Shown here piece after piece: positions 1-64,000 of a stretch of DNA of 64,000 nt. Source of the DNA: an uncultured Phycisphaerales bacterium (GTDB lineage Bacteria; Planctomycetota; Phycisphaerae; Tepidisphaerales; Tepidisphaeraceae); the NCBI GenBank assembly GCA_963844715.1, contig CAWJPJ010000007.1, positions 800,001-864,000 of the forward strand, written 5' to 3'. Both the position numbers and the translations under genes were made by a program. The notes below the pieces were generated by a model, which was not told where the DNA came from, made no database searches, and worked only from the letters and a program-made list of their open reading frames with translations. Every line of letters starts with the position of its first letter. The first letter of the stretch is position 1.

Positions 1-184
1 CCTTTTTCGCCGCCTCGACATCCATGGCGTTGGCCGCCAGCAGGGCATCCGGATTCTGCCGAATCGCCGCCGCCATCTTTCGCAAAGCCGCCGATTTCAC
101 CGAATCGCGCAGTGAAACCAGTTGCGTCGCCGCCCGCCGCGCGTTCCGCCCCAATTCCAAGATATACGCCTGTAAATCCTGCAT
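1..184 (-). CDS. proA: Gamma-glutamyl phosphate reductase, N-terminus (runs off window)
   Basis: Manual translation from ATG 184: MQDLQAYILELGRNARRAATQLVSLRDSVKSAALRKMAAAIRQNPDALLAANAMDVEAAKK, a typical ProA start; TAGAAT lies 9 nt upstream. Confidence 0.8.
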   Translation of the reverse strand, partial: MQDLQAYILELGRNARRAATQLVSLRDSVKSAALRKMAAAIRQNPDALLAANAMDVEAAKK

Positions 185-316
185 GGATGAGCCATTCTAG
201 CATCGCCCCCGCCGCATTGCATTCCCCTTCGTGCCTCCGTGCCTGCGTGCCTCCGTGCCTTCTTTTATTCATCCGCCCCTTCCCGCGTGTAGTATCAAGA
301 ACAGGAGCTGCACCCC

Positions 317-2130
317 ATGCCCCGTCCCCTTTTTACCTTTCTCACCTTTCTCACTCTTCTCACCCTCGTCTTCGCCCAAAGCGCCTCAGCCCACCCCGTA
401 ACCGCCACCTACTCCGCCTCGCTCAGCGAATCCGCTCTTTCCGCCGGCCAAAACGCCGCCGCGGCAATCGTCCTCGACGTAACCCCCGGCTTGCACATTC
501 AATCCCACGAGCCTCTCGACCCGAACCTCATTCCCTTCAATGTCTCGATCGACCCCAACCCCAATCTAGATTTTCTCGATCCCATTTACCCCGCCCCCGA
601 AACCGCCCACTTCCCCGGCCTCGGCGCGGCAAAGCGTCTACACCGGCCGCGTCATCGTCTATATCCCGATTCGCATCCACTCCGATGCCGCGATCGGACC
701 CATCACACTCACCGGCAAACTCAGCTGGCAAGCCTGCAACACCCAAGCCTGCTTCGCCCCAAAAATGAATCAGCCGTTCAGTATCCAAACCCAGATCGTC
801 GCGGCTACGACAGCGATCACTCCTGCAAACCCGGATCTCTTCCAAAACTTCGACGCCAGCATCTTCTCCAAAGGCGCCTCCCGCCGCGCCCCCATCCTCC
901 TCCGGCACCGTCGTCGATTTCTTCGGCCGAACCTTCACCCTCGCTTCCGGCGACGCGCCTCTCGCCCTCCTCGTCGCCCTGGCCGTTGGCGTCCTCTTCA
1001 ACCTCATGCCCTGCGTCCTCCCCGTCGTCCCCCTTAAAGCCATCGGCTTCCTCGAAGTCTCCAAACACAACCGCGCCAAATGCTTCTTCCTCGGCTTCGT
1101 CTTCAGCGCCGGCGTCGTCACCTGCTTCCTCGGCTTGGCGCTCCTCATCGTCGTCCTACATCGCTTCGCCTGGGGCCAGCAATTCAGCAGCGGCTGGTTC
1201 ATCTGGACCATCACCACGCTCCTCGTCCTCTTCGCCGCCGGAATGTTCGGCCTCTTCGACCTCGTCCTCCCCGACGCCGTCTACCGCGTCACACTCACCC
1301 ACGATTCCATCCCCGGCAACTTCATCTTCGGAATCTTCACCGCCATCCTCTCCACCCCCTGCACCGCCCCCATGTTCGCCGGCATCCTCGCCTGGTCCCT
1401 CACCGAACCCACCGCCCTCGGCGTAGGCAGCATCCTCATGGTCGGCGTAGGCATGGCCCTCCCATACCTGTTCCTCGACGCCTTCCCGAATTTAGTCAAA
1501 TGGATCCCTCACACCGGCCCGTGGTCTGCGGTCCTCAAACAAATGATGGGGTTCCTATTGCTGGCCGCCGCAGTCTATTTCGCGGCCGGCCGCCTCATCT
1601 CCGGCAGTCAATTCATCTGGGCCGTCTTCGCGGTCGTAGCCGTCGCCATGCTCTTCCTGGTCATCCGCACCACTCAACTAGCAACGAAGAAACGCTCGAC
1701 AATAATCGCCACCCTCTGCGCCCTGGCCACCATTCTAATCGCGTTAGACATCACGCTAAGACTAACCGGCGGCCTGGAATGGCAACCGTTCACACCAGAG
1801 GCGCTAGACAAAGCCCGGGCCACAGGCAAACCGGTCTTAGTCGAATTCACCGCCAACTGGTGCGGCAACTGCCTGGCCTTGGAAGCCAGCGTCTATCGCG
1901 ATCCCAAAACCGCCGCGTATATCCACCAGCACAATGTGATCCTGCTGAAAGCCGACATGACCAACGCTCCGCAGGACGAATGGGACATCGTCAACAAACT
2001 AAACCCCGGCGGCGGAATCCCCCTCACCGCCATCTACGGCCCCAAGCAACCCGCGCCGACGAAACTTACAAGTCTCTACACAACTCAGAATTTGATTGAT
2101 GCCCTTAATCACGCCAGCCGAGCCGGATGA
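317..2130 (+). CDS. dsbD: Thiol:disulfide interchange protein DsbD-like (N-domain, TM domain, thioredoxin), frameshifted
   Basis: Signal peptide at 317; NLMPCVLPV and STPCTAP TM motifs; C-terminal FTANWCGNC; split over several frames at about 625-900. Confidence 0.8.
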
Positions 2131-2140
2131 CCAGGATTAT

Positions 2141-2321
2141 TAACCGCAGAGACCGCAGAGATCGCGGAGAAAAATATTCAGCCACAGATGGGGCACAGAT
2201 GCACACAGATTTAAATGCAAATCGTGTTTTTGCATTTTATCTGTGCTTATCTGTGCCCCATCCGTGGCGATAAATTCTTTTTCTTTGCGTTCTTTGCGGT
2301 CTCGAGCGAAGCGGGCGGTAA
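2141..2321. repeat. Nested palindromic REP-like element
   Basis: Inner arms gccacagatggggcacagatgcacacagat / atctgtgcttatctgtgccccatccgtggc (2181-2268) sit inside outer arms accgcagagaccgcagag / ctttgcgttctttgcggt. Confidence 0.8.
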
Positions 2322-2338
2322 ATCAGCTTTTCGATGGA

Positions 2339-2578
2339 TTAAACTGCCGAGCGGTAGTTTTTCTGGGCCACGGTGATCTCGTCGGCCAGTTGCGCGTCCC
2401 CTGTCCCCGACTCCGCAAATTGCTTCCGCAGTGGCGCCAGCATCTCATCCAGAGAAGATTTGGCAGCAGCGTGCTCCACTAGATCGGACACGAACGTGTC
2501 GATGTCCTTCCCCGCAGCCTCCGCCATTGTCCGCAAACGCGCCTCGGTATTGGGGGCGATGGAAATCTTCAAAACCAT
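2339..2578 (-). CDS. Small ribbon-helix-helix-like protein, putative antitoxin
   Basis: MVLKISIAPNTEARLRTMAEAAGKDIDTFVSDLVE has a beta-helix-helix pattern; 79 aa. Confidence 0.55.
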   Translation of the reverse strand: MVLKISIAPNTEARLRTMAEAAGKDIDTFVSDLVEHAAAKSSLDEMLAPLRKQFAESGTGDAQLADEITVAQKNYRSAV

Positions 2579-2653
2579 GCCCGAATTACCGCATTTCAGC
2601 GATTTGAGCACTTTCTGGCTCCCATTCGGTTGACGCGGGTAGAATTCAGGTCC

Positions 2654-3261
2654 ATGCCGCGCTTCCGACGCTGCCTATTCAGTATATTCGCGGCGGTTTC
2701 GCTATTCTTTTGCCTCGGAACCGCCGTGATCTGGGCACGAAGCTATTGGACGGGAAATTTTCTGCGCTGGGTTCACAGGTCACCCAATACGCCCGCATCA
2801 GGATAGTTGAGTGCATCGTTGGATCAACACGCGGTGGACTCACTATCGGCGTTCGCCATTTGGCGGCGCCGTCCGATTCCGCCAATTTGCGTGATTATCT
2901 TTACTGGCATCCGCCGGGATTTCAATTCGAACAATGGTCGCTGATGACGGCCCAGTCCACGAGTAATTACCTCCTAAAACCGACGAACTCAGCTCCATTG
3001 GGTTTTCAGTTTGCCAGTCGGTCGGGCAGATATCAGACCACCGATTATTGGGAACATTGGGCCGCGATTCCATATTGGTTTCCGACGAGCGTCTTTGCGA
3101 TCATTCCGCTATGGGGCCTGATGCACAGTCTAAAACGCCGTCGCGCGAAGCATCTCGGCCGCTGCGCGAACTGCGGCTACGACCTCCGCGCCACTCCGGA
3201 CCGCTGCCCCGAATGCGGCCAGACGCAGGAAACTCATTCTTCCAACTCCCCGGACGGTTGA
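2654..3261 (+). CDS. Membrane protein with C-terminal zinc ribbon, frameshifted
   Basis: ATG 2654 begins MPRFRRCLFSIFAAVSLFFCLGTAVIWARSY; second frame ends with IPYWFPT TM segment and CANCGYDLRATPDRCPECG. Confidence 0.7.
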
Positions 3262-3284
3262 GGGGAAAAGGAAGGGTGTGGAGG

Positions 3285-3338
3285 TGCGGGGGCGAGGGAA
3301 ACCTTTTGGGGCCTGATATGGTTTCCCTCGCCCCCGCA
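3285..3338. repeat. Perfect 19-bp inverted repeat (hairpin)
   Basis: tgcgggggcgagggaaacc ... ggtttccctcgcccccgca with a 16-nt loop. Confidence 0.75.
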
Positions 3339-3583
3339 TTGCATTTGACTTAAAAAGCGATATTCCAACACGCATTCGACCGTCCAAAACCACAACCTTG
3401 CCTTAGTTGCCCGATCCCATACTTCCCGCTAAACTTGATTATTCGCGCCCGCAGGACGTTCCTTCGGGTGAACAACTCGGTTTTCGTGCCTTCGGCCCCG
3501 CGTGGAAGCCGCCGGCTCTTTTTATTTGGCCACGCAACAACACAAGGCATAGGCAGCCCCAAAACCTGCCGTATTTGATTCAC

Positions 3584-5350
3584 ATGGTCGATTTTAATCT
3601 CATCCATTCACTCGGAAACGTGGACGCAGAAGCCGACAGCGCCGTAGCCACCGCACTCGGCGACGCCGCCAACGATCTCACCAAACTCGTCGCCGGCGAC
3701 GAAGTCCAGGACTTCACCCCTGGCGCGATTCTCAAAGGAAAAGTCTCCAGCGTCGTCGGCGACGATTTCGTCGTCGAACTCGGCCTCAAAAGCGAAGGCA
3801 TCCTCGAACGCTCCGAATTCGACGAACCCGAAAACGTCAAAATCGGCGACGAAGTCCGCGTCCTCCTCGAAGACGTCGAGGGTGACACCGGCCTCGTCAA
3901 AATTTCCAAACGAAAAGCGGACCGCATCATCAATTGGGAAACGATCATGCAGTCCAAGAAGGAAGGAAACCCCGTCTCCGGAAAAGTCACCAAGAAAATC
4001 AAAGGCGGGCTCCTCGTAGACATCGGCGTGCCGGTCTTCCTCCCCGCCAGTCAGGTCGACATTCGCCGCCCCGGCGAAATCTCCGATTGGATCGGCCGGA
4101 CCATTGACGCCGTCATCCTCAAGATCGACGAAGAACGCCGCAACATCGTCATCTCGCGCCGCAAAATGATCGAGCAGCAGCGCGAGGAGCTGAAGCGCAA
4201 GACCCTCGACGGCCTTACCGTCGGCGAAGTCCGCAAGGGAACCGTCAAGAACATCGCCGACTTCGGCGCCTTCATCGACCTCGGCGGTATCGACGGCCTC
4301 CTCCACATCACCGACATGAGCTGGGGCCGCATCAATCATCCCAGCGACATGCTCAAGATCGATCAGGAACTCGAAGTCAAAGTCCTCTCCATCGACAAGG
4401 AAAAGGAAAAAATCGCCCTCGGCCTCAAGCAGCGCGAGGCCAGCCCTTGGGAGAATATCGAGCAGAAATACCCCGTCGGCTCCGTCCACGAAGCCGAAGT
4501 CGTCAACATCATGTCCTACGGCGCGTTCTGCAAACTTCAGGAAGGCGTCGAAGGCCTCGTCCACATCTCCGAGATGTCCTGGACCAAGCGCATCAACCAT
4601 CCCAGCGAAGTCGTCACCCAGGGCCAGAAGGTCAAGGTCAAAGTTCTCGAGATCAACAAGGAAAAACAGGAAATCTCCCTCGGCATGAAGCAGGTCGAGG
4701 AAAACCCCTGGGAACGCGTCGCCGACAAATACCCGCAAGGGTCCGTCGTCGAAGGCAAGGTCCGCAACATCGCCAACTACGGCGCCTTCATCGAAATCGA
4801 GGAAGGCATCGACGGCCTCCTCCACGTCTCCGACCTCTCCTGGACCAAAAAGATCGGCCACCCCAGCGAGATGCTCAAGAAGGGCGAGACCATCAAGGCC
4901 GTCGTCCTCAACGTCGATCAGGAAAAACAGCGCATCGCCCTCGGCCTCAAGCAGATGCAGGAAGACCCCTGGACAACGGTCATCCCCGCCAACTATCGCC
5001 CCGGCATGGTCGTCAAGGGCCACGTCACCAAGATCGCCAACTTCGGCGTCTTCGTGGAACTCGAGCCCGGCCTCGAAGGCCTCCTCCACATCTCCGAAAT
5101 CTCCGACCAAAAAGTCGAGAAGCCGGAGGACTCCCTCAAGGTCGGCCAGGAACTCGACGTCAAGATCCTCCGCGTCGACAGCGACGAGCGAAAAATCGGC
5201 CTCTCCCTCAAACGCGCCCAGTGGGCCCAGGAAGAGGAACTCCGAGAAACCGCCCGAGCAGAACGAGCCCAAAAACGCGGCCTACGCGGCGGCCTGGAAG
5301 GCGGCGAACAGACGCGCGGGTTGGGCGATATCGATATCGCAAACGAATAA
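3584..5350 (+). CDS. rpsA: 30S ribosomal protein S1
   Basis: Six S1 repeats ([21 protein letters not shown] etc.); start MVDFNLI. Confidence 0.97.
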
Positions 5351-5463
5351 AACCCGAAACCAGAAACCAGAATCAAACCCGAATGCCCGAATGACGAAAT
5401 AACCTTTCGCTCATTCGGGCATTCTGGCTTTATTCGGATTTCGGGTTTCGGATTTCTGGTTTC
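5351..5463. repeat. Heptamer-periodic palindromic intergenic repeat, family A copy 1
   Basis: GAAACCC/GAATGAC units ... gaatcaaa ... mirrored by cattcgg/tttcggg units. Confidence 0.85.
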
Positions 5464-5582
5464 CCGGCCCCCGGCCTCCCCTCCCTCCCAAAGTCACCTG
5501 CCGGGCTACCCGATACTGAATCGGGTCAGATCGTATCCCGCGCCCGGTGTCGTTACCGGACGTTTCCTGGCCGGAATTCCCT

Positions 5583-6406
5583 ATGGCCTCAGTTGCCCTT
5601 CAATCCGGTCTGCAGCTCTACCTCCGCCAGATTAATCAATCTCCGTTACTCACCGCCGACGAGGAAAAAGCCCTAGGCCGAAAATCATCCACGAAAACGA
5701 CCCCGAGGCCCGCGAGCGCATGGTCCGCTCCAATCTCCGCCTGGTCGTCAACATCGCCCGGCACTACGTCAACCGCGGCCTCTCCTTACCGGACCTCATC
5801 GAGGAAGGAAACATCGGCCTTCTCAAGGCCGTCGAAGGATTCGACCCCGAAAACGGCTCGCGCTTCAGCACCTACGCAAGCTGGTGGATCAAACAGGCCA
5901 TCAAGCGCGCCCTCATCAACAGCGTCCAGCCCATTCACATCCCCGCCTACATGGTGGAGATGATGTCCAAGCTCAAATACGCCATGCGCGAACTCGAAGA
6001 CCAGTTAGGCCGACTCCCCACCACGGATGAACTCTCCGCGCACCTGAAGATGCCCGCGAAAAAACTCCGCATCATCCGCAAGGCCGTAAAGGCCTATCAC
6101 TCGCCCACTCAATCCGGCAGCGCCGACGGCGAACTGACCATTAACGAACTCGTCCCCGACACCACCAATCTCCCCCCCGACGAAATCGTCCGCGACGTAG
6201 ACGAACTACGCCAACTGGAAAAGTTGATGGGCAACATCGACGCCCGCGCCGCAAAGATCCTACGCCTCCGCTACGGCCTCGAAGGCGGCGAAGCCCTGAC
6301 GTTAAAACAAATCGGCGAAAAAATCGGCCTCACCCGAGAACGAGTTCGCCAAATCGAACACCACGCCCTAAGAAAACTCCGCGACGCCATGGCGGCGGAG
6401 AAGTAG
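5583..6406 (+). CDS. RNA polymerase sigma-70 factor, RpoD/RpoS-like group 2, frameshifted near 5685
   Basis: Region 1.2 LQLYLRQI; region 2 NLRLVV...DLIEEGNIGL...RFSTYASWWI; region 4 LTRERVRQIE. Confidence 0.92.
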
Positions 6407-6420
6407 GCTTCCCCTCTTAT

Positions 6421-6460
6421 CCCCTCTCCCTGTACTCGGGGAGAGGGTAAGGGTGAGGGG
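6421..6460. repeat. REP-like element, family C
   Basis: cccctctccctgtactcggggagagggtaagggtgagggg. Confidence 0.8.
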
Positions 6461-6468
6461 CCGTATTT

Positions 6469-6576
6469 CGAATGACGAATGATAAATGACGAATCAATGT
6501 CCGAATGACGAATGGCCCTTCGCTCATTCGAACATTGGAATTTGATTCGTCATTTGTCATTTATCATTCGTCATTT
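6469..6576. repeat. Heptamer-periodic palindromic repeat, family A copy 2
   Basis: gaatgacgaatgataaatgacgaatc ... gattcgtcatttgtcatttatcattcgtcatt between convergent genes. Confidence 0.85.
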
Positions 6577-7814
6577 ACCGTCCGCCTTGGTGCCGGAACG
6601 CGCAGAATCAAAACGGCTCCCACAATCGCAAACCCCGCCCCCACCCCCAGCGCCACCACCACTCCTCCAGGCCGCACCTCCCAAATCACCCCCGCCAGCA
6701 AACTAGCCACCAACTGCCCCACCCCGCTCACCGTATAAAACAACCCCATCGCCCCCGCCCGCTGCACGCTCGGCACCAAATCGCTCACCATTGCCTTGGC
6801 CACCCCATCCGTCAGCGCCTGATACAACCCATAAATCCCCAGCAAAAACCACGGCGCCATCCGCGACGGACATGCCGCGAACCCAAGATACACAATCGCA
6901 TAAACCACCCATCCCACCGCCACAACATTCTTCCTCGAAACCCGATCCGAAATCGCCCCCAGCGGCGTCGCCGTCGCCGCGAAAATCCCATTGTACAAAA
7001 CATACGCCAAAATAATCGTCCCAAACCCCAGCCCCATCTCGCCGCTGCGCAAAATCAAAAACGTATCGCTGCTGTTCCCCAGCGAAAAAACCCCGTTCGC
7101 AATGATCAACATCCAAAACGCCCAAGGAAACGACTGAAAAATCGCCGGCGGTTTCCCCGCCGAAGTTTTCTCCGGTCTGATCTCCCGCACAAAAACCAGC
7201 ACCGTCGCGGCGCTCACAAGCCCCGGAATAATCGCCAGATAAAAAAGTCGCGCCAGCGGCAAATTCCTGATCGCGTGATCCGCCGTACCCCATCGCGCCG
7301 AAAATGTCGCATGCCATCCCGCGATCGCGATGATGACCGCCAGCGCCACGAGCGGCCCCAATATCGCCCCGCACGTGTCCATCGCCCGATGAAACCCAAA
7401 CGCCTTCCCCCGAAACTCCGCCTCCGTGCTATCCGCGATCAGCGCATCCCGCGGCGAAGTTCGAATCGACTTCCCCAATCGATCCGCCGTCCGCCCGGCC
7501 AAAAAAATCGGCCAGCCCGTCACCGACGCCAACCCCATCACCGGCTTGCTCAGCGCCGAAACAAAATACCCCAGAAAGATCACCGGCTTCCGCCGCCGCC
7601 ACCGATCCGAAACCGCCCCCGCGATCCACCTCAGTCCGCTGCTGATCCCCTCCGCCAGTCCGTCAATCAACCCCATGATCGCCGGCGACGCCCCCAGCGT
7701 TCCCACCAAAAACAGCGGCATCACCGGATACAGCATCTCCGACGCCAGATCCGTAAAGAAACTGACCCACCCCAGCGCAAAAACATTTCGCGAAATCCCG
7801 CGCGGTCGAATCAC
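6564..7814 (-). CDS. MFS transporter
   Basis: About 12 hydrophobic segments; motif A GAVSDRWRRRK; DLASEM and RDALIAD motifs. Confidence 0.93.
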   Translation of the reverse strand: MIRPRGISRNVFALGWVSFFTDLASEMLYPVMPLFLVGTLGASPAIMGLIDGLAEGISSGLRWIAGAVSDRWRRRKPVIFLGYFVSALSKPVMGLASVTGWPIFLAGRTADRLGKSIRTSPRDALIADSTEAEFRGKAFGFHRAMDTCGAILGPLVALAVIIAIAGWHATFSARWGTADHAIRNLPLARLFYLAIIPGLVSAATVLVFVREIRPEKTSAGKPPAIFQSFPWAFWMLIIANGVFSLGNSSDTFLILRSGEMGLGFGTIILAYVLYNGIFAATATPLGAISDRVSRKNVVAVGWVVYAIVYLGFAACPSRMAPWFLLGIYGLYQALTDGVAKAMVSDLVPSVQRAGAMGLFYTVSGVGQLVASLLAGVIWEVRPGGVVVALGVGAGFAIVGAVLILRVPAPRRTVNDE

Positions 7815-8737
7815 GCGGCAATTGTAGTTGTATCCGCCGACTTTGCGGAAGTCCCCATCACGGCAGGGGGGTCCAATCGCGGCTTACCAAATAATCCCGA
7901 AGCCATCCCCCGGCAAACCGCCCCCAAACTCCCCGGTGATCCCCACAAATGCCCCATGGTCCGCCGCGCCAAACTCCTGGCCATCCAAATCTTCTCCCCC
8001 CGATCAAACGCCCGGCTATGCCGCATGATCCAAAGCTTGTTCCTCACCTCATAAAAATATTTCCCCCCCACGCTGCTCGCCGGCACATGCTTCTCGGCCG
8101 TCTTATGCACCACCACGCTCGCCGGAACCATCACCCCGAATTCCTCGCGCAAAATCCGACCCGAATATTCCACATCGTCGTTCCACAAAAAATACCCCGG
8201 AATCGGCAACCCATATTTCTCCACCATCGACCGGTGCATCAGCATCGAAACAAACGACGTAAACCGAATCGACATCCCCGCGTTCTCCGCCGCCAGAAAT
8301 TGCCGCCGCGCATCATACAGCTTCGGCTTCTGCACATTCATCGGGTGCAGCGACCCGTCCGTCCAGACCACCCAGCTGGCCAAAATATTCGGCCGATCTT
8401 CCGGCGCAAATCTCTCCCGCGCCCGCAGCAATTCCCCCAGCGCGTTTCGTTCCGCGATCGAATCGTCGTCCAGCGTCCAGATCCACTCAAACCCCTGCCG
8501 ATACGCCCACTCGATCCCCGCATAATACCCGCCCGAACTTCCCGAATTCTCGCCCAACCGGATCGTCGTCACATGCCCAAACTCGCGCGCCAGCATCTCC
8601 CCCGTCCCATCGTCGCTGGCATTGTCCACCACCACCGCGCCCTGCACCGGACGCGTTAGCTCCGACAGTGCCCGCAGCGATTCACGCAGCAGCGATTTTC
8701 GGTTGCGGCTGACCAACACCGCGCAGACTCGATTCAT
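7811..8737 (-). CDS. GT2 glycosyltransferase, GlfT1-like galactofuranosyltransferase
   Basis: MNRVCAVLVSRNR, VVDNAS, WTLDDD, FLWNDDVEY; directly downstream of glf. Confidence 0.85.
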   Translation of the reverse strand: MNRVCAVLVSRNRKSLLRESLRALSELTRPVQGAVVVDNASDDGTGEMLAREFGHVTTIRLGENSGSSGGYYAGIEWAYRQGFEWIWTLDDDSIAERNALGELLRARERFAPEDRPNILASWVVWTDGSLHPMNVQKPKLYDARRQFLAAENAGMSIRFTSFVSMLMHRSMVEKYGLPIPGYFLWNDDVEYSGRILREEFGVMVPASVVVHKTAEKHVPASSVGGKYFYEVRNKLWIMRHSRAFDRGEKIWMARSLARRTMGHLWGSPGSLGAVCRGMASGLFGKPRLDPPAVMGTSAKSADTTTIAA

Positions 8738-9852
8738 GTACCGCGACCTCCTGCTCGAACACCGCCAGCGCCCGAGCCACCACCTGATCCATGTTGTAAT
8801 ACTGGTAATCCGCCAGCCGCCCCGTGAACACCACCGCTCCCCCCAGCTTCCTGGCCTCCGCCCGATACTTCTCAAAAATCTCCCGATTCTCATCCCGAGG
8901 AATCGGATAAAACGGCTCGCTCTCCCCCGGCACATGCGCTTGCGGAAACTCGCGCCAATCGTCGTCCCTGAAATCTTCTGCCCCGTCAGATGCTTGAATT
9001 CCGTGACCCGTGTAAACGCCTCCCCGTTCGGATAATTCAACTGCGCCACATCCTGCACAAAATCCTTCGCCCCATGCTCAAACTCAAACCGCAAACTCCG
9101 ATACGGCAGCGGCCCGTGCAGGTACTTGAAGAACTCATCGATCGCCCCCGTATAAATCATCCGCCCATACCGCACCGACTTCGGCAGCGTCCGCCAATCC
9201 ACCCCCAATATCACCCGAATGTTCCGATGCGAAAGCATCCGCTCGAACATCGCCGTGTATCCCTCATTTGGCATCCACTGAAACTTATCCTGAAAATATC
9301 GGTCATCCCGCCCGATCCGAATCGGAATCCGCCCCGTCACCGAAGCCGAAAGCTCCTCCGGCCGCAGCGCCCACTGCTTGATCGTGTACCCGAGAAAATC
9401 CGCTCATAAATAAATTCCGCCAGTTCCCGCAGCGCCTTCTGGGGCTCCTCCCTCATCTTCAACACCGGCACATGCGCCCCATGCCCGTAGCGCTGCCGCA
9501 AAATTTTCTCCAGTTGCCGCGCCTCGCGCTTGGGAAAAAGCAGCCGCAGCGAAGTCAGATTGAACGGCACCGGAATCTGCTTCCCATCCACCATCGCCCG
9601 CACGCGATGCTCATAAGCCCGCCACCCCGTGAACCCCGAGAGATAATCGAACACCCGCTGAGAATTCGTGTGAAAAATATGCGGCCCGTAATCATGAACC
9701 ATCACCCCCGACTCATCCGCATGATCGTAAGCATTCCCCGCAATATGATTCCGCCGATCTACAACCAGAACGCGCCGCCCCAGGCGCGTGGCGATCCGCT
9801 CGGCCATCACGGCCCCGCTAAACCCAGCTCCCACCACCAGCCAGTCATACAT
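8682..9852 (-). CDS. glf: UDP-galactopyranose mutase, frameshifted twice
   Basis: VVGAGFSG, YGPHIFHTN, LPYRSL, EPFYPIP, GRLADYQYYNMDQ. Confidence 0.93.
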
Positions 9853-9930
9853 GCAGTTGGTATAGATCGGCCAACCGCACGGCAGGGCAGTAATGAATGT
9901 TATCGGGCGTTCCCGAGCCCATGCTGAGAA

Positions 9931-10070
9931 GCCCGAAACCCGAAACCCGAAACCAGAATCAAACCCGAATGACCCAATGAGCGAAAAGCACCTGACCATC
10001 CGCGACCGGCCCTTCGGTCATTCTGGTTTCGGATTTGATTCGGATTTCGGGTTTCTGGTTTCTGATTTTC
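9931..10070. repeat. Heptamer-periodic palindromic repeat, family A copy 3
   Basis: (cccgaaa)n gaatcaaacccgaatgac ... gtcattctggtttcggatttgattcggatttcgggtttc. Confidence 0.85.
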
Positions 10071-10119
10071 GGAGCCGGTTTTCTAATCCCACCAACCCCT
10101 CTATTCCGATGATCATCCC

Positions 10120-11194
10120 ATGCACGCCATTATCGGACCCGCTCCCTCGCCGTATCCCTCGATTCATCCCGCGGTTGCCGAGGCTTTCGCCGCGACGTCC
10201 CCGGCCCCCATCCAGCTTTTCCCCGTCTCGCTGGACATCAAACAAGCCGAGTGTCTCCGCTGCCTTCTGGCCGACGACGTGCATGCCTCGATTGTTTCCG
10301 ATTGGAGCCCAGAGGCCATCCCCGTTTTCCCATCCACCGATCCCAATCTTGAATCCATGTTTCTTTCCGCGCCCGAAACTGAGCGTGATCCTCGACCCGC
10401 ACGACAGAGGCCGAAAGCTCGATTTCCTCTCTCTCACCGATCCCATTTGGCAGCTTGCCGCGCGCGAAAATCTCCAGATCATTTACTTGAAGCTCCAGGT
10501 CCACGACCCCGCGCAGTACGCCAACCTGAATCTGGCCCCAAAACAAGTCCACATTCTCTCCTGGCCCCTTCTTCTGGGCGGCTCGCGCTTCCACATCTCC
10601 GCTCAACAGGAATTCCAGGGCGACGCTCTGTTCTCCCGCACCCTCGCCCCCAATCCCCACCCCGAATTCAAATACGACTTCTCTTGCATCGGCTCGATCA
10701 CCAGCCCGGATAGAGAGGCCGCCTTCGCGACCCTGGAGCAATCTCCCCGAAAAAATCGCTATATAAAAATCTCCACGCCCGGCCACCAGGACGCCGCCTC
10801 GGCGACGGTGCCGCTGCTCGAATACCTCCTCATCAGCCGCCAAAGCCGAATCAACATCTCCCTCAACGGCCGCGGCCCCTGGTGCCTGAAAGACGGCGAG
10901 CTCCTCGCCAACCAATGCTTCATCCTCAGACAGTGGCACCCCAGCATCGTCCTCAACCCCCTCACCCCCCGCGACGGCCAACACTGGCGAATCTTCCGCA
11001 CCGAAACGCTGCTCGATACGATCGAAGCGTGCTTGGCCGACGCAGAAGAATGCAAAAAAATCGCCACCGCGGGCCACCGGCTTCTGCGCACCGTCACCCA
11101 CGACTGCCTTTGGTCCCACCAATACGCGACGGCGTTAACCAATTTTCGGTGCACAGGGCAAAAGAGCGCGTTTGGCGAACTGGCGTTTGCCTAA
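10120..11194 (+). CDS. Putative glycosyltransferase-like protein (CgeB-like C-terminus), frameshifted near 10380
   Basis: C-terminal EYLLISRQSRINISLNGRG...KKIATAG pattern; divergent from glf. Confidence 0.5.
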
Positions 11195-11322
11195 CGCCGC
11201 TGAAGGGCGCCGCGAATTTCGGGGGTCGTTCGGACATTTGCCGACAAAATCTTACACTTTTGAATCGATTGGCGGGTTGGGTGAACGGGGCGGTTTAGTC
11301 AAAGAGAAGAGCCAAATTTGGT

Positions 11323-11425
11323 AGCCACGGATGGGGCACGGATGTGGCACGGATGTGGCACGGATGGAACGGGATAGTTGCCAGTTGGACGCCACGGCGG
11401 CTCTGCGACCAGTTGCCAGTTGCCA
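11323..11425. repeat. Tandem GGCACGGATGT and AGTTGCC units (family B half-element)
   Basis: gccacggatggggcacggatgtggcacggatgtggcacggatg followed by cagttgccagttgcc. Confidence 0.7.
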
Positions 11426-11640
11426 GGGGGGCAAGACACGAGGCCGCGAAATAAAAAAATAAAAAAAATTTGCGCTCGCGTAATTTGATTGCGGGGCTGG
11501 GGATAGGCGGGGGGAGTCGAGCGGCGGCGTCTGGATGGCGGGCGAAAATCTTCAGGTGCGGTGCGCAATACAGGGGATTCTACTTTTTTTACAGCGCCTG
11601 CGCCGCTCGCGCTGCCGGCGCAAAACTAATCGAGGTGACC

Positions 11641-12119
11641 ATGGAACGACAGATCGCTACGGATGAACAGCTTCGGCAGGAGAAGGAGTTGAGTCGGCTG
11701 ATCGAGGGGCTCAACGTCAATCAGTCGATCGCGCTGCAAGTTTTGATGAGGGGAGGGACGGTCACGGCTGCCGCGGCGGCGGCGGAAGTCACGCGGCAAA
11801 CGATTTACGAATGGATGAACCTTCGCCACCGGTTCCGGGAGGCGCTGGACTTTTGGAAACGCGATCTGGCCCAGTGCGCGCGGACGCGGCTGGTGATGAT
11901 GACGGACCTGGCGACGAGCAACGTCGCGGCGGCGCTGAAACGCGGGGATACGCAAACGGCGATGAAGCTGCTGGAAAAATTGGGCGTGCTGGCGCCGCCG
12001 GCGGTGGGACCGACGGAGCAGGAGGTACGGCGTGACAGAATGGAGACCCAATCCCGAATGGAAAGGGCGCAGGCCATCAGCACGGCCGAATCGCTGGCCG
12101 AAGTCGGATTGTGGCATGA
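11641..12119 (+). CDS. HTH protein, terminase-small-subunit-like; 3' end uncertain (reads to 12423 as sequenced)
   Basis: RBS gaggtg; GTVTAAAAAAEVTRQTIYEW helix-turn-helix; ATGA junction at 12116-12119 suggests the true end. Confidence 0.55.
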
Positions 12120-12433
12120 CGAATTCCCGGCCGAGCGAATGGGGTTCGGTACGTCCGGCGGAATGTGGGGCGGAGAAATGGGGCAAGCGACTGGATCGGA
12201 TTCTGAGGGCAGCCGCGTGCGGGGCGACGGATGCGGAGATGATCGTCGCTTACGCGATCACGCATCGGGAGATGATGGTTCTGTATCCGCTGATCCGGAG
12301 GTGTCGGGCGCGGCGGAGGATCGCGCTGCGCAGGGCACTGGCCCGGCTGGCGATGAAGGGGAATCGGAGGGCGGTTTTGATCCTGGGGGAAATGGAGAGC
12401 GTCGATCCCCAACTGCGCCGTAGGATCGACTGA
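12116..12433 (+). CDS. Small basic helical hypothetical protein, terminase-small-subunit-like
   Basis: GATDAEM...LRRALARLAMKGNRRAVLILGE. Confidence 0.4.
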   Translation: MTNSRPSEWGSVRPAECGAEKWGKRLDRILRAAACGATDAEMIVAYAITHREMMVLYPLIRRCRARRRIALRRALARLAMKGNRRAVLILGEMESVDPQLRRRID

Positions 12434-12637
12434 AACACCCCGGGAATTCCATGTCGAGTAAACGCCGGGATGTGAGCGGCTTCTCGGGGCCGCCCCGGCA
12501 TCTCCATTTTTGGGCAGAGGGGTCCGATAAACGAGGGTATAATCGAAGCGGAAACGCCAAAAGCCGCCCCGCGCAGGCTGTCTTTTCGGGCCGCTATTTG
12601 CGATTGTTCGAATGTCGATAAGGGTTACAATACGGGT

Positions 12638-12913
12638 ATGACCGCGTTGCAGAAGTCAGATTCGCCAGCGAACCCCAAACGCCATATATTCTGGCGGTTC
12701 CTGGGGCGGATTTTCTATCGCTCCAATGGGGCAAAACAGCCCACCTCGGGGGCCGCCGCCGCTGAACCTTGGGAACTTTCCGCCGACGACGCCAAGGTCA
12801 TGCAACAGGTCGCGGACCCGAAGAGCGCGGTCGGCAAACAAGTCCGACCCGGCGCACTCTTCCCTCAGGCGATATGTCACACACCAGCGCGTAATTCAAA
12901 CTCGTTCGGATGG
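12638..12913 (+). CDS. Putative antitoxin partner of the GNAT protein (end uncertain)
   Basis: ATG 6 nt after TACAAT; WELSADDAKVMQQVADP resembles DUF1778-type C-termini; the frame as sequenced runs on over the GNAT gene. Confidence 0.35.
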
Positions 12914-13446
12914 AGCACCCGGACGTGTTACGCACTCTCAACTTTTCAGCCGACCACCTTTACCGCGTCAAGGATTTTCATTGTGGCGAGGAGCCGTACG
13001 CGGCGGAAGTCGCTCAATGGATTCAGTGCACGAATCCGGATAACTCCGCGCTGCAAGATTTGGCGCATGAAGGAACACGGATTTGGCTCTACGCGGGCGA
13101 TGATGATCGCCTCGTCGGCTTCGGCTCGCTGGGCCATTCAAAATGGCGAATGCCGGGCAATAGAGACCCGTACCGGCCGCTGACGATTATCCCATACATC
13201 GCCGTCCACTCAGATTTCCAAGGCGTGGAGATTTTCGGCAACGAGAGCTACGCCGATTGGATTCTGGATCACTTGATCGGCGAAGCGCAGAAAGATCAGG
13301 TCGAACGGTCATACCTCGGCTTGTGCGTCCATCCGGATAACCAGAGAGCCATCCGATTTTACCGGAAGGCGGGATTCGCTTCCCTCGCTACACGTTACAA
13401 GCAATATATACGCATGATTCTGGCATTGGCTTCGGCAACTGGATGA
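12910..13446 (+). CDS. GNAT N-acetyltransferase, TacT/AtaT toxin-like
   Basis: DFHCGEE N-terminal motif, IAVHSDFQG motif A, NQRAIRFYRKAGF motif B. Confidence 0.75.
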   Translation: MEHPDVLRTLNFSADHLYRVKDFHCGEEPYAAEVAQWIQCTNPDNSALQDLAHEGTRIWLYAGDDDRLVGFGSLGHSKWRMPGNRDPYRPLTIIPYIAVHSDFQGVEIFGNESYADWILDHLIGEAQKDQVERSYLGLCVHPDNQRAIRFYRKAGFASLATRYKQYIRMILALASATG

Positions 13447-13582
13447 TCGGATGCTTTGCGATGGCGATGAAGGGAAACCGTGCCACCGCCTTGTTAGCTG
13501 CGGGTGATGGGTACGAATACCGGCGCATGAGCAATTCTTGAGAATAGTTCACGTTCCGATTGGACCTCCTTCGTGTCATACC

Positions 13583-14505
13583 TCATATTCCATCGAAATA
13601 ATCTGTATCCACTTTCCTGATATTGTATAGCTTGTAGTCCGCAACTCCCACGCCGTGATCGATCATCAATTCGGCTAACTCTTCGCCGTCAATAAGAACA
13701 ACCTTTGCATTCGCCTTCTCAGCGGCTTGACGCGCACCATTCGTGAATGCTCCGCTAATAATGAATACGCCCTTGTGGGCCTTCTGCTCCCCAAGCGATC
13801 CGGCGAATTTACGAATCTCATCAGGACCCACGGGATTTTGCCATTTCTTGGCTTGGACATATACGGTGTCGAGTCCCAGCCTATCCTCTTGAATCAGGCC
13901 ATCAATTCCACCGTCTCCGCTCCTTCCAACGACGCGACTTCGATCAGCATGTGTGCCGCCGTAACCCATTGCCACGAGCAGATCGACTACCAGATACTCG
14001 AAAAATTTATCCGTGCCGTGCCGAACTCTATCCAGAAGGTCGTCTGCAAGGGTTTCGCGAATTTCCTTATAGGCTGCGTCGAGACGTTCGTCGGGCGTGG
14101 CGTCAACATCCTCGGCTGTCTCGTCAGCAGTTATTTGCCCACCGTTGGCGGTCATCTTGGAGCGTCTCGAAATGAATATAAGGAACTCTGGAAACTGGCG
14201 GAGATAAGATTGGTCGATTCGTGACGGGTTTGCTTGCAATGCGTCCAATCCGCGTTGTGTAATTTTGAATTTACCCCGTTCGGTTTTTTGCAGCAAAACG
14301 CCCTTTGTCAGATAAGTAAGCACCACCTCGCACGGTTGCTGTATAGGGTCTTGCCCCCCCGTGGCTGCATAATCCGTTTTTCCTCTTCCGAAATTCCCAG
14401 TCGAGACGCAATCGTTTCGATCATATCCAATACGACGTGCTCTTTTTGATCTCCCGCGAGTTTCAGAATAGGAAGCATGAAATCCTGCCAACCTGGGATT
14501 GCCAT
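13583..14505 (-). CDS. mrr: Mrr type IV restriction endonuclease, frameshifted near 14320
   Basis: MAIPGWQDFMLPIL N-domain; FFEYLVVDLLVAMGYG, GDGGIDG, YVQAKKW, LIDGEELAELMID. Confidence 0.93.
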
Positions 14506-14900
14506 GGAGACTCCGAGTTTACATCGAATCAAAGGGAATGAAAGGAGTGACGCGAACCCTTAGACGGGTTCTCCTCCCTTTTGCTCTGCGGCGAGTTCGC
14601 CGTTTCCGGCCATCTCGCCGACCGGGACGGGGCGAAGGCGCGGCGAAGGTGACACTCATCATCGATGTGGCGGAACGGCCGATCTGCGAAATGGCCCTGG
14701 CGCCCACGTTTAATTGTTATACAACAATCAAGTTCCCTCAACCTCCCAATCAAAGCGCCGATGGGACATTTTGGGACCTCGCCCCATGGCTACGCCCTGT
14801 CCTGCCCGCCGACTTCATCTCTCCGTCTCTTTGTCTTCCGCCCCATCATGCCTCTCCGGTCTACTCGACTCTCTATTTTCCCCTCTCTAGCATAGCTCTC

Positions 14901-16088
14901 CTACGTCCCTTCGTGCCTCTCCGTCCCATCTCCCTCCTCCTTTCCCCCAGTACCCACCACCCGAAACTTCGCCCGATACTGCGTGGGCGTGAGCCCCACC
15001 TCGGCTCGGAACACCGTCGAGAGCTGCTTCGCCTCGGAGAACCCCGACCGCCTTGCCACCAGGGGCATGGCCAAGTCCGTCGTGGACAGCAGCTCGCGCG
15101 CGATCTCCAATCTCACCCGCCTAATCTCTTCCAGCGGGCTGCGGCCCAGGACGGCCCGGAATTTCCTTTCGAGGGATCGCCTCTGCAGGGGCATCGCTAG
15201 GAGCAGCTCGCGCACGCCGATCCACTCGCCGGCGTGGGCCAGGATGAATCGCACGGCTGCGGCGACCTGCGGATCGTCGATGGACACGACATCCGTTGAA
15301 CCGCGTCCGATCACGCTCGACACCGGCAGGACCGCCGACTCGACGCCGCGCCGTTTCCCGGCCAGGACCTTTTCCAGGAGTCCTGCCGCCTCGAACCCCA
15401 CGCGCTCTGAAGGAAGCGAAACGCTGGACAAACGGGGCATGGCCATGCCGCAGATGATTTGATCGTCGCCGATCCCCAGCACGGCCGCCTCGCGGGGAAT
15501 CTTGATGCTCGCGCTGGCGCACGCGTCCATGACTTGCCGGGCCAGGGCATCATCCGCCCCCAGAATTGCGCACGGCTTGGGCAGTTTCGCCACAAACTCC
15601 CCCAGCCCCGCCCCGTCCAATTCCCCCAAAGCCGGCGCCAGAAACTCCGGCACCTGATCGATCCCCTCTTTGGCGAGCCGATCCGTAAATCCCTTCTGCC
15701 TTTTCTTGGAATCCGCCCGATTCGCAAACCCGACAAACGCGAATTTCGTCATCCCTCGTTTAAGGAAATGGTTTGCCGCCAGTTGTCCCACATCCGCGTC
15801 GTCTGGAACGATATGCGGGAAGGCCATGCCGTCCATTTCTGAAGAGACATTGATGGCCGGGACGTTGCTTGCCTTGATCCACTCGGCCAGTTCCGTCGAA
15901 TTCACCGCCGCGATCAGTCCGCGCGGCTCCAGAGCGTTGAGCTTAACAATCACTCCCGCCGCCGGATCGAATCGCGTCAGCGCCCAGGGTTTGCCGGGCG
16001 CGATGAATTTCACGATCCCCTGCACCACGCCGCGCCAATACTCATCCGCAACCCCGACAACCACCGCGATTGGCACCATCTTCTTCAT
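14901..16088 (-). CDS. XylR-type transcriptional regulator (periplasmic-binding fold plus AraC HTH)
   Basis: LSSV..P..RVGFEAA.LL, RRSLERKF, SGFS...FR...GLTPTQYR. Confidence 0.92.
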   Translation of the reverse strand: MKKMVPIAVVVGVADEYWRGVVQGIVKFIAPGKPWALTRFDPAAGVIVKLNALEPRGLIAAVNSTELAEWIKASNVPAINVSSEMDGMAFPHIVPDDADVGQLAANHFLKRGMTKFAFVGFANRADSKKRQKGFTDRLAKEGIDQVPEFLAPALGELDGAGLGEFVAKLPKPCAILGADDALARQVMDACASASIKIPREAAVLGIGDDQIICGMAMPRLSSVSLPSERVGFEAAGLLEKVLAGKRRGVESAVLPVSSVIGRGSTDVVSIDDPQVAAAVRFILAHAGEWIGVRELLLAMPLQRRSLERKFRAVLGRSPLEEIRRVRLEIARELLSTTDLAMPLVARRSGFSEAKQLSTVFRAEVGLTPTQYRAKFRVVGTGGKEEGDGTERHEGT

Positions 16089-16130
16089 GTCAGTTCCCCA
16101 TTCATACGGATCATACTAGAAGCGCGCCCG

Positions 16131-16170
16131 CCCCCTCCCAGCCCTCCCCCGGAGTACCGGGGGAGGGGTG
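16131..16170. repeat. REP-like element, family C (reverse orientation)
   Basis: ccccctcccagccctcccccggagtaccgggggagggg. Confidence 0.8.
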
Positions 16171-16215
16171 AAAAAAGAGGGGCGCGATTCATGTACGATC
16201 CGTTCAATTCCTCGA

Positions 16216-17172
16216 TCATGGATACGGATCGCGCTTCGGCTGATCTCCCGGCAGTTCCAAAGCCCCTATTAGCTCAGTTACCGATTCAACGCCAGTGCGT
16301 TCCATATATTCGGCCAATCCGCGACAAATTTTGTTCGGCGAGGCTGGATCCACAAACAGCGCCGTTCCCACAGCAACCGCGCTGCTCCCGGCCAATAAAA
16401 ATTCCACCGCGTCGCCCCAGAATTGCACGCCGCCCATCCCGATGATCGGCACGCCGGCGCTGTGGGCAATCGTGCGATAGACCCGGCTGATCAAATGGAG
16501 CGCGATGGGCTTGATCGCCGGGCCGGACAATCCGCCGGTGACGTTCGCCAGCCGCGGGCGTTTTTTGTGAATGTCGATCGCCATGGCCGTGAAGGTATTG
16601 ATCATGGAGAGAATTTCCGCTCCGCCCTCGATCGCGGCCCGCGCGGTCAGCGTGATATCGTCGACGTTCGGCGAGAGCTTCACGATGAGCGGCTTGTGCG
16701 GGAGCACGTCCTTCACTTGCCGGGTCAATTCCTTCAGGCGGCCGGGATGGGTACCGAAGGTGAGCCCGTCCTTTACGTTCGGACAGGAGACATTCAATTC
16801 GACCGCCGCGAGGCAATCCAGCTTGTCCATGGCCGCGCAAGTCTCGACGTAATCGTCGTAGCTGTGCCCGGCGACGTTGACGATCACCGGGCAGGGCATC
16901 TTCTGGATCTGCGCGACCTTTTCGGCCAAAAAACGATCCAGCCCCACGTTCGCTAGGCCGATCGCGTTGAGCATTCCCGCGCGTGTCTCGACGATTCGCG
17001 TCGGCTCATTCCCCGGCCGCTCTTCCCGGGTGATCGACTTGGTCACAAACGCCCCAAGCTGCGATAAATCCATGAAATCCGCGTACTCCAGCGCATAGCC
17101 GCAGGTTCCCGAGCAGGTCAGCAGCGGATTGGAGAGTTTCAAGCCGGCTAAATTGATCGATAAATCAGGCAT
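16216..17172 (-). CDS. pyrD: Dihydroorotate dehydrogenase B, catalytic subunit
   Basis: GMLNAIGLAN, ELNVSCPN, VKLSPNV, GGLSGPAIKP. Confidence 0.96.
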   Translation of the reverse strand: MPDLSINLAGLKLSNPLLTCSGTCGYALEYADFMDLSQLGAFVTKSITREERPGNEPTRIVETRAGMLNAIGLANVGLDRFLAEKVAQIQKMPCPVIVNVAGHSYDDYVETCAAMDKLDCLAAVELNVSCPNVKDGLTFGTHPGRLKELTRQVKDVLPHKPLIVKLSPNVDDITLTARAAIEGGAEILSMINTFTAMAIDIHKKRPRLANVTGGLSGPAIKPIALHLISRVYRTIAHSAGVPIIGMGGVQFWGDAVEFLLAGSSAVAVGTALFVDPASPNKICRGLAEYMERTGVESVTELIGALELPGDQPKRDPYP

Positions 17173-17459
17173 CAGCCATCCGAATACACTTTATGCCGCG
17201 GCCGCGAGCGCAGGATTTCCGCTTTCCCCCAACTGGTCACCTGTTTGAACGCATCGCTGCGCAAAAACGCCTCGTAGTCCTGCTTGGTCTTCCACTGGCT
17301 CCAGATGAGATAGCTTCCCACCGAGTTCACGTTTTCATAAACCTGCGAGTCGATGTGACCCGGAATCGTCTTCAAATGCTCGAGCACGTTGAGGAAACCT
17401 TTTTCAAATTCCTCTTCTTTGCCCGGGATCACGTCGTAGTGCATGCCAATCGTTGTCAT
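17172..17459 (-). CDS. Antibiotic biosynthesis monooxygenase (ABM) domain protein
   Basis: VIPGKEEEFE...YLIWSQW...AFLRSDAF; 95 aa. Confidence 0.8.
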   Translation of the reverse strand: MTTIGMHYDVIPGKEEEFEKGFLNVLEHLKTIPGHIDSQVYENVNSVGSYLIWSQWKTKQDYEAFLRSDAFKQVTSWGKAEILRSRPRHKVYSDG

Positions 17460-17465
17460 GTTTGT

Positions 17466-18422
17466 TCACCAAAGTAAATCAGCCGCGGCAAAGACGGGTC
17501 CGTCCGTGCACGCAAGCCGATAACACCAGTCCCTCCCCGGCAGCGGCGGTTTCGCCGGCTCCTTTTTCTTCACGCGAATGCAACAACTCTGACACGTCCC
17601 CATCCCGCAAGCCATCGCCCGCTCGACCGCCACCTGGCAAGGAATCGCCCGGCGAATCGCGATATCGGCGACGCGTTTCATCATCGCCTCGGGGCCGCAG
17701 GTATAAATCGTCGGCGCCTTGGGGCGATGCCGATCCAAAAAAATCTCCAGGGCCTGGGTAACAAATCCGCGCACGCCGAATGATCCGTCATCGGTCGAGA
17801 CCACGCTGGGAATTTCATGCGCCGCAAATTCGCCGATGCAGGGCCGCGGGTTCGGCTCCGAATCCGCATCGGCGATAATCGACAGGGGCAGCAGATCGCG
17901 CGTCACCGCGCCGGCGAAGGCGACGCCCCGCGCCTCGCCCAGATGGCCGGCGAGATAAATCATCGGCGGAATCCCGACGCCGCCGCCGACCAGCAGCGCC
18001 GTCCCGCCGATGGCGGGGGGGGTGAAGGTGTTTCCCAGAGGCCCCAGAATTCCGACGCGATCCCCGTTCTTCAATTCCGAAAGCCAACCCGTGCCCAGTC
18101 CCACCACTCGATGAATGACGTCCAGTTCCACTTTCCCGCCGACATCGCGCCGCCCGGCAAGCGAAAACGGCCGCCGAAGCATCGCCCGCGGCGAAATCAG
18201 CTCATGCCCGTGCAATTCAGCGCGAATCCCCGGCTCCCAATCCACCGTCGCGTCATCCGAATTCTCAAACCCCGGATCATCGCACAATATCTGGATGAAA
18301 TGTCCTGGCTGCGTTTCTGGAAACCCCGCCAGCGAAAGCACCAGCCGAAAGTGCTCCCGGCAAAGGGGGACATTCTCGCTAACCGTTGCAAGGAACTGGC
18401 TTCTGATCCGCGGCGAGGTCAT
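17466..18422 (-). CDS. pyrK: Dihydroorotate dehydrogenase electron transfer subunit
   Basis: LRRPFSL, GPLGN, GGGVGIPP, CGPEAM, MACGMGTCQSC...LACTDGPVF. Confidence 0.95.
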   Translation of the reverse strand: MTSPRIRSQFLATVSENVPLCREHFRLVLSLAGFPETQPGHFIQILCDDPGFENSDDATVDWEPGIRAELHGHELISPRAMLRRPFSLAGRRDVGGKVELDVIHRVVGLGTGWLSELKNGDRVGILGPLGNTFTPPAIGGTALLVGGGVGIPPMIYLAGHLGEARGVAFAGAVTRDLLPLSIIADADSEPNPRPCIGEFAAHEIPSVVSTDDGSFGVRGFVTQALEIFLDRHRPKAPTIYTCGPEAMMKRVADIAIRRAIPCQVAVERAMACGMGTCQSCCIRVKKKEPAKPPLPGRDWCYRLACTDGPVFAAADLLW

Positions 18423-18447
18423 CGGTCCGATTCTACCGGAGGAGCGC

Positions 18448-18492
18448 AAAAAAAGACTTCCGGAGGGATGGCTCCTATCCACCTCCGGAAGT
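18448..18492 (-). terminator. Intrinsic terminator
   Basis: Stem acttccggagg / cctccggaagt followed on the minus strand by CTTTTTTT. Confidence 0.8.
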
Positions 18493-18535
18493 GCGCCACG
18501 GCCAGAAGCCGCTTAGCTTGATTTTGACTCAACGG
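18448..18535 (-). ncRNA. Candidate small RNA or leader of about 90 nt
   Basis: Lies between a consensus promoter and an intrinsic terminator; no convincing ORF. Confidence 0.5.
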
Positions 18536-18540
18536 GGCTG

Positions 18541-18569
18541 ACTATAACTTTGCGAAAAAACCGTGTCAA
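18541..18569 (-). promoter_or_regulatory. Sigma-70 promoter
   Basis: TTGACA-17 bp-TATAGT on the minus strand. Confidence 0.8.
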
Positions 18570-18733
18570 TTATGCCCGGCCCCATCGATAGGTTTTAATA
18601 AATGACATAACAGCTTGGCAGATAATGGCTTATCGCAGCCTTAAAAGTCTCTGTTTTTGCCGCCCCGGCCCGATTTGCGCGGCATCGCATCTTCGCGCAT
18701 CTGAAGAATATAACTACACTTGCCTCGCATTTT

Positions 18734-20772
<2,039 letters not shown>

Positions 20773-20830
20773 CCCATTAAGGTATAAACGCCGCCCCCCA
20801 AAAGCCACGGAAGAATTCGCGCGGCAGCGC

Positions 20831-20863
20831 AAAAAAAACGGAACGCCGAGAGGGCGTTCCGTT
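20831..20863 (-). terminator. Intrinsic terminator (original terminator of gene 22541-23248)
   Basis: aacggaacgcc / ggcgttccgtt stem with T8 on the minus strand. Confidence 0.8.
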
Positions 20864-20878
20864 CGGAAACTAGCTTAG

Positions 20879-22252
20879 CAGGACGCTGAAAAACTCGGGA
20901 GTTGGCGCATTTTCCTGTCTGTTGGCCGCTTTTCAATGGCGGGTTCCATCTCGGATCGTTCCAAGGGCTTCAGTTCGTTCGAGTTCGTTGGCGGATTGCA
21001 TGCCCAGGTTGAGTTTCACACGGTACTCAGGTTGCGCATCCGGATCAGATTGAACGCCGCCCCGGCCAGGTGGGCCTGCTGGCCGGTTTTTGAATGTCCG
21101 ATCAACCGGGTGCGATACAGGCCGCCGATCGTCTTGGCCCAGCCGATCCATTCCTCGATCTTCTTGCGGCAACGCTGGCTGATGGCGTAACCGAGGGTCT
21201 TGCGCGCCGACGCATCCGCTGGCGGGCCGCGATGTTGGCTCGGTTCTTCCAGCGATAGGCGGCGGTGTCGCCGCCGATCTTGCCCTCCTTCACCGCCACG
21301 TGCGGACGGATTCTTCTTCGCTCCAGCCCACGCAACAGCGGACCCTGGTCGTACCCCTTGTCGGCCCCAACCGTCTTGGGTTTGAGCCCAAAACGTTTCT
21401 TGACCCGATCGATCAGCGACAACGCGGTGACCGGCTCGCTGTTCTCCAGCGGCGAGTTGACTTCCACCGCCAGCACCAGCCCGTGGCGGTTCTCCACGAT
21501 CGCGTGCAGCGCATGGCTGAGCAACGCCGGCTTGCCGTCGCTCTTGCGGACCAGCTTCGCGTCGGAATCGGTGGTTGATTCGTGGGTGTCGTTGGACCGC
21601 TTCTGGCCGTGGAAGTCCACCTCGGCGTTGCGGCCCTTAAAACCGTTGTTATCTCCCGCATCATTGTCTTTTTTGTCCTTTTCATCCCTGGGTTTGAAGC
21701 TCTTGATCGACGCATACGCCTCGATCAGCGAGCCATCCACCGAGAAGTGGTCGGGGCTGACCAGTCCCGCGGCGATGGCCCGACGCACCGTGCCGTCGAA
21801 AAACGCGCCGATCAGCCCGTGCTCTTCCAGCCGCCCGCGATTGTGCGAGAAGACGGTGGCGTCGAATACCTCTTCGTCGATCCGCAGGTCCAAAAACCAA
21901 CGGAACAGCAGGTCGTGATCAATCCGTTCCACGAGCTGCGCCTCGGAGCGAATCGAATAGATCGATTGCAAAAGCAACGCCTTGATCAGCCGCTCCGGCG
22001 GCACGCTGGGCCGGCCTTCGGCCGCGTAGGCGGCATCAAAACGCCGACTCATGGCCTTCAAGTCTTCATCGACCATGCGCTTCACGGCCCGCAGCGGATG
22101 ATCAGGACGGACGCGTTGTTCCAGATCGATGGCCGCGATGAACAAAATGGATTGGGGATCGGCCTTGCCTCGCATGAATGACCTCCGTGTCTGGGTGTCA
22201 CACAGTTCAGCGCCACCGAGAACATTCGTCAAGAGGGTTTTTCAGCGTCCTG
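20879..22252 (-). mobile_element. IS5-family insertion sequence, 1374 bp
   Basis: 16-bp perfect TIR CAGGACGCTGAAAAAC; flanking TTAG duplication at 20875-20878 and 22253-22256. Confidence 0.92.
21016..22175 (-). CDS. IS5-family DDE transposase, frameshifted near 21200
   Basis: GRPSVPPERL, LLFRWF, FSVDGSLI, GADKGYD, RKKIEEWIGWAK. Confidence 0.9.
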
Positions 22253-22255
22253 TTA

Positions 22256-22530
22256 GAGCAGCTTCATCTGTTTTGTAGCGTCTGCGTCGCCGCCTTTTGC
22301 GGCACAGGCTAGGCGCGACGACGAGTCGTATCAGGTGAAACGATACGGCGAGAAGGAGCAACGACGCATGGGCCGCAAAAGGCGACGACCCGGAGGGTTG
22401 CGTCCAGACGGGCCGTTCGCGGCGTTATCGCTCCTCGCCATATCGCTTCACCTGATATGACTCGTCCCTCTGCCTAGCGCCCGGCCCGTCTGGACGCAAC
22501 GCAGACGCTACAAAACAGATGAAACTGCTC
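22256..22530. mobile_element. MITE, 275 bp, non-coding
   Basis: 32-bp TIR GAGCAG(C/T)TTCATCTGTTTTGTAGCGTCTGCGT with 1 mismatch; TTA on both flanks. Confidence 0.88.
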
Positions 22531-22540
22531 TTAGATTCGA

Positions 22541-23248
22541 TTAATTCGTCGCGAACGAGTAAGGCACATACCCGCCGGTGGCGTTATTCAGCACGACGTG
22601 GAAGGGTCCCGTCCACTTCGGCATGTTCACAAAATGATCGCCCGCCTCGGACTGGATCTCATTGCCGTTTTCGTCATACACGTGCCAGTCCACCATCCCC
22701 GGCTCGGCCGCGAAAACCGCCACTTCCATCGGCTCGCCGCCCGCGAAGGTGATCGTATACGTCACCGATCCGCCCGGGGGCAGCACATCGCGGTCCATGA
22801 TCGCTCCGCCCGGGTGCCCGCGGCTGGCCGGGATGCTCTTCTCGATATCCGCGATCGTCGCCAGCGCGTCCTTGTCGTTGCCCGCCATCTGCTTCGCCTC
22901 GGCGATCATCCCCGTCGGGCTCACATCCATCGCCCCTGGCTTCGCATCCGTATCGGCGCCGGTACCCTTGGCAACCTGCTTGCTGGGATTATCCATCGTC
23001 CGCGGCGGATCAGTCGCCATGATCCGCGCCGCCATCGCCAGCGCCACCGCGTCGTGATTCGACCGCGCCCACGCCGCCAGTTGCCCGGCGCACTGACACG
23101 TCTGCACGCTGGTGGGCTTATCCGACGGCGCCACAGGCTGATTCGATGTATTCGAACCCTTGTTATCGTCGGCAAAAGCCCGCCCCGCGACCAGCGACAA
23201 CGCCAGGGCCGCCAAAACCATCGTTCGATTGAGCCGCTTCATGACCAT
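22541..23248 (-). CDS. Secreted protein with C-terminal PPC-like beta domain
   Basis: Signal peptide ending RAFA; C-terminal YTITFAGGE...VYDENGN...PKWTGPF...ATN. Confidence 0.7.
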   Translation of the reverse strand: MVMKRLNRTMVLAALALSLVAGRAFADDNKGSNTSNQPVAPSDKPTSVQTCQCAGQLAAWARSNHDAVALAMAARIMATDPPRTMDNPSKQVAKGTGADTDAKPGAMDVSPTGMIAEAKQMAGNDKDALATIADIEKSIPASRGHPGGAIMDRDVLPPGGSVTYTITFAGGEPMEVAVFAAEPGMVDWHVYDENGNEIQSEAGDHFVNMPKWTGPFHVVLNNATGGYVPYSFATN

Positions 23249-23488
23249 CTCCTTGTTCTGAAATGTCCGTCCAGTTTAGCCGTGGACGAAATGCCGACCC
23301 CCGTCGCTTGTTCCCTTCGCCGCGCCGAGGAAAGTAAAGACACCCAGCGCAGCCAAAAGTTGCGAAACCTCCCCGGCCGCAACCCACCGGAACTTACAAC
23401 CACCTATTCCACAAAGAACTTAACGATTTCCGCTTATAGATCAACGGGAAATTTGGAGCCTACGCGCAGAAGGCTTATTCTCGATGGC

Positions 23489-23713
23489 ATGGCCTCCCCT
23501 CATGAAATTCGCCCGCTCGACGTCGTCGCGCTCACCGTGGACGTTCCGGACGAAGGCTTGGTTCGCGGGCAAGTCGGTACGGTAGTGGAAAACCTCGCTC
23601 CCGGCGTGTTTGAAGTCGAATTTTCCGACGATGAGGGCCGCACCTACGCGCAACTCGCGCTGAAGGACGACCAACTGTTGCTTCTGCACTACCAACCCCA
23701 ACAGGCCGCCTGA
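23489..23713 (+). CDS. DUF4926-family protein
   Basis: LDVVALTVD..EGLVRGQVGTVVE...FEVEFSDDEGRTYA. Confidence 0.85.
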   Translation: MASPHEIRPLDVVALTVDVPDEGLVRGQVGTVVENLAPGVFEVEFSDDEGRTYAQLALKDDQLLLLHYQPQQAA

Positions 23714-24244
23714 TCACTTCCCCGGCTCCATCCGCTTCACGTAAAACTGCGATTCCGTGGCCCTTTGCCCAATGAAATGAAGATTCAGCGCATAGGCCAG
23801 TTTCGTCACCTTGAAGAACTCCCAAATCCGGTCCCCGTGCTTAAACTGGCGGTGCAGGTTCTCCTCGATCTGATCCGTCAATTCCGGTGGCACGATCCGC
23901 TGCCGGTCGTAATCCCATAGCGGGTCGATCCGCACCAGGAGCTGCGCCTCGTCCCAATCGATTGGATACCCGTGAATGTACCCATCGCCGGTCCGCGGCG
24001 TGTAAAACCAGAAGCAGATGAACCGGTCCTTCCAAACCGTGCTCGTCGCGTTGTCCGCCCCGGTGATCAGCCGGGCATGGCTGGTTCGAATCGCCTGCCC
24101 GTCCAGCGGTTTGCAGACCCACACCTTCCGATTCCGGCAATCGTAAACCCCCACGTGGGGGTACTTGCCGTTAAAACGGTCCGTGCAGAGCTTGGTGCTG
24201 ACGCGCGGTCCCTCCCCCGGATCGCGCTTGCTGAACTGAAACAT
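23714..24244 (-). CDS. Hypothetical protein, 176 aa
   Basis: Protein-like, aromatic-rich composition; RBS-like aaggga upstream. Confidence 0.65.
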   Translation of the reverse strand: MFQFSKRDPGEGPRVSTKLCTDRFNGKYPHVGVYDCRNRKVWVCKPLDGQAIRTSHARLITGADNATSTVWKDRFICFWFYTPRTGDGYIHGYPIDWDEAQLLVRIDPLWDYDRQRIVPPELTDQIEENLHRQFKHGDRIWEFFKVTKLAYALNLHFIGQRATESQFYVKRMEPGK

Positions 24245-24303
24245 TCATTTCCCTTGCGGCGGTTCACCAATCAGGATACGCGCGCAAAGGCAAAACGCCA
24301 AAC

Positions 24304-26251
24304 TCACCGCACCACCAGCGTGAACGGAGAAGCAAGAATCACCGGCCGCTGTTGCAGAAGCATGAGGATTTGCAATTGTTCCCCAACCGAATGCCGCAGC
24401 GGCGCGGGGAGGCGCCGCCAGGAATGCCGTTAATTCAGTCGGAGCGTTCAAGCTGATTTTCGGCCGGATCGGCAGGATCGAATCCGAGTCGTCATCCGAT
24501 GCCGAATCCGCATCCTGGTTGAACATGTCCGCCAAAGTCCGGGGCGGCGGCAGGACGCGAACGTCGTATTCGCCCGGCCGCAGATCGGTCTGCGCCGCCG
24601 CGTATGCCACCGCGCTCTCGACGCCGCCGATTTCGTCCACCATCCCAAGATCTTTCGCTTCCTTTGCCGAGAAGATCCGCCCGCGCGCCACCGCATCGAT
24701 GTCCTTGATCTTCCCGCTTCGTGTGGTCATCACCCGCTGCGTGAACTGGTCGTACGTCTGCTTCATCCAGCTCGTGACTTGCGCGCGCTGCTGATCGTCC
24801 CATTCCGCCGATTCGCTGAACAGGTCGGCGTTCTTGCCGCGCAGGAAAGATTCCGAGTTCAATCCCAGCTTCGTGAACAGGTCTTTCAGGACGAATTTTC
24901 CGCCCACCACGCCGATCGATCCGACGATCGCGGTCGGATCGGCAAAGATATAGTCGCCGCTCGAGGCCAGGTAATACCCGCCGCTTGCCGCCATCGACCC
25001 GACCGAAACGATCACCGGCTTTTCTTTCGCCAGCTCGCGCACCGATTGCCACATCACTTCGCTGGCCAATGCGCTTCCGCCCGGCGAATCGATGCGAATC
25101 ACCACCGCCTTGGTCTTGTCATCGCGCCGCGCTTCGCGCACCGCCTCGCGAAAATCCTCCGACCCGATATTGTCATCCTGGCTCATGATCCCCTGATCCG
25201 CCGTCCCGTCCACGATCACGCCCTCGGCGTAGATCACCGCCACGCAATCGCGCGTCGGCTCGGTCGGCTTGCGCGACAGCAGCGAGAAAATCGCAAACGG
25301 ACTCGACAGATCCACTTGCTCGCGCGCGTTTTCGCCGTAGTGGTGCAGCAGCTCCACCTTCTGCCCCATCGCGTCGGCCATCAGATCCCGCAATCCGTCC
25401 ATCTCAACCAGATGATCGACCAGCCCATGCTGCTTAGCCTGCGGACCGGGGATCATCGCCTGATCCACAAGCTGCTGCACATCGGACGCCGGAAGTTTCC
25501 GCCCCGTGGCGATCGCGTCCACGATCTGCGCATAAAGCGAGTCGGCCAGCTTATTCAATTGACCCGAAAGCTCCGGGCTCGCGTCCGTGCGCGTGTATTC
25601 TTCGTCCGCTCCTTTGTATTCCCCGATCTGAACGTAGTCCGCCTTCACCCCGACTTTATCCAAGAGCCCCTTGGCGAACATGGTTTCAAACCCCACCCCC
25701 GGCACCATGATCTCGCCGCCCTCCATCATGCAAACATCCGTCGCCCCCGACGCCGCGACGTACGCATCGGTGTCATATTCATCCGCATAGACGAACGACC
25801 GCTTCCCCTCCCGCGCCAGCGCCTGCAATTCGCTGCGCAACTCCATCGCCTGCGAAAGATTCAGCCCCGAGTCCCCGATGGTGATCAGAACCGCCTTGAT
25901 CCCCTTGTCCTGCCGCGCTTGCTCGAGCCGGTCGATCAGCACCCGGAGCGTAAGCCCCGAATCGGTCTCCCCGAACAGCGTAAAATCCGCCGGCTTTTCC
26001 GATACCGGCTCCGTCAGGTCAAAATACGCCACGCGCGGAACCGCCTGTTCCTGCACGCGCCGCGACTTCATCCGCGCGATCAGTTCCGCGGGGGTCGGGA
26101 ATTTCCCGCTCGGCTGCGTTGTCGCCGACTCGTCCGCCGGACGCGTCGACGATCCCGACGACATTTCCGCCGGGCATATCCGCGCTGTCTCAAGAACAAC
26201 CAATCCGCCCAGCGCGAGCATCGCCAGCGCCGCCGCAAAACTTCGCATCAT
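24304..26251 (-). CDS. sppA: Signal peptide peptidase SppA (67K type), C-terminal frameshift near 24410
   Basis: Two S49 domains; GEYKGA, RIDSPGGSA, SMAASGGY, VGSIGV, ARGRIF. Confidence 0.93.
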
Positions 26252-26472
26252 AAAACAGTCTCCCGCGTGGTCCCTTTTCCCTCGTCCTCTACTATAAGCC
26301 GTCCGTCGGCAATGGTTCAAACTAAAATCCCTCCCCGCCCCAAATATCGACCGTTTCCGAAACGGCCGCCGAATCAGAAATTCATACTGGAGGGAATTTG
26401 CCGCAATTGACGCCCACAGCATCACTTCTATAATGCCGCCACGGCATCGGATGCATCGGAAGGAGCGGGCCA

Positions 26473-29373
26473 TTGCATGGGACCAGGGCGGGTCTAGCAG
26501 GGGTGATGGTAGCGCTATGGCTCGGGTGGACGTCCTGTCTCTACGGCCAAACCGCCGGCGTCAGTGAAAAACTCCTGATCGATTCCACCACCGCCGCCGC
26601 CTGGCCTTCAGGCTCAACCAACATTCTCCAGCTCCAGGGCCCCGTCAAGATCACGATGGACAACATGGTCCTCCGCGCCGACAGCGCGGTCGTCTGGCTC
26701 TCCCCCAGCCCGGAGCGACTCCTCGGCGAGCAACAGGCCGACATCGTGCTCATCGGCAACGCCTCCCTCGCCAGCCGCGAAAATAACGTCACCCGCACCG
26801 CGCCCCGGCTCATCGTCAGCGCCGTCGTCCGCGGCATCCTCCGCCTCACCGCCCAGCGCTGCGACAACATTGACGAATCCGATACCGATCTCTTCAAGCA
26901 AGCCCAGAACATCCGCCAATTGGGCGCCGCCGCCGAGGATATCACCCAGCCCCCGCCCCCTCTCCCCGCGCCCACCACAAAACCTTCGGGACCGCAAATT
27001 CCCTCGATAATTCCCCCAAGCACCTCAAACACTGGCTACGTCGATTTGCACGCCGGCTTGGGCCAGCAGTTGGTCCTTGCCGATGACAGCGTCGTCATCG
27101 TCGTCAGTGGGGGGGTATCGCTTACGCAAACCAAGCCCAACGGTGATTTTCTTGAGCTGCTCTCCGAGCGCGGCGTCATCTTCACCAGCCTCAAAGGCGA
27201 GGATCTCAAAAGCGGCGTGAAGTCCACCGACCTGGGAAGCAAAATCACGGCTGCCTATCTTGAAGGCGACGTCCGCATCAATCTCACCCCCGTCGGGTTC
27301 CGCAAAGTCGAGCAGCGCTTCACCGCCGATCGCGTCTATTACGAATTTGCCGACGACCGCGCCGTCCTGACCAACGTGGTCATGCATACCATCGACCCGC
27401 GCACGCAAATCCCCATCATCATCCGCGCCGAAACGATGCATCAGCTCGCCCAGGGCGAGTACACGGCCCAGAAGGGCGTGATGACCACCAGTTCCTTCGC
27501 CATCCCCACGGTCAGCGTCCGCGCCAGCGACATATACGTTCACCAGGTTCCCGGCTACGAGGGAGACGTCAACAACGATTTCACCGCGAAGGACGCCACG
27601 CTCAATCTCTTCGGCCTCCCCGTCTTTTACATGCCCGAAGTCGCCGGCACCGTCAGCAACGACCCCTACCCGCTGCGCAATCTCTCCACCAGCAACACCC
27701 AGCGCTACGGGTTCGGCGTCACCTCGCAATGGGGGCTATTCGAATCGCTCGGCCGCCGGCCCCCGCAGGATCTCGACGTCTCCTATCGCCTCGACAATTT
27801 CTCCGAACGCGGTCCGGGCGGCGGCGTGGACGCCAATTACCAGGGCGGGTTCGTCGATGAAACCACCCTCCAACCCTGGGATTTCCAGGGCAATTTCACG
27901 AGCTATTTCATAGATGACCGCGGCATCGACAGCCTCGGCGGCGCTCGCGCCGACGTCCAGCCTCCCACCGACGACCGCGGCAGAATCCTCTGGCAGCACG
28001 AACATTTCTTCCCCGACGATTGGCAGGTCCAGATCCGCGCCGGTTACGTCTCCGATCCCACGTTCATGGAAGAATACTATCAGTCCGACTTCGACGACGG
28101 ACTCCCTTACGACCTCTCCTTCTACGTCAAACACCAGCAAGACGATGAAGCTCTTACCTTCCTCGGCGAAACCGACACCACCAATTTCGTCACCAACGCC
28201 GCGCAGCAGCCCGAGCAATATGACATTCAGCGAACCCCCGAGATCGGCTACCGCCGCATCGGCGACAGTATCTTCGACGATCAGGCGACCTTCTTCAGCC
28301 AGACCACTGGCTCGGGTCTGCGTTACGAACAAAGCCACGCCTCTCTCGAAGACCAGGGGTTCTATCCAGGCCTCTCTCCGGGTCTCCCCTCCTCCGGCTT
28401 CACCGGCACGACCGGCGGCACCGTTTGGCGCGGCGACACCCGTCAGGAAATCGACTGGCCCCTCGCCCTCGGCCAGGTCAAGATCGTCCCCTACGTCCTC
28501 GAACGCATCACTTCCTACAGCGACAGCCCCGGCGGGGACCCCCAAACCCGCCTCTATAGCGGCGGCGGTCTTCGCATGACCACCTCCTTCTGGAAAGTCG
28601 ACGACTCCGCTCAATCTGATCTTCTCGATATCCACCGGCTCAGAACCGTGATCGAACCGGAGGTGAATCTCTACGGTTCCGGAAGCACGGTCGACGATAG
28701 CCGCCTTTTTATCTACGACCCCGATGTCGACCAGATCAGCGACATCCAGGCCGCCCAACTCGCCTGGCATGAGCGCTGGCAAACCATGCGCGGCGGCCCC
28801 GACGGTTGGCGCAGCGTCGATTTATTGGAACTCAACGTCGAGGGAGATTTCTTCGCCAACGAGCCCCCGCCCGATATCCTCGACCCCGCCCAATTTCGCG
28901 GACTCTTCTTCCCCTCGGCTCCGGAAACTTCGGTTCCGCGCCAAGGCATCAACACCGACGCCACCTGGCACATCAGCGACACCACCAGCCTCCTTGCCGA
29001 CGACTCCTGGAGCCTCGACGGGCACGAACTTGCCACCGCCTCGGCAGGCATCGCCGTCTATCGCGATGAACATCTCTCTTATTATCTGGACGATCGTTAC
29101 GTCCAGATCCTCCACTCCCAGGTCATCAGCTTCTCCGCCAATTACGAACTGACCCGAAAATACACCGTCCAGGTCGGACAAAGCTTTAACTTCGGCGACA
29201 CCAGCGACATCAACTCCGTTCTCACCCTCATCCGCCAATTCGATTCCTTTTCTGTCGCCGTGACCGTCTTTCATGATGCCATCACCAATCAAAGCGGCTT
29301 CAACGTGAATCTCATCCCCATCGGCTTCCCCGGCCCCCAAGGCGGCCTCGTCGGGTTCCTTCAACCTCAGTGA
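26473..29373 (+). CDS. lptD: LptD-like outer membrane beta-barrel protein (start uncertain)
   Basis: 966 aa; signal peptide; YLEGDV...ADRVYY jellyroll; GLPVFYMP; SDPTFMEEYY; aromatic beta-strand C-terminus. Confidence 0.65.
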   Translation: MHGTRAGLAGVMVALWLGWTSCLYGQTAGVSEKLLIDSTTAAAWPSGSTNILQLQGPVKITMDNMVLRADSAVVWLSPSPERLLGEQQADIVLIGNASLASRENNVTRTAPRLIVSAVVRGILRLTAQRCDNIDESDTDLFKQAQNIRQLGAAAEDITQPPPPLPAPTTKPSGPQIPSIIPPSTSNTGYVDLHAGLGQQLVLADDSVVIVVSGGVSLTQTKPNGDFLELLSERGVIFTSLKGEDLKSGVKSTDLGSKITAAYLEGDVRINLTPVGFRKVEQRFTADRVYYEFADDRAVLTNVVMHTIDPRTQIPIIIRAETMHQLAQGEYTAQKGVMTTSSFAIPTVSVRASDIYVHQVPGYEGDVNNDFTAKDATLNLFGLPVFYMPEVAGTVSNDPYPLRNLSTSNTQRYGFGVTSQWGLFESLGRRPPQDLDVSYRLDNFSERGPGGGVDANYQGGFVDETTLQPWDFQGNFTSYFIDDRGIDSLGGARADVQPPTDDRGRILWQHEHFFPDDWQVQIRAGYVSDPTFMEEYYQSDFDDGLPYDLSFYVKHQQDDEALTFLGETDTTNFVTNAAQQPEQYDIQRTPEIGYRRIGDSIFDDQATFFSQTTGSGLRYEQSHASLEDQGFYPGLSPGLPSSGFTGTTGGTVWRGDTRQEIDWPLALGQVKIVPYVLERITSYSDSPGGDPQTRLYSGGGLRMTTSFWKVDDSAQSDLLDIHRLRTVIEPEVNLYGSGSTVDDSRLFIYDPDVDQISDIQAAQLAWHERWQTMRGGPDGWRSVDLLELNVEGDFFANEPPPDILDPAQFRGLFFPSAPETSVPRQGINTDATWHISDTTSLLADDSWSLDGHELATASAGIAVYRDEHLSYYLDDRYVQILHSQVISFSANYELTRKYTVQVGQSFNFGDTSDINSVLTLIRQFDSFSVAVTVFHDAITNQSGFNVNLIPIGFPGPQGGLVGFLQPQ

Positions 29374-29450
29374 GTGCTCATAATTTTTTCCTTGTCATTC
29401 CTATCTTTGTCTGGCAAGTCCAAAGCCCTCCCTGTACGATAATAAATAGC

Positions 29451-30872
29451 ATGGATGCGACGTTAGTTTCAGGTCGAAAGGATTCGGCTGCGAGCCTTTT
29501 TCGCGGGAAACGCGTCCATTTTATCGGCGTTGGCGGCACCGGCATGACCGGACTGGCCCACATGCTCATCGATGCCGGCGCCCTCGTTACCGGCTCTGAA
29601 CCCAAACTTAACGCCCAAACCGCCGATCTCATGCGCCTGGGCGCAAAAATTTCCCCTCGTCAGACCGGCGAACTTCTCGACCGCGGCCTCGACATCGTTG
29701 TCCGCAGCGCCGCCGTCTCCGACGATAACCGCGAATTCACCCTCGCCCGGCAACTCGGCATCCGAACCGTCAAATACGCCCAGCTTCTCGGCATGATCAT
29801 GGGCGAACGCCTCGGCGTCGCCGTCTCCGGGACCCACGGCAAATCCACCACCACCGCCATGATCAGTTTCGCGCTCCTCGAATGCGGGCTCGACCCCAGC
29901 TTCGTCGTCGGCGGAACCGTCCCCCAACTCGGCGGGAGCAGCCGCTGCGGGCAGGGGCAAATCTTCGTGGCCGAAGCCTGCGAATACGACCGCAGCTTCC
30001 ACAATCTGCATCCGCGCATCGCCGTCATCACCAACATCGAGGCCGATCACCTCGACTTTTACAAAAATATCGACGAGATCGTGGCCAGCTTCTGCGCCTT
30101 CGCCAAACTCGTCCCCCCGTTTGGCATGGTCATCGCCGGCGGCGACGACGACCGCGTCACCGAAGCCCTCCAGGGCATCTCCGCACCCGTCCAGCGCGCC
30201 GCGCTGGCGGCACTCCCCGGAAAGCTCGATTGGGCGACCCGCATCGTCGGCATCGCCGACGGGTGCTATCGCGGCGAAGTTCTCCGCCTCGGCAAAGTCG
30301 TCGGTGAACTGAAACTCTCCATCGCCGGACGCCACAATCTCATCAACGCCACCCTCGCCACCGCCGCCTGCGCCGCCTGCGGCCTCGATCCCGCCGAAGC
30401 CATCGCCGCGCTCAACCGCTTCACCGGCGTCGATCGCCGCATGAGCCTCGTCGGCCGCCACAACGGCGCCACCATCGTCGATGACTACGGCCATCACCCC
30501 ACGGAAATCCGCGCCACCCTCAAGGCCCTGCGCGAGCGCTTCTCGCCCCGGCGGCTCTTCTGCGTCTTCCAGCCGCACCAGCACAGCCGCACGCGATTCC
30601 TCCTCGACGAATTTGCCGGCAGCTTCGAACTCGCCGATGAAACCATCATTCCGGAAATATATTCCGTCCGCGACAGCGAAGCCGAGCGGCAGCGAATCAG
30701 CTCCGCCGATCTCGTCGAACGAATAAAATCTCGCGGCCGAGAGGCAAAATACCTTTCCGAATTCCCCGCGATCGTGGATTATCTCGATAAAGCCGCCGGA
30801 CCAGGCGATCTCATCGTCACCATGGGCGCGGGAAATGTTTGGGAAATCGGCCGACAGCTCAATTCCGGGTGA
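29451..30872 (+). CDS. murC: UDP-N-acetylmuramate--L-alanine ligase
   Basis: HFIGVGGTGM, GTHGKSTTT, EACEYD, NIEADHLD, DDYGHHPTEI, FQPH. Confidence 0.96.
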   Translation: MDATLVSGRKDSAASLFRGKRVHFIGVGGTGMTGLAHMLIDAGALVTGSEPKLNAQTADLMRLGAKISPRQTGELLDRGLDIVVRSAAVSDDNREFTLARQLGIRTVKYAQLLGMIMGERLGVAVSGTHGKSTTTAMISFALLECGLDPSFVVGGTVPQLGGSSRCGQGQIFVAEACEYDRSFHNLHPRIAVITNIEADHLDFYKNIDEIVASFCAFAKLVPPFGMVIAGGDDDRVTEALQGISAPVQRAALAALPGKLDWATRIVGIADGCYRGEVLRLGKVVGELKLSIAGRHNLINATLATAACAACGLDPAEAIAALNRFTGVDRRMSLVGRHNGATIVDDYGHHPTEIRATLKALRERFSPRRLFCVFQPHQHSRTRFLLDEFAGSFELADETIIPEIYSVRDSEAERQRISSADLVERIKSRGREAKYLSEFPAIVDYLDKAAGPGDLIVTMGAGNVWEIGRQLNSG

Positions 30873-30958
30873 TCGCTTCATCCGTTATTGTCGAAAAATA
30901 ACTTGAAATGCCGCGCACTGCGCCGAAACCAACCGGCAGGTCGAGAGTGAAGTGAGTT

Positions 30959-31852
30959 ATGTTGAAGCTATCCAGTCCGTTTTCCGGTCTTGAAGACGTC
31001 GTCGAAGAAAATGCCCCCCTGGCGCGCTATACCTGGTATCGCATCGGCGGTCCGGCGCGCTGGCTCATCCGCCCCCAATCCCTCGAGCAACTTCAGGAAG
31101 CCGCCCGCCGCTGCGCCGAATCCCAGATCCGAACCTTTATCCTCGGCCTGGGCGCCAATCTGCTGGTCGACGATGGCGGCGTCGACGGCGCCGTCTTCCG
31201 TCTCGACGCCGATTACTGGCGCCGCGTCCAGTTCAACGGCAATCTCGTCGAAGTCGCCGCGGGCGCCGATATGCAGCGCCTGCTGCTCAGAACCGTCCGT
31301 CAGGGCCTGGCCGGCATCGAATGCCTCGCCGGAATCCCCGGCACCGTCGGGGGCGGCATCCGCATGAACGCCGGAGGAAAATTCGGAGACATCGGCTCCA
31401 TCGTCTCCAGCGTCCAGGTCATGGACGCAGAGGGAAACCTATTCGAGCGCCACAAGGACGATCTCGTCTTCGACTATCGTTCAACCAACATCTCCGCCCC
31501 CTTTATCCTCAGCGCCGTCCTCGATCTTCAGGAGGACGATCCCGACCGCATCATGCGCAAGACCAAGGAAATCTGGATGTACAAGCGCAACACCCAGCCC
31601 CTCAACACCAAAAACGCCGGCTGCATCTTCAAAAACCCGCGCGGCCTCAGCGCCGGCGCTCTCATCGACCAGGCGGGACTCAAGGGCCTCCGCATCGGCG
31701 GCGCCGAAATCAGCGCCAAGCACGCCAATTTCGTCATTGCCCACCCCGGCTGCTGCGCCGAGGATGTTCTCTCGATCGTCAAAATCATTCGCGAAAAAGT
31801 CTTCGAGAAAAACCAAATCCATCTGGAAAGCGAAATCCAGATGTGGCCCTGA
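30959..31852 (+). CDS. murB: UDP-N-acetylenolpyruvoylglucosamine reductase
   Basis: GIPGTVGG..MNAG, FDYRS, AGCIFKNP, HANF. Confidence 0.96.
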   Translation: MLKLSSPFSGLEDVVEENAPLARYTWYRIGGPARWLIRPQSLEQLQEAARRCAESQIRTFILGLGANLLVDDGGVDGAVFRLDADYWRRVQFNGNLVEVAAGADMQRLLLRTVRQGLAGIECLAGIPGTVGGGIRMNAGGKFGDIGSIVSSVQVMDAEGNLFERHKDDLVFDYRSTNISAPFILSAVLDLQEDDPDRIMRKTKEIWMYKRNTQPLNTKNAGCIFKNPRGLSAGALIDQAGLKGLRIGGAEISAKHANFVIAHPGCCAEDVLSIVKIIREKVFEKNQIHLESEIQMWP

Positions 31853-31861
31853 GGACGGCTC

Positions 31862-32745
31862 ATGCGCATCACCGTCCTATATGGCGGACCGAGTGCCGAG
31901 CGGGAAGTCAGTCTCGTCAGCGGCCAGGCCGTCATCGACGCCCTCCGCCAGATGGGCCACGACGTTTTCCCCAGCGACATCTCCCCGGGCGATCTCTCCG
32001 GCCTCGATCATCCCGCCGACGTCATCTTCCCGGTCCTCCACGGCGAATTCGGGGAAGACGGCCAACTCCAAAAATCCTCGAAGACAGAAAACTCAAATTC
32101 GTGGGCAGCGGCTCCGCGGCCTCGCGCCTGGGCATGAACAAAGTCGCCACCAAGGAGGCCTGGGGCCTGGCCGGTCTCCCCACCCCCAAATACTGCATCG
32201 TCGGCCGCGGCGAATCCCCCGACGAATTCACCGGCCGATGGGTCGTCAAAGCCATCGAAAACGGCAGCAGCATCGACGTCTTTGTCTGCAAAGCCCCCGA
32301 ACAAACCGGCCACGCCATTCAGGAAGTCCTCAAGCGCCACCCCGAGGCCCTGGTCGAGCAATTCGTCGAGGGAATCGAACTGACCGTAGGCCTACTTGAG
32401 GAAGAGCCCCTCGCCCCCATCCACATCGTCTCCAAGCGGGAATTCTTCGACTACGAAGCCAAATACAAAGCCCCCGACACCGAGCACCGCTTCAACACCG
32501 GCCTCCCCCAGGAAGTGGTCGAATCCTGCAAGGAACTGGCCCGAAAGGCGAACGCCGTGGTGGGGGCCCGCGATCTCGCCCGCGTCGACATGATCGTCGA
32601 TCCCGACATGCACCCCTATCTGCTCGAGATCAACACCCTGCCCGGTTTCACCCCAAAAAGTCTACTGCCCGAAGCGGCGAAGCATGCGGGGGTCGAGTTT
32701 GGGCCGCTCTTAGACAGGCTCGTCAAGCGAGCTTGGGCTCGATAG
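31862..32745 (+). CDS. ddl: D-alanine--D-alanine ligase, frameshifted near 32070
   Basis: GGPSAEREVSLVSG, LHGEFGEDG, FDYEAKY, LEINTLPG. Confidence 0.95.
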
Positions 32746-33128
32746 GGAGGCCGTTCGATAGGCTCAGGGCAGGATACAAAAAGGCCCGAAAGGATGCGCG
32801 ACGGCAGGGTGATTAGCCTACTTATCAATCTGCATCTTCTTGTTGGATTGATGGTTATAGATAAGGCGAGACTTCTGTCCTGAAGGGGGCGCATCGTGGG
32901 CTGCGTCAGAGAGCAGAGAATTGAATATAGATAAAGGAATCCAGCCTGATCAAAGGAGAAAAACTTGGCGTTGGCCGCCGCAACCGTCCTCGCCGCCCGC
33001 CCTGTCCGACCGGCCCTTGTGTGCGGCAGGGTCCTTGGGCAATTTAGGTTCTTGATGCTAATTGACACCTGTAAAGAAAGGCCCGTGTACGATTCCGGTT
33101 CGGTCGGCGCGATAGAGGTAGCGAATAA

Positions 33129-35447
33129 ATGGCGAGTCGCAAACGAAACAGGAAGACTCGGCGGCGTTTTAGAAACCGTAAGACGCAGAACGGCCCGGTT
33201 CTTTTTCGGCATCCCGTTACCGATATGCCCTTAGAGCAATTCATCCCTGCGGTGGTCGAGGGCGCAAGATCGCGGCCGATCAATTTAAGGAGGTGCTTGG
33301 GTCTGTTGAGGAGATTCTTCGCACAAAGGAGCCTTTGCGGACGATTGCAATCCTTGCATTGTACGGATTGATGACCAGATTGTCGGACAAAGGCGAGCGT
33401 TCGCCTCTTTACAAGACTAAGGGTTTCGCACAATCGCATGTCGAATTTGCGCAGGCACTTGCCTTGAGAGTTCCATTATCAGATATATCCGATATTCCGA
33501 TTGGTCCCGCCGAAATTACGCGGCTATTCGGTCTCTTGCCGCGGCTCACACGCTCTTTCGCTTTTCAAAGGATGGCCAAGATGGGCGAAGAGTGCAGTGA
33601 TGAGCAGAAGGGCGTTTTTCTTGTGCAAGAGATGCTGCGGAGCCATACGCAATTCGTGCGCAATTGGGGATTTTTTGATAGGGTCATCGCGCTCCTAAAT
33701 GTCCTGTATAGCCCACTCGATGACGAGATTCTTCAACATGTTGGATTGTCTGCAAGTCAGCTCATCGCTGCCTTCGTCCATTTAATTCGCCAGTTGGAAA
33801 GCAGATTTTTTGAGGTTTTCCATCGCATGGGGGAAGTCTTACGCCAGGGTACTTTGGAAGAAATGATCAGGAAATACTACGAGGTTCACCCCGATTTGCT
33901 CGACACTCCTGATGATATGCTCGCGTTCGCGGCTGAAGAAAGGCTAACGGCTCAGCAGGTGAAGGTTTTACTATTGGCGCACATGGAGTTTCGACTTCCG
34001 AAAGTATGCAAGTTTACGGTCGAATCCGTGGCGGCCTTTCTCGGCGTGGAGGCGCCCGAGTCAGCGCATCGTTTGGCAAATTGAGTTTGTCGTTGGGGGA
34101 ACTCGCGTCATGTCCGGCCGAGAATCTTTTGCTCGATAATCCTGTATGGCGAAAACCACTCATCAAGGTAGATTCCTCAGAGTACTTCTCGCCGCTCCGC
34201 AGGTGTTCTTTAGTTTCGTGCGGCCAATTTTTGACGACTTGATGGACGGGAATCGATCTCTAGAGCAGTCGTGCGAAAGGCGTAGGGCCGAGTTTCTGGA
34301 ATCCGAGGTTACTCGGCTTTTTCAGAAAGCATTTCCAGGCGCGGAAATCGTCGTTGGGTATAAATGGAAAGACGGTGAGATAGAATACGAAAACGATCTG
34401 ATAGTGCGGGTTGATTCACATCTTTTTCTAATTGAGGCAAAGTCAGGGGCAGTATCATGGCCGGCCTTGAGGGGGGCGCCAGAGCGCGCCAAGAAGCACT
34501 TCCAGGACTTGATCGTGGCGCCGTCAATTCAATCAGCGCGATTGGCAGATCGTGTTGGTGCGGTAATCGAGTCACCAGCGTTACGCGACTCGTATCTTCC
34601 GGGGCTGCAAATACAGCTTGATCGGGTTCATACTGTTCTGCGCCTATCGGTGACGCTAGAAGACTTCGCGATGCTTCCAGCAAACTTGTCCTCTCTGCGC
34701 CACACCGGTTGGCTGTCGGCGGGCCACAGCTTGGCTCCATGCGTTTTGGTGACGGACCTCGAGGTGATTTTCGATATTCTTGAGCCGAAGTCCCAGAAAA
34801 TTCATTATTTGCGGCGGCGCACCGAGCTTGCCCGTCGTTTAGTTACGACTGGTGACGAACTTGACCATTTAGGTTGGTATCTTGCTGGTGGTTTCAACTT
34901 GGGGGAGGCTGAGTTCAGCGCTGGATTGCTTCATCTTGTCGAAATGTCGAAAGAGGTTGATCAATTTTGCTTGGCGCGGGCCGACGGTATCGAAACCGAA
35001 CGGCCGAAGTTGCAGCTTAGTAAGTGGTGGTCCGATATTTGTCTGCAAGTCGAGCGACGCGCGCCGAATCGGTGGACAGACGCCTGTGACGCGCTCCTCC
35101 GGGTTGCACCGGAAGATCAAAAGACGCTTGAGGCGGCCTTTATTAAGATTGAGAGGGATCTTAAAAAGCGAGTGAAGCCGCCGCAAAGGAATTTTGTGGC
35201 TGGTCTACCGCGGCTTGAAAAAGGAACGGCGATAGCGCTTTCTCGCGTTCGCCATGAAGATATTCCTAATCGACGTGAGCAGATATGCTCGGTCGCAAAT
35301 CACTCTTTTGCGGATTCGAATGTGGATAGATGCCTGGTTGTTGCCATCAATATCGATGCTGGCCATTATCCTTACTCGGCGATAGCGCTTATTGATCGAG
35401 AGTCTCCCGACGCTTGCAGCGATGTGGATGATTTGCAGGTCTATTAG
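33129..35447 (+). CDS. Large hypothetical protein with NERD-like PD-(D/E)xK nuclease motif, frameshifted
   Basis: Consecutive ORFs 33129, 33293 and 34146 in shifting frames; ENDLIVRVDSHLFLIEAKS; atypical lower-GC codon usage. Confidence 0.6.
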
Positions 35448-35649
35448 ACGAGTGGGATATGATCGAGATTAGGGGATAGATGGGTGCTGCAGGGCGGACG
35501 AATCGCCTTTCCATAAGCTTGCCTCAGCGATCGATCCAATGCCGATGGAGGGCCGCTCTCTCCTTGATCCCGCCGCGGCGGGTGCTGGGGGGAGAAGATG
35601 AAAAGGGCGACGGGCGCGGAGCTGGTTGCGGGGGTGCCGCGCACCGCGA

Positions 35650-36564
35650 CTAAATCCGGGTTGGTGGGAGCGGAACTGAACGTAGTTTCCTCATCCGCGC
35701 CAATCCCCAAGCCACCGGCCCCCAAGCCGCAAACCCCAGCGATCCAATCGCCGCCGTGTATTGATGTGCAACGATCAGCAGCAGAATAATCGCCAGCACG
35801 ACAATCAATCTTCCAATCGACCTCTTCCCCCGCAGATAGCGATTCACCAAGTGCGGATACCGCAAATGGCTGATCATCAGCAGCCCGGTGCACAAAACCA
35901 GCACCGGCATGAAATCCGCCCAGAACGTGCCGATATCCTGCGTCACCGCCGACGACTGCCGCAGCAAATCCTGCTGCATCAGCACCGTTGCAGCGACCGC
36001 CGCCGCCGCTCCGGGGCTGGGGAGTCCCAGGAACGAAAAATGATGCTGCTCCCCGTGTTCGTTGCTGACATTGAACCGGGCCAATCGGATCGCCGCGCAG
36101 CTGACATACATTGCCGCCGAGGCCCACACCAGCCGGGAAATCCATAGCGGCACATCCGGTCCCAGGAGCTTGAACAATCTCAATCCCAGGAACGCCGGCG
36201 CCGCCCCGAAGCTGATCATGTCGGCCAGGCTGTCGAGCTGTCCCCCGAAATCGGTCGTATGCCGCGCGAACCGCGCCAATCGTCCGTCGATTCCGTCAAA
36301 CACCATCGCCAGAAAAATCAGATACGCCGCTGCCGCCAGCCCATTCCGCGCCAGCGCGCTTGCCCAAGGATCGCGTTCGATCCCCGTCGATCCCGCCATC
36401 GCCGCCACATAGATCGACGCGAACCCGCACACGGCGTTTCCGAGAGTCGCCATGCTCGGCAGGAAATAGACCGACCGGATATAGGCCCGCCTCCCATGCC
36501 GGCGCAAACGCCGTCGCCGATGGACGCGGCGTCGTCTGCGAAAATCGGGATCGCGCTGAATCAT
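35650..36564 (-). CDS. pssA: CDP-diacylglycerol--serine O-phosphatidyltransferase
   Basis: DGIDGRLAR...FGGQLDSLAD.ISFG.AP, RLARFN, FLGLPSP; ATGA overlap with the psd stop. Confidence 0.92.
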   Translation of the reverse strand: MIQRDPDFRRRRRVHRRRRLRRHGRRAYIRSVYFLPSMATLGNAVCGFASIYVAAMAGSTGIERDPWASALARNGLAAAAYLIFLAMVFDGIDGRLARFARHTTDFGGQLDSLADMISFGAAPAFLGLRLFKLLGPDVPLWISRLVWASAAMYVSCAAIRLARFNVSNEHGEQHHFSFLGLPSPGAAAAVAATVLMQQDLLRQSSAVTQDIGTFWADFMPVLVLCTGLLMISHLRYPHLVNRYLRGKRSIGRLIVVLAIILLLIVAHQYTAAIGSLGFAAWGPVAWGLARMRKLRSVPLPPTRI

Positions 36565-37281
36565 GGCCGAGAGTCTGCCGTCGACATATCGGTCGACAAA
36601 TCGCTTTTCATCCCCTCCATGCTCGCCGCCGGAGAAATCGTCGCCAAAACATCCGCCGCTCCCCGAACCTTCTGCCCGATCTGCACGCGAACGGTCGGAT
36701 TCAGCCGCTGCGGAATAGTCAGTTCCGTCCGGCTCCCGAATTTGATCATCCCAATCCGCTGCCCGCGCAAGTCGATCCCCAACCGCCGCCGTGCAGACAA
36801 TCCGCCGGGCGATCAATCCCACGATCTGCTTGACCACCGCCACGGGTTTCCCCGACCCATCCGCCAGAACAACCGTGTTCGACTCGTTCTCCTCCGAAGC
36901 TTCCCGGTGATGCATCGCGTTGATGAATTTCCCGCGCTTATATTCGACGGAAGCAACCCGCCCATCGCACGGCGACCGATTCACATGCACGTTGAAAACC
37001 GAAAGAAAAATCCCAATCCGCACCGCCGGCCCCCCGATCAGCGGATCGTTCTCAATTGGCGTGATATCCGAAACCGTCCCATCCGCCGGCGACACCATCG
37101 CATTTGCATCGCCAGGAATCGCCCGCTCCGGATCGCGAAAAAAAGCCAGCAACCAGATAAATACCGGCACCGGAACCAGCCCCAGCGGCCGCCAAACAAA
37201 AAATAACGCAACCCCCACCGCCCCCAGCAGAAGCGTCCCAACCAGCATTTCCCGCAAACCAAGGCGGGTCAGTCGAATCAT
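36561..37281 (-). CDS. psd: Phosphatidylserine decarboxylase, frameshifted near 36768
   Basis: FFRDPER, SPADG, IFLSVFNVHVNRSP; cleavage motif IKFGSR in the second frame. Confidence 0.93.
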
Positions 37282-37406
37282 GATCTCAGGCTAGAAACGA
37301 GGGAGAGGGATGTCAATTGGGGGAGGGAATGAAGAGGCATAGAGACGAAGAGACGAAGACACAAAGTGAAGAGGCCCGCACATCTTCCAGTTCGTCTCTT
37401 TGTCTC

Positions 37407-38840
37407 TTACCGCTTAAAGAACGTTTTCCCCCGCGCGTTGTACTTGCTCAGCCGATTATTCACGTACAACCCTTCCAGCAGAAATTCACCCACACTCGCC
37501 AGAATCGCCGGATCTCCCGCGTCCAATTGCATTTGTTTCGCCAGCGCCCTGCCCCCTGGCATAGGCCGCGTATCGCCTTCATATTGGCAGTGAATTCATC
37601 CGCCGATAGGTCATCCCCGGCCGGAAACGTCAGATTCGCCTTAAACTGTTCCACGATCGGCTCGTAAGAATCCGCGTCCCCATATCGCCCAAAAACCGTT
37701 TTAACCGCCTCCCCGCTGAGCGACCGGATCAGCTTATCCTCCGCTCCGTCTTCCTCGGCCAGCGTCATCTCAATTTTCCCCCGGCAGCTTGCCACCAGAT
37801 AATTCAAATCGCACACGCGCGGAACCACCCGCCCCTCGCCTGTGCTCAGCCCGCGCCGCTCGGCGTTGCTCACTACCGTCTCCAGATTCGCGATGCTCGT
37901 CCGCACCGAAACCCCCGACGCCTGCGATACGTGCGGGCTCGACCTTGCCAGCCGCACCATCTCCTCGACGATTTCAGACATGAATCGCGGCACTTCCACG
38001 TGCACGCCGCTCCCCGATGTGCTCGTCCCGTTGCGCCAGCCAGGCGTTCTGCTCCGCGATCTCGATTCCCTCGGCAACCGTCTCCGGATAATGCGTGCGA
38101 ATCACCGACCCGATGCGGTCCTTCAGCGGCGTCACAATCCGCCCGCGATTCGTGTAATCCTCCGGGTTCGCACTAAACACCAGGCACACGTCCAGCTCCA
38201 GCCGGATCGGATACCCGCGGATTTGCACATCCCGCTCTTCCAGCACGTTGAAGAGCCCCACCTGAATTCGCGGCGCCAGGTCGGGAAGCTCGTTGATCGC
38301 AAAAATCCCCCGATTCGAACGCGGAATCAACCCATAATGCATTGTCGATTCATCCGATAGATATCTCCCCTCGGCATGTTTCACCAGATCGATCTCCCCG
38401 ATCAAATCCGCGATCGTCACATCCGGCGTCGCCAGCTTTTCATGAAACCGATCATCCCGATGCACCCATTCGATCCGCGCCTCGTCCCCCTCCTTGGCGA
38501 TGATCCGCTTCCCCGTCTTTGTTATCGGCGCAATCGGATCGTCATTGATCTCCGTCCCCGCCAGCACCGGCATCCACTCGTCCAGTAGCAGCGGGAGCAT
38601 CCGCAAAATGCGCGTCTTCGCCTGCCCGCGCAAGCCCAGAAACAGCAGATCATGCTTGGACAAAAGCCCGTTGATAACCTGCGGAATAACACTGTCCCGA
38701 TATCCCACGATTCCCGGAAAGATTTCCTCCCCCGCCTTGATCTTCCCGATCACGTTCCGCCGCAATTCATCCTTTACCGAAGACGGCTGATACCCGGACT
38801 TCTTCAATTGCCCAACAGTCGAAATACTAGGGTGGTTCAT
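37407..38840 (-). CDS. Magnesium chelatase subunit I-like AAA+ ATPase, frameshifted
   Basis: GLRGQAKTR Walker A variant, INELPDL, ANPEDYTNRGRI, LKDRIGS. Confidence 0.85.
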
Positions 38841-38906
38841 GTGCAGGAATGGTAGGGGACGCAGGGGCCAATCTTCAACTAGCAACTGGCAACTAACAAC
38901 GGGCAA

Positions 38907-39221
38907 CTATTCAAGCTTTTTCGGCGTCTTGAGCCGTTTCCCCGATTCCGTCCATGCGTCCACATATTGCGTAGGCTTCCCACGTCCGCTAGGCCCTAAT
39001 AGCGACCGCCCAAGCCGAAAAATGAGCACCAGGAACAGCCCCAGCAGAATCAGCAACACCGACATCAGCAGCAGCGCGTGAAGAGAGAGAAGCCTACGCT
39101 CTTTCGGATCGGCCCCGGAAAACGCCTCCAGCGCCGGAATCAGATACCAGTGGCTCACCACGATCAGCAGGATCGTGAACAACCCCATGAACGCGAAATG
39201 CGGCCACACGCTCCGGCGCAT
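38907..39221 (-). CDS. Small two-TM membrane protein
   Basis: Two hydrophobic helices; C-terminal YVDAWTESGKRL; directly follows the DnaJ gene. Confidence 0.7.
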   Translation of the reverse strand: MRRSVWPHFAFMGLFTILLIVVSHWYLIPALEAFSGADPKERRLLSLHALLLMSVLLILLGLFLVLIFRLGRSLLGPSGRGKPTQYVDAWTESGKRLKTPKKLE

Positions 39222-39224
39222 CGA

Positions 39225-40220
39225 TCACCATCCAGTATCCGCGCGCGGGTTCATCGGGTGTTTCGCCGCGATGCGATCGATCGCCTTGCGGTCTTCCTCG
39301 TCCAGTCCCTTCGGAACCATCACCTTGGCGATCACGATCTCATCCCCTTTTTCTTCCCCGCGCTGAATTCCATGCGATTTTATGCGCAGTTTTGCTCCGC
39401 TGCTTGTCCCGGGCGGAATCGTCACCGTCCGCGTCCCGTCCAGCGTCGGCACGTCCACTTTCGCGCCGTTCAATGCCTCATACATGCTGATCGGCAAGTC
39501 CAAATGAATGTCGAGCCCGTCGCGCCGAAAATAAGGATGCGGCGTCACGCGCGTGACGATGTACAAATCCCCCGCCTCACCAAATTGGCTCTGCTGGCCC
39601 CGGCCGCGCACGCGAACACGGCTCCCGTCCTTCACGCCCGCCGGAATCTTGATGTCGATCGTCTCCAGCTTTCCGTCCCGATTGATTTGCAGCGGCAAAT
39701 GCGTTCCGCGCACCGCCTGCTCGAACGACAGCGTCACCGGATGATCGATATCCGCCCCGCGCTGCGGCTCGGGCCGCCCGCGCGTCCGCCCGCCTCCGCC
39801 GCCCCCTCCTCCACCTCGGCGTCCGCCGAACAACTGATCGAAAATACTCCCCATGTCCTGATCGCCAAGATCAAAATCTTCGACGCTCACGCCCGGCCCA
39901 CCCTGCCAGCGCGTCCCGCGTCCCTGCTGCGACCGCCGAAACGCTTCCCACGGATCGGCTCCGCCGGCCTGCCCGCCTTGCCCTCCCGGCGCCGTTCCCA
40001 CCCCCGCATGTCCGAAATCGTTGTAATTACGCCGCTTCGTCTCGTCCGACAAAACCTCGTAAGCCTCCTGCACCTCCTTGAATCGCTCCGTCGATTTCGG
40101 ATCGTTTTTCGTCGCGTCAGGATGCAGCTTCCGCGCCAGCTTGCGATATGCGCTTTTGATCTCATCCGCGCTGGCAGTCCGCGCCACGCCCAGAATGTCG
40201 TAATAATCGCGCTTGGCCAT
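39225..40220 (-). CDS. DnaJ-class chaperone without zinc finger (CbpA-like)
   Basis: [14 protein letters not shown] linker, DnaJ_C domain; no CxxCxGxG repeats. Confidence 0.93.
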
Positions 40221-40311
40221 GCAAACTCGAATCTTAGCATCGGTCCACTCGGCGCGAAACATCCCACGCCGCTTGTCCCCACTCCCATTCTAAGTTACAG
40301 TTGGCAAACCA

Positions 40312-40539
40312 GTGGCCAAATCAGAACCCATCGAAGTCGACGCCACCGTTACCACCGCGCTGCCCAACGCGATGTTCAAGCTTCGCGTCGAGCAGGGGGG
40401 GACCACGCGCGAAGTCCTCGGCCACGTCTCTGGAAAGATGCGCAAACACTTCATCCGCATCCTCCCCGGCGACAAGGTCAAAGTGGAACTCTCCCCCTAC
40501 GATCTCACCCGGGGCCGCATCGTATTCCGCCAAAAGTAG
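40312..40539 (+). CDS. infA: Translation initiation factor IF-1
   Basis: LPNAMF...[34 protein letters not shown]. Confidence 0.97.
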
Positions 40540-40721
40540 CCCCTTTCCGCCAATATCCCCAATTTCGTATTCCCATACCCGGATTTGCCGCGTCCCATAA
40601 ACCCCCGGTTTAAGCCGATTTGTCGTTTCTCTGCTAAAATATCCCGTGCAATCTTTGCAGAATCGCTCGGCGGATCGGGTCGTGCCATAGTTTAAGAAAC
40701 GCGGCAAGAGGCGGACACCTC

Positions 40722-42286
40722 ATGACTTTGGGGCGAAAAATTATCCTGCGCAACGTCGCCCTCGTTCTGGGCGTCGGAATGCTCGCGGCTTCCTCGCTTT
40801 GGGGTCTTCTTGCGTTGCGCCTCAGGTCGCCGACATCGGCGATGAAACCTCCGAACTCAGCCATCTGCTGAACATCGCCGACGAGATGACCCAGGCCAAA
40901 TCCGCCATCCTCGGCGGCGATATCGAACGCGGCCGCGACCTCCTGGGGGACGCGCACGACGATTGTAAGGCGTACGGAACCCAGGACTCCACCCGTCTTG
41001 CTGAAATGAAGGCCGCGTTGCCCGCTTATTTCGCCTGGGATAAAAATGTCCGCGACGACGTCGCCGTCGCCGCCGCCTTCGTCGGCGACCGTCTCCCCAA
41101 AGCCACGGCTCCCGGCCAAAAAGTAACCGTCCCGCCGGCGCTCCTCGAGAAGCTCGACTACGGCGTGGTTCGCATTCAGAGCGCCGTTCACGAATGTCAG
41201 GGCTTCATGGTTCAGGCCCAGCAGGCCGCCGACCGAATCCTCCAGATCGGCCTCATCCTCGTGGGCGGCCTCTCGGCCCTGATCCTCTCCTGCGCCGTCC
41301 TCATCAGCCAATGGCATTACCAAAGCGTCATGCGACCGCTCGAACGCCTGCGCCAGTGGGTCCGCCGCGTTGGCGGCGCCGGCGACTTCCCGCCTCCCAT
41401 CGAAATCAGCGGCGATCTCGAATTTTGCGAACTCACCGTCGACGTCAATCAAATGGCCAAGGAACTCCACGATTTCTACCGCGAACTCGACCAGAAAGTG
41501 GAGCAAACCAGCCGCGAACTCGTCCGCTCCCAGCGGCTCGCCAGCGTCGGTTTCCTCGCCGCCGGGGTCGCACACGAAATCAACAATCCGCTCAACATCA
41601 TGTCCGGCTACGCTGAGCTGACCCTCAGCCGGCTCGCCCGCGGCTTCGATCCCGAGGCCGCCGCCGATGCCCAGCGCGCCCTCGAAGTCATCCGCGAGGA
41701 GGCCTTCCGCTGCAAGCAAATCACCGCGAAACTTCTCTCCACCGCCCGAGGCAGCGGCGAAAATCGAGAAACTTTCTCCCTCCGGCACCTCAGCCGCGAA
41801 GTCGCCGCCATGTTGCAGGGGCTCCCGCTCATGCGCGATCGCCAGCTCGATCTCAAGTTCGACGGCGACGATCCCCTGGAAGTCAGCGCCAACTACGCCG
41901 AACTCAAACAGGTTCTCCTCAATCTCCTCATGAACGGCCTCGAAGCCGTCAATCCACCGAGCGGCCGCGTCACCCTCTCCGGACGCCGCGACAAGGACTT
42001 CGTCGAACTCATCGTCACCGACAACGGGCGCGGCATGGAAGCCGCCACGCTCGAACGCATCTTCGAACCCTTCTTTACCGAAAAACGCGGTGTCGGCGAG
42101 CCCGGCACCGGGCTCGGACTTTGTATCTCCCACGCCATCATCGAAAATCACGGCGGAAAAATTCTCGCGCAAAGTCCAGGCGTCGATCAGGGCAGCACCT
42201 TCACGGTCCGAATGCCGGCCGCACAACGTGAAGAGCGATCACGCCTCGCCAACGTCTTCCCGCCGGCGCCTCTGGAGGCCACGTGA
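40722..42286 (+). CDS. HAMP sensor histidine kinase, N-terminal frameshift
   Basis: TM-HAMP; AGVAHEINNPL H-box; N, G1, F (IFEPFFT) and G2 (GTGLGL) boxes. Confidence 0.92.
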
Positions 42287-42912
42287 GATCTTCGCCCCCT
42301 GCCCCGGGTGGATGTCGCCGGGTTCTAATTGTCGATGACGAACCGCGCATGCGCGACATGCTCAGCCAAGCCGTCACCGAAATGGGCTTCGATGCCGCCA
42401 CCGCCGGCTCCGCCGAAAGCGCCCTGCGCGCCATGGAAAATTCCCCCGCTGATATCGTCCTGCTCGACCTCAATCTTCCGGGAATGGGAGGCATGGACTT
42501 CTTCCAGATGCTCCGAAAAAAATGGGCCCAATCCCAGGTCATCATTCTCACCGGGTTCGGAGATCTCACCGCCGCCCAGCAGGCGATCCGCCTCGAGGCC
42601 GTCGATTTCCTCGCCAAGCCCTGCCCGCTCGGCCAGCTCGAGCAGGCCCTGGAGCGCGCCCGCCAGCGTCGCGTCGCCGTCGCTCCTCCCCTTGTCTTGC
42701 CCGAACCTCCCGAGGAAGCCGCGCCCATCCCCGCCGCCCCCATCGATAGCGAACTTCTCGAAGATGTCGAGAGAAATCACATCCTCGCCGCCCTCGAACG
42801 CAACGGCGGAAACCGCGCCGCCGCCGCCGCGGAACTCGGCATCAGCCTCAGAAAACTCTACTATCGCCTGGAAAAATACCAACGCGAGGGACGCCAGTCC
42901 GGCGCCTCATAA
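42283..42912 (+). CDS. Response regulator, REC plus Fis-type HTH
   Basis: LIVDDE, LLDLNLP, AKP; GNRAAAAAELGISLRKLYYRL. Confidence 0.9.
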   Translation: MRSSPPAPGGCRRVLIVDDEPRMRDMLSQAVTEMGFDAATAGSAESALRAMENSPADIVLLDLNLPGMGGMDFFQMLRKKWAQSQVIILTGFGDLTAAQQAIRLEAVDFLAKPCPLGQLEQALERARQRRVAVAPPLVLPEPPEEAAPIPAAPIDSELLEDVERNHILAALERNGGNRAAAAAELGISLRKLYYRLEKYQREGRQSGAS

Positions 42913-42934
42913 CGCCGCACAACTTAGAAATAAA

Positions 42935-44413
42935 TCACGCAATCACGGGCAGAGATTTGGCCCTCTTCGGCAGTCGCCCGATCGAGTCGTATCCCACGCT
43001 GTCCGTCAAATTCACCTGAACGATCTGCCCCGAGTGCAGCGATCCCCCCTCCACGAACGTGCATGAATCAATTTCCGGCGCCTGCCCCGGCGTCCGCCCG
43101 ACCCATCTCTCCCCCTTGCGGGAATCGATCATCACCGGAACCAACGTCCCAATCCTGTTCCGTGCCTTCGCAAACGCCACCTTCTGCTGCGCCAGCATCA
43201 ACTCCTCGACCCATTCCTTTTTCACCGCCTCCGGAATCTGCCCCTCCATCCGTCCCATCGGCGTGCCGGGCTCCGCGCTGTACGCAAAAACCCCCATCAT
43301 GTCGAACCCAAAATCCTCGACGAACCTGACCAGTTCCTGATGTTCTTCATCCGTCTCGGTAGGGGACCCCGCGATAAACGTCGTTCGAATCGACACCCCC
43401 GGCACCCACTTCCGCAACTTCTGCAGCAGTGTCTCGATCTGCTCGCGAGTCACGCGCCGCCGCATCAGCGTCAGCAGCCGATCATTGATATGTTGCAACG
43501 GCATATCGATGTACTTCACGACTCTGTCGCATTGCGCCAGACCGCGGATCATTTCATCCGTGAAGCAAGACGGATACGCATACATCAGTCGCAGCCAGTG
43601 AACGTCGGTCAGCTCCCGATCCAGCGTCCGCAGCAATCCCGCCAGCCCGCCCGCATCTCCGATATCGGTGCCATAGCTGGTCGTATCCTGCCCGATCATA
43701 TTCAGTTCTACCGCCCCATCCGCCGCCAGTTCCCGCGCCTCGGCAAGAATCTGCTGCACCGGTTTCGATCGCATCGGCCCCCGGATCGACGGAATCGTGC
43801 AAAACGCGCACCCTTGGTTGCACCCCTCGCTCAGCCGCAAATACGCATAATGCCGCGGCGTCAGCCGCAACCGGGCTCGATCATCCTCAAATACTGGCAG
43901 CCGCTTCGTCTTGGTCTGCTTTTCGGCAGGATTCAGATCATTTTCTTCCGCCAGCCGCCTCGATAAATCGTGATATTTCCCCAGAAAATGCCCCGACCCA
44001 TTCCCCATCCCCTCCCCGCGAACCGCCTGCACGATGTGTTCCCGGTCAAAAACCCCCACCAACCGGTCGATTCCCGGGGCATCGTTCAGCAATTCGGTTT
44101 TATACCGCTGCACCAAACACCCGGCCACCACCACCCGCCGGCACTTCCCGTCCCTCTTTAAATCCACGGCCTTTTGAATCTCCCGCATCGATTCTTCCTT
44201 CGATGCCGCCAAAAAACCGCAGGTATTGATGACAATCGCGTCCGCCTGCGAAGGGTCCCCCGTGACCACCAATCCGTCCCCAGCGAGCAGTCCCAGCATC
44301 CGCTCGCTATCGACTAAATTCTTTGGGCAGCCAAGACTTACGAACGCCACCGACTCCACCTTGTCAAGTGAGCTCTTCGACCGCGATTTTTTGCCTGACG
44401 CGATGGATTCCAT
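42935..44413 (-). CDS. rimO: Ribosomal protein S12 methylthiotransferase
   Basis: SLGCPKNLVDSE, NTCGF, CNQGCAFC, APEID TRAM domain. Confidence 0.95.
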   Translation of the reverse strand: MESIASGKKSRSKSSLDKVESVAFVSLGCPKNLVDSERMLGLLAGDGLVVTGDPSQADAIVINTCGFLAASKEESMREIQKAVDLKRDGKCRRVVVAGCLVQRYKTELLNDAPGIDRLVGVFDREHIVQAVRGEGMGNGSGHFLGKYHDLSRRLAEENDLNPAEKQTKTKRLPVFEDDRARLRLTPRHYAYLRLSEGCNQGCAFCTIPSIRGPMRSKPVQQILAEARELAADGAVELNMIGQDTTSYGTDIGDAGGLAGLLRTLDRELTDVHWLRLMYAYPSCFTDEMIRGLAQCDRVVKYIDMPLQHINDRLLTLMRRRVTREQIETLLQKLRKWVPGVSIRTTFIAGSPTETDEEHQELVRFVEDFGFDMMGVFAYSAEPGTPMGRMEGQIPEAVKKEWVEELMLAQQKVAFAKARNRIGTLVPVMIDSRKGERWVGRTPGQAPEIDSCTFVEGGSLHSGQIVQVNLTDSVGYDSIGRLPKRAKSLPVIA

Positions 44414-44537
44414 ACGTTAATCGTAGCTAACTTTTCCCTACCCTCCAAACGCCTGTTCAATTCCGTAAATATATGCCGTTTCGAGCCTTATAAGCAAGTT
44501 GAAACTCATGGGTTTACTTGATATAATACTGAACTCT

Positions 44538-46048
44538 ATGCCAGTAAGAGAAAAAGGCAGTGCAAAACCGCGGCCGGCGAAGGTCGCCTCGGGCAAATCC
44601 GGGCGCGCGCTCCGTCGCATCTCCGCAGGCCCGTGCTGCTCGATCTCAAAAAACGCCCCGATTCCGGGGGCGCTGCGGGCTTCACCTATTCCAAAGCCCT
44701 GCGTTTTCTGGCGACTCTTAGCGATTACGAGCGCCTCCGCATCGTCCGCTATAACACCGATAATTTCAACCTCGACCGCATGCGGACCCTCCTCCGCAAG
44801 CTCGGAAACCCACAGGACCAATTCCGCAGCGTCCATATCGCCGGCACCAAAGGAAAAGGCAGCACTTCCGCCATGGTCGCCGCCATGCTCGAAGCCGCCG
44901 GGTACACCGTCGGGCTTTATACCAGCCCCCATCTGGTCGATGTTCGCGAGCGCATCCGCATCAACGGCGAGATGATCTCCCAGGCCGATTTTGCCCGCGC
45001 CGTCAAGGCGATCATGCCCCTGGTCGCCCGCAGCCGGCCGACGCCGACTTATTTCGACGTCCTCACCGCCATCGCGTTCAAATATTTCGCCGATCAAAAG
45101 GTCGAATTGCGCGTCATCGAAACCGGCCTGGGCGGCCGCCTCGACAGCACCAACGTCATCAAGCCCGAAGTCACCGCCATCACCAGCATCAGCCGCGACC
45201 ACATGGCCCAGCTTGGCCCGACCCTCGGCCATATCGCCACGGAAAAAGCCGGCATCTTCAAGCCCGGTATTCCCGCCGTCACCGTGCTTCAGGACCCCGA
45301 GGCCGAAGCCGCCCTCGTCAAGCGTCGCCGAAAAAGTCGGTGCGCACCCTCGACATCACCGGCAAAACAATCGAATTCAGCTACCGGTTCGAATCCAGCC
45401 GCATGCTCGGCCCGCATAACCGGGTCTGCCTCACCACGCCCAACAGCAAATTCGAGCACCTGGCCGTTCCCCTCATCGGCGAGCACCAGGCGATCAACTG
45501 CGGCCTGGCCCTCAGCATCATCGATCGTCTCAAAGGCCGCGGTATCGCCATCAACGACGCCCGCGCCATGGAAGGGCTGGCCAAAGTCACCCTCCCCGGC
45601 CGAATGGAGATGCTCAGCCAGACTCCGCGCGTCCTGGTCGACGGTGCCCACAACGCCGCCAGCCTCGATGCCATGATGAAAGCCATCGGCCAGCACATCC
45701 CCTACGACTCGATGGTCGTCATCTTCGGCTGCTGCGCCGACAAGGACGTCAGCCGGCATGCTCCAGCGCATCAGCAGCGGGGCGGACAAAGTCATCTTCA
45801 CGCGCGTCAACAGCATTCGCACCGCCGATCCCAACGAACTGGCCGCCCAGTACGTCGAACTCTACGGGAAAATGGCCCAGGTCGCCGTCGATCTCGACGA
45901 CGCTCTTGCCATCGCCAATCGAGCTGTCACCAAGGAAGACCTCATCTGCATCACCGGCAGCTTCTACCTCGTCGGCGAAGCCAAGAAGCTTTTCGCCGCC
46001 AAAGCCGCCGCTGCTGCCGCTGCTGCTGCCGCCGAATCGTCCGAATAG
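44538..46048 (+). CDS. folC: Folylpolyglutamate synthase/dihydrofolate synthase, several frameshifts
   Basis: HIAGTKGKGST, YTSPHL, ETGLGGRLDSTN, DGAHN, TGSFYLVGE. Confidence 0.93.
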
Positions 46049-46069
46049 CCCCCAATTCAGCGCACGCGC

Positions 46070-47242
46070 TTGCCGACGCTGGATCACATCCTCTTGGCAA
46101 CTTATCTCCTCCTCGGACCGGGCGTCGGGGCGGCGCTGACTTCGCTATTGCTCATTGGCCACCGCCGCATGAACCGCCTCCAGGCCGGCGCGTCTCCCCC
46201 AATCCCCTCGCCCGCTCCCCTGGCCACCATTCTCGTCCCGGCAAAAGATGAGGCCGAGCGAATCGAAACCTGCCTCACCGCCGCCCTCACCCAGGATTAT
46301 CCCAATTTCGAAATCATCGCCGTCGACGACCGCTCCACCGACGGCACCCCCGAAATCCTCGATCGCCTCGCCGAAAAATCCCCTCGCCTGACCGCTCTTC
46401 ACGTCCCCTCCGGCGATCTTCCCCAGGGCTGGGCCGGAAAAACCAACGCCCTCCACATGGCCGTCCCCAAGGCAAAGGGCGACTGGCTCCTCTTCATCGA
46501 TGCCGATGTGGTGGTAACCCCGATCCTGCTGTCGCGATTATTGAATTTGGCTGCCGCGCGATCCTACGACGCCGTCTCTCTGCTCACCGCGATCCATTGC
46601 AATTCGATGTTGCAGAAGGCGGTCCTTCCCGCCGCGGCCGGCGTCTGGGGAATGATGCACCTCGTCTCGGTCACCAACAACGACAGCCGGAAAAGTTTCG
46701 CCGTCGCCAACGGCCAGGTTTTTCTCATCCGCCGCTCGGCCTACGAATCCGTCGGCGGCCACGCCGCCGTACGCCTCGAACTCGCCGAAGACGTCCAGCT
46801 CATGCGCAAGCTCAAGTCCGCCGGTTTCCGCACCCGCCTCTTCCACGGAAACACCCTCGCCACCACCCACATGTACGGCACCACCCGCCAGGCCATCCGC
46901 GGCTGGGCCAGAATCTACGCCACCACCAACCGCCTGCAAACCCACGCAATCCTCGCCGCACTGGCCATCCTGTCGATCTCGGCGCTCATTTTCTGGCCGG
47001 CGATGGTCTTCGGCATCGCCGCCGCGCATCCAGGTTGGATTCTCGCCGCCGCTCTTCACGCCGCCATCATGGCCCTCTGGCTCGCGCTCCTCTATGGCTG
47101 GAGTAACAACCCGCGCCGCTACGCCGCCGCCGCGCCGGCGACCTTCCTCGTCGTTCTCTCGATTTTGGTTTACGCCCTACGGATGTGCGTTACCGGCCGA
47201 ATCTCCTGGCGAAATACGCAATACGCCCTTCATTCGGGTTGA
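46070..47242 (+). CDS. Membrane GT2 glycosyltransferase (HpnB/CrtQ-like)
   Basis: VPAKDE, DDRSTDGT, GWAGK, FIDAD, AEDV, C-terminal TM helices and ISWR. Confidence 0.85.
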   Translation: MPTLDHILLATYLLLGPGVGAALTSLLLIGHRRMNRLQAGASPPIPSPAPLATILVPAKDEAERIETCLTAALTQDYPNFEIIAVDDRSTDGTPEILDRLAEKSPRLTALHVPSGDLPQGWAGKTNALHMAVPKAKGDWLLFIDADVVVTPILLSRLLNLAAARSYDAVSLLTAIHCNSMLQKAVLPAAAGVWGMMHLVSVTNNDSRKSFAVANGQVFLIRRSAYESVGGHAAVRLELAEDVQLMRKLKSAGFRTRLFHGNTLATTHMYGTTRQAIRGWARIYATTNRLQTHAILAALAILSISALIFWPAMVFGIAAAHPGWILAAALHAAIMALWLALLYGWSNNPRRYAAAAPATFLVVLSILVYALRMCVTGRISWRNTQYALHSG

Positions 47243-47293
47243 AGAAATCGAATCAATAAAGTCGACTCGCTGAAATCCGCCGCACCCTTTTAT

Positions 47294-47332
47294 CCCCTCT
47301 CCCGGTACTCCGGGGGAGGGCTAGGGAGGGGG
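47294..47332. repeat. REP-like element, family C
   Basis: cccctctcccggtactccgggggagggctagggaggggg. Confidence 0.8.
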
Positions 47333-47393
47333 CATCCGTGCGATCCAGACGGGATCCGCATACGATAATTCCATCGGTCTGGTGGTGATGGTC

Positions 47394-47744
47394 ATGACCA
47401 TTCAAACGCTCAAAATTGCCGGGAAGCGATTCGTGATTCTCGAAGAGCGCGATTTTCGCCGAATCGAGCGGCGGGCGGCGATTTCGCGCGATCGTGGATT
47501 TCCGTCGCTCCCCGACGCTCTTCCTGACGGAAATTATCCCGCCGTCGAAGCGATGCGAGCGGGCCTGGCGCACCGGTTGATTCGCGACCGCCGCGCCGTC
47601 GGTCTAACGCAAGCTGAGCTGGCCCACCGCGCTCGCATTGCCCCCGAGACCCTCAATCGGATCGAAAAAGGCCGGATTACCCCCAACATGGCCACGTTGG
47701 CAAAAATCGATCACGCGCTAACGAACGCGGAAGAACGGGGATGA
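47394..47744 (+). CDS. XRE-family HTH regulator / antitoxin-like protein
   Basis: RRAVGLTQAELAHRARIAPETLNRIEKG. Confidence 0.85.
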   Translation: MTIQTLKIAGKRFVILEERDFRRIERRAAISRDRGFPSLPDALPDGNYPAVEAMRAGLAHRLIRDRRAVGLTQAELAHRARIAPETLNRIEKGRITPNMATLAKIDHALTNAEERG

Positions 47745-47897
47745 ATTCCTCGATTTGATTGCGAGCGCCCGGGAAGGTCCCTGTTAATCCCGAACGTCGC
47801 GTTCCACGCAGTCTCCATCTTCCGCGCGGGAAAATCTCCCGGCGCGGAACGCACCATGCAATTCGCGATTCGCAAAAATCCGCCTGAGAAATCATCC

Positions 47898-49436
47898 TCA
47901 CGATTTAGGCAATTCCGCAGCTCGCCGCCGCCGCGCCAGCAGCATCATCGAGGCGATGCTCGCCAGCGCAAACGTCCCGGGCTCCGGGACCGCTGCGATC
48001 GGACCGCCGAGCAGCACCGTCGGGTCATCGCTTCCCGACAGCAGTGTCGGCACCGCCGTCGTGTAGATGGGATTGACCGTCGTGCTGAACGTATCATCCG
48101 CCTCCTCGCTGACGTTATGTCCGCTGCTGCTCTTCAGGTTCGACAGCGAATCCGGAATCGCCGTTCCCTCGATCGTCACGTTGCTGAAATAGGTTCCTGA
48201 GGCGTAATACATCTTCAGTGCGCTGCTCACCGAATTCATCGTGACGTTGATCAGGTTCAGCCCGGTAATATCCGCCGGGCTGCTGTTCAACCCGTAGACG
48301 TCCGCCGCCCCGCCCGTCGCCGTGCCGACCTTCATATTTTCGATCGTCACGTTCTCCCAGAACGGCTCGGTTGCATCGTTCGGCGCCGTCGGCGCCGGAA
48401 TGCTCGGGTAATTGCTCCCCCCGTTGTTGTAATAGCTGTCGATCCCGATCACGTCGTCCACGTTGTTCACCGAGATGTTGTTGAAGGTCACGTTCTGGAC
48501 CACGCCGCCGTTTTCGGTGTTCGCGGTGGTCCCGTCTCCCGCCTTCAGATGGATCGCCCACGAACTCGACGACGATGCCGGATCGAAGGTGACGTTGTTC
48601 ACGAACATGCCGTTCAGCCCCGCGTTCGTCTGTCCGCCGATCGAAATCCCGTGGCCGTTGGTGATCGTGCAGTTCTGGATGTAAATATTCCCGCACTTCG
48701 TGGTCTCCGGCTTGGCCACAATGTCGTCGTCCCCGTCGGAAATGCTGCAATTCTCGATCAGGAAATTAGTGCCCGAAAAATCGATTCCGTCCGTGTTCGA
48801 TTGGATCTTGGAATCCGAAATGTTCACGTCGTTGATCAGCACGCTGGTATCGTTCTCCGCCACCAGGTGTTCCTGCGACGAATTCACTATCGAGACGTTG
48901 TACACCTCGAGATTGGTTATATTCTCGAGGATGCACATGTGATTGCTGCCGGTGCTCGTCGCGTTGTCGTTAATGGTTCCGCCCCCGCCGATCGCCACGT
49001 TCTCGGTCGTTCCCGCGATCGTGTCGATGAACGTGCTTTTCGGGGTCAGGTTCTCGATCGTCGCCCCGGTGGCGATGTCCAAGTCCGTGTTATTCCCGAT
49101 CAGCAGTTCATCCGTCCCGTAAGAATCCCCGTTGCTCGGCTTGGGGATCAACACGGTGCCCCCGCCGTGCGACGCCGCGTACGACAGAAAATCGTTGATT
49201 ACCGTCGTGTTGTTAAACGAAGTGTTGTCGGCCTCGGCAACCGCGCCCCCGTCGATGGCCGAATTCGACACCGTCACGTTGTAGGTCGTCGACCCGATGT
49301 CAGGAAGCTGAATGCTGTACCCCATCGCCGGTTTGCAAACGAAAACCGCGGCCCCCACGGCCGCCGCCCCCGTGATCAGACTCAACCGACGTCCATATTT
49401 CCACGACTTATCCGATGATTGGCTGACAATGCACAT
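47898..49436 (-). CDS. GH28 polygalacturonase-family protein with PEP-CTERM sorting signal
   Basis: NTDGID, GDDDI, GHG and HLK motifs; C-terminal VPEP-TM-RRRR; RBS ggagag. Confidence 0.88.
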   Translation of the reverse strand: MCIVSQSSDKSWKYGRRLSLITGAAAVGAAVFVCKPAMGYSIQLPDIGSTTYNVTVSNSAIDGGAVAEADNTSFNNTTVINDFLSYAASHGGGTVLIPKPSNGDSYGTDELLIGNNTDLDIATGATIENLTPKSTFIDTIAGTTENVAIGGGGTINDNATSTGSNHMCILENITNLEVYNVSIVNSSQEHLVAENDTSVLINDVNISDSKIQSNTDGIDFSGTNFLIENCSISDGDDDIVAKPETTKCGNIYIQNCTITNGHGISIGGQTNAGLNGMFVNNVTFDPASSSSSWAIHLKAGDGTTANTENGGVVQNVTFNNISVNNVDDVIGIDSYYNNGGSNYPSIPAPTAPNDATEPFWENVTIENMKVGTATGGAADVYGLNSSPADITGLNLINVTMNSVSSALKMYYASGTYFSNVTIEGTAIPDSLSNLKSSSGHNVSEEADDTFSTTVNPIYTTAVPTLLSGSDDPTVLLGGPIAAVPEPGTFALASIASMMLLARRRRAAELPKS

Positions 49437-49726
49437 GGTCTCTCTCCGCCTGAAGTGAATAAAAAGTATCCACGCACCAACCGCGCCGGCGCCGAAGGTC
49501 CCGTACCTCCGTAGATTTTTTACAAAAACTCCGCCTGCCAAGCGTTCCGCAAGCGCGAAATCACCTAGGCAGTTACGACTTGATTTGAAATTGATGAGCC
49601 CGACGAAAGGCTTACCACAACTGGTCGGAAGCCCACCCTACAACACTATAAGGAATTTACTTGTATGATAATTTCTTTGCAAGATGAATAAATGACTACG
49701 ATAAATTTTTCCGCGCGCTGCGCAAG

Positions 49727-51163
49727 CTAAGCCCTCAAGGCTTGCGCCATTTGCGCGACCACGCTCTCCCAGTCGCCTCCCAACTCCTGACGGAATAACC
49801 GCATCGTGGGATACCACGGACTATCCGATCGATTCAGCAGCCACCGAAAATCCGAAAGATAAGGAATCAGCACCCACACCGGCTTCCCCATCGCCCCGGC
49901 AAGATGCGCCACCGACGTGTCCACGGAAATGACCAAATCCAGATTTTCAATCAGCGCCGCCGTATCCGCAAAATCGTTCAGGTCCGCCGTATGGTCGATC
50001 AGTTCCAAGCCCTCGGGCGGCGGCTGATTCCCCTCGGGTCCCTTCTGCAAACTGTAAAATCGCAACCCGGCGATTCCCGCCAGCGGCGCAAAAACGCCGA
50101 TCTCGCGTGTGCGGTTCCTCGGTTCCGCCGCCGACCCCGCCCAACGGAGCCCGATATTGCGCTTCCCGTCCCGGGGAATTCGCTCTCTCCACCGCTCCAC
50201 ATCCTGCCGAGGCGCCCGAAGGTAGGGAACCGCATTCGGAATGTTCTCCAATCTAATTCCCAAAATCCGCGGTAAACTAAAAAGCGAAATTCGCGAGTCG
50301 AACGCCGGCAGAGGATTCCCGCGCACGACCATTTGATCCACGCCGGGCAGACCCTCAAATAATCTCGACAATTCAGCCTGGCATTCCAAAATCAATTTTC
50401 CAACTCGATCCCGCCCTTGCTGATGAGCCGAATGAAATGAATCGCGTCCCCGGCGCCCCCTTCGGTATAGACCAGGAGCGTTCCATTCTCCATCGGGTCG
50501 CCGTTCCAGAATCGCTGCGGGAAATCGCGGCCCAGCTTCGGGTTTGTCAGCAGCAATCTCCATTCAAACTTCTCCCACCCTTCCGCAAACTCCCCCAGCG
50601 TCAGCAGCAGCACCCCCAGATTCCACTGCGCATCCACGCAATTCGCATCCAGCGCGATCGCTCGCCGATAAGCCGCGATCGATTCATCAAACCGTCCGCT
50701 TTCCCGAAGCGCGATCCCCAGATTCGCGTGATGCTGAGCCCGATTCGGATCCAGCCCAATGGCCCGCCGATACGCCGCCACTGCTTCCTCGAGTTTTCCC
50801 GCATTGCGCGAGCACGCTCCCCAGGTTGCTATGCGCCGTCGCCACGTCCGGCCTGAGCGCGATCGCCTTGGTAAATGCCGCGATCACCTCCTTGGCCGGA
50901 CCCTTGCCGCGCAGCACAACCCCAAGGTTGTAATGCGCCTCAGCCCAATCCGGCCTAATCGCAATCGCCCGCCGCAAAAAATCCGCCGCAACGTCATCCC
51001 GTCCCAATCGGTGCTCAATCAATCCCAGGAGATGCAATCCTTCGGCGAACTCCGGCCGCTGCGCCACAATCTGCTTGCAGACGCGCTCAGCCTCCCCCAA
51101 ACGCCCGGCGCGATGATGCCGCAGCGCCAATTCGTAAGCCTGCTCGATCGTCATCTCAGACAT
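49727..51163 (-). CDS. TPR protein with GT9-like C-terminal domain, frameshifted
   Basis: TPR repeats; EGGAGDAIHF.R; DFADTAALIENLDLVISVDTSVAHLAGA; SPWYPTMRLFRQ. Confidence 0.85.
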
Positions 51164-51201
51164 GACCGACGTTTACCCAAAGGCGCAAGTATTATGTGAA
51201 T

Positions 51202-52374
51202 TCAACTCAAAGGCAGCTTCCGCGCCGTGGCAAGAAAATTCTGGTAATTCGCCCGCACCTCGAGCAGCGAATCCCCCGCGAACTTATCCAAAAACGCCCG
51301 CGCAATCTCAAACGCCACCACGTTCTCCATGATCACCGACGCCGCGCTGATCGCCGAAACATCGCTCCGCTCCCATCCCGCTTCCGAGGTTTGCTTCGTA
51401 TTCAAATCCACGCTCCGCAGCGGCTTGCCGAGTGTGCTGATCGGCTTCATCGCCCCGCGCACCACCACCGGCTTCCCGTTGGTCATCCCTCCCTCAAGTC
51501 CCCCCGCGTTATTCGTCCCGCGCACAAATCCCAAACTCGGCGTCCCGCTCAACGCCGGATCAAAATCAATCTGATCGTGCACCTGCGACCCCGGCAACCG
51601 CGCCGCCGCAAATCCCATCCCAAACTCGACTCCCTTGAATGCCTGAATGCTCGCCACCGCCGCCGCGATCCGCCCGTCCAGTCTGAGATTTCCGGCCATG
51701 CAACTCCCCAACCCGATCGGGCACCCGAACACATGGGCCTCGACGATTCCGCCGGCTGTATCCTTCGCCATCTTCTGATCGTTGATGAACGCCCGCATCG
51801 CCGCGTCCGCCGCCGCATCCGGGCAATACACTTCCGACGCATCCCGCGCCGCCAGAAGCTGCGGATAATTCTCCGGCGTCACTGCGAAATTCCCCTCCGC
51901 CGACCCTACTGCCCTCACAAACCCAAACACCTCGATCCCAAACTCTTTCAGCAAACACCGCGACAGGGCTCCCGCCGCCACCCGCGCCGCCGTCTCCCGC
52001 GCGCTGGCCCGCTCGAGCGTCTCCCGGCAATCCGTCGTCAGCCATTTCACCGACCCCGCCAAATCCGCATGCCCCGGCCGCGGGCGATACAAGGGCGGCG
52101 TCGCCGTAAGATCGTCCAGCCGCGCATCCTTATTCACGATCTCCATCGCCACCGGCGACCCGATCGTCTTCCCCATCCGCACCCCCGACAAAATCTCCGC
52201 ATGATCCGTCTCGATCTTCTGACGCCCCCCGCGCCCATACCCGCCCTGGCGGCGACGCAATTCGCCGTCGATGAACAGGTTATCCACAGGAATTCCCGCC
52301 GGCAGACCCTCCACCAGTGAGATCAACGCCTTCCCATGCGATTCTCCCGCCGTTCGATAGCTCAAATCACTCAT
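51202..52374 (-). CDS. aroC: Chorismate synthase
   Basis: TAGESHG, RPGHAD, ERASARETA, GGLEGGMTNG, MKPISTL, RSD. Confidence 0.97.
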   Translation of the reverse strand: MSDLSYRTAGESHGKALISLVEGLPAGIPVDNLFIDGELRRRQGGYGRGGRQKIETDHAEILSGVRMGKTIGSPVAMEIVNKDARLDDLTATPPLYRPRPGHADLAGSVKWLTTDCRETLERASARETAARVAAGALSRCLLKEFGIEVFGFVRAVGSAEGNFAVTPENYPQLLAARDASEVYCPDAAADAAMRAFINDQKMAKDTAGGIVEAHVFGCPIGLGSCMAGNLRLDGRIAAAVASIQAFKGVEFGMGFAAARLPGSQVHDQIDFDPALSGTPSLGFVRGTNNAGGLEGGMTNGKPVVVRGAMKPISTLGKPLRSVDLNTKQTSEAGWERSDVSAISAASVIMENVVAFEIARAFLDKFAGDSLLEVRANYQNFLATARKLPLS

Positions 52375-52563
52375 GGAGCTTGGCATCCTAACAAACCTCC
52401 ATTAAATTGTCCCCGAACCGCGCCGGCAACACATCGATATGCGCAAATTTTGCGCTCTTTGCATCCTTAACCCGTGGACGGAATGTTAAGGATTAAGTAG
52501 TCTCATTCTTTCGTCACATCTTGACCTGCTAAGGGTGATGTGGGAGCTTGCGCGACTCTTTTA

Positions 52564-53976
52564 ATGGCCACGACAATTCCCAATTCCGATCCGGTTTCCG
52601 CCGAAGTGAATCCGCAAAACGGCGGCAGCGGTTTCGGCCTGGCGACTCGCCATGTCTGTCCATTCTGCGGAATGGTTTTGGAAATTCAGGAAGGTCCCTG
52701 CCCCCGCTGCGCTCTCGACGACACGCCGCAAACGCGCCAATCCACCCGCTCGCGCCTCGGGCCCTGGTACGTCCTCCAAACCCGAAACCCCTACGCGCCG
52801 GGAATGAAATACAACACACTCCTGGCCCTCGTCCGTCGCGGCCAGGTCACTCCCAAGTCCGTCATCCGCGGCCCAACCACTCAGCAGTTCTGGCGCTTCG
52901 CCGGCCGCGTCAAGGGAATCAGCCGCGAGTTCGGCCTCTGCTGGTCCTGCGCGGGGCAAGTCCAATCCGTCCCAGGAAATTGCCCGCATTGCGGCAAGGG
53001 CCAGGAACTTCCTCCCAATCCCGACGTCCTCTTTGAAGGCGACAGCTCCAGCAAAACTCTCTACGTCGACGTCAGCCCCAAGTCCGGCGCCGTCTCATCC
53101 AACCCCGGCCTGCCCGAAGCCTCTCCCGCCCCCGCCAGCGATCTTCCCGGCTTCGAAATCCGCAGCCCCAAGCCCATTCCCTCCGCCGCCGCCACCATGG
53201 CCATCAACGCCGGCCTCCCCAATCCGGAAAACGCGCCCCCCGAACTCCGCTCCCGGCCGCTTCAGCAGACACGCGAGAAAATCCTCTCCGCCAAGGAATT
53301 GGCCGCCGCGTTCAGTCTTCAATACAACCCCAACTCCGATGCGCCGCCCGCGCCCGCCAAACCCAAAGGCAAAAATCATCTCATCGCCGCCGCCGCAATT
53401 CTCGTGGCTGTCGGCGTGGGCCTGGCCATGATGAACCCAACCTCGCGCAACGCGATTCTCGGCTTGCTCGGCACCAATGTTCACACTTCTCCGCCGCCCA
53501 CCGCCGCCGCTCAGAATCCGAATCTCGACGATCAATCCGCCTTGGAACATTTCCGCCCCGATTGGGCCATGAAGCCGCCGGTCACGCCACCCGCTGACGC
53601 CACGCCCGCGCCCGCCGTCGCGCCGCAGCAGGACACCCAAGACCAGCAGCAGCCCGCCCAACCGCAGCAGGAGCCGCAACCCCAACCCCAACCGCAGCCC
53701 CAACCCCAGGACAACCCAGCTCCCGCCGAGGCGACCGTTCAAACTCCCGTCGACACGTCATCCCTGACCAACAATTCCAGCCAGGACCTGGACGCCCTGG
53801 CGATGCGTCTTCGCTCCAGCGGCCTCGACGCCGAGGCCCGCCACGATTACGCCGCCGCGCAATATTTCTACGAACAGATCGAAAAGCTTCCCAAAGACCA
53901 CTGGCCCGCCGATACCGATTCGCTCCTGAAAAACGCCCAGAAAATGAACCAATCGGCGGCCGGCGGCCAGCAATAA
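52564..53976 (+). CDS. Membrane-anchored hypothetical protein with two double zinc ribbons and a Pro/Gln-rich linker
   Basis: CPFCG..CPRC, CWSC..CPHCG; GPWY...IRGPTTQQFW; single TM; PQ repeats. Confidence 0.7.
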   Translation: MATTIPNSDPVSAEVNPQNGGSGFGLATRHVCPFCGMVLEIQEGPCPRCALDDTPQTRQSTRSRLGPWYVLQTRNPYAPGMKYNTLLALVRRGQVTPKSVIRGPTTQQFWRFAGRVKGISREFGLCWSCAGQVQSVPGNCPHCGKGQELPPNPDVLFEGDSSSKTLYVDVSPKSGAVSSNPGLPEASPAPASDLPGFEIRSPKPIPSAAATMAINAGLPNPENAPPELRSRPLQQTREKILSAKELAAAFSLQYNPNSDAPPAPAKPKGKNHLIAAAAILVAVGVGLAMMNPTSRNAILGLLGTNVHTSPPPTAAAQNPNLDDQSALEHFRPDWAMKPPVTPPADATPAPAVAPQQDTQDQQQPAQPQQEPQPQPQPQPQPQDNPAPAEATVQTPVDTSSLTNNSSQDLDALAMRLRSSGLDAEARHDYAAAQYFYEQIEKLPKDHWPADTDSLLKNAQKMNQSAAGGQQ

Positions 53977-53995
53977 CCGGCGGGCAGACTCCACC

Positions 53996-54511
53996 ATGCA
54001 AGACCTCAAAAAACTCATCCGCGACGTCCCCGACTTCCCCAAACCCGGCATCCTCTTCCGAGACATCACGCCCCTCCTGGCCGACCCCTCGGGCCTGGCC
54101 CTCTCCGTGGAACTCATGGCCAGCCCCTTCCGAGGCAAGCACATCGACCTGGTCATCGGCGCCGAAAGCCGCGGCTTCATCTTCGGCACCGCCGTCGCCA
54201 TGTGCCTCTCCGCAGGCTTTGGCCTGGTCCGCAAACCCGGCAAGCTGCCGCATAAGAGAGTCAGCCAAACCTACGACCTCGAATACGGCACCGACACGCT
54301 CGAGATGCACGCCGACGCCATCATCCGAGGCCAGCGCGTCCTCATCGTCGACGACGTCCTCGCCACCGGCGGCACCATGAAAGCCTGCGTGGACCTCGTT
54401 CGTCAACTGGGCGGCGACCTCATCGGCATCGCCGTCCTCATCGAACTCCTGGTCCTAAACGGCCGAGAAAAAATCGCACCCCTCCCGCTGCATTCGGTTT
54501 TGCAGTATTAG
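53996..54511 (+). CDS. apt: Adenine phosphoribosyltransferase
   Basis: DFPKPGILFRDIT, ESRGF, RKPGKLP, VDDVLATGGT. Confidence 0.97.
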   Translation: MQDLKKLIRDVPDFPKPGILFRDITPLLADPSGLALSVELMASPFRGKHIDLVIGAESRGFIFGTAVAMCLSAGFGLVRKPGKLPHKRVSQTYDLEYGTDTLEMHADAIIRGQRVLIVDDVLATGGTMKACVDLVRQLGGDLIGIAVLIELLVLNGREKIAPLPLHSVLQY

Positions 54512-54520
54512 CTGCCAGTC

Positions 54521-55767
54521 GTGTCAGAGCCCCTATTAGCATTACTCCAGCTGGCCGCCGATCGGCTCCGGGCCCGCGACGTGCGCCAGGCCGCCGACAT
54601 CTACCAAAAAATCCTCTCCAAGAATCCGAACCAGCGCGAAGCCCTCGCGGGCCTCGGCACCGTCCACTACGCCGCCGGCGACTACCCTCGGGCCGTCACT
54701 CTTCTCGCCCAGGCCGCCAAAATCGGAGACTTCTCCCCCGAAATTCACGTCAACCTCGGCATGGCACTCCTCGCCGTCGGGCAACTCGACGCCGCCCTCG
54801 CGGAAATGCAAGCGGTCGTCGACCGCCATCCCGACATGGCTTCGGCTCGGCTAGGTTGCGCCACCGCGCGTGCGCCAAGGGCCAAATCGCCGGTGCGATC
54901 GAGCACATGCGCCACGCCGTCCGCCTCCATCCTCAGGCAAGCATCGCCGTCCAACTTGCCGACCTGCTCGACATCGGCGGCCGGCGCCGCGAGGCCATCG
55001 AAGTCTTTCAGCGCGCCGTCGCCGGCATCACGCCCCCCGTCGATTGGCTATGCCGCCTCGCCGAAATGCTTCTGGCCGACCATCAATGCGACGCCGCTCT
55101 TGAAACCTACCGCCAGGCCGTGGAAATCGCCCCTGAAAACGCCGCTGTCCGCGCCCTCCTGGCCAACGCGCGTCAGCTATCAGCGTGAGTTCGACGAAGG
55201 CATCGCCCAGCTCCGCCGCGCCGTCGATCTCGCGCCCCAGGACCCCGCCATCCGCAGCGCCCTCCTCATGGCCCTGCTCCATCACAAAGACACCCAGCCG
55301 CGTGACTTTCTAACCGAGGCCAAAACCTGGAGCGCCCGGCACGTCAAACGCCCGCCCACGCCTCCGCGATATGAAAACACCCGCGACCCAGACCGCCCGC
55401 TTCGCGTCGGCTACCTCTCGACGTTCTTCCGATTCTCCGCCGAGGCTCACTACCTCCTCCCCATCCTCCAGCATCATGACACCGCCAATGTCGAAGTCTT
55501 CTGCTACCCCACGGGAAACATTTCCGATTCCGTCACCGAGCGCTGCGCCGCGCATCCAAAAATTGGCGTCCCCTCCACGGCGTCGATGACGCCGCCGCCC
55601 ACGATCTCATCCGCGCCGACCAAATCGACATCCTCGTCACCCTTGATAACCACCTCCAGGACAACCGCCTCCCTCTCCTGACGCGCAAACCCGCCCCCAT
55701 CTGCGTCACCTGGCTACTCTCCGCCGCCACCACCGGCTGCGACGCCATCGACTACCGTCGGTCATAA
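54521..55767 (+). pseudogene. TPR O-GlcNAc transferase (SPINDLY/GT41-like), 3'-truncated at the repeat
   Basis: TPRs, RPLRVGYLS, RADQIDIL, RKPAPI.VTWL...TTG.DAIDYR, then TAA inside the repeat; second catalytic lobe missing. Confidence 0.8.
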
Positions 55768-56580
55768 AGGGGTCACTTCCCATTCTGTCCGCCGTTAGCC
55801 GGCGATTCGCGGGCCTGCTTCTCCCTCCTGCGCCTCTGTCGAGGCGACAGTGATTCCAAAGGACCAGCCCGCCGCCCGCGCCGATTCAAGGTCTGCTCCA
55901 CGCCCTGCGCCGCCGCCATTCGGCGCACCCAAGCCGTCGTGCCCAACGGCCGATCGCGAACCACGTGCTCGCGCATCCGCTTCAGCTCCGGCGCCTCCAT
56001 CGTCTCATTCACGAGCCCCAGCCAGTCCCGAGGCCTGGGCATCGGCCACTGCGCCAGCGGCGGAAGAGGTTGCCGATTCACTCGCTGATGCAAACTCGAC
56101 CAAGCCCACGCGTCCGCTCGCCGGCAAAGTCCCGCACGCAGCGGATTCGCTTCGACATATCGGCAGAGCGTGAGAAAATACGAATCTTCCTCAACGCAAA
56201 AATGCTTGTACCGTCCCTGATAAAGATGCCCGCTATCTTCGTCATGATGGGCATGATGCCGGCGGACATGCGTCACCGTAATCCATCGCATGAACTCCTG
56301 AAGCTGCCGTGCCCCGCGCGGACGCACCACCAGGTGCCAGTGATTCGGCATGATGCACCAGGCCAGCAGATCCACGCGATAACGCCGCAATCCTTCGACC
56401 AGGCAACCCAAAAACGCCTCATAATCCCCGGGCTTATCAAAGATCCGCATTCGCCTATTACCGCGGTTTAGCACGTGATAAACTACATCCGGAATGATTC
56501 GCCGCAGAGGTCGAGGCATGCGCCAAAACATAAACGAAACCCCGTCGTCGGTCAATTCGGGAAGTGACCCCTTTATGACC
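55760..56580 (-). mobile_element. HUH/Y1 transposase element with perfect 22-bp terminal inverted repeats, 821 bp
   Basis: GGTCATAAAGGGGTCACTTCCC at 55760-55781 and its exact reverse complement at 56559-56580. Confidence 0.85.
55773..56519 (-). CDS. Y1 tyrosine transposase (IS200-like / RAYT-like)
   Basis: MPR..R, YHVLNRGN, IMPNHWHL (HUH), GHLYQGRY, RYVEANPLRAGL, WSS. Confidence 0.92.
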   Translation of the reverse strand: MPRPLRRIIPDVVYHVLNRGNRRMRIFDKPGDYEAFLGCLVEGLRRYRVDLLAWCIMPNHWHLVVRPRGARQLQEFMRWITVTHVRRHHAHHDEDSGHLYQGRYKHFCVEEDSYFLTLCRYVEANPLRAGLCRRADAWAWSSLHQRVNRQPLPPLAQWPMPRPRDWLGLVNETMEAPELKRMREHVVRDRPLGTTAWVRRMAAAQGVEQTLNRRGRRAGPLESLSPRQRRRREKQARESPANGGQNGK

Positions 56581-56625
56581 TCATTTTTTGCTGTTTCTGC
56601 CCGGGGCTAAAATTCTGGCAATCAA

Positions 56626-57051
56626 ATGATGATCAATTTATTAAAGGACGGCACTAAGATACATCTGTGGGGTGTTGTACAGTCCCATTGGGGCATTGTG
56701 CGCAAGGATAAGCGACTTGGCCCGCTCGAGGGGAATGCCATGGACGCGAGAGCTCTTTTGGCCGATATGGCGCGGTCATTGATTCCTGCCTACTGGCCGC
56801 AAGCGCCGTTTCTGTTTATCGGCTTGGAGTCCGAATCGTTAGGACGCGACTTAAAGCAATTTAAATTGCCAAGATTTCTCGCCGTGGGCCTTTTCATCTG
56901 TAATGATCCCGTTAGCGATAAATCGAAGGAAGGTTCTTTCCTGTACGTTTCCTGGGAACAAGCGAAGCTAGAGCCCCAAATTAGCCCAGAGAATTATGAG
57001 GCGATCGTGAGTATAAGTTGGTCTTCACATGCGAGCGACTTCAGTTGGTAG
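56626..57051 (+). CDS. Hypothetical cargo protein, 141 aa
   Basis: Lower GC than its neighbours; fills the interval between repeat copies 2 and 3; TAAAAT upstream. Confidence 0.65.
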   Translation: MMINLLKDGTKIHLWGVVQSHWGIVRKDKRLGPLEGNAMDARALLADMARSLIPAYWPQAPFLFIGLESESLGRDLKQFKLPRFLAVGLFICNDPVSDKSKEGSFLYVSWEQAKLEPQISPENYEAIVSISWSSHASDFSW

Positions 57052-57069
57052 CGGGGCGGTATAAAAGGG

Positions 57070-57103
57070 CGGTCATAAGGGGGTCACTTCCCATTCTGAC
57101 CGC
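57070..57103 (+). repeat. Third copy of the Y1-element end
   Basis: cggtcataagggggtcacttcccattctgaccgc matches 55759-55792 at 32 of 34 bases. Confidence 0.9.
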
Positions 57104-57383
57104 GCATTGCGCTATCGCGTCCAAAAAGCTTTTAAGCGGCGTCCTTTCGCCGCTTACGGCGCGCTGTCATGGCACGTCGATCTATTGAGCCGTAACTCAA
57201 TCCCGCAGTCGCGGAGCCCCGCAGTCGCGGAATCTGTCCCCGCATCGCATCGCCCAAGATCTAATTATTATTCAACAACCAAACTCCCCATCCCCCCAAA
57301 CGCATCAAAAGTGTCAACTTTTGTCCGCGCTTTCCCCGCCAGCCCCAGTAATTTCTTCCATTTCTCTCTCAGCTTTCCCCGCC

Positions 57384-58202
57384 CTAATCCCCATTATCCT
57401 CATCCCCCGGCGTCCGTATCCGCAGGTTCCTCAAACTCGGCAATATCCCCCGCCCAGGCGCCATCAGGAACGCAATCAACTCATCCAACTCCGGAACCTG
57501 CGGCAGCTTCCTCATCGCCGCCAGGATGTCCGGAAGTGTCCGATGGGTGTGCATGGCATGGTACGCCGCCCGCAGTGAGACAATCGCCTGCCTCGACATC
57601 CCCGACCTGCGGCACCCGATCGCGTTGTACCCCTTCAACCCCCGATACCGAACCGCCCCGAACGGCGGAACATCATGGCTCAGCGCTTCGTTACCCGCGA
57701 TCATGACCAGCCGTCCAATGCGGCAATACTGATGGATCGCCGATCCGCCTCCCAAAAACGCCCGGTCGCCGACAGACACATGCCCGCCCAGCAGCACGGC
57801 GTTGGCCATGATCACATCGTTTCCCACGTTGCAATCGTGTCCGACATGGGCGGCCACCATCAGCATGCATCGATCGCCGACCCGCGTCGCGTGGTCGCCG
57901 TCCGGATAAATGGATCGATGGACCGACGCCGTTTCTCGGATGATGACGTCGTCCCCGATGATCAGGCGCACCCCCACTCCGTCGTGCTTCAGATGCTGCG
58001 GCGCGAGCCCGATATACGCAGCCGGTCCTATTTTGCAATTCTTCCCGGTCTGGGTGTTCCCATGAATATGGGTGTGCTCGTGAACGATGGTCCCCGCACC
58101 AGGCGTACGCCCGCCTTGATGATGCAGTACGCCGCCGATCCGAACATCATCGGCAAGCTCAGCTTTTGGATCGACAATCGCGGTAGGGTGAATTTCTCTC
58201 AT
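57384..58202 (-). CDS. lpxA: Acyl-ACP--UDP-N-acetylglucosamine O-acyltransferase
   Basis: IHPTAIVDP, IRE..SVHR, AHVGHDC, LGGHV, IHQYCRIG, HDVPP. Confidence 0.9.
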   Translation of the reverse strand: MREIHPTAIVDPKAELADDVRIGGVLHHQGGRTPGAGTIVHEHTHIHGNTQTGKNCKIGPAAYIGLAPQHLKHDGVGVRLIIGDDVIIRETASVHRSIYPDGDHATRVGDRCMLMVAAHVGHDCNVGNDVIMANAVLLGGHVSVGDRAFLGGGSAIHQYCRIGRLVMIAGNEALSHDVPPFGAVRYRGLKGYNAIGCRRSGMSRQAIVSLRAAYHAMHTHRTLPDILAAMRKLPQVPELDELIAFLMAPGRGILPSLRNLRIRTPGDEDNGD

Positions 58203-58348
58203 CAAATCCCTGCCACGGGGGTAAGAACGCCCAAGTCGCGGGAGGGTTGATTTTAAACGCCAGTGGCGTTTCCCACAATTGCTGTACCGGGCGCGAATAA
58301 TCCGGTAAAAATGACCCGCAAGCACCAACAAGAAGGAGAAAACCGTCA

Positions 58349-59536
58349 ATGGAGATCGGGCTTTGGGCCATGCTCGGCGGGGCGATGCTGCTTCTCCGCG
58401 CGGGTCTGGCGATCTATCTCTGCGGGGCCAGCCGATCCAAAAATGCCCTCTCCACGATTTTCCGCTCGATCGCGGAATTGGCCGTGGGGATTCTCGCCTT
58501 CTGGGCCATCGGCGACGCCATCGACCGGCACGCCCCCGGCGCCATGTTTTTCCGCTACCCGCCACCAGCGCGTCCACGCTTTTTGTCGCGATGGTCTGTA
58601 TTTTCGCCGCCGGCCTCGCCGTCGCCCCCACCATCGAGCGCAGTCGCGCCCGTCGTCTCCATGCTCGGCGCGTTTCTCTGGGCCGGAATTGTCACGCCGC
58701 TCGCCTGGCATCACGCCTGGGATGGATGGCTGCACCGCGTCGGATTTGTCGATTGCGCCGGCAGTTGCTTCGTTCATTTTTCCGCGGCCATGGCGGCGCT
58801 GGCGGGCGTGATTTTCATCGGGCCACGCCAGGGAAAATACAATCGCGACGGCTCGACGAACGTTTTGCTCGGCCATCACGGCGTCTCAACGTCCATCGGT
58901 TTGCTCCTCATGCTGGCGATCTGGCCGATCTATGTCGTCGGCTGCGCTCTGTTACACGGCGCGGGAGATGAAGCCGCGAGCGCCGCGGCGTTCAACACCA
59001 TCCTCGCCGGTTCCGCGGGAGCGGCACTGGCGATGATTTTCACGGAAATACGATTCCGCAAACTCGACGTCCTGCTGATCTATTTCGGATTGCTCGGAGG
59101 ACTGACGGCCGTCACCGGCGGGGCGGATCAGTTTTCCTCACCCCAGGCCGCCCTGGTCGGAGCCTTGGCCGGCGTGATCGCGCCGTGGGCGGCGATGCGG
59201 CTCGATTTAGTCTGGAAAATCGACGACCCAAGCGGCTTCATCGCCGTCTGCACCACAGGTGGAATCATCGGAACCCTGGCAACCGCATTGCTTTCGCCCG
59301 GGCAACCGGACGAGCGGATTCACCTGCTCGGCGTGCAATGCGTAGGGCTTACGGCGATCGGCGCGATCAGTTTCGCCATCAGCGCGGCCGCGATGCTCGC
59401 GCTGAAATCACTCGGCCGTCTTCGCGTATCGGATGCCGATGAATTCGACGGCCTCGATCTGGCCGAGCACGACATGAACGCCTATCCCGATTTTCAGCAG
59501 ACCACGATCAAGAGCTATCACACCCGGGAAATCTGA
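58349..59536 (+). CDS. amt: Ammonium transporter family protein (divergent)
   Basis: GWL...GFVDCAGSCFVH, GPRQGKY, KIDDP, DEFDGLDLAEH; local compensating indels at about 58550-58650. Confidence 0.85.
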   Translation: MEIGLWAMLGGAMLLLRAGLAIYLCGASRSKNALSTIFRSIAELAVGILAFWAIGDAIDRHAPGAMFFRYPPPARPRFLSRWSVFSPPASPSPPPSSAVAPVVSMLGAFLWAGIVTPLAWHHAWDGWLHRVGFVDCAGSCFVHFSAAMAALAGVIFIGPRQGKYNRDGSTNVLLGHHGVSTSIGLLLMLAIWPIYVVGCALLHGAGDEAASAAAFNTILAGSAGAALAMIFTEIRFRKLDVLLIYFGLLGGLTAVTGGADQFSSPQAALVGALAGVIAPWAAMRLDLVWKIDDPSGFIAVCTTGGIIGTLATALLSPGQPDERIHLLGVQCVGLTAIGAISFAISAAAMLALKSLGRLRVSDADEFDGLDLAEHDMNAYPDFQQTTIKSYHTREI

Positions 59537-59550
59537 CGCAAAGATTTTTT

Positions 59551-59663
59551 GCCACAGATTTAAATCAGATGAACACGGATTGGATTTCACTGGCAACTAA
59601 CAACTAGCGACTAGCAACCAGCATTTTGTTCTTATCTGTGTCCATCTGATTTCCATCTGTGGC
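59551..59663. repeat. Family B palindromic element with heptamer run in the loop
   Basis: gccacagatttaaatcagatgaacacggat ... (caactag)n ... atctgtgtccatctgatttccatctgtggc. Confidence 0.8.
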
Positions 59664-59667
59664 TAAT

Positions 59668-60791
59668 CTAATCTCCCATCGCGTCAAGGATCTTGGGGAT
59701 TTGGTTTTCCCATCGCAGGTTTTGCATCGCCTTCACGCCGGCCGCGGCGCGGCGGCGGGCTTCTTCTCTGTTTTGATAAATCTCTTCCAGCCTCTGGACG
59801 ATTTCGTCGACGGATGATTCGCCCCATCCTTCCACATTGGGGAAGAACGTCGTCGGGCGGACCGGTTTTTGCGATTTCAGCGGATAGCAGATTTCGTCGG
59901 AGATGATGTCCAGATGTCCGGTGTTGGCCGAAAGGATGGTCGGCACACCGCAGGCGAGGCATTCCATCGCGGTGAAATTCGTCGCCCCTTCGCAGCGGCT
60001 CGGGAAAATCGCGGCGTCCATCTCGCGCAAAAGCGGCGGCAGGTGCCAGTTCAACGGCATCCCAAGGTCCAGGAACAGGGGCAGGCCGTGCTTGTGCAGC
60101 CACGGGGCGAAGTCAATTTTGCCGTCGGAGTGGACCGCTGGCGGGCCGTCGACGAGCCCGCCGGTGGCGATTTCCGTCATGGTCAGAGGCCACGCATTGT
60201 GCCAGGCGAAGACCAGAATCGTTTCCGGATGCCGCTGTCGGAAAGCCCGCACGGCCGCGACAACCAGGTCCTGACCTTTGCGGTATTCGAGTTTTCCCCC
60301 CGAGAAAATGAGAAAATGGTTTTCCCAAAGTCCGGAACGCTCGCCGGGCGAGAAGAGGGAGGTATCGACGCCCTGAAGCACAACATGGGGATTCGCGATG
60401 CCATGCGCCCGCAGAATTTTGGCGTTAAATTCCGATCCGGTGATCCAGGTGCGGATGTTTCGGGTTCTTTCCAACCCGCCGGGATTGATGCGGGAATTTT
60501 CGAAGACCGTGATCGCGGCGTTGTGGCTCGACTTGGCCTTGGCGAGCTGCTCGCCCCCTCGAGGTGATTGGTCAGATTGGTAATGATCGGGCAATCCAGC
60601 GGCGCGGGTCGCGCCGGAGCCTGCACCGCCATCGAAAATGCCCCCTGAAGCGGCGACAGCGAACCCCAATCCGGCAGGCGGACAAGAAGCGGCCCAACCC
60701 CTTCGGCTGCGCACTGCAGTGCAAGGTTCAACCCGTAAACCCCCCAGCCGGTGCGGGAGTCGATCTGAATGTCGATGGCAAGATGGTTCAT
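59668..60791 (-). CDS. GT4 glycosyltransferase, frameshifted near 60560
   Basis: GWGVYG N-terminus; [30 protein letters not shown]. Confidence 0.85.
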
Positions 60792-60827
60792 GGTGGCGGC
60801 CATTATGAACGAGCAGCGCACCCGGAC

Positions 60828-60946
60828 AAACCCGAATGACGAAACCCGAAATCCGAATCAAATCCGAAATCCGAATGAGCGACAGCCTTCGGTCATTCGG
60901 ACATTTTGGTTTGATTCTGGTTTCGGGTTTCGTCATTCGGCTTTCT
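60828..60946. repeat. Heptamer-periodic palindromic repeat, family A copy 4
   Basis: aaacccgaatgacgaaacccgaaatccgaatcaaa ... tttgattctggtttcgggtttcgtcattcgg. Confidence 0.85.
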
Positions 60947-60969
60947 CCTTGGTATATTCCCACCCCCTT

Positions 60970-62067
60970 ATGGCTCTAGAAGTCGGCATCGTCGGTCTCC
61001 CCAACGTGGGCAAAAGCACCATCTTCAACGCCCTCACCGCGGCAGGGGCGCTGGCGGCCAATTACCCTTTCGCAACCATCGAACCCAACGTCGGCGTCGT
61101 CTCCGTCCCCGACGAACGCCTCAAGATCATCAACCAGTTTCAGGAAACCGAAAAAATCATCGCCGCCGCCCTGCGCATCGTCGATATCGCGGGAATCGTC
61201 CGCGGCGCGAGCACGGGGGAGGGATTGGGGAACAAGTTCCTTTCGCATATCCGGGAAGTGGATGCGATTCTGCATGTCGTGCGCTGCTTCGCCGGGACGG
61301 ATATCCTGCACGTCGAGGGATCGGTCGATCCCATCCGCGACATCGAAACCATCGACACCGAACTGGCCCTGGCCGATTTGGAAACGGTCTCCGCCTCGCT
61401 CGATAAAACCGAGCGCCTGGCCCGCAGCGGCGACAAGGACGCCGCCGCCCGCGTCGAAGTCCTGAAAAAATGCCGCGGCGGTTTTGGATCAGGCCAAACC
61501 CGTCCGCTCGCTCGAGCTTCATTCCGACGAGAAAAAAAATCCTGCGCAGGGTTGGGCTTGATCACCGCCAAACAGGTTCTCTATGTGGCGAATGTCGAGG
61601 AATCGGATTTATCGGGGACCGGACCGCTAGTTCAGAAAGTGCGCGAGCGGGCCAAAACTGAAGAGGGCGCGGTCGTCCCGGTTTGCGGGAAGCTCGAAGC
61701 GGAACTCGCGGAACTGCCCGAGGCGGACCGACTCGAGATGCTGGCCGGTCTGGGCCTGAAAGAACCCGCCCTGGCAACCCTGGCCCGCGAGGCGTATCGT
61801 CTGCTGGGTCTGCAAAGTTATTTCACCTCAGGCCCCGACGAAATCCGCGCCTGGACAATCCCCGTCGGCGCCACGGCCCCGCAAGCCGCCGGCGTCATCC
61901 ACACCGATTTTGAAAAAGGTTTCATCCGCGCCGAGGTGTACACGCTGGATGACCTGAAGCAGTACAAAACCGAGCCGGCGATCAAATCAGCCGGAAAAAT
62001 GCGGGCCGAGGGGAAAACCTACGTGGTGCACGATGGGGATATTATCCACTTCTTGTTCAGCAGTTGA
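60970..62067 (+). CDS. ychF: Redox-regulated ATPase YchF
   Basis: [46 protein letters not shown]. Confidence 0.97.
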
Positions 62068-62194
62068 TAAACAGAAATCATGAACCATGAACGGGAAACG
62101 GGGGTCGGTGGACGATCCGCAGCGGCTCTAGTAGGATCGGCCCGGGAATCGATTCAAAGCGATCCGGTTGGATATTTAAGTGAACGGCCACGCA

Positions 62195-63601
62195 ATGAGG
62201 CATTTTGATTTAGTTGTGATCGGGACCGGTCCGGCCGGCCAAAAGGCGGCGATTCAGGCGGCGAAGCTCGGCAAGAAAGTCGCCATCATCGAAAAAAATA
62301 ACGTCCTCGGCGGCGCTTCGATCAATACCGGCACCATCCCATCCAAGGCTCTGCGCGAAGCCGTGCTGCATCTCACCGGCGTGGGTAAACGCGGCCTCTT
62401 CGGCGAAAGCTATCGGGTCAAGCGGAACATCACCATCGCGGACCTGATTTATGTCAGCCAGCAGGTGGTGCATCACGAACTCGATCTCATCCGCGACCAC
62501 CTCGAGCGGAACAATATCGAATTGATCTGGGGGGCGGCCCGGTTCGATCAGCCTAAGACGCTTTTCGTGGATCGGCAGGAAGATTTCGAAGTGGTGACGG
62601 GCGACATCATCGTGATCGCCACGGGAACCCGCCCCGCGCGGCCGGCGAGTGTGCCATTCGATGACAAGACGATTTTCACCTCCGACGGGCTTCTCGGCCT
62701 CGACCACATTCCCAAAACCATTATCGTCGTCGGCGGCGGTGTCATCGGAACCGAATATGCCTGCATGATGTCGGCTCTAGGCGTCAAAGTGACGCTCGTC
62801 GAAGGCAGGCACGAAGTTCTGGGCTTCCTCGATCATGAAGTGACCGAAGCGTTTCAATATTCCATGCGCCGCATGGGCATGACGCTTCGGCTCGGGGAAA
62901 AAGTCGCCAAGATCGAACACATTTGCGAGGAGAACGACGTCAGCGGCGCGTGCGTGCAGGCAACCCTGGAGAGCGGGAAAACACTCCGGGCGCAGTGCCT
63001 GCTCTACGCGGTAGGGCGGCAGGGGACGACATCGTCGCTGCAACTCGATCGCGCGGGTTTGCAGGCCGACGATCGCGAGCGATTGAAGGTGAACGAGCAT
63101 TACCAGACCGCCGTGCCGCACATTTATGCGGCGGGAGACGTGATCGGTTTTCCCGCCCTGGCGAGCACAGCCATGGAACAGGGGCGCTTGGCCGTGTGTC
63201 ATGCATTCGGAATCCCGACGCACAGCATCCCCGAACTCTTTCCCTATGGCATCTACGCGATTCCGGAAATCTCGATGGTGGGAAAGACGGAAGATCAACT
63301 TACCCAGGCCGGCATCCCCTACGAAGCGGGGATCGCGCAATATCGCGAACTGGCGCACGGGCAACTATTGGGTGACACGGAGGGAATGCTCAAGCTCCTG
63401 ATTCATCAGGAGAATTTGCAAATCCTCGGCGTTCACGTGATCGGCACGGGGGCGACGGAGCTGATCCACATCGGGCAAGCCGTGATGGCGCTTCAGGGGA
63501 CCGTGGAATACTTCATCAACAGCGTTTTCAATTACCCAACGCTGGCCGAGGCTTACAAAGTTGCGGCGCTGAATGGGATTAACAAGCTACGGCACGTTTA
63601 G
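62195..63601 (+). CDS. sthA: Soluble pyridine nucleotide transhydrogenase
   Basis: GPAGQKAAIQAAK, NTGTIPSK without a CxxxxC, GFPALAS, FNYPTLAEAYKVAALN. Confidence 0.9.
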   Translation: MRHFDLVVIGTGPAGQKAAIQAAKLGKKVAIIEKNNVLGGASINTGTIPSKALREAVLHLTGVGKRGLFGESYRVKRNITIADLIYVSQQVVHHELDLIRDHLERNNIELIWGAARFDQPKTLFVDRQEDFEVVTGDIIVIATGTRPARPASVPFDDKTIFTSDGLLGLDHIPKTIIVVGGGVIGTEYACMMSALGVKVTLVEGRHEVLGFLDHEVTEAFQYSMRRMGMTLRLGEKVAKIEHICEENDVSGACVQATLESGKTLRAQCLLYAVGRQGTTSSLQLDRAGLQADDRERLKVNEHYQTAVPHIYAAGDVIGFPALASTAMEQGRLAVCHAFGIPTHSIPELFPYGIYAIPEISMVGKTEDQLTQAGIPYEAGIAQYRELAHGQLLGDTEGMLKLLIHQENLQILGVHVIGTGATELIHIGQAVMALQGTVEYFINSVFNYPTLAEAYKVAALNGINKLRHV

Positions 63602-64000
63602 TTGCGGCCGCGTAGTAGGGACCGGCCGGGGGACATCGGACCGGTGATCGTTCAACGCGCCGGCAAGCAGCCAGCCGCCCCAGAGCCCGGCGACGATTGC
63701 CGCCAACCGGACCACAAATCTCAATTTCCTGCTCTTCACGAGATGCAGTATAACCGGCGGGGCAATCTGCCAAAGTTGGCGCTGCGGGGCGGGTTTTGAT
63801 CCGCAAGCTGCCAGCCTGACAGGAAGCGGCGCAGAAATCTCCCAGGATCGACGGATTATAAGTCGTTCAAATTAAACAAGTAAGGGTAGATCCGTTCGGC
63901 TCGGATAGCGCGGCATTGGCTTTGTTTAGGGGAACTATGACGTCGGGCGCGGGTTCCCCCGTCCGAGCGAGTATCAATTTCAGAAAAGAAATGAGGAGAT

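Follow-up and report, generated by a model that had tools for sequence, protein, structure and literature searches.

A TIRtron of an uncultured Phycisphaerales bacterium with a spare end copy and a probable passenger gene

Positions 55760-56580 of the window, by which we mean the whole 64,000-nucleotide stretch of an uncultured Phycisphaerales genome that was analysed, hold a RAYT-like HUH/Y1 transposase gene between inverted repeats, an element that almost certainly belongs to the TIRtron/TIRYT class and is probably a member of TnpA-Y1 subclass 2.1. By a slight preference we read it as a mobile TIRtron whose passengers are a by-product of joining at the outer repeat edge, filtered for intact small genes. 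A foreign-looking orphan gene next to the element was probably acquired as such a passenger and not through a new cassette system. The initial annotation had proposed an uncharacterised HUH class, a claim that has to be given up, as these ends are those of the TIRtrons/TIRYTs, RAYT-like genes flanked by TIRs with the motif GGGGWSAS, in the accessible text of Di Nocera 2013 (PMC3733652). Named in 2013, the class is little studied, yet common, and no bench test of it was found in the literature searched.

Results

Repeats and their fold

The order first read from this DNA, repeat, Y1 gene, opposed repeat, 141-aa ORF and again repeat in the first orientation, is present in the sequence (Table 1), and matching of copies 1 and 2 bears out the perfect inversion of a 22-mer around the transposase gene. 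The 22-mer occurs exactly at 55760-55781 (forward strand) and 56559-56580 (reverse strand), and with one mismatch at 57071-57092 (forward strand), with zero matches expected by chance (100 shuffles). As terminal inverted repeats, the two ends are perfect over 22 bp and reach 83% over 35 nt, and GGGGTCAC, which fits GGGGWSAS, is present in all three copies. Copy 3 had been credited with 34 bp of identity; compared with copy 1 the figure is 32 of 34 bases, those beyond the 22-mer belonging to the repeat's inner arm, with which the stop codon of the transposase gene overlaps. With a match to R over 33 nt and to L over 22 nt, copy 3 is R-type.

Table 1. Features of the locus, in positions of the window.
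Feature	Positions	Strand	Basis
TPR + glycosyltransferase-41-like host gene, 5' part	54521..55759	+	Pfam TPR, weak Glyco_transf_41
R (copy 1), downstream terminal inverted repeat, 31-nt imperfect palindrome with GGGGWSAS, contains transposase stop	55760..55790	+	
TIRYT gene, RAYT-like HUH/Y1 transposase, 248 aa, intact	55773..56519	-	PF01797, motifs, fold
Promoter-like site TTGACC, 17 nt, TATGTT	56527..56555	-	sequence; same spacing in homologous loci
L (copy 2), upstream terminal inverted repeat	56550..56580	-	
Passenger interval, outer edge of L to outer edge of spare end, 490 bp	56581..57070		
Orphan ORF, 141 aa (or 103 aa from 56740)	56626..57051	+	ORF call
Stutter, degenerate partial copy of the repeat's outer part just before copy 3	57052..57070	+	read from sequence
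R' (copy 3), spare copy of the downstream end, direct to copy 1	57071..57101	+	

That the repeat is non-palindromic and free of a strong hairpin holds for the 22-mer alone (z -0.14) but not for the 31-nt unit with its arms, an imperfect palindrome whose outer end is GGWCA and whose inner end is TGWCC. The folding energy of copy 3 is -11.1 kcal/mol (z -4.8); copy 1 scores z -4.6 for one strand and -1.4 for its complement, while the fold of copy 2 is weak (z about -0.3).

The transposase

The ORF between copies 1 and 2 matches Y1_Tnp (PF01797) at E 3.7e-15, ends with a stop codon at 55773-55775 inside copy 1, and carries the motifs H60-W-H62, Y121-x-x-x-N125-P and W140-S-S followed by a C-terminal helical extension. 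It is nearer to the RAYT model NF047646 (67.8 bits, cut-off 80) than to the IS200 model NF033573 (14.7 bits, E 0.027, cut-off 55), under the cut-off of each. H60, H62, Y121 and N125 are invariant in the 117 sequences of an alignment that was built from the best 120 of 2750 homologues with the protein itself as first row. The structure predicted with this alignment (pLDDT 92) has as its best fold match the E. coli RAYT 4ER8 (Z 16.6, rmsd 2.5, 159 aligned residues), against Z 9.9 for the IS608 TnpA; the C-terminal extension is helical in the predicted structure, and the fold search barely covered this part. Neither the protein nor 116 relatives matched Pfam HTH or Bac_DnaA_C. Homologues at E 1e-40 or better are encoded by 101 of 141 family genomes.

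Judged from the sequence, translation likely starts at ATG 56519 and yields 248 aa; the homologue consensus begins MPR. A promoter-like site ends 7 nt before this ATG, with the inner arm of copy 2 as its -35 box, and would probably serve a leaderless transposase transcript, the promoter search itself (2 sites, 1.0 expected by chance) being weak alone.

Host gene and integrity of the locus

The TPR/GT41-like host gene breaks off precisely where copy 1 has its outer edge, and no 3' part of it was found beyond copy 3; three of its four paralogue alignments stop at or before 55758 and none continues past 55908. As the gene stops at copy 1 and its 3' part is missing, a deletion or a one-ended event is indicated rather than a clean insertion. 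In both same-genus genomes apt directly adjoins an lpxA-like gene, so that about 2.85 kb are extra here.

Two internal frameshifts of the host gene are probably long-read errors, as single-base insertions in short-read contigs suggest. Such contigs of the same strain, from four runs of soil metagenomes of one study and possibly of the source site, cross copy 1 (X1, 55608-56045; X4, 55659-55862; both without differences) and copy 3 (X2, 56951-57281), and the bridging contigs differ from the sequence by one inserted base at most. No inversion or excision joint was found among these low-depth contigs of four runs, which do not address rare forms.

Dispersal and conservation of the repeat

A profile search of the genome returned 12 matches that exceed 14 bits, of which 10 also exceed 26, compared with one in the reversed-genome control, and the repeat count in the genome is about 10. 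Of 141 family genomes, 7 contain the exact core; the two congeners lack it. One hundred distinct copies, taken from the source genome, five other family genomes and metagenome contigs, show a sharp onset of conservation at the GGWCA outer boundary. Arm positions 3/29 pair in 67 of these copies (46 expected) and positions 6/26 in 50 (32 expected), an excess that is only suggestive because the copies are related to one another and both arms were in part dictated by the search patterns. No conserved cleavage dinucleotide precedes the repeat, the -1 base being C in 47, G in 28, A in 19 and T in 15 cases.

The repeat often forms dimers and clusters, and partial copies are stacked on the outer side of 11 of 98 copies and on the inner side of one of 98, stutters that could be explained by replication slippage. 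End copies retain 30-87 nt of the element's inner sequence, L ends about 130-150 nt. At 30 solo copies GC does not differ between the outer and the inner side (0.592 and 0.595, p 0.74), genes end at the outer side of 13 and at the inner side of 8 (17% at random positions), and a cassette signature is not supported; a solo pair at G000 C4:14198-15790 encloses three co-oriented low-GC ORFs.

The repeats are themselves a preferred target of an insertion sequence with a DDE_Tnp_1 transposase, about 1.0-1.1 kb long and presumably of the IS903 group, which interrupts the repeat at one and the same base in G000 C3, L019, L039, L041 and L063. In 20 loci of two other genomes, chosen by the insertion sequence's ends alone among the first matches listed, its 9-bp duplication is perfect 15 times and near-perfect twice; the target starts with GG(A/T/C)C in 19 of these 20 listed loci, and about 12 correspond to TIRs of TIRYT families met in this analysis. 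Insertion sequences that target REPs are already on record (accessible text of PMC1525189).

Passengers at this and related loci

The passenger interval has a GC content of 0.49, compared with about 0.59 for the genome. Its orphan ORF stops 19 nt before copy 3 and has no Pfam or NCBIfam match; the version that starts at 56740 is the protein-database entry of the gene, which matches in that database only itself. A calpain-III lead (Atlas 0.89, 142 shared features) was dismissed as weak and of low recognition.

An inverted repeat of at least 16 nt flanks the gene in 37 of 47 homologous loci with adequate flank, chosen by protein similarity alone and exclusive of five short-flank loci, the window, its own-genome paralogue and one further genome's locus, and no repeat of 16 nt was found in the other 10; in another set it is 14 of 19 loci, at 17 nt or more. 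An extra copy facing the outer edge of L, 89-1382 bp away, is present in seven of the nine closest loci (window, L019, L027, L035, L045, L046 and L087, not L078 and L086), defined by the same repeat family, an L leading into an apparently intact gene start and adequate flank, for lack of which L037 was left out; this count favours extra copies, since the loci were mostly fetched by repeat pattern. The extra copy is R-type in six of the seven, the R/L type of that in L046 being taken from a separate comparison. A facing copy occurs in 6 of 32 loci of an unbiased set, compared with 3 of 1047 control pairings; four of the 32 contain real cargo, L175 and L184 being double-ended elements, and none of five truncated L-end loci of G137 has one. 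The third copy bracketing a small gene, first noted in the window, is thus a recurrent arrangement, at seven of nine closest and, with cargo, four of 32 unbiased loci.

GC contents of the passenger intervals range from 0.47 to 0.54 in the closest family, where all five cargo genes are oriented away from the transposase and stop 13-121 nt short of R'. In other families the cargo of L085, L169 and L171 points from R to L. Passengers often begin inside a gene (L027, L085 twice, L171, L195), with a gene tail followed by a small gene as the layout in L171, L195 and L085. The cargo of L027 lies 1 nt behind an 18-codon gene tail and resembles TsiV/Imm52/Imm64-like proteins, leads below the tool's threshold; among 26 neighbouring ORFs, immunity Pfam models found no match. 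These loci contain single passengers and, in G137, one short tandem array; a long series of cassettes that each end in a repeat was not seen.

Mobility

The window's element is single-copy in its genome. A TIRtron of another family, 788 bp long, is 99.5% identical at two sites of the source genome with different flanks, and G137 holds in tandem three 785-bp copies of a third family, 99.2-99.9% identical and separated by two different low-GC fragments of 0.7-0.8 kb each of which starts within a reading frame and closes with a small ORF. By eye, no target-site duplication was seen at L085, L040, L044, L050, L052 and the two G000 duplicates. Recent, IS-like duplication of whole elements is met here in a group usually called domesticated, with only 6.3% duplicates among group 1 RAYTs according to the accessible part of Bertels 2017 (PMC5581495).

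Discussion

Passengers as by-products of outer-edge joining and rival readings

HUH enzymes leave a 5'-phosphotyrosine that is resolved by a 3'-OH (accessible text of PMC8266576). In the mechanism that we propose, the TIRYT would bind the repeat on single-stranded DNA and cut at the outer GGWCA edge or a few bases from it, a position suggested by the boundaries only; the cut strand would be kept as 5'-phosphotyrosine and then be joined to a free, varied 3'-OH elsewhere. With the outer end fixed and the carried length variable, whole elements, short end copies and stutters might all arise. Foreign DNA would come to lie between the outer edges of R and L through a circle junction or through tandem insertion, and decay of one copy to R' would give the order R'-cargo-L-tnp-R, with the R side truncating the host gene. 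As foreign DNA becomes attached to the outer edge of the repeat, passengers would accumulate as a by-product. Copies 1 and 3, on the same strand, are predicted to be able to release a circle of 1311 nt. Of the earlier proposal that the ends capture or shuffle single-gene cassettes, capture at the repeat's outer edge is supported by the comparisons, while a dedicated shuffling system does not emerge. The comparisons thus provide a model that can be tested, with a fixed outer edge, a variable carried length and passengers at the R/L junction.

A sedentary gene might instead only scatter short end copies locally, as REPs are scattered, into already variable low-GC regions, so that the "cargo" would be neighbouring DNA that never moved. 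We consider this rather unlikely, even though solo copies show no GC difference between their sides and just a weak excess of genes ending on the outer one, most TIRtrons have no third copy, and dimers and clusters are as common as in published TIR families, which occur dispersed as singles, dimers and clusters (accessible text of PMC3733652); the R-type bias of the extra copy (6/7), the 30-87 nt of inner sequence that extra copies keep, the near-identical whole elements and the passengers that begin inside genes all argue against it. At the other extreme, the TIRYT would be a single-strand integrase that captures and stacks small, often immunity-type genes at the R/L junction, in a selected, integron-like acquisition. 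The co-orientation of the five closest-family cargo genes with ends close to R', the immunity-like lead in L027, the tail-plus-small-gene layouts, the G137 array with different cargo, the solo pair around three co-oriented ORFs and a subclass 2.1 gene that faces variable procA genes in picocyanobacteria (10.1101/2020.03.09.984088) would all fit. This is nevertheless the more doubtful reading, given that cargo is reversed in other families, that long repeat-ended cassette arrays and a cassette signature at solo copies are missing, and that the immunity-like lead is confined to one cargo, with none for that of the window and no immunity Pfam among the 26 neighbours. The composite claim that TIRYTs, as single-strand HUH integrases, join the outer edge to foreign fragments, trap small genes (orphan immunity genes, for example) between an R and an L end, and mobilise or stack these in circular form is likewise improbable in our estimate, if a shade less so than selected acquisition; if true, it would mean an integron-like acquisition route run by the largest unstudied RAYT subclass.

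Two further readings carry very little weight. The earlier suggestion that copies 2 and 3, inverted and 490 bp apart, flip the cargo as an invertible switch found no support, as cargo orientation is constant in all five closest-family loci, and HUH strand transfer joins sites on one strand, unlike copies 2 and 3, which lie on opposite strands; we hold such a switch to be highly improbable. That the arrangement is an assembly artefact might be suspected from long-read indel errors nearby, a suspicion that becomes negligible with short-read contigs bridging copies 1 and 3 and with the same architecture in other genomes and metagenomes. By-product joining by a mobile TIRtron is hence the reading that we narrowly prefer, and were capture selected rather than incidental, it would represent a new gene-acquisition route.

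Comparison with known systems

A fixed end, variable captured DNA and small genes before a repeat are likewise found in IS91/ISCR one-ended capture, integrons and recombinase-associated immunity arrays. These rely on other enzymes, and neither a long cassette array nor a cassette promoter was seen at our loci. With IS200/IS605 the element shares the HUH/Y1 core and the fact that no target duplication is seen; it differs by Y-x-x-x-NP in place of Y-x-x-x-Q, by 248 as opposed to about 150 aa, by the lack of tnpB and by the same repeat, inverted, at both ends instead of subterminal hairpins without TIRs. On cassette capture by the TIRYT class, a literature in which subscription journals were thinly covered offered only the picocyanobacteria preprint (10.1101/2020.03.09.984088), and its authors later saw no strong evidence of a causal link.

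REPtrons, represented by the E. coli TnpA-REP (4ER8), resemble the element in fold, catalytic motifs and hairpin repeats that occur as monomers and dimers, whereas here the GTAG/GTGG foot is lacking, only two ends frame the gene, repeat copies number about 10 rather than hundreds, and whole elements duplicate (accessible text of PMC8266576). The ends indeed fit neither IS200/IS605 nor GTAG/CGTC REPtrons, as initially annotated. Subclass 2.1, which contains 20 of 26 TIRYTs (Quentin 2018, in the accessible text of PMC6006769) and equals RAYT group 1 (Bertels 2017, accessible text of PMC5581495), is matched in NHxH (here NHWH), Y-x-x-x-N-P (YVEANP) and the SS tail (WSS), in the absence of GTAG REPs and in several divergent copies per genome with some recent duplicates (PMC6006769, PMC5581495), as well as in a C-terminal extension and a length of about 238-240 aa as published, against 248 here (PMC6006769). 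Departures from the subclass as described in the accessible text of PMC6006769 are YQ for the W/FQ motif and the missing Pfam HTH or Bac_DnaA_C match.

Passengers between R and L, tandem arrays with different cargo, stutters at the outer end and a TIR-targeting insertion sequence do not figure in the accessible text of the TIRtron account (PMC3733652). With that account the element has in common a RAYT-like gene between TIRs that are unrelated to REPs and contain GGGGWSAS, the partial self-complementarity of the TIR, its overlap with the 3' end of the gene and its dispersed copies (PMC3733652, accessible text). The locus illustrates a known oddity well and does not represent a new class.

Other TIRtron families and dispersed repeat copies

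Besides the family of the window element, the source genome G000 harbours at least four families of TIRYT, the RAYT-like transposase gene enclosed by the inverted repeats of a TIRtron, every one with its own repeat. Two of these other-family copies are 99.5% identical, and others are disrupted by a frameshift or by the integration of an insertion sequence. In the genome G137, three near-identical TIRtrons form a tandem run (L085, G137:C1:789000-799500), separated, for each pair, by a different low-GC fragment of 0.7-0.8 kb made up of the tail of a gene plus a small ORF.

Doublets of the window element's repeat in one metagenome enclose an AT-rich spacer, constant in length at 24 nt and highly variable in sequence, with the repeat core found in both orientations. 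In G000, a pair of diverged solo copies encloses 1.6 kb of low-GC DNA (L105, C4:14198-15790) with three co-oriented orphan ORFs and an rpsJ-like gene directly downstream; at C6:21314 (L106), a weak repeat copy separates a small low-GC ORF from the point where an RHS-like fragment begins. A second family of small palindromic repeats, beginning with GGACAAAA, resembles the TIR in outline. Some of its copies in G000 are located near other TIRtrons, and no cognate gene was identified for the copies in this genome.

Location of repeats and associated features
Feature	Location	Strand	Remark
Terminator-like hairpin	window 57133-57156		just inside copy 3
14-nt tandem duplication	window 57202-57231		just inside copy 3
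GGACAAAA repeat family	window 57306-57326	-	plus 13 other places in G000
Other TIRYT family loci	G000 C6:612518, C8:62837, C6:877874, C7:477139, C7:978191
Metagenome repeat doublets	L028, L032, L033, L040, L043, L044, L050, L052
DDE_Tnp_1 insertion sequence	G000 C3:65247-66307		L115
Further DDE_Tnp_1 insertion-sequence loci	L019, L039, L041, L063, L015, L085; L118-L137

Sequence accuracy and insertion into the repeats

The TPR/GT41-like host gene cut off at copy 1 is frameshifted at window positions 54869 and 55542; because short-read contigs carry one extra base at both, these frameshifts are probably long-read errors. A 9-kb stretch of G000 (C3:61234-70234) is 99.87% identical to G141 C4 (L099), a genome assigned to a different genus. 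This reflects either a transfer that happened very recently or an error in binning.

An insertion sequence of the DDE_Tnp_1 type, approximately 1.0-1.1 kb long, generates a 9-bp target duplication. Among the matches listed, with loci picked by the insertion sequence ends, 19 of the 20 target sites start with GG(A/T/C)C. The preferred insertion site of this element is the G-run in the repeats of several TIRtron families.
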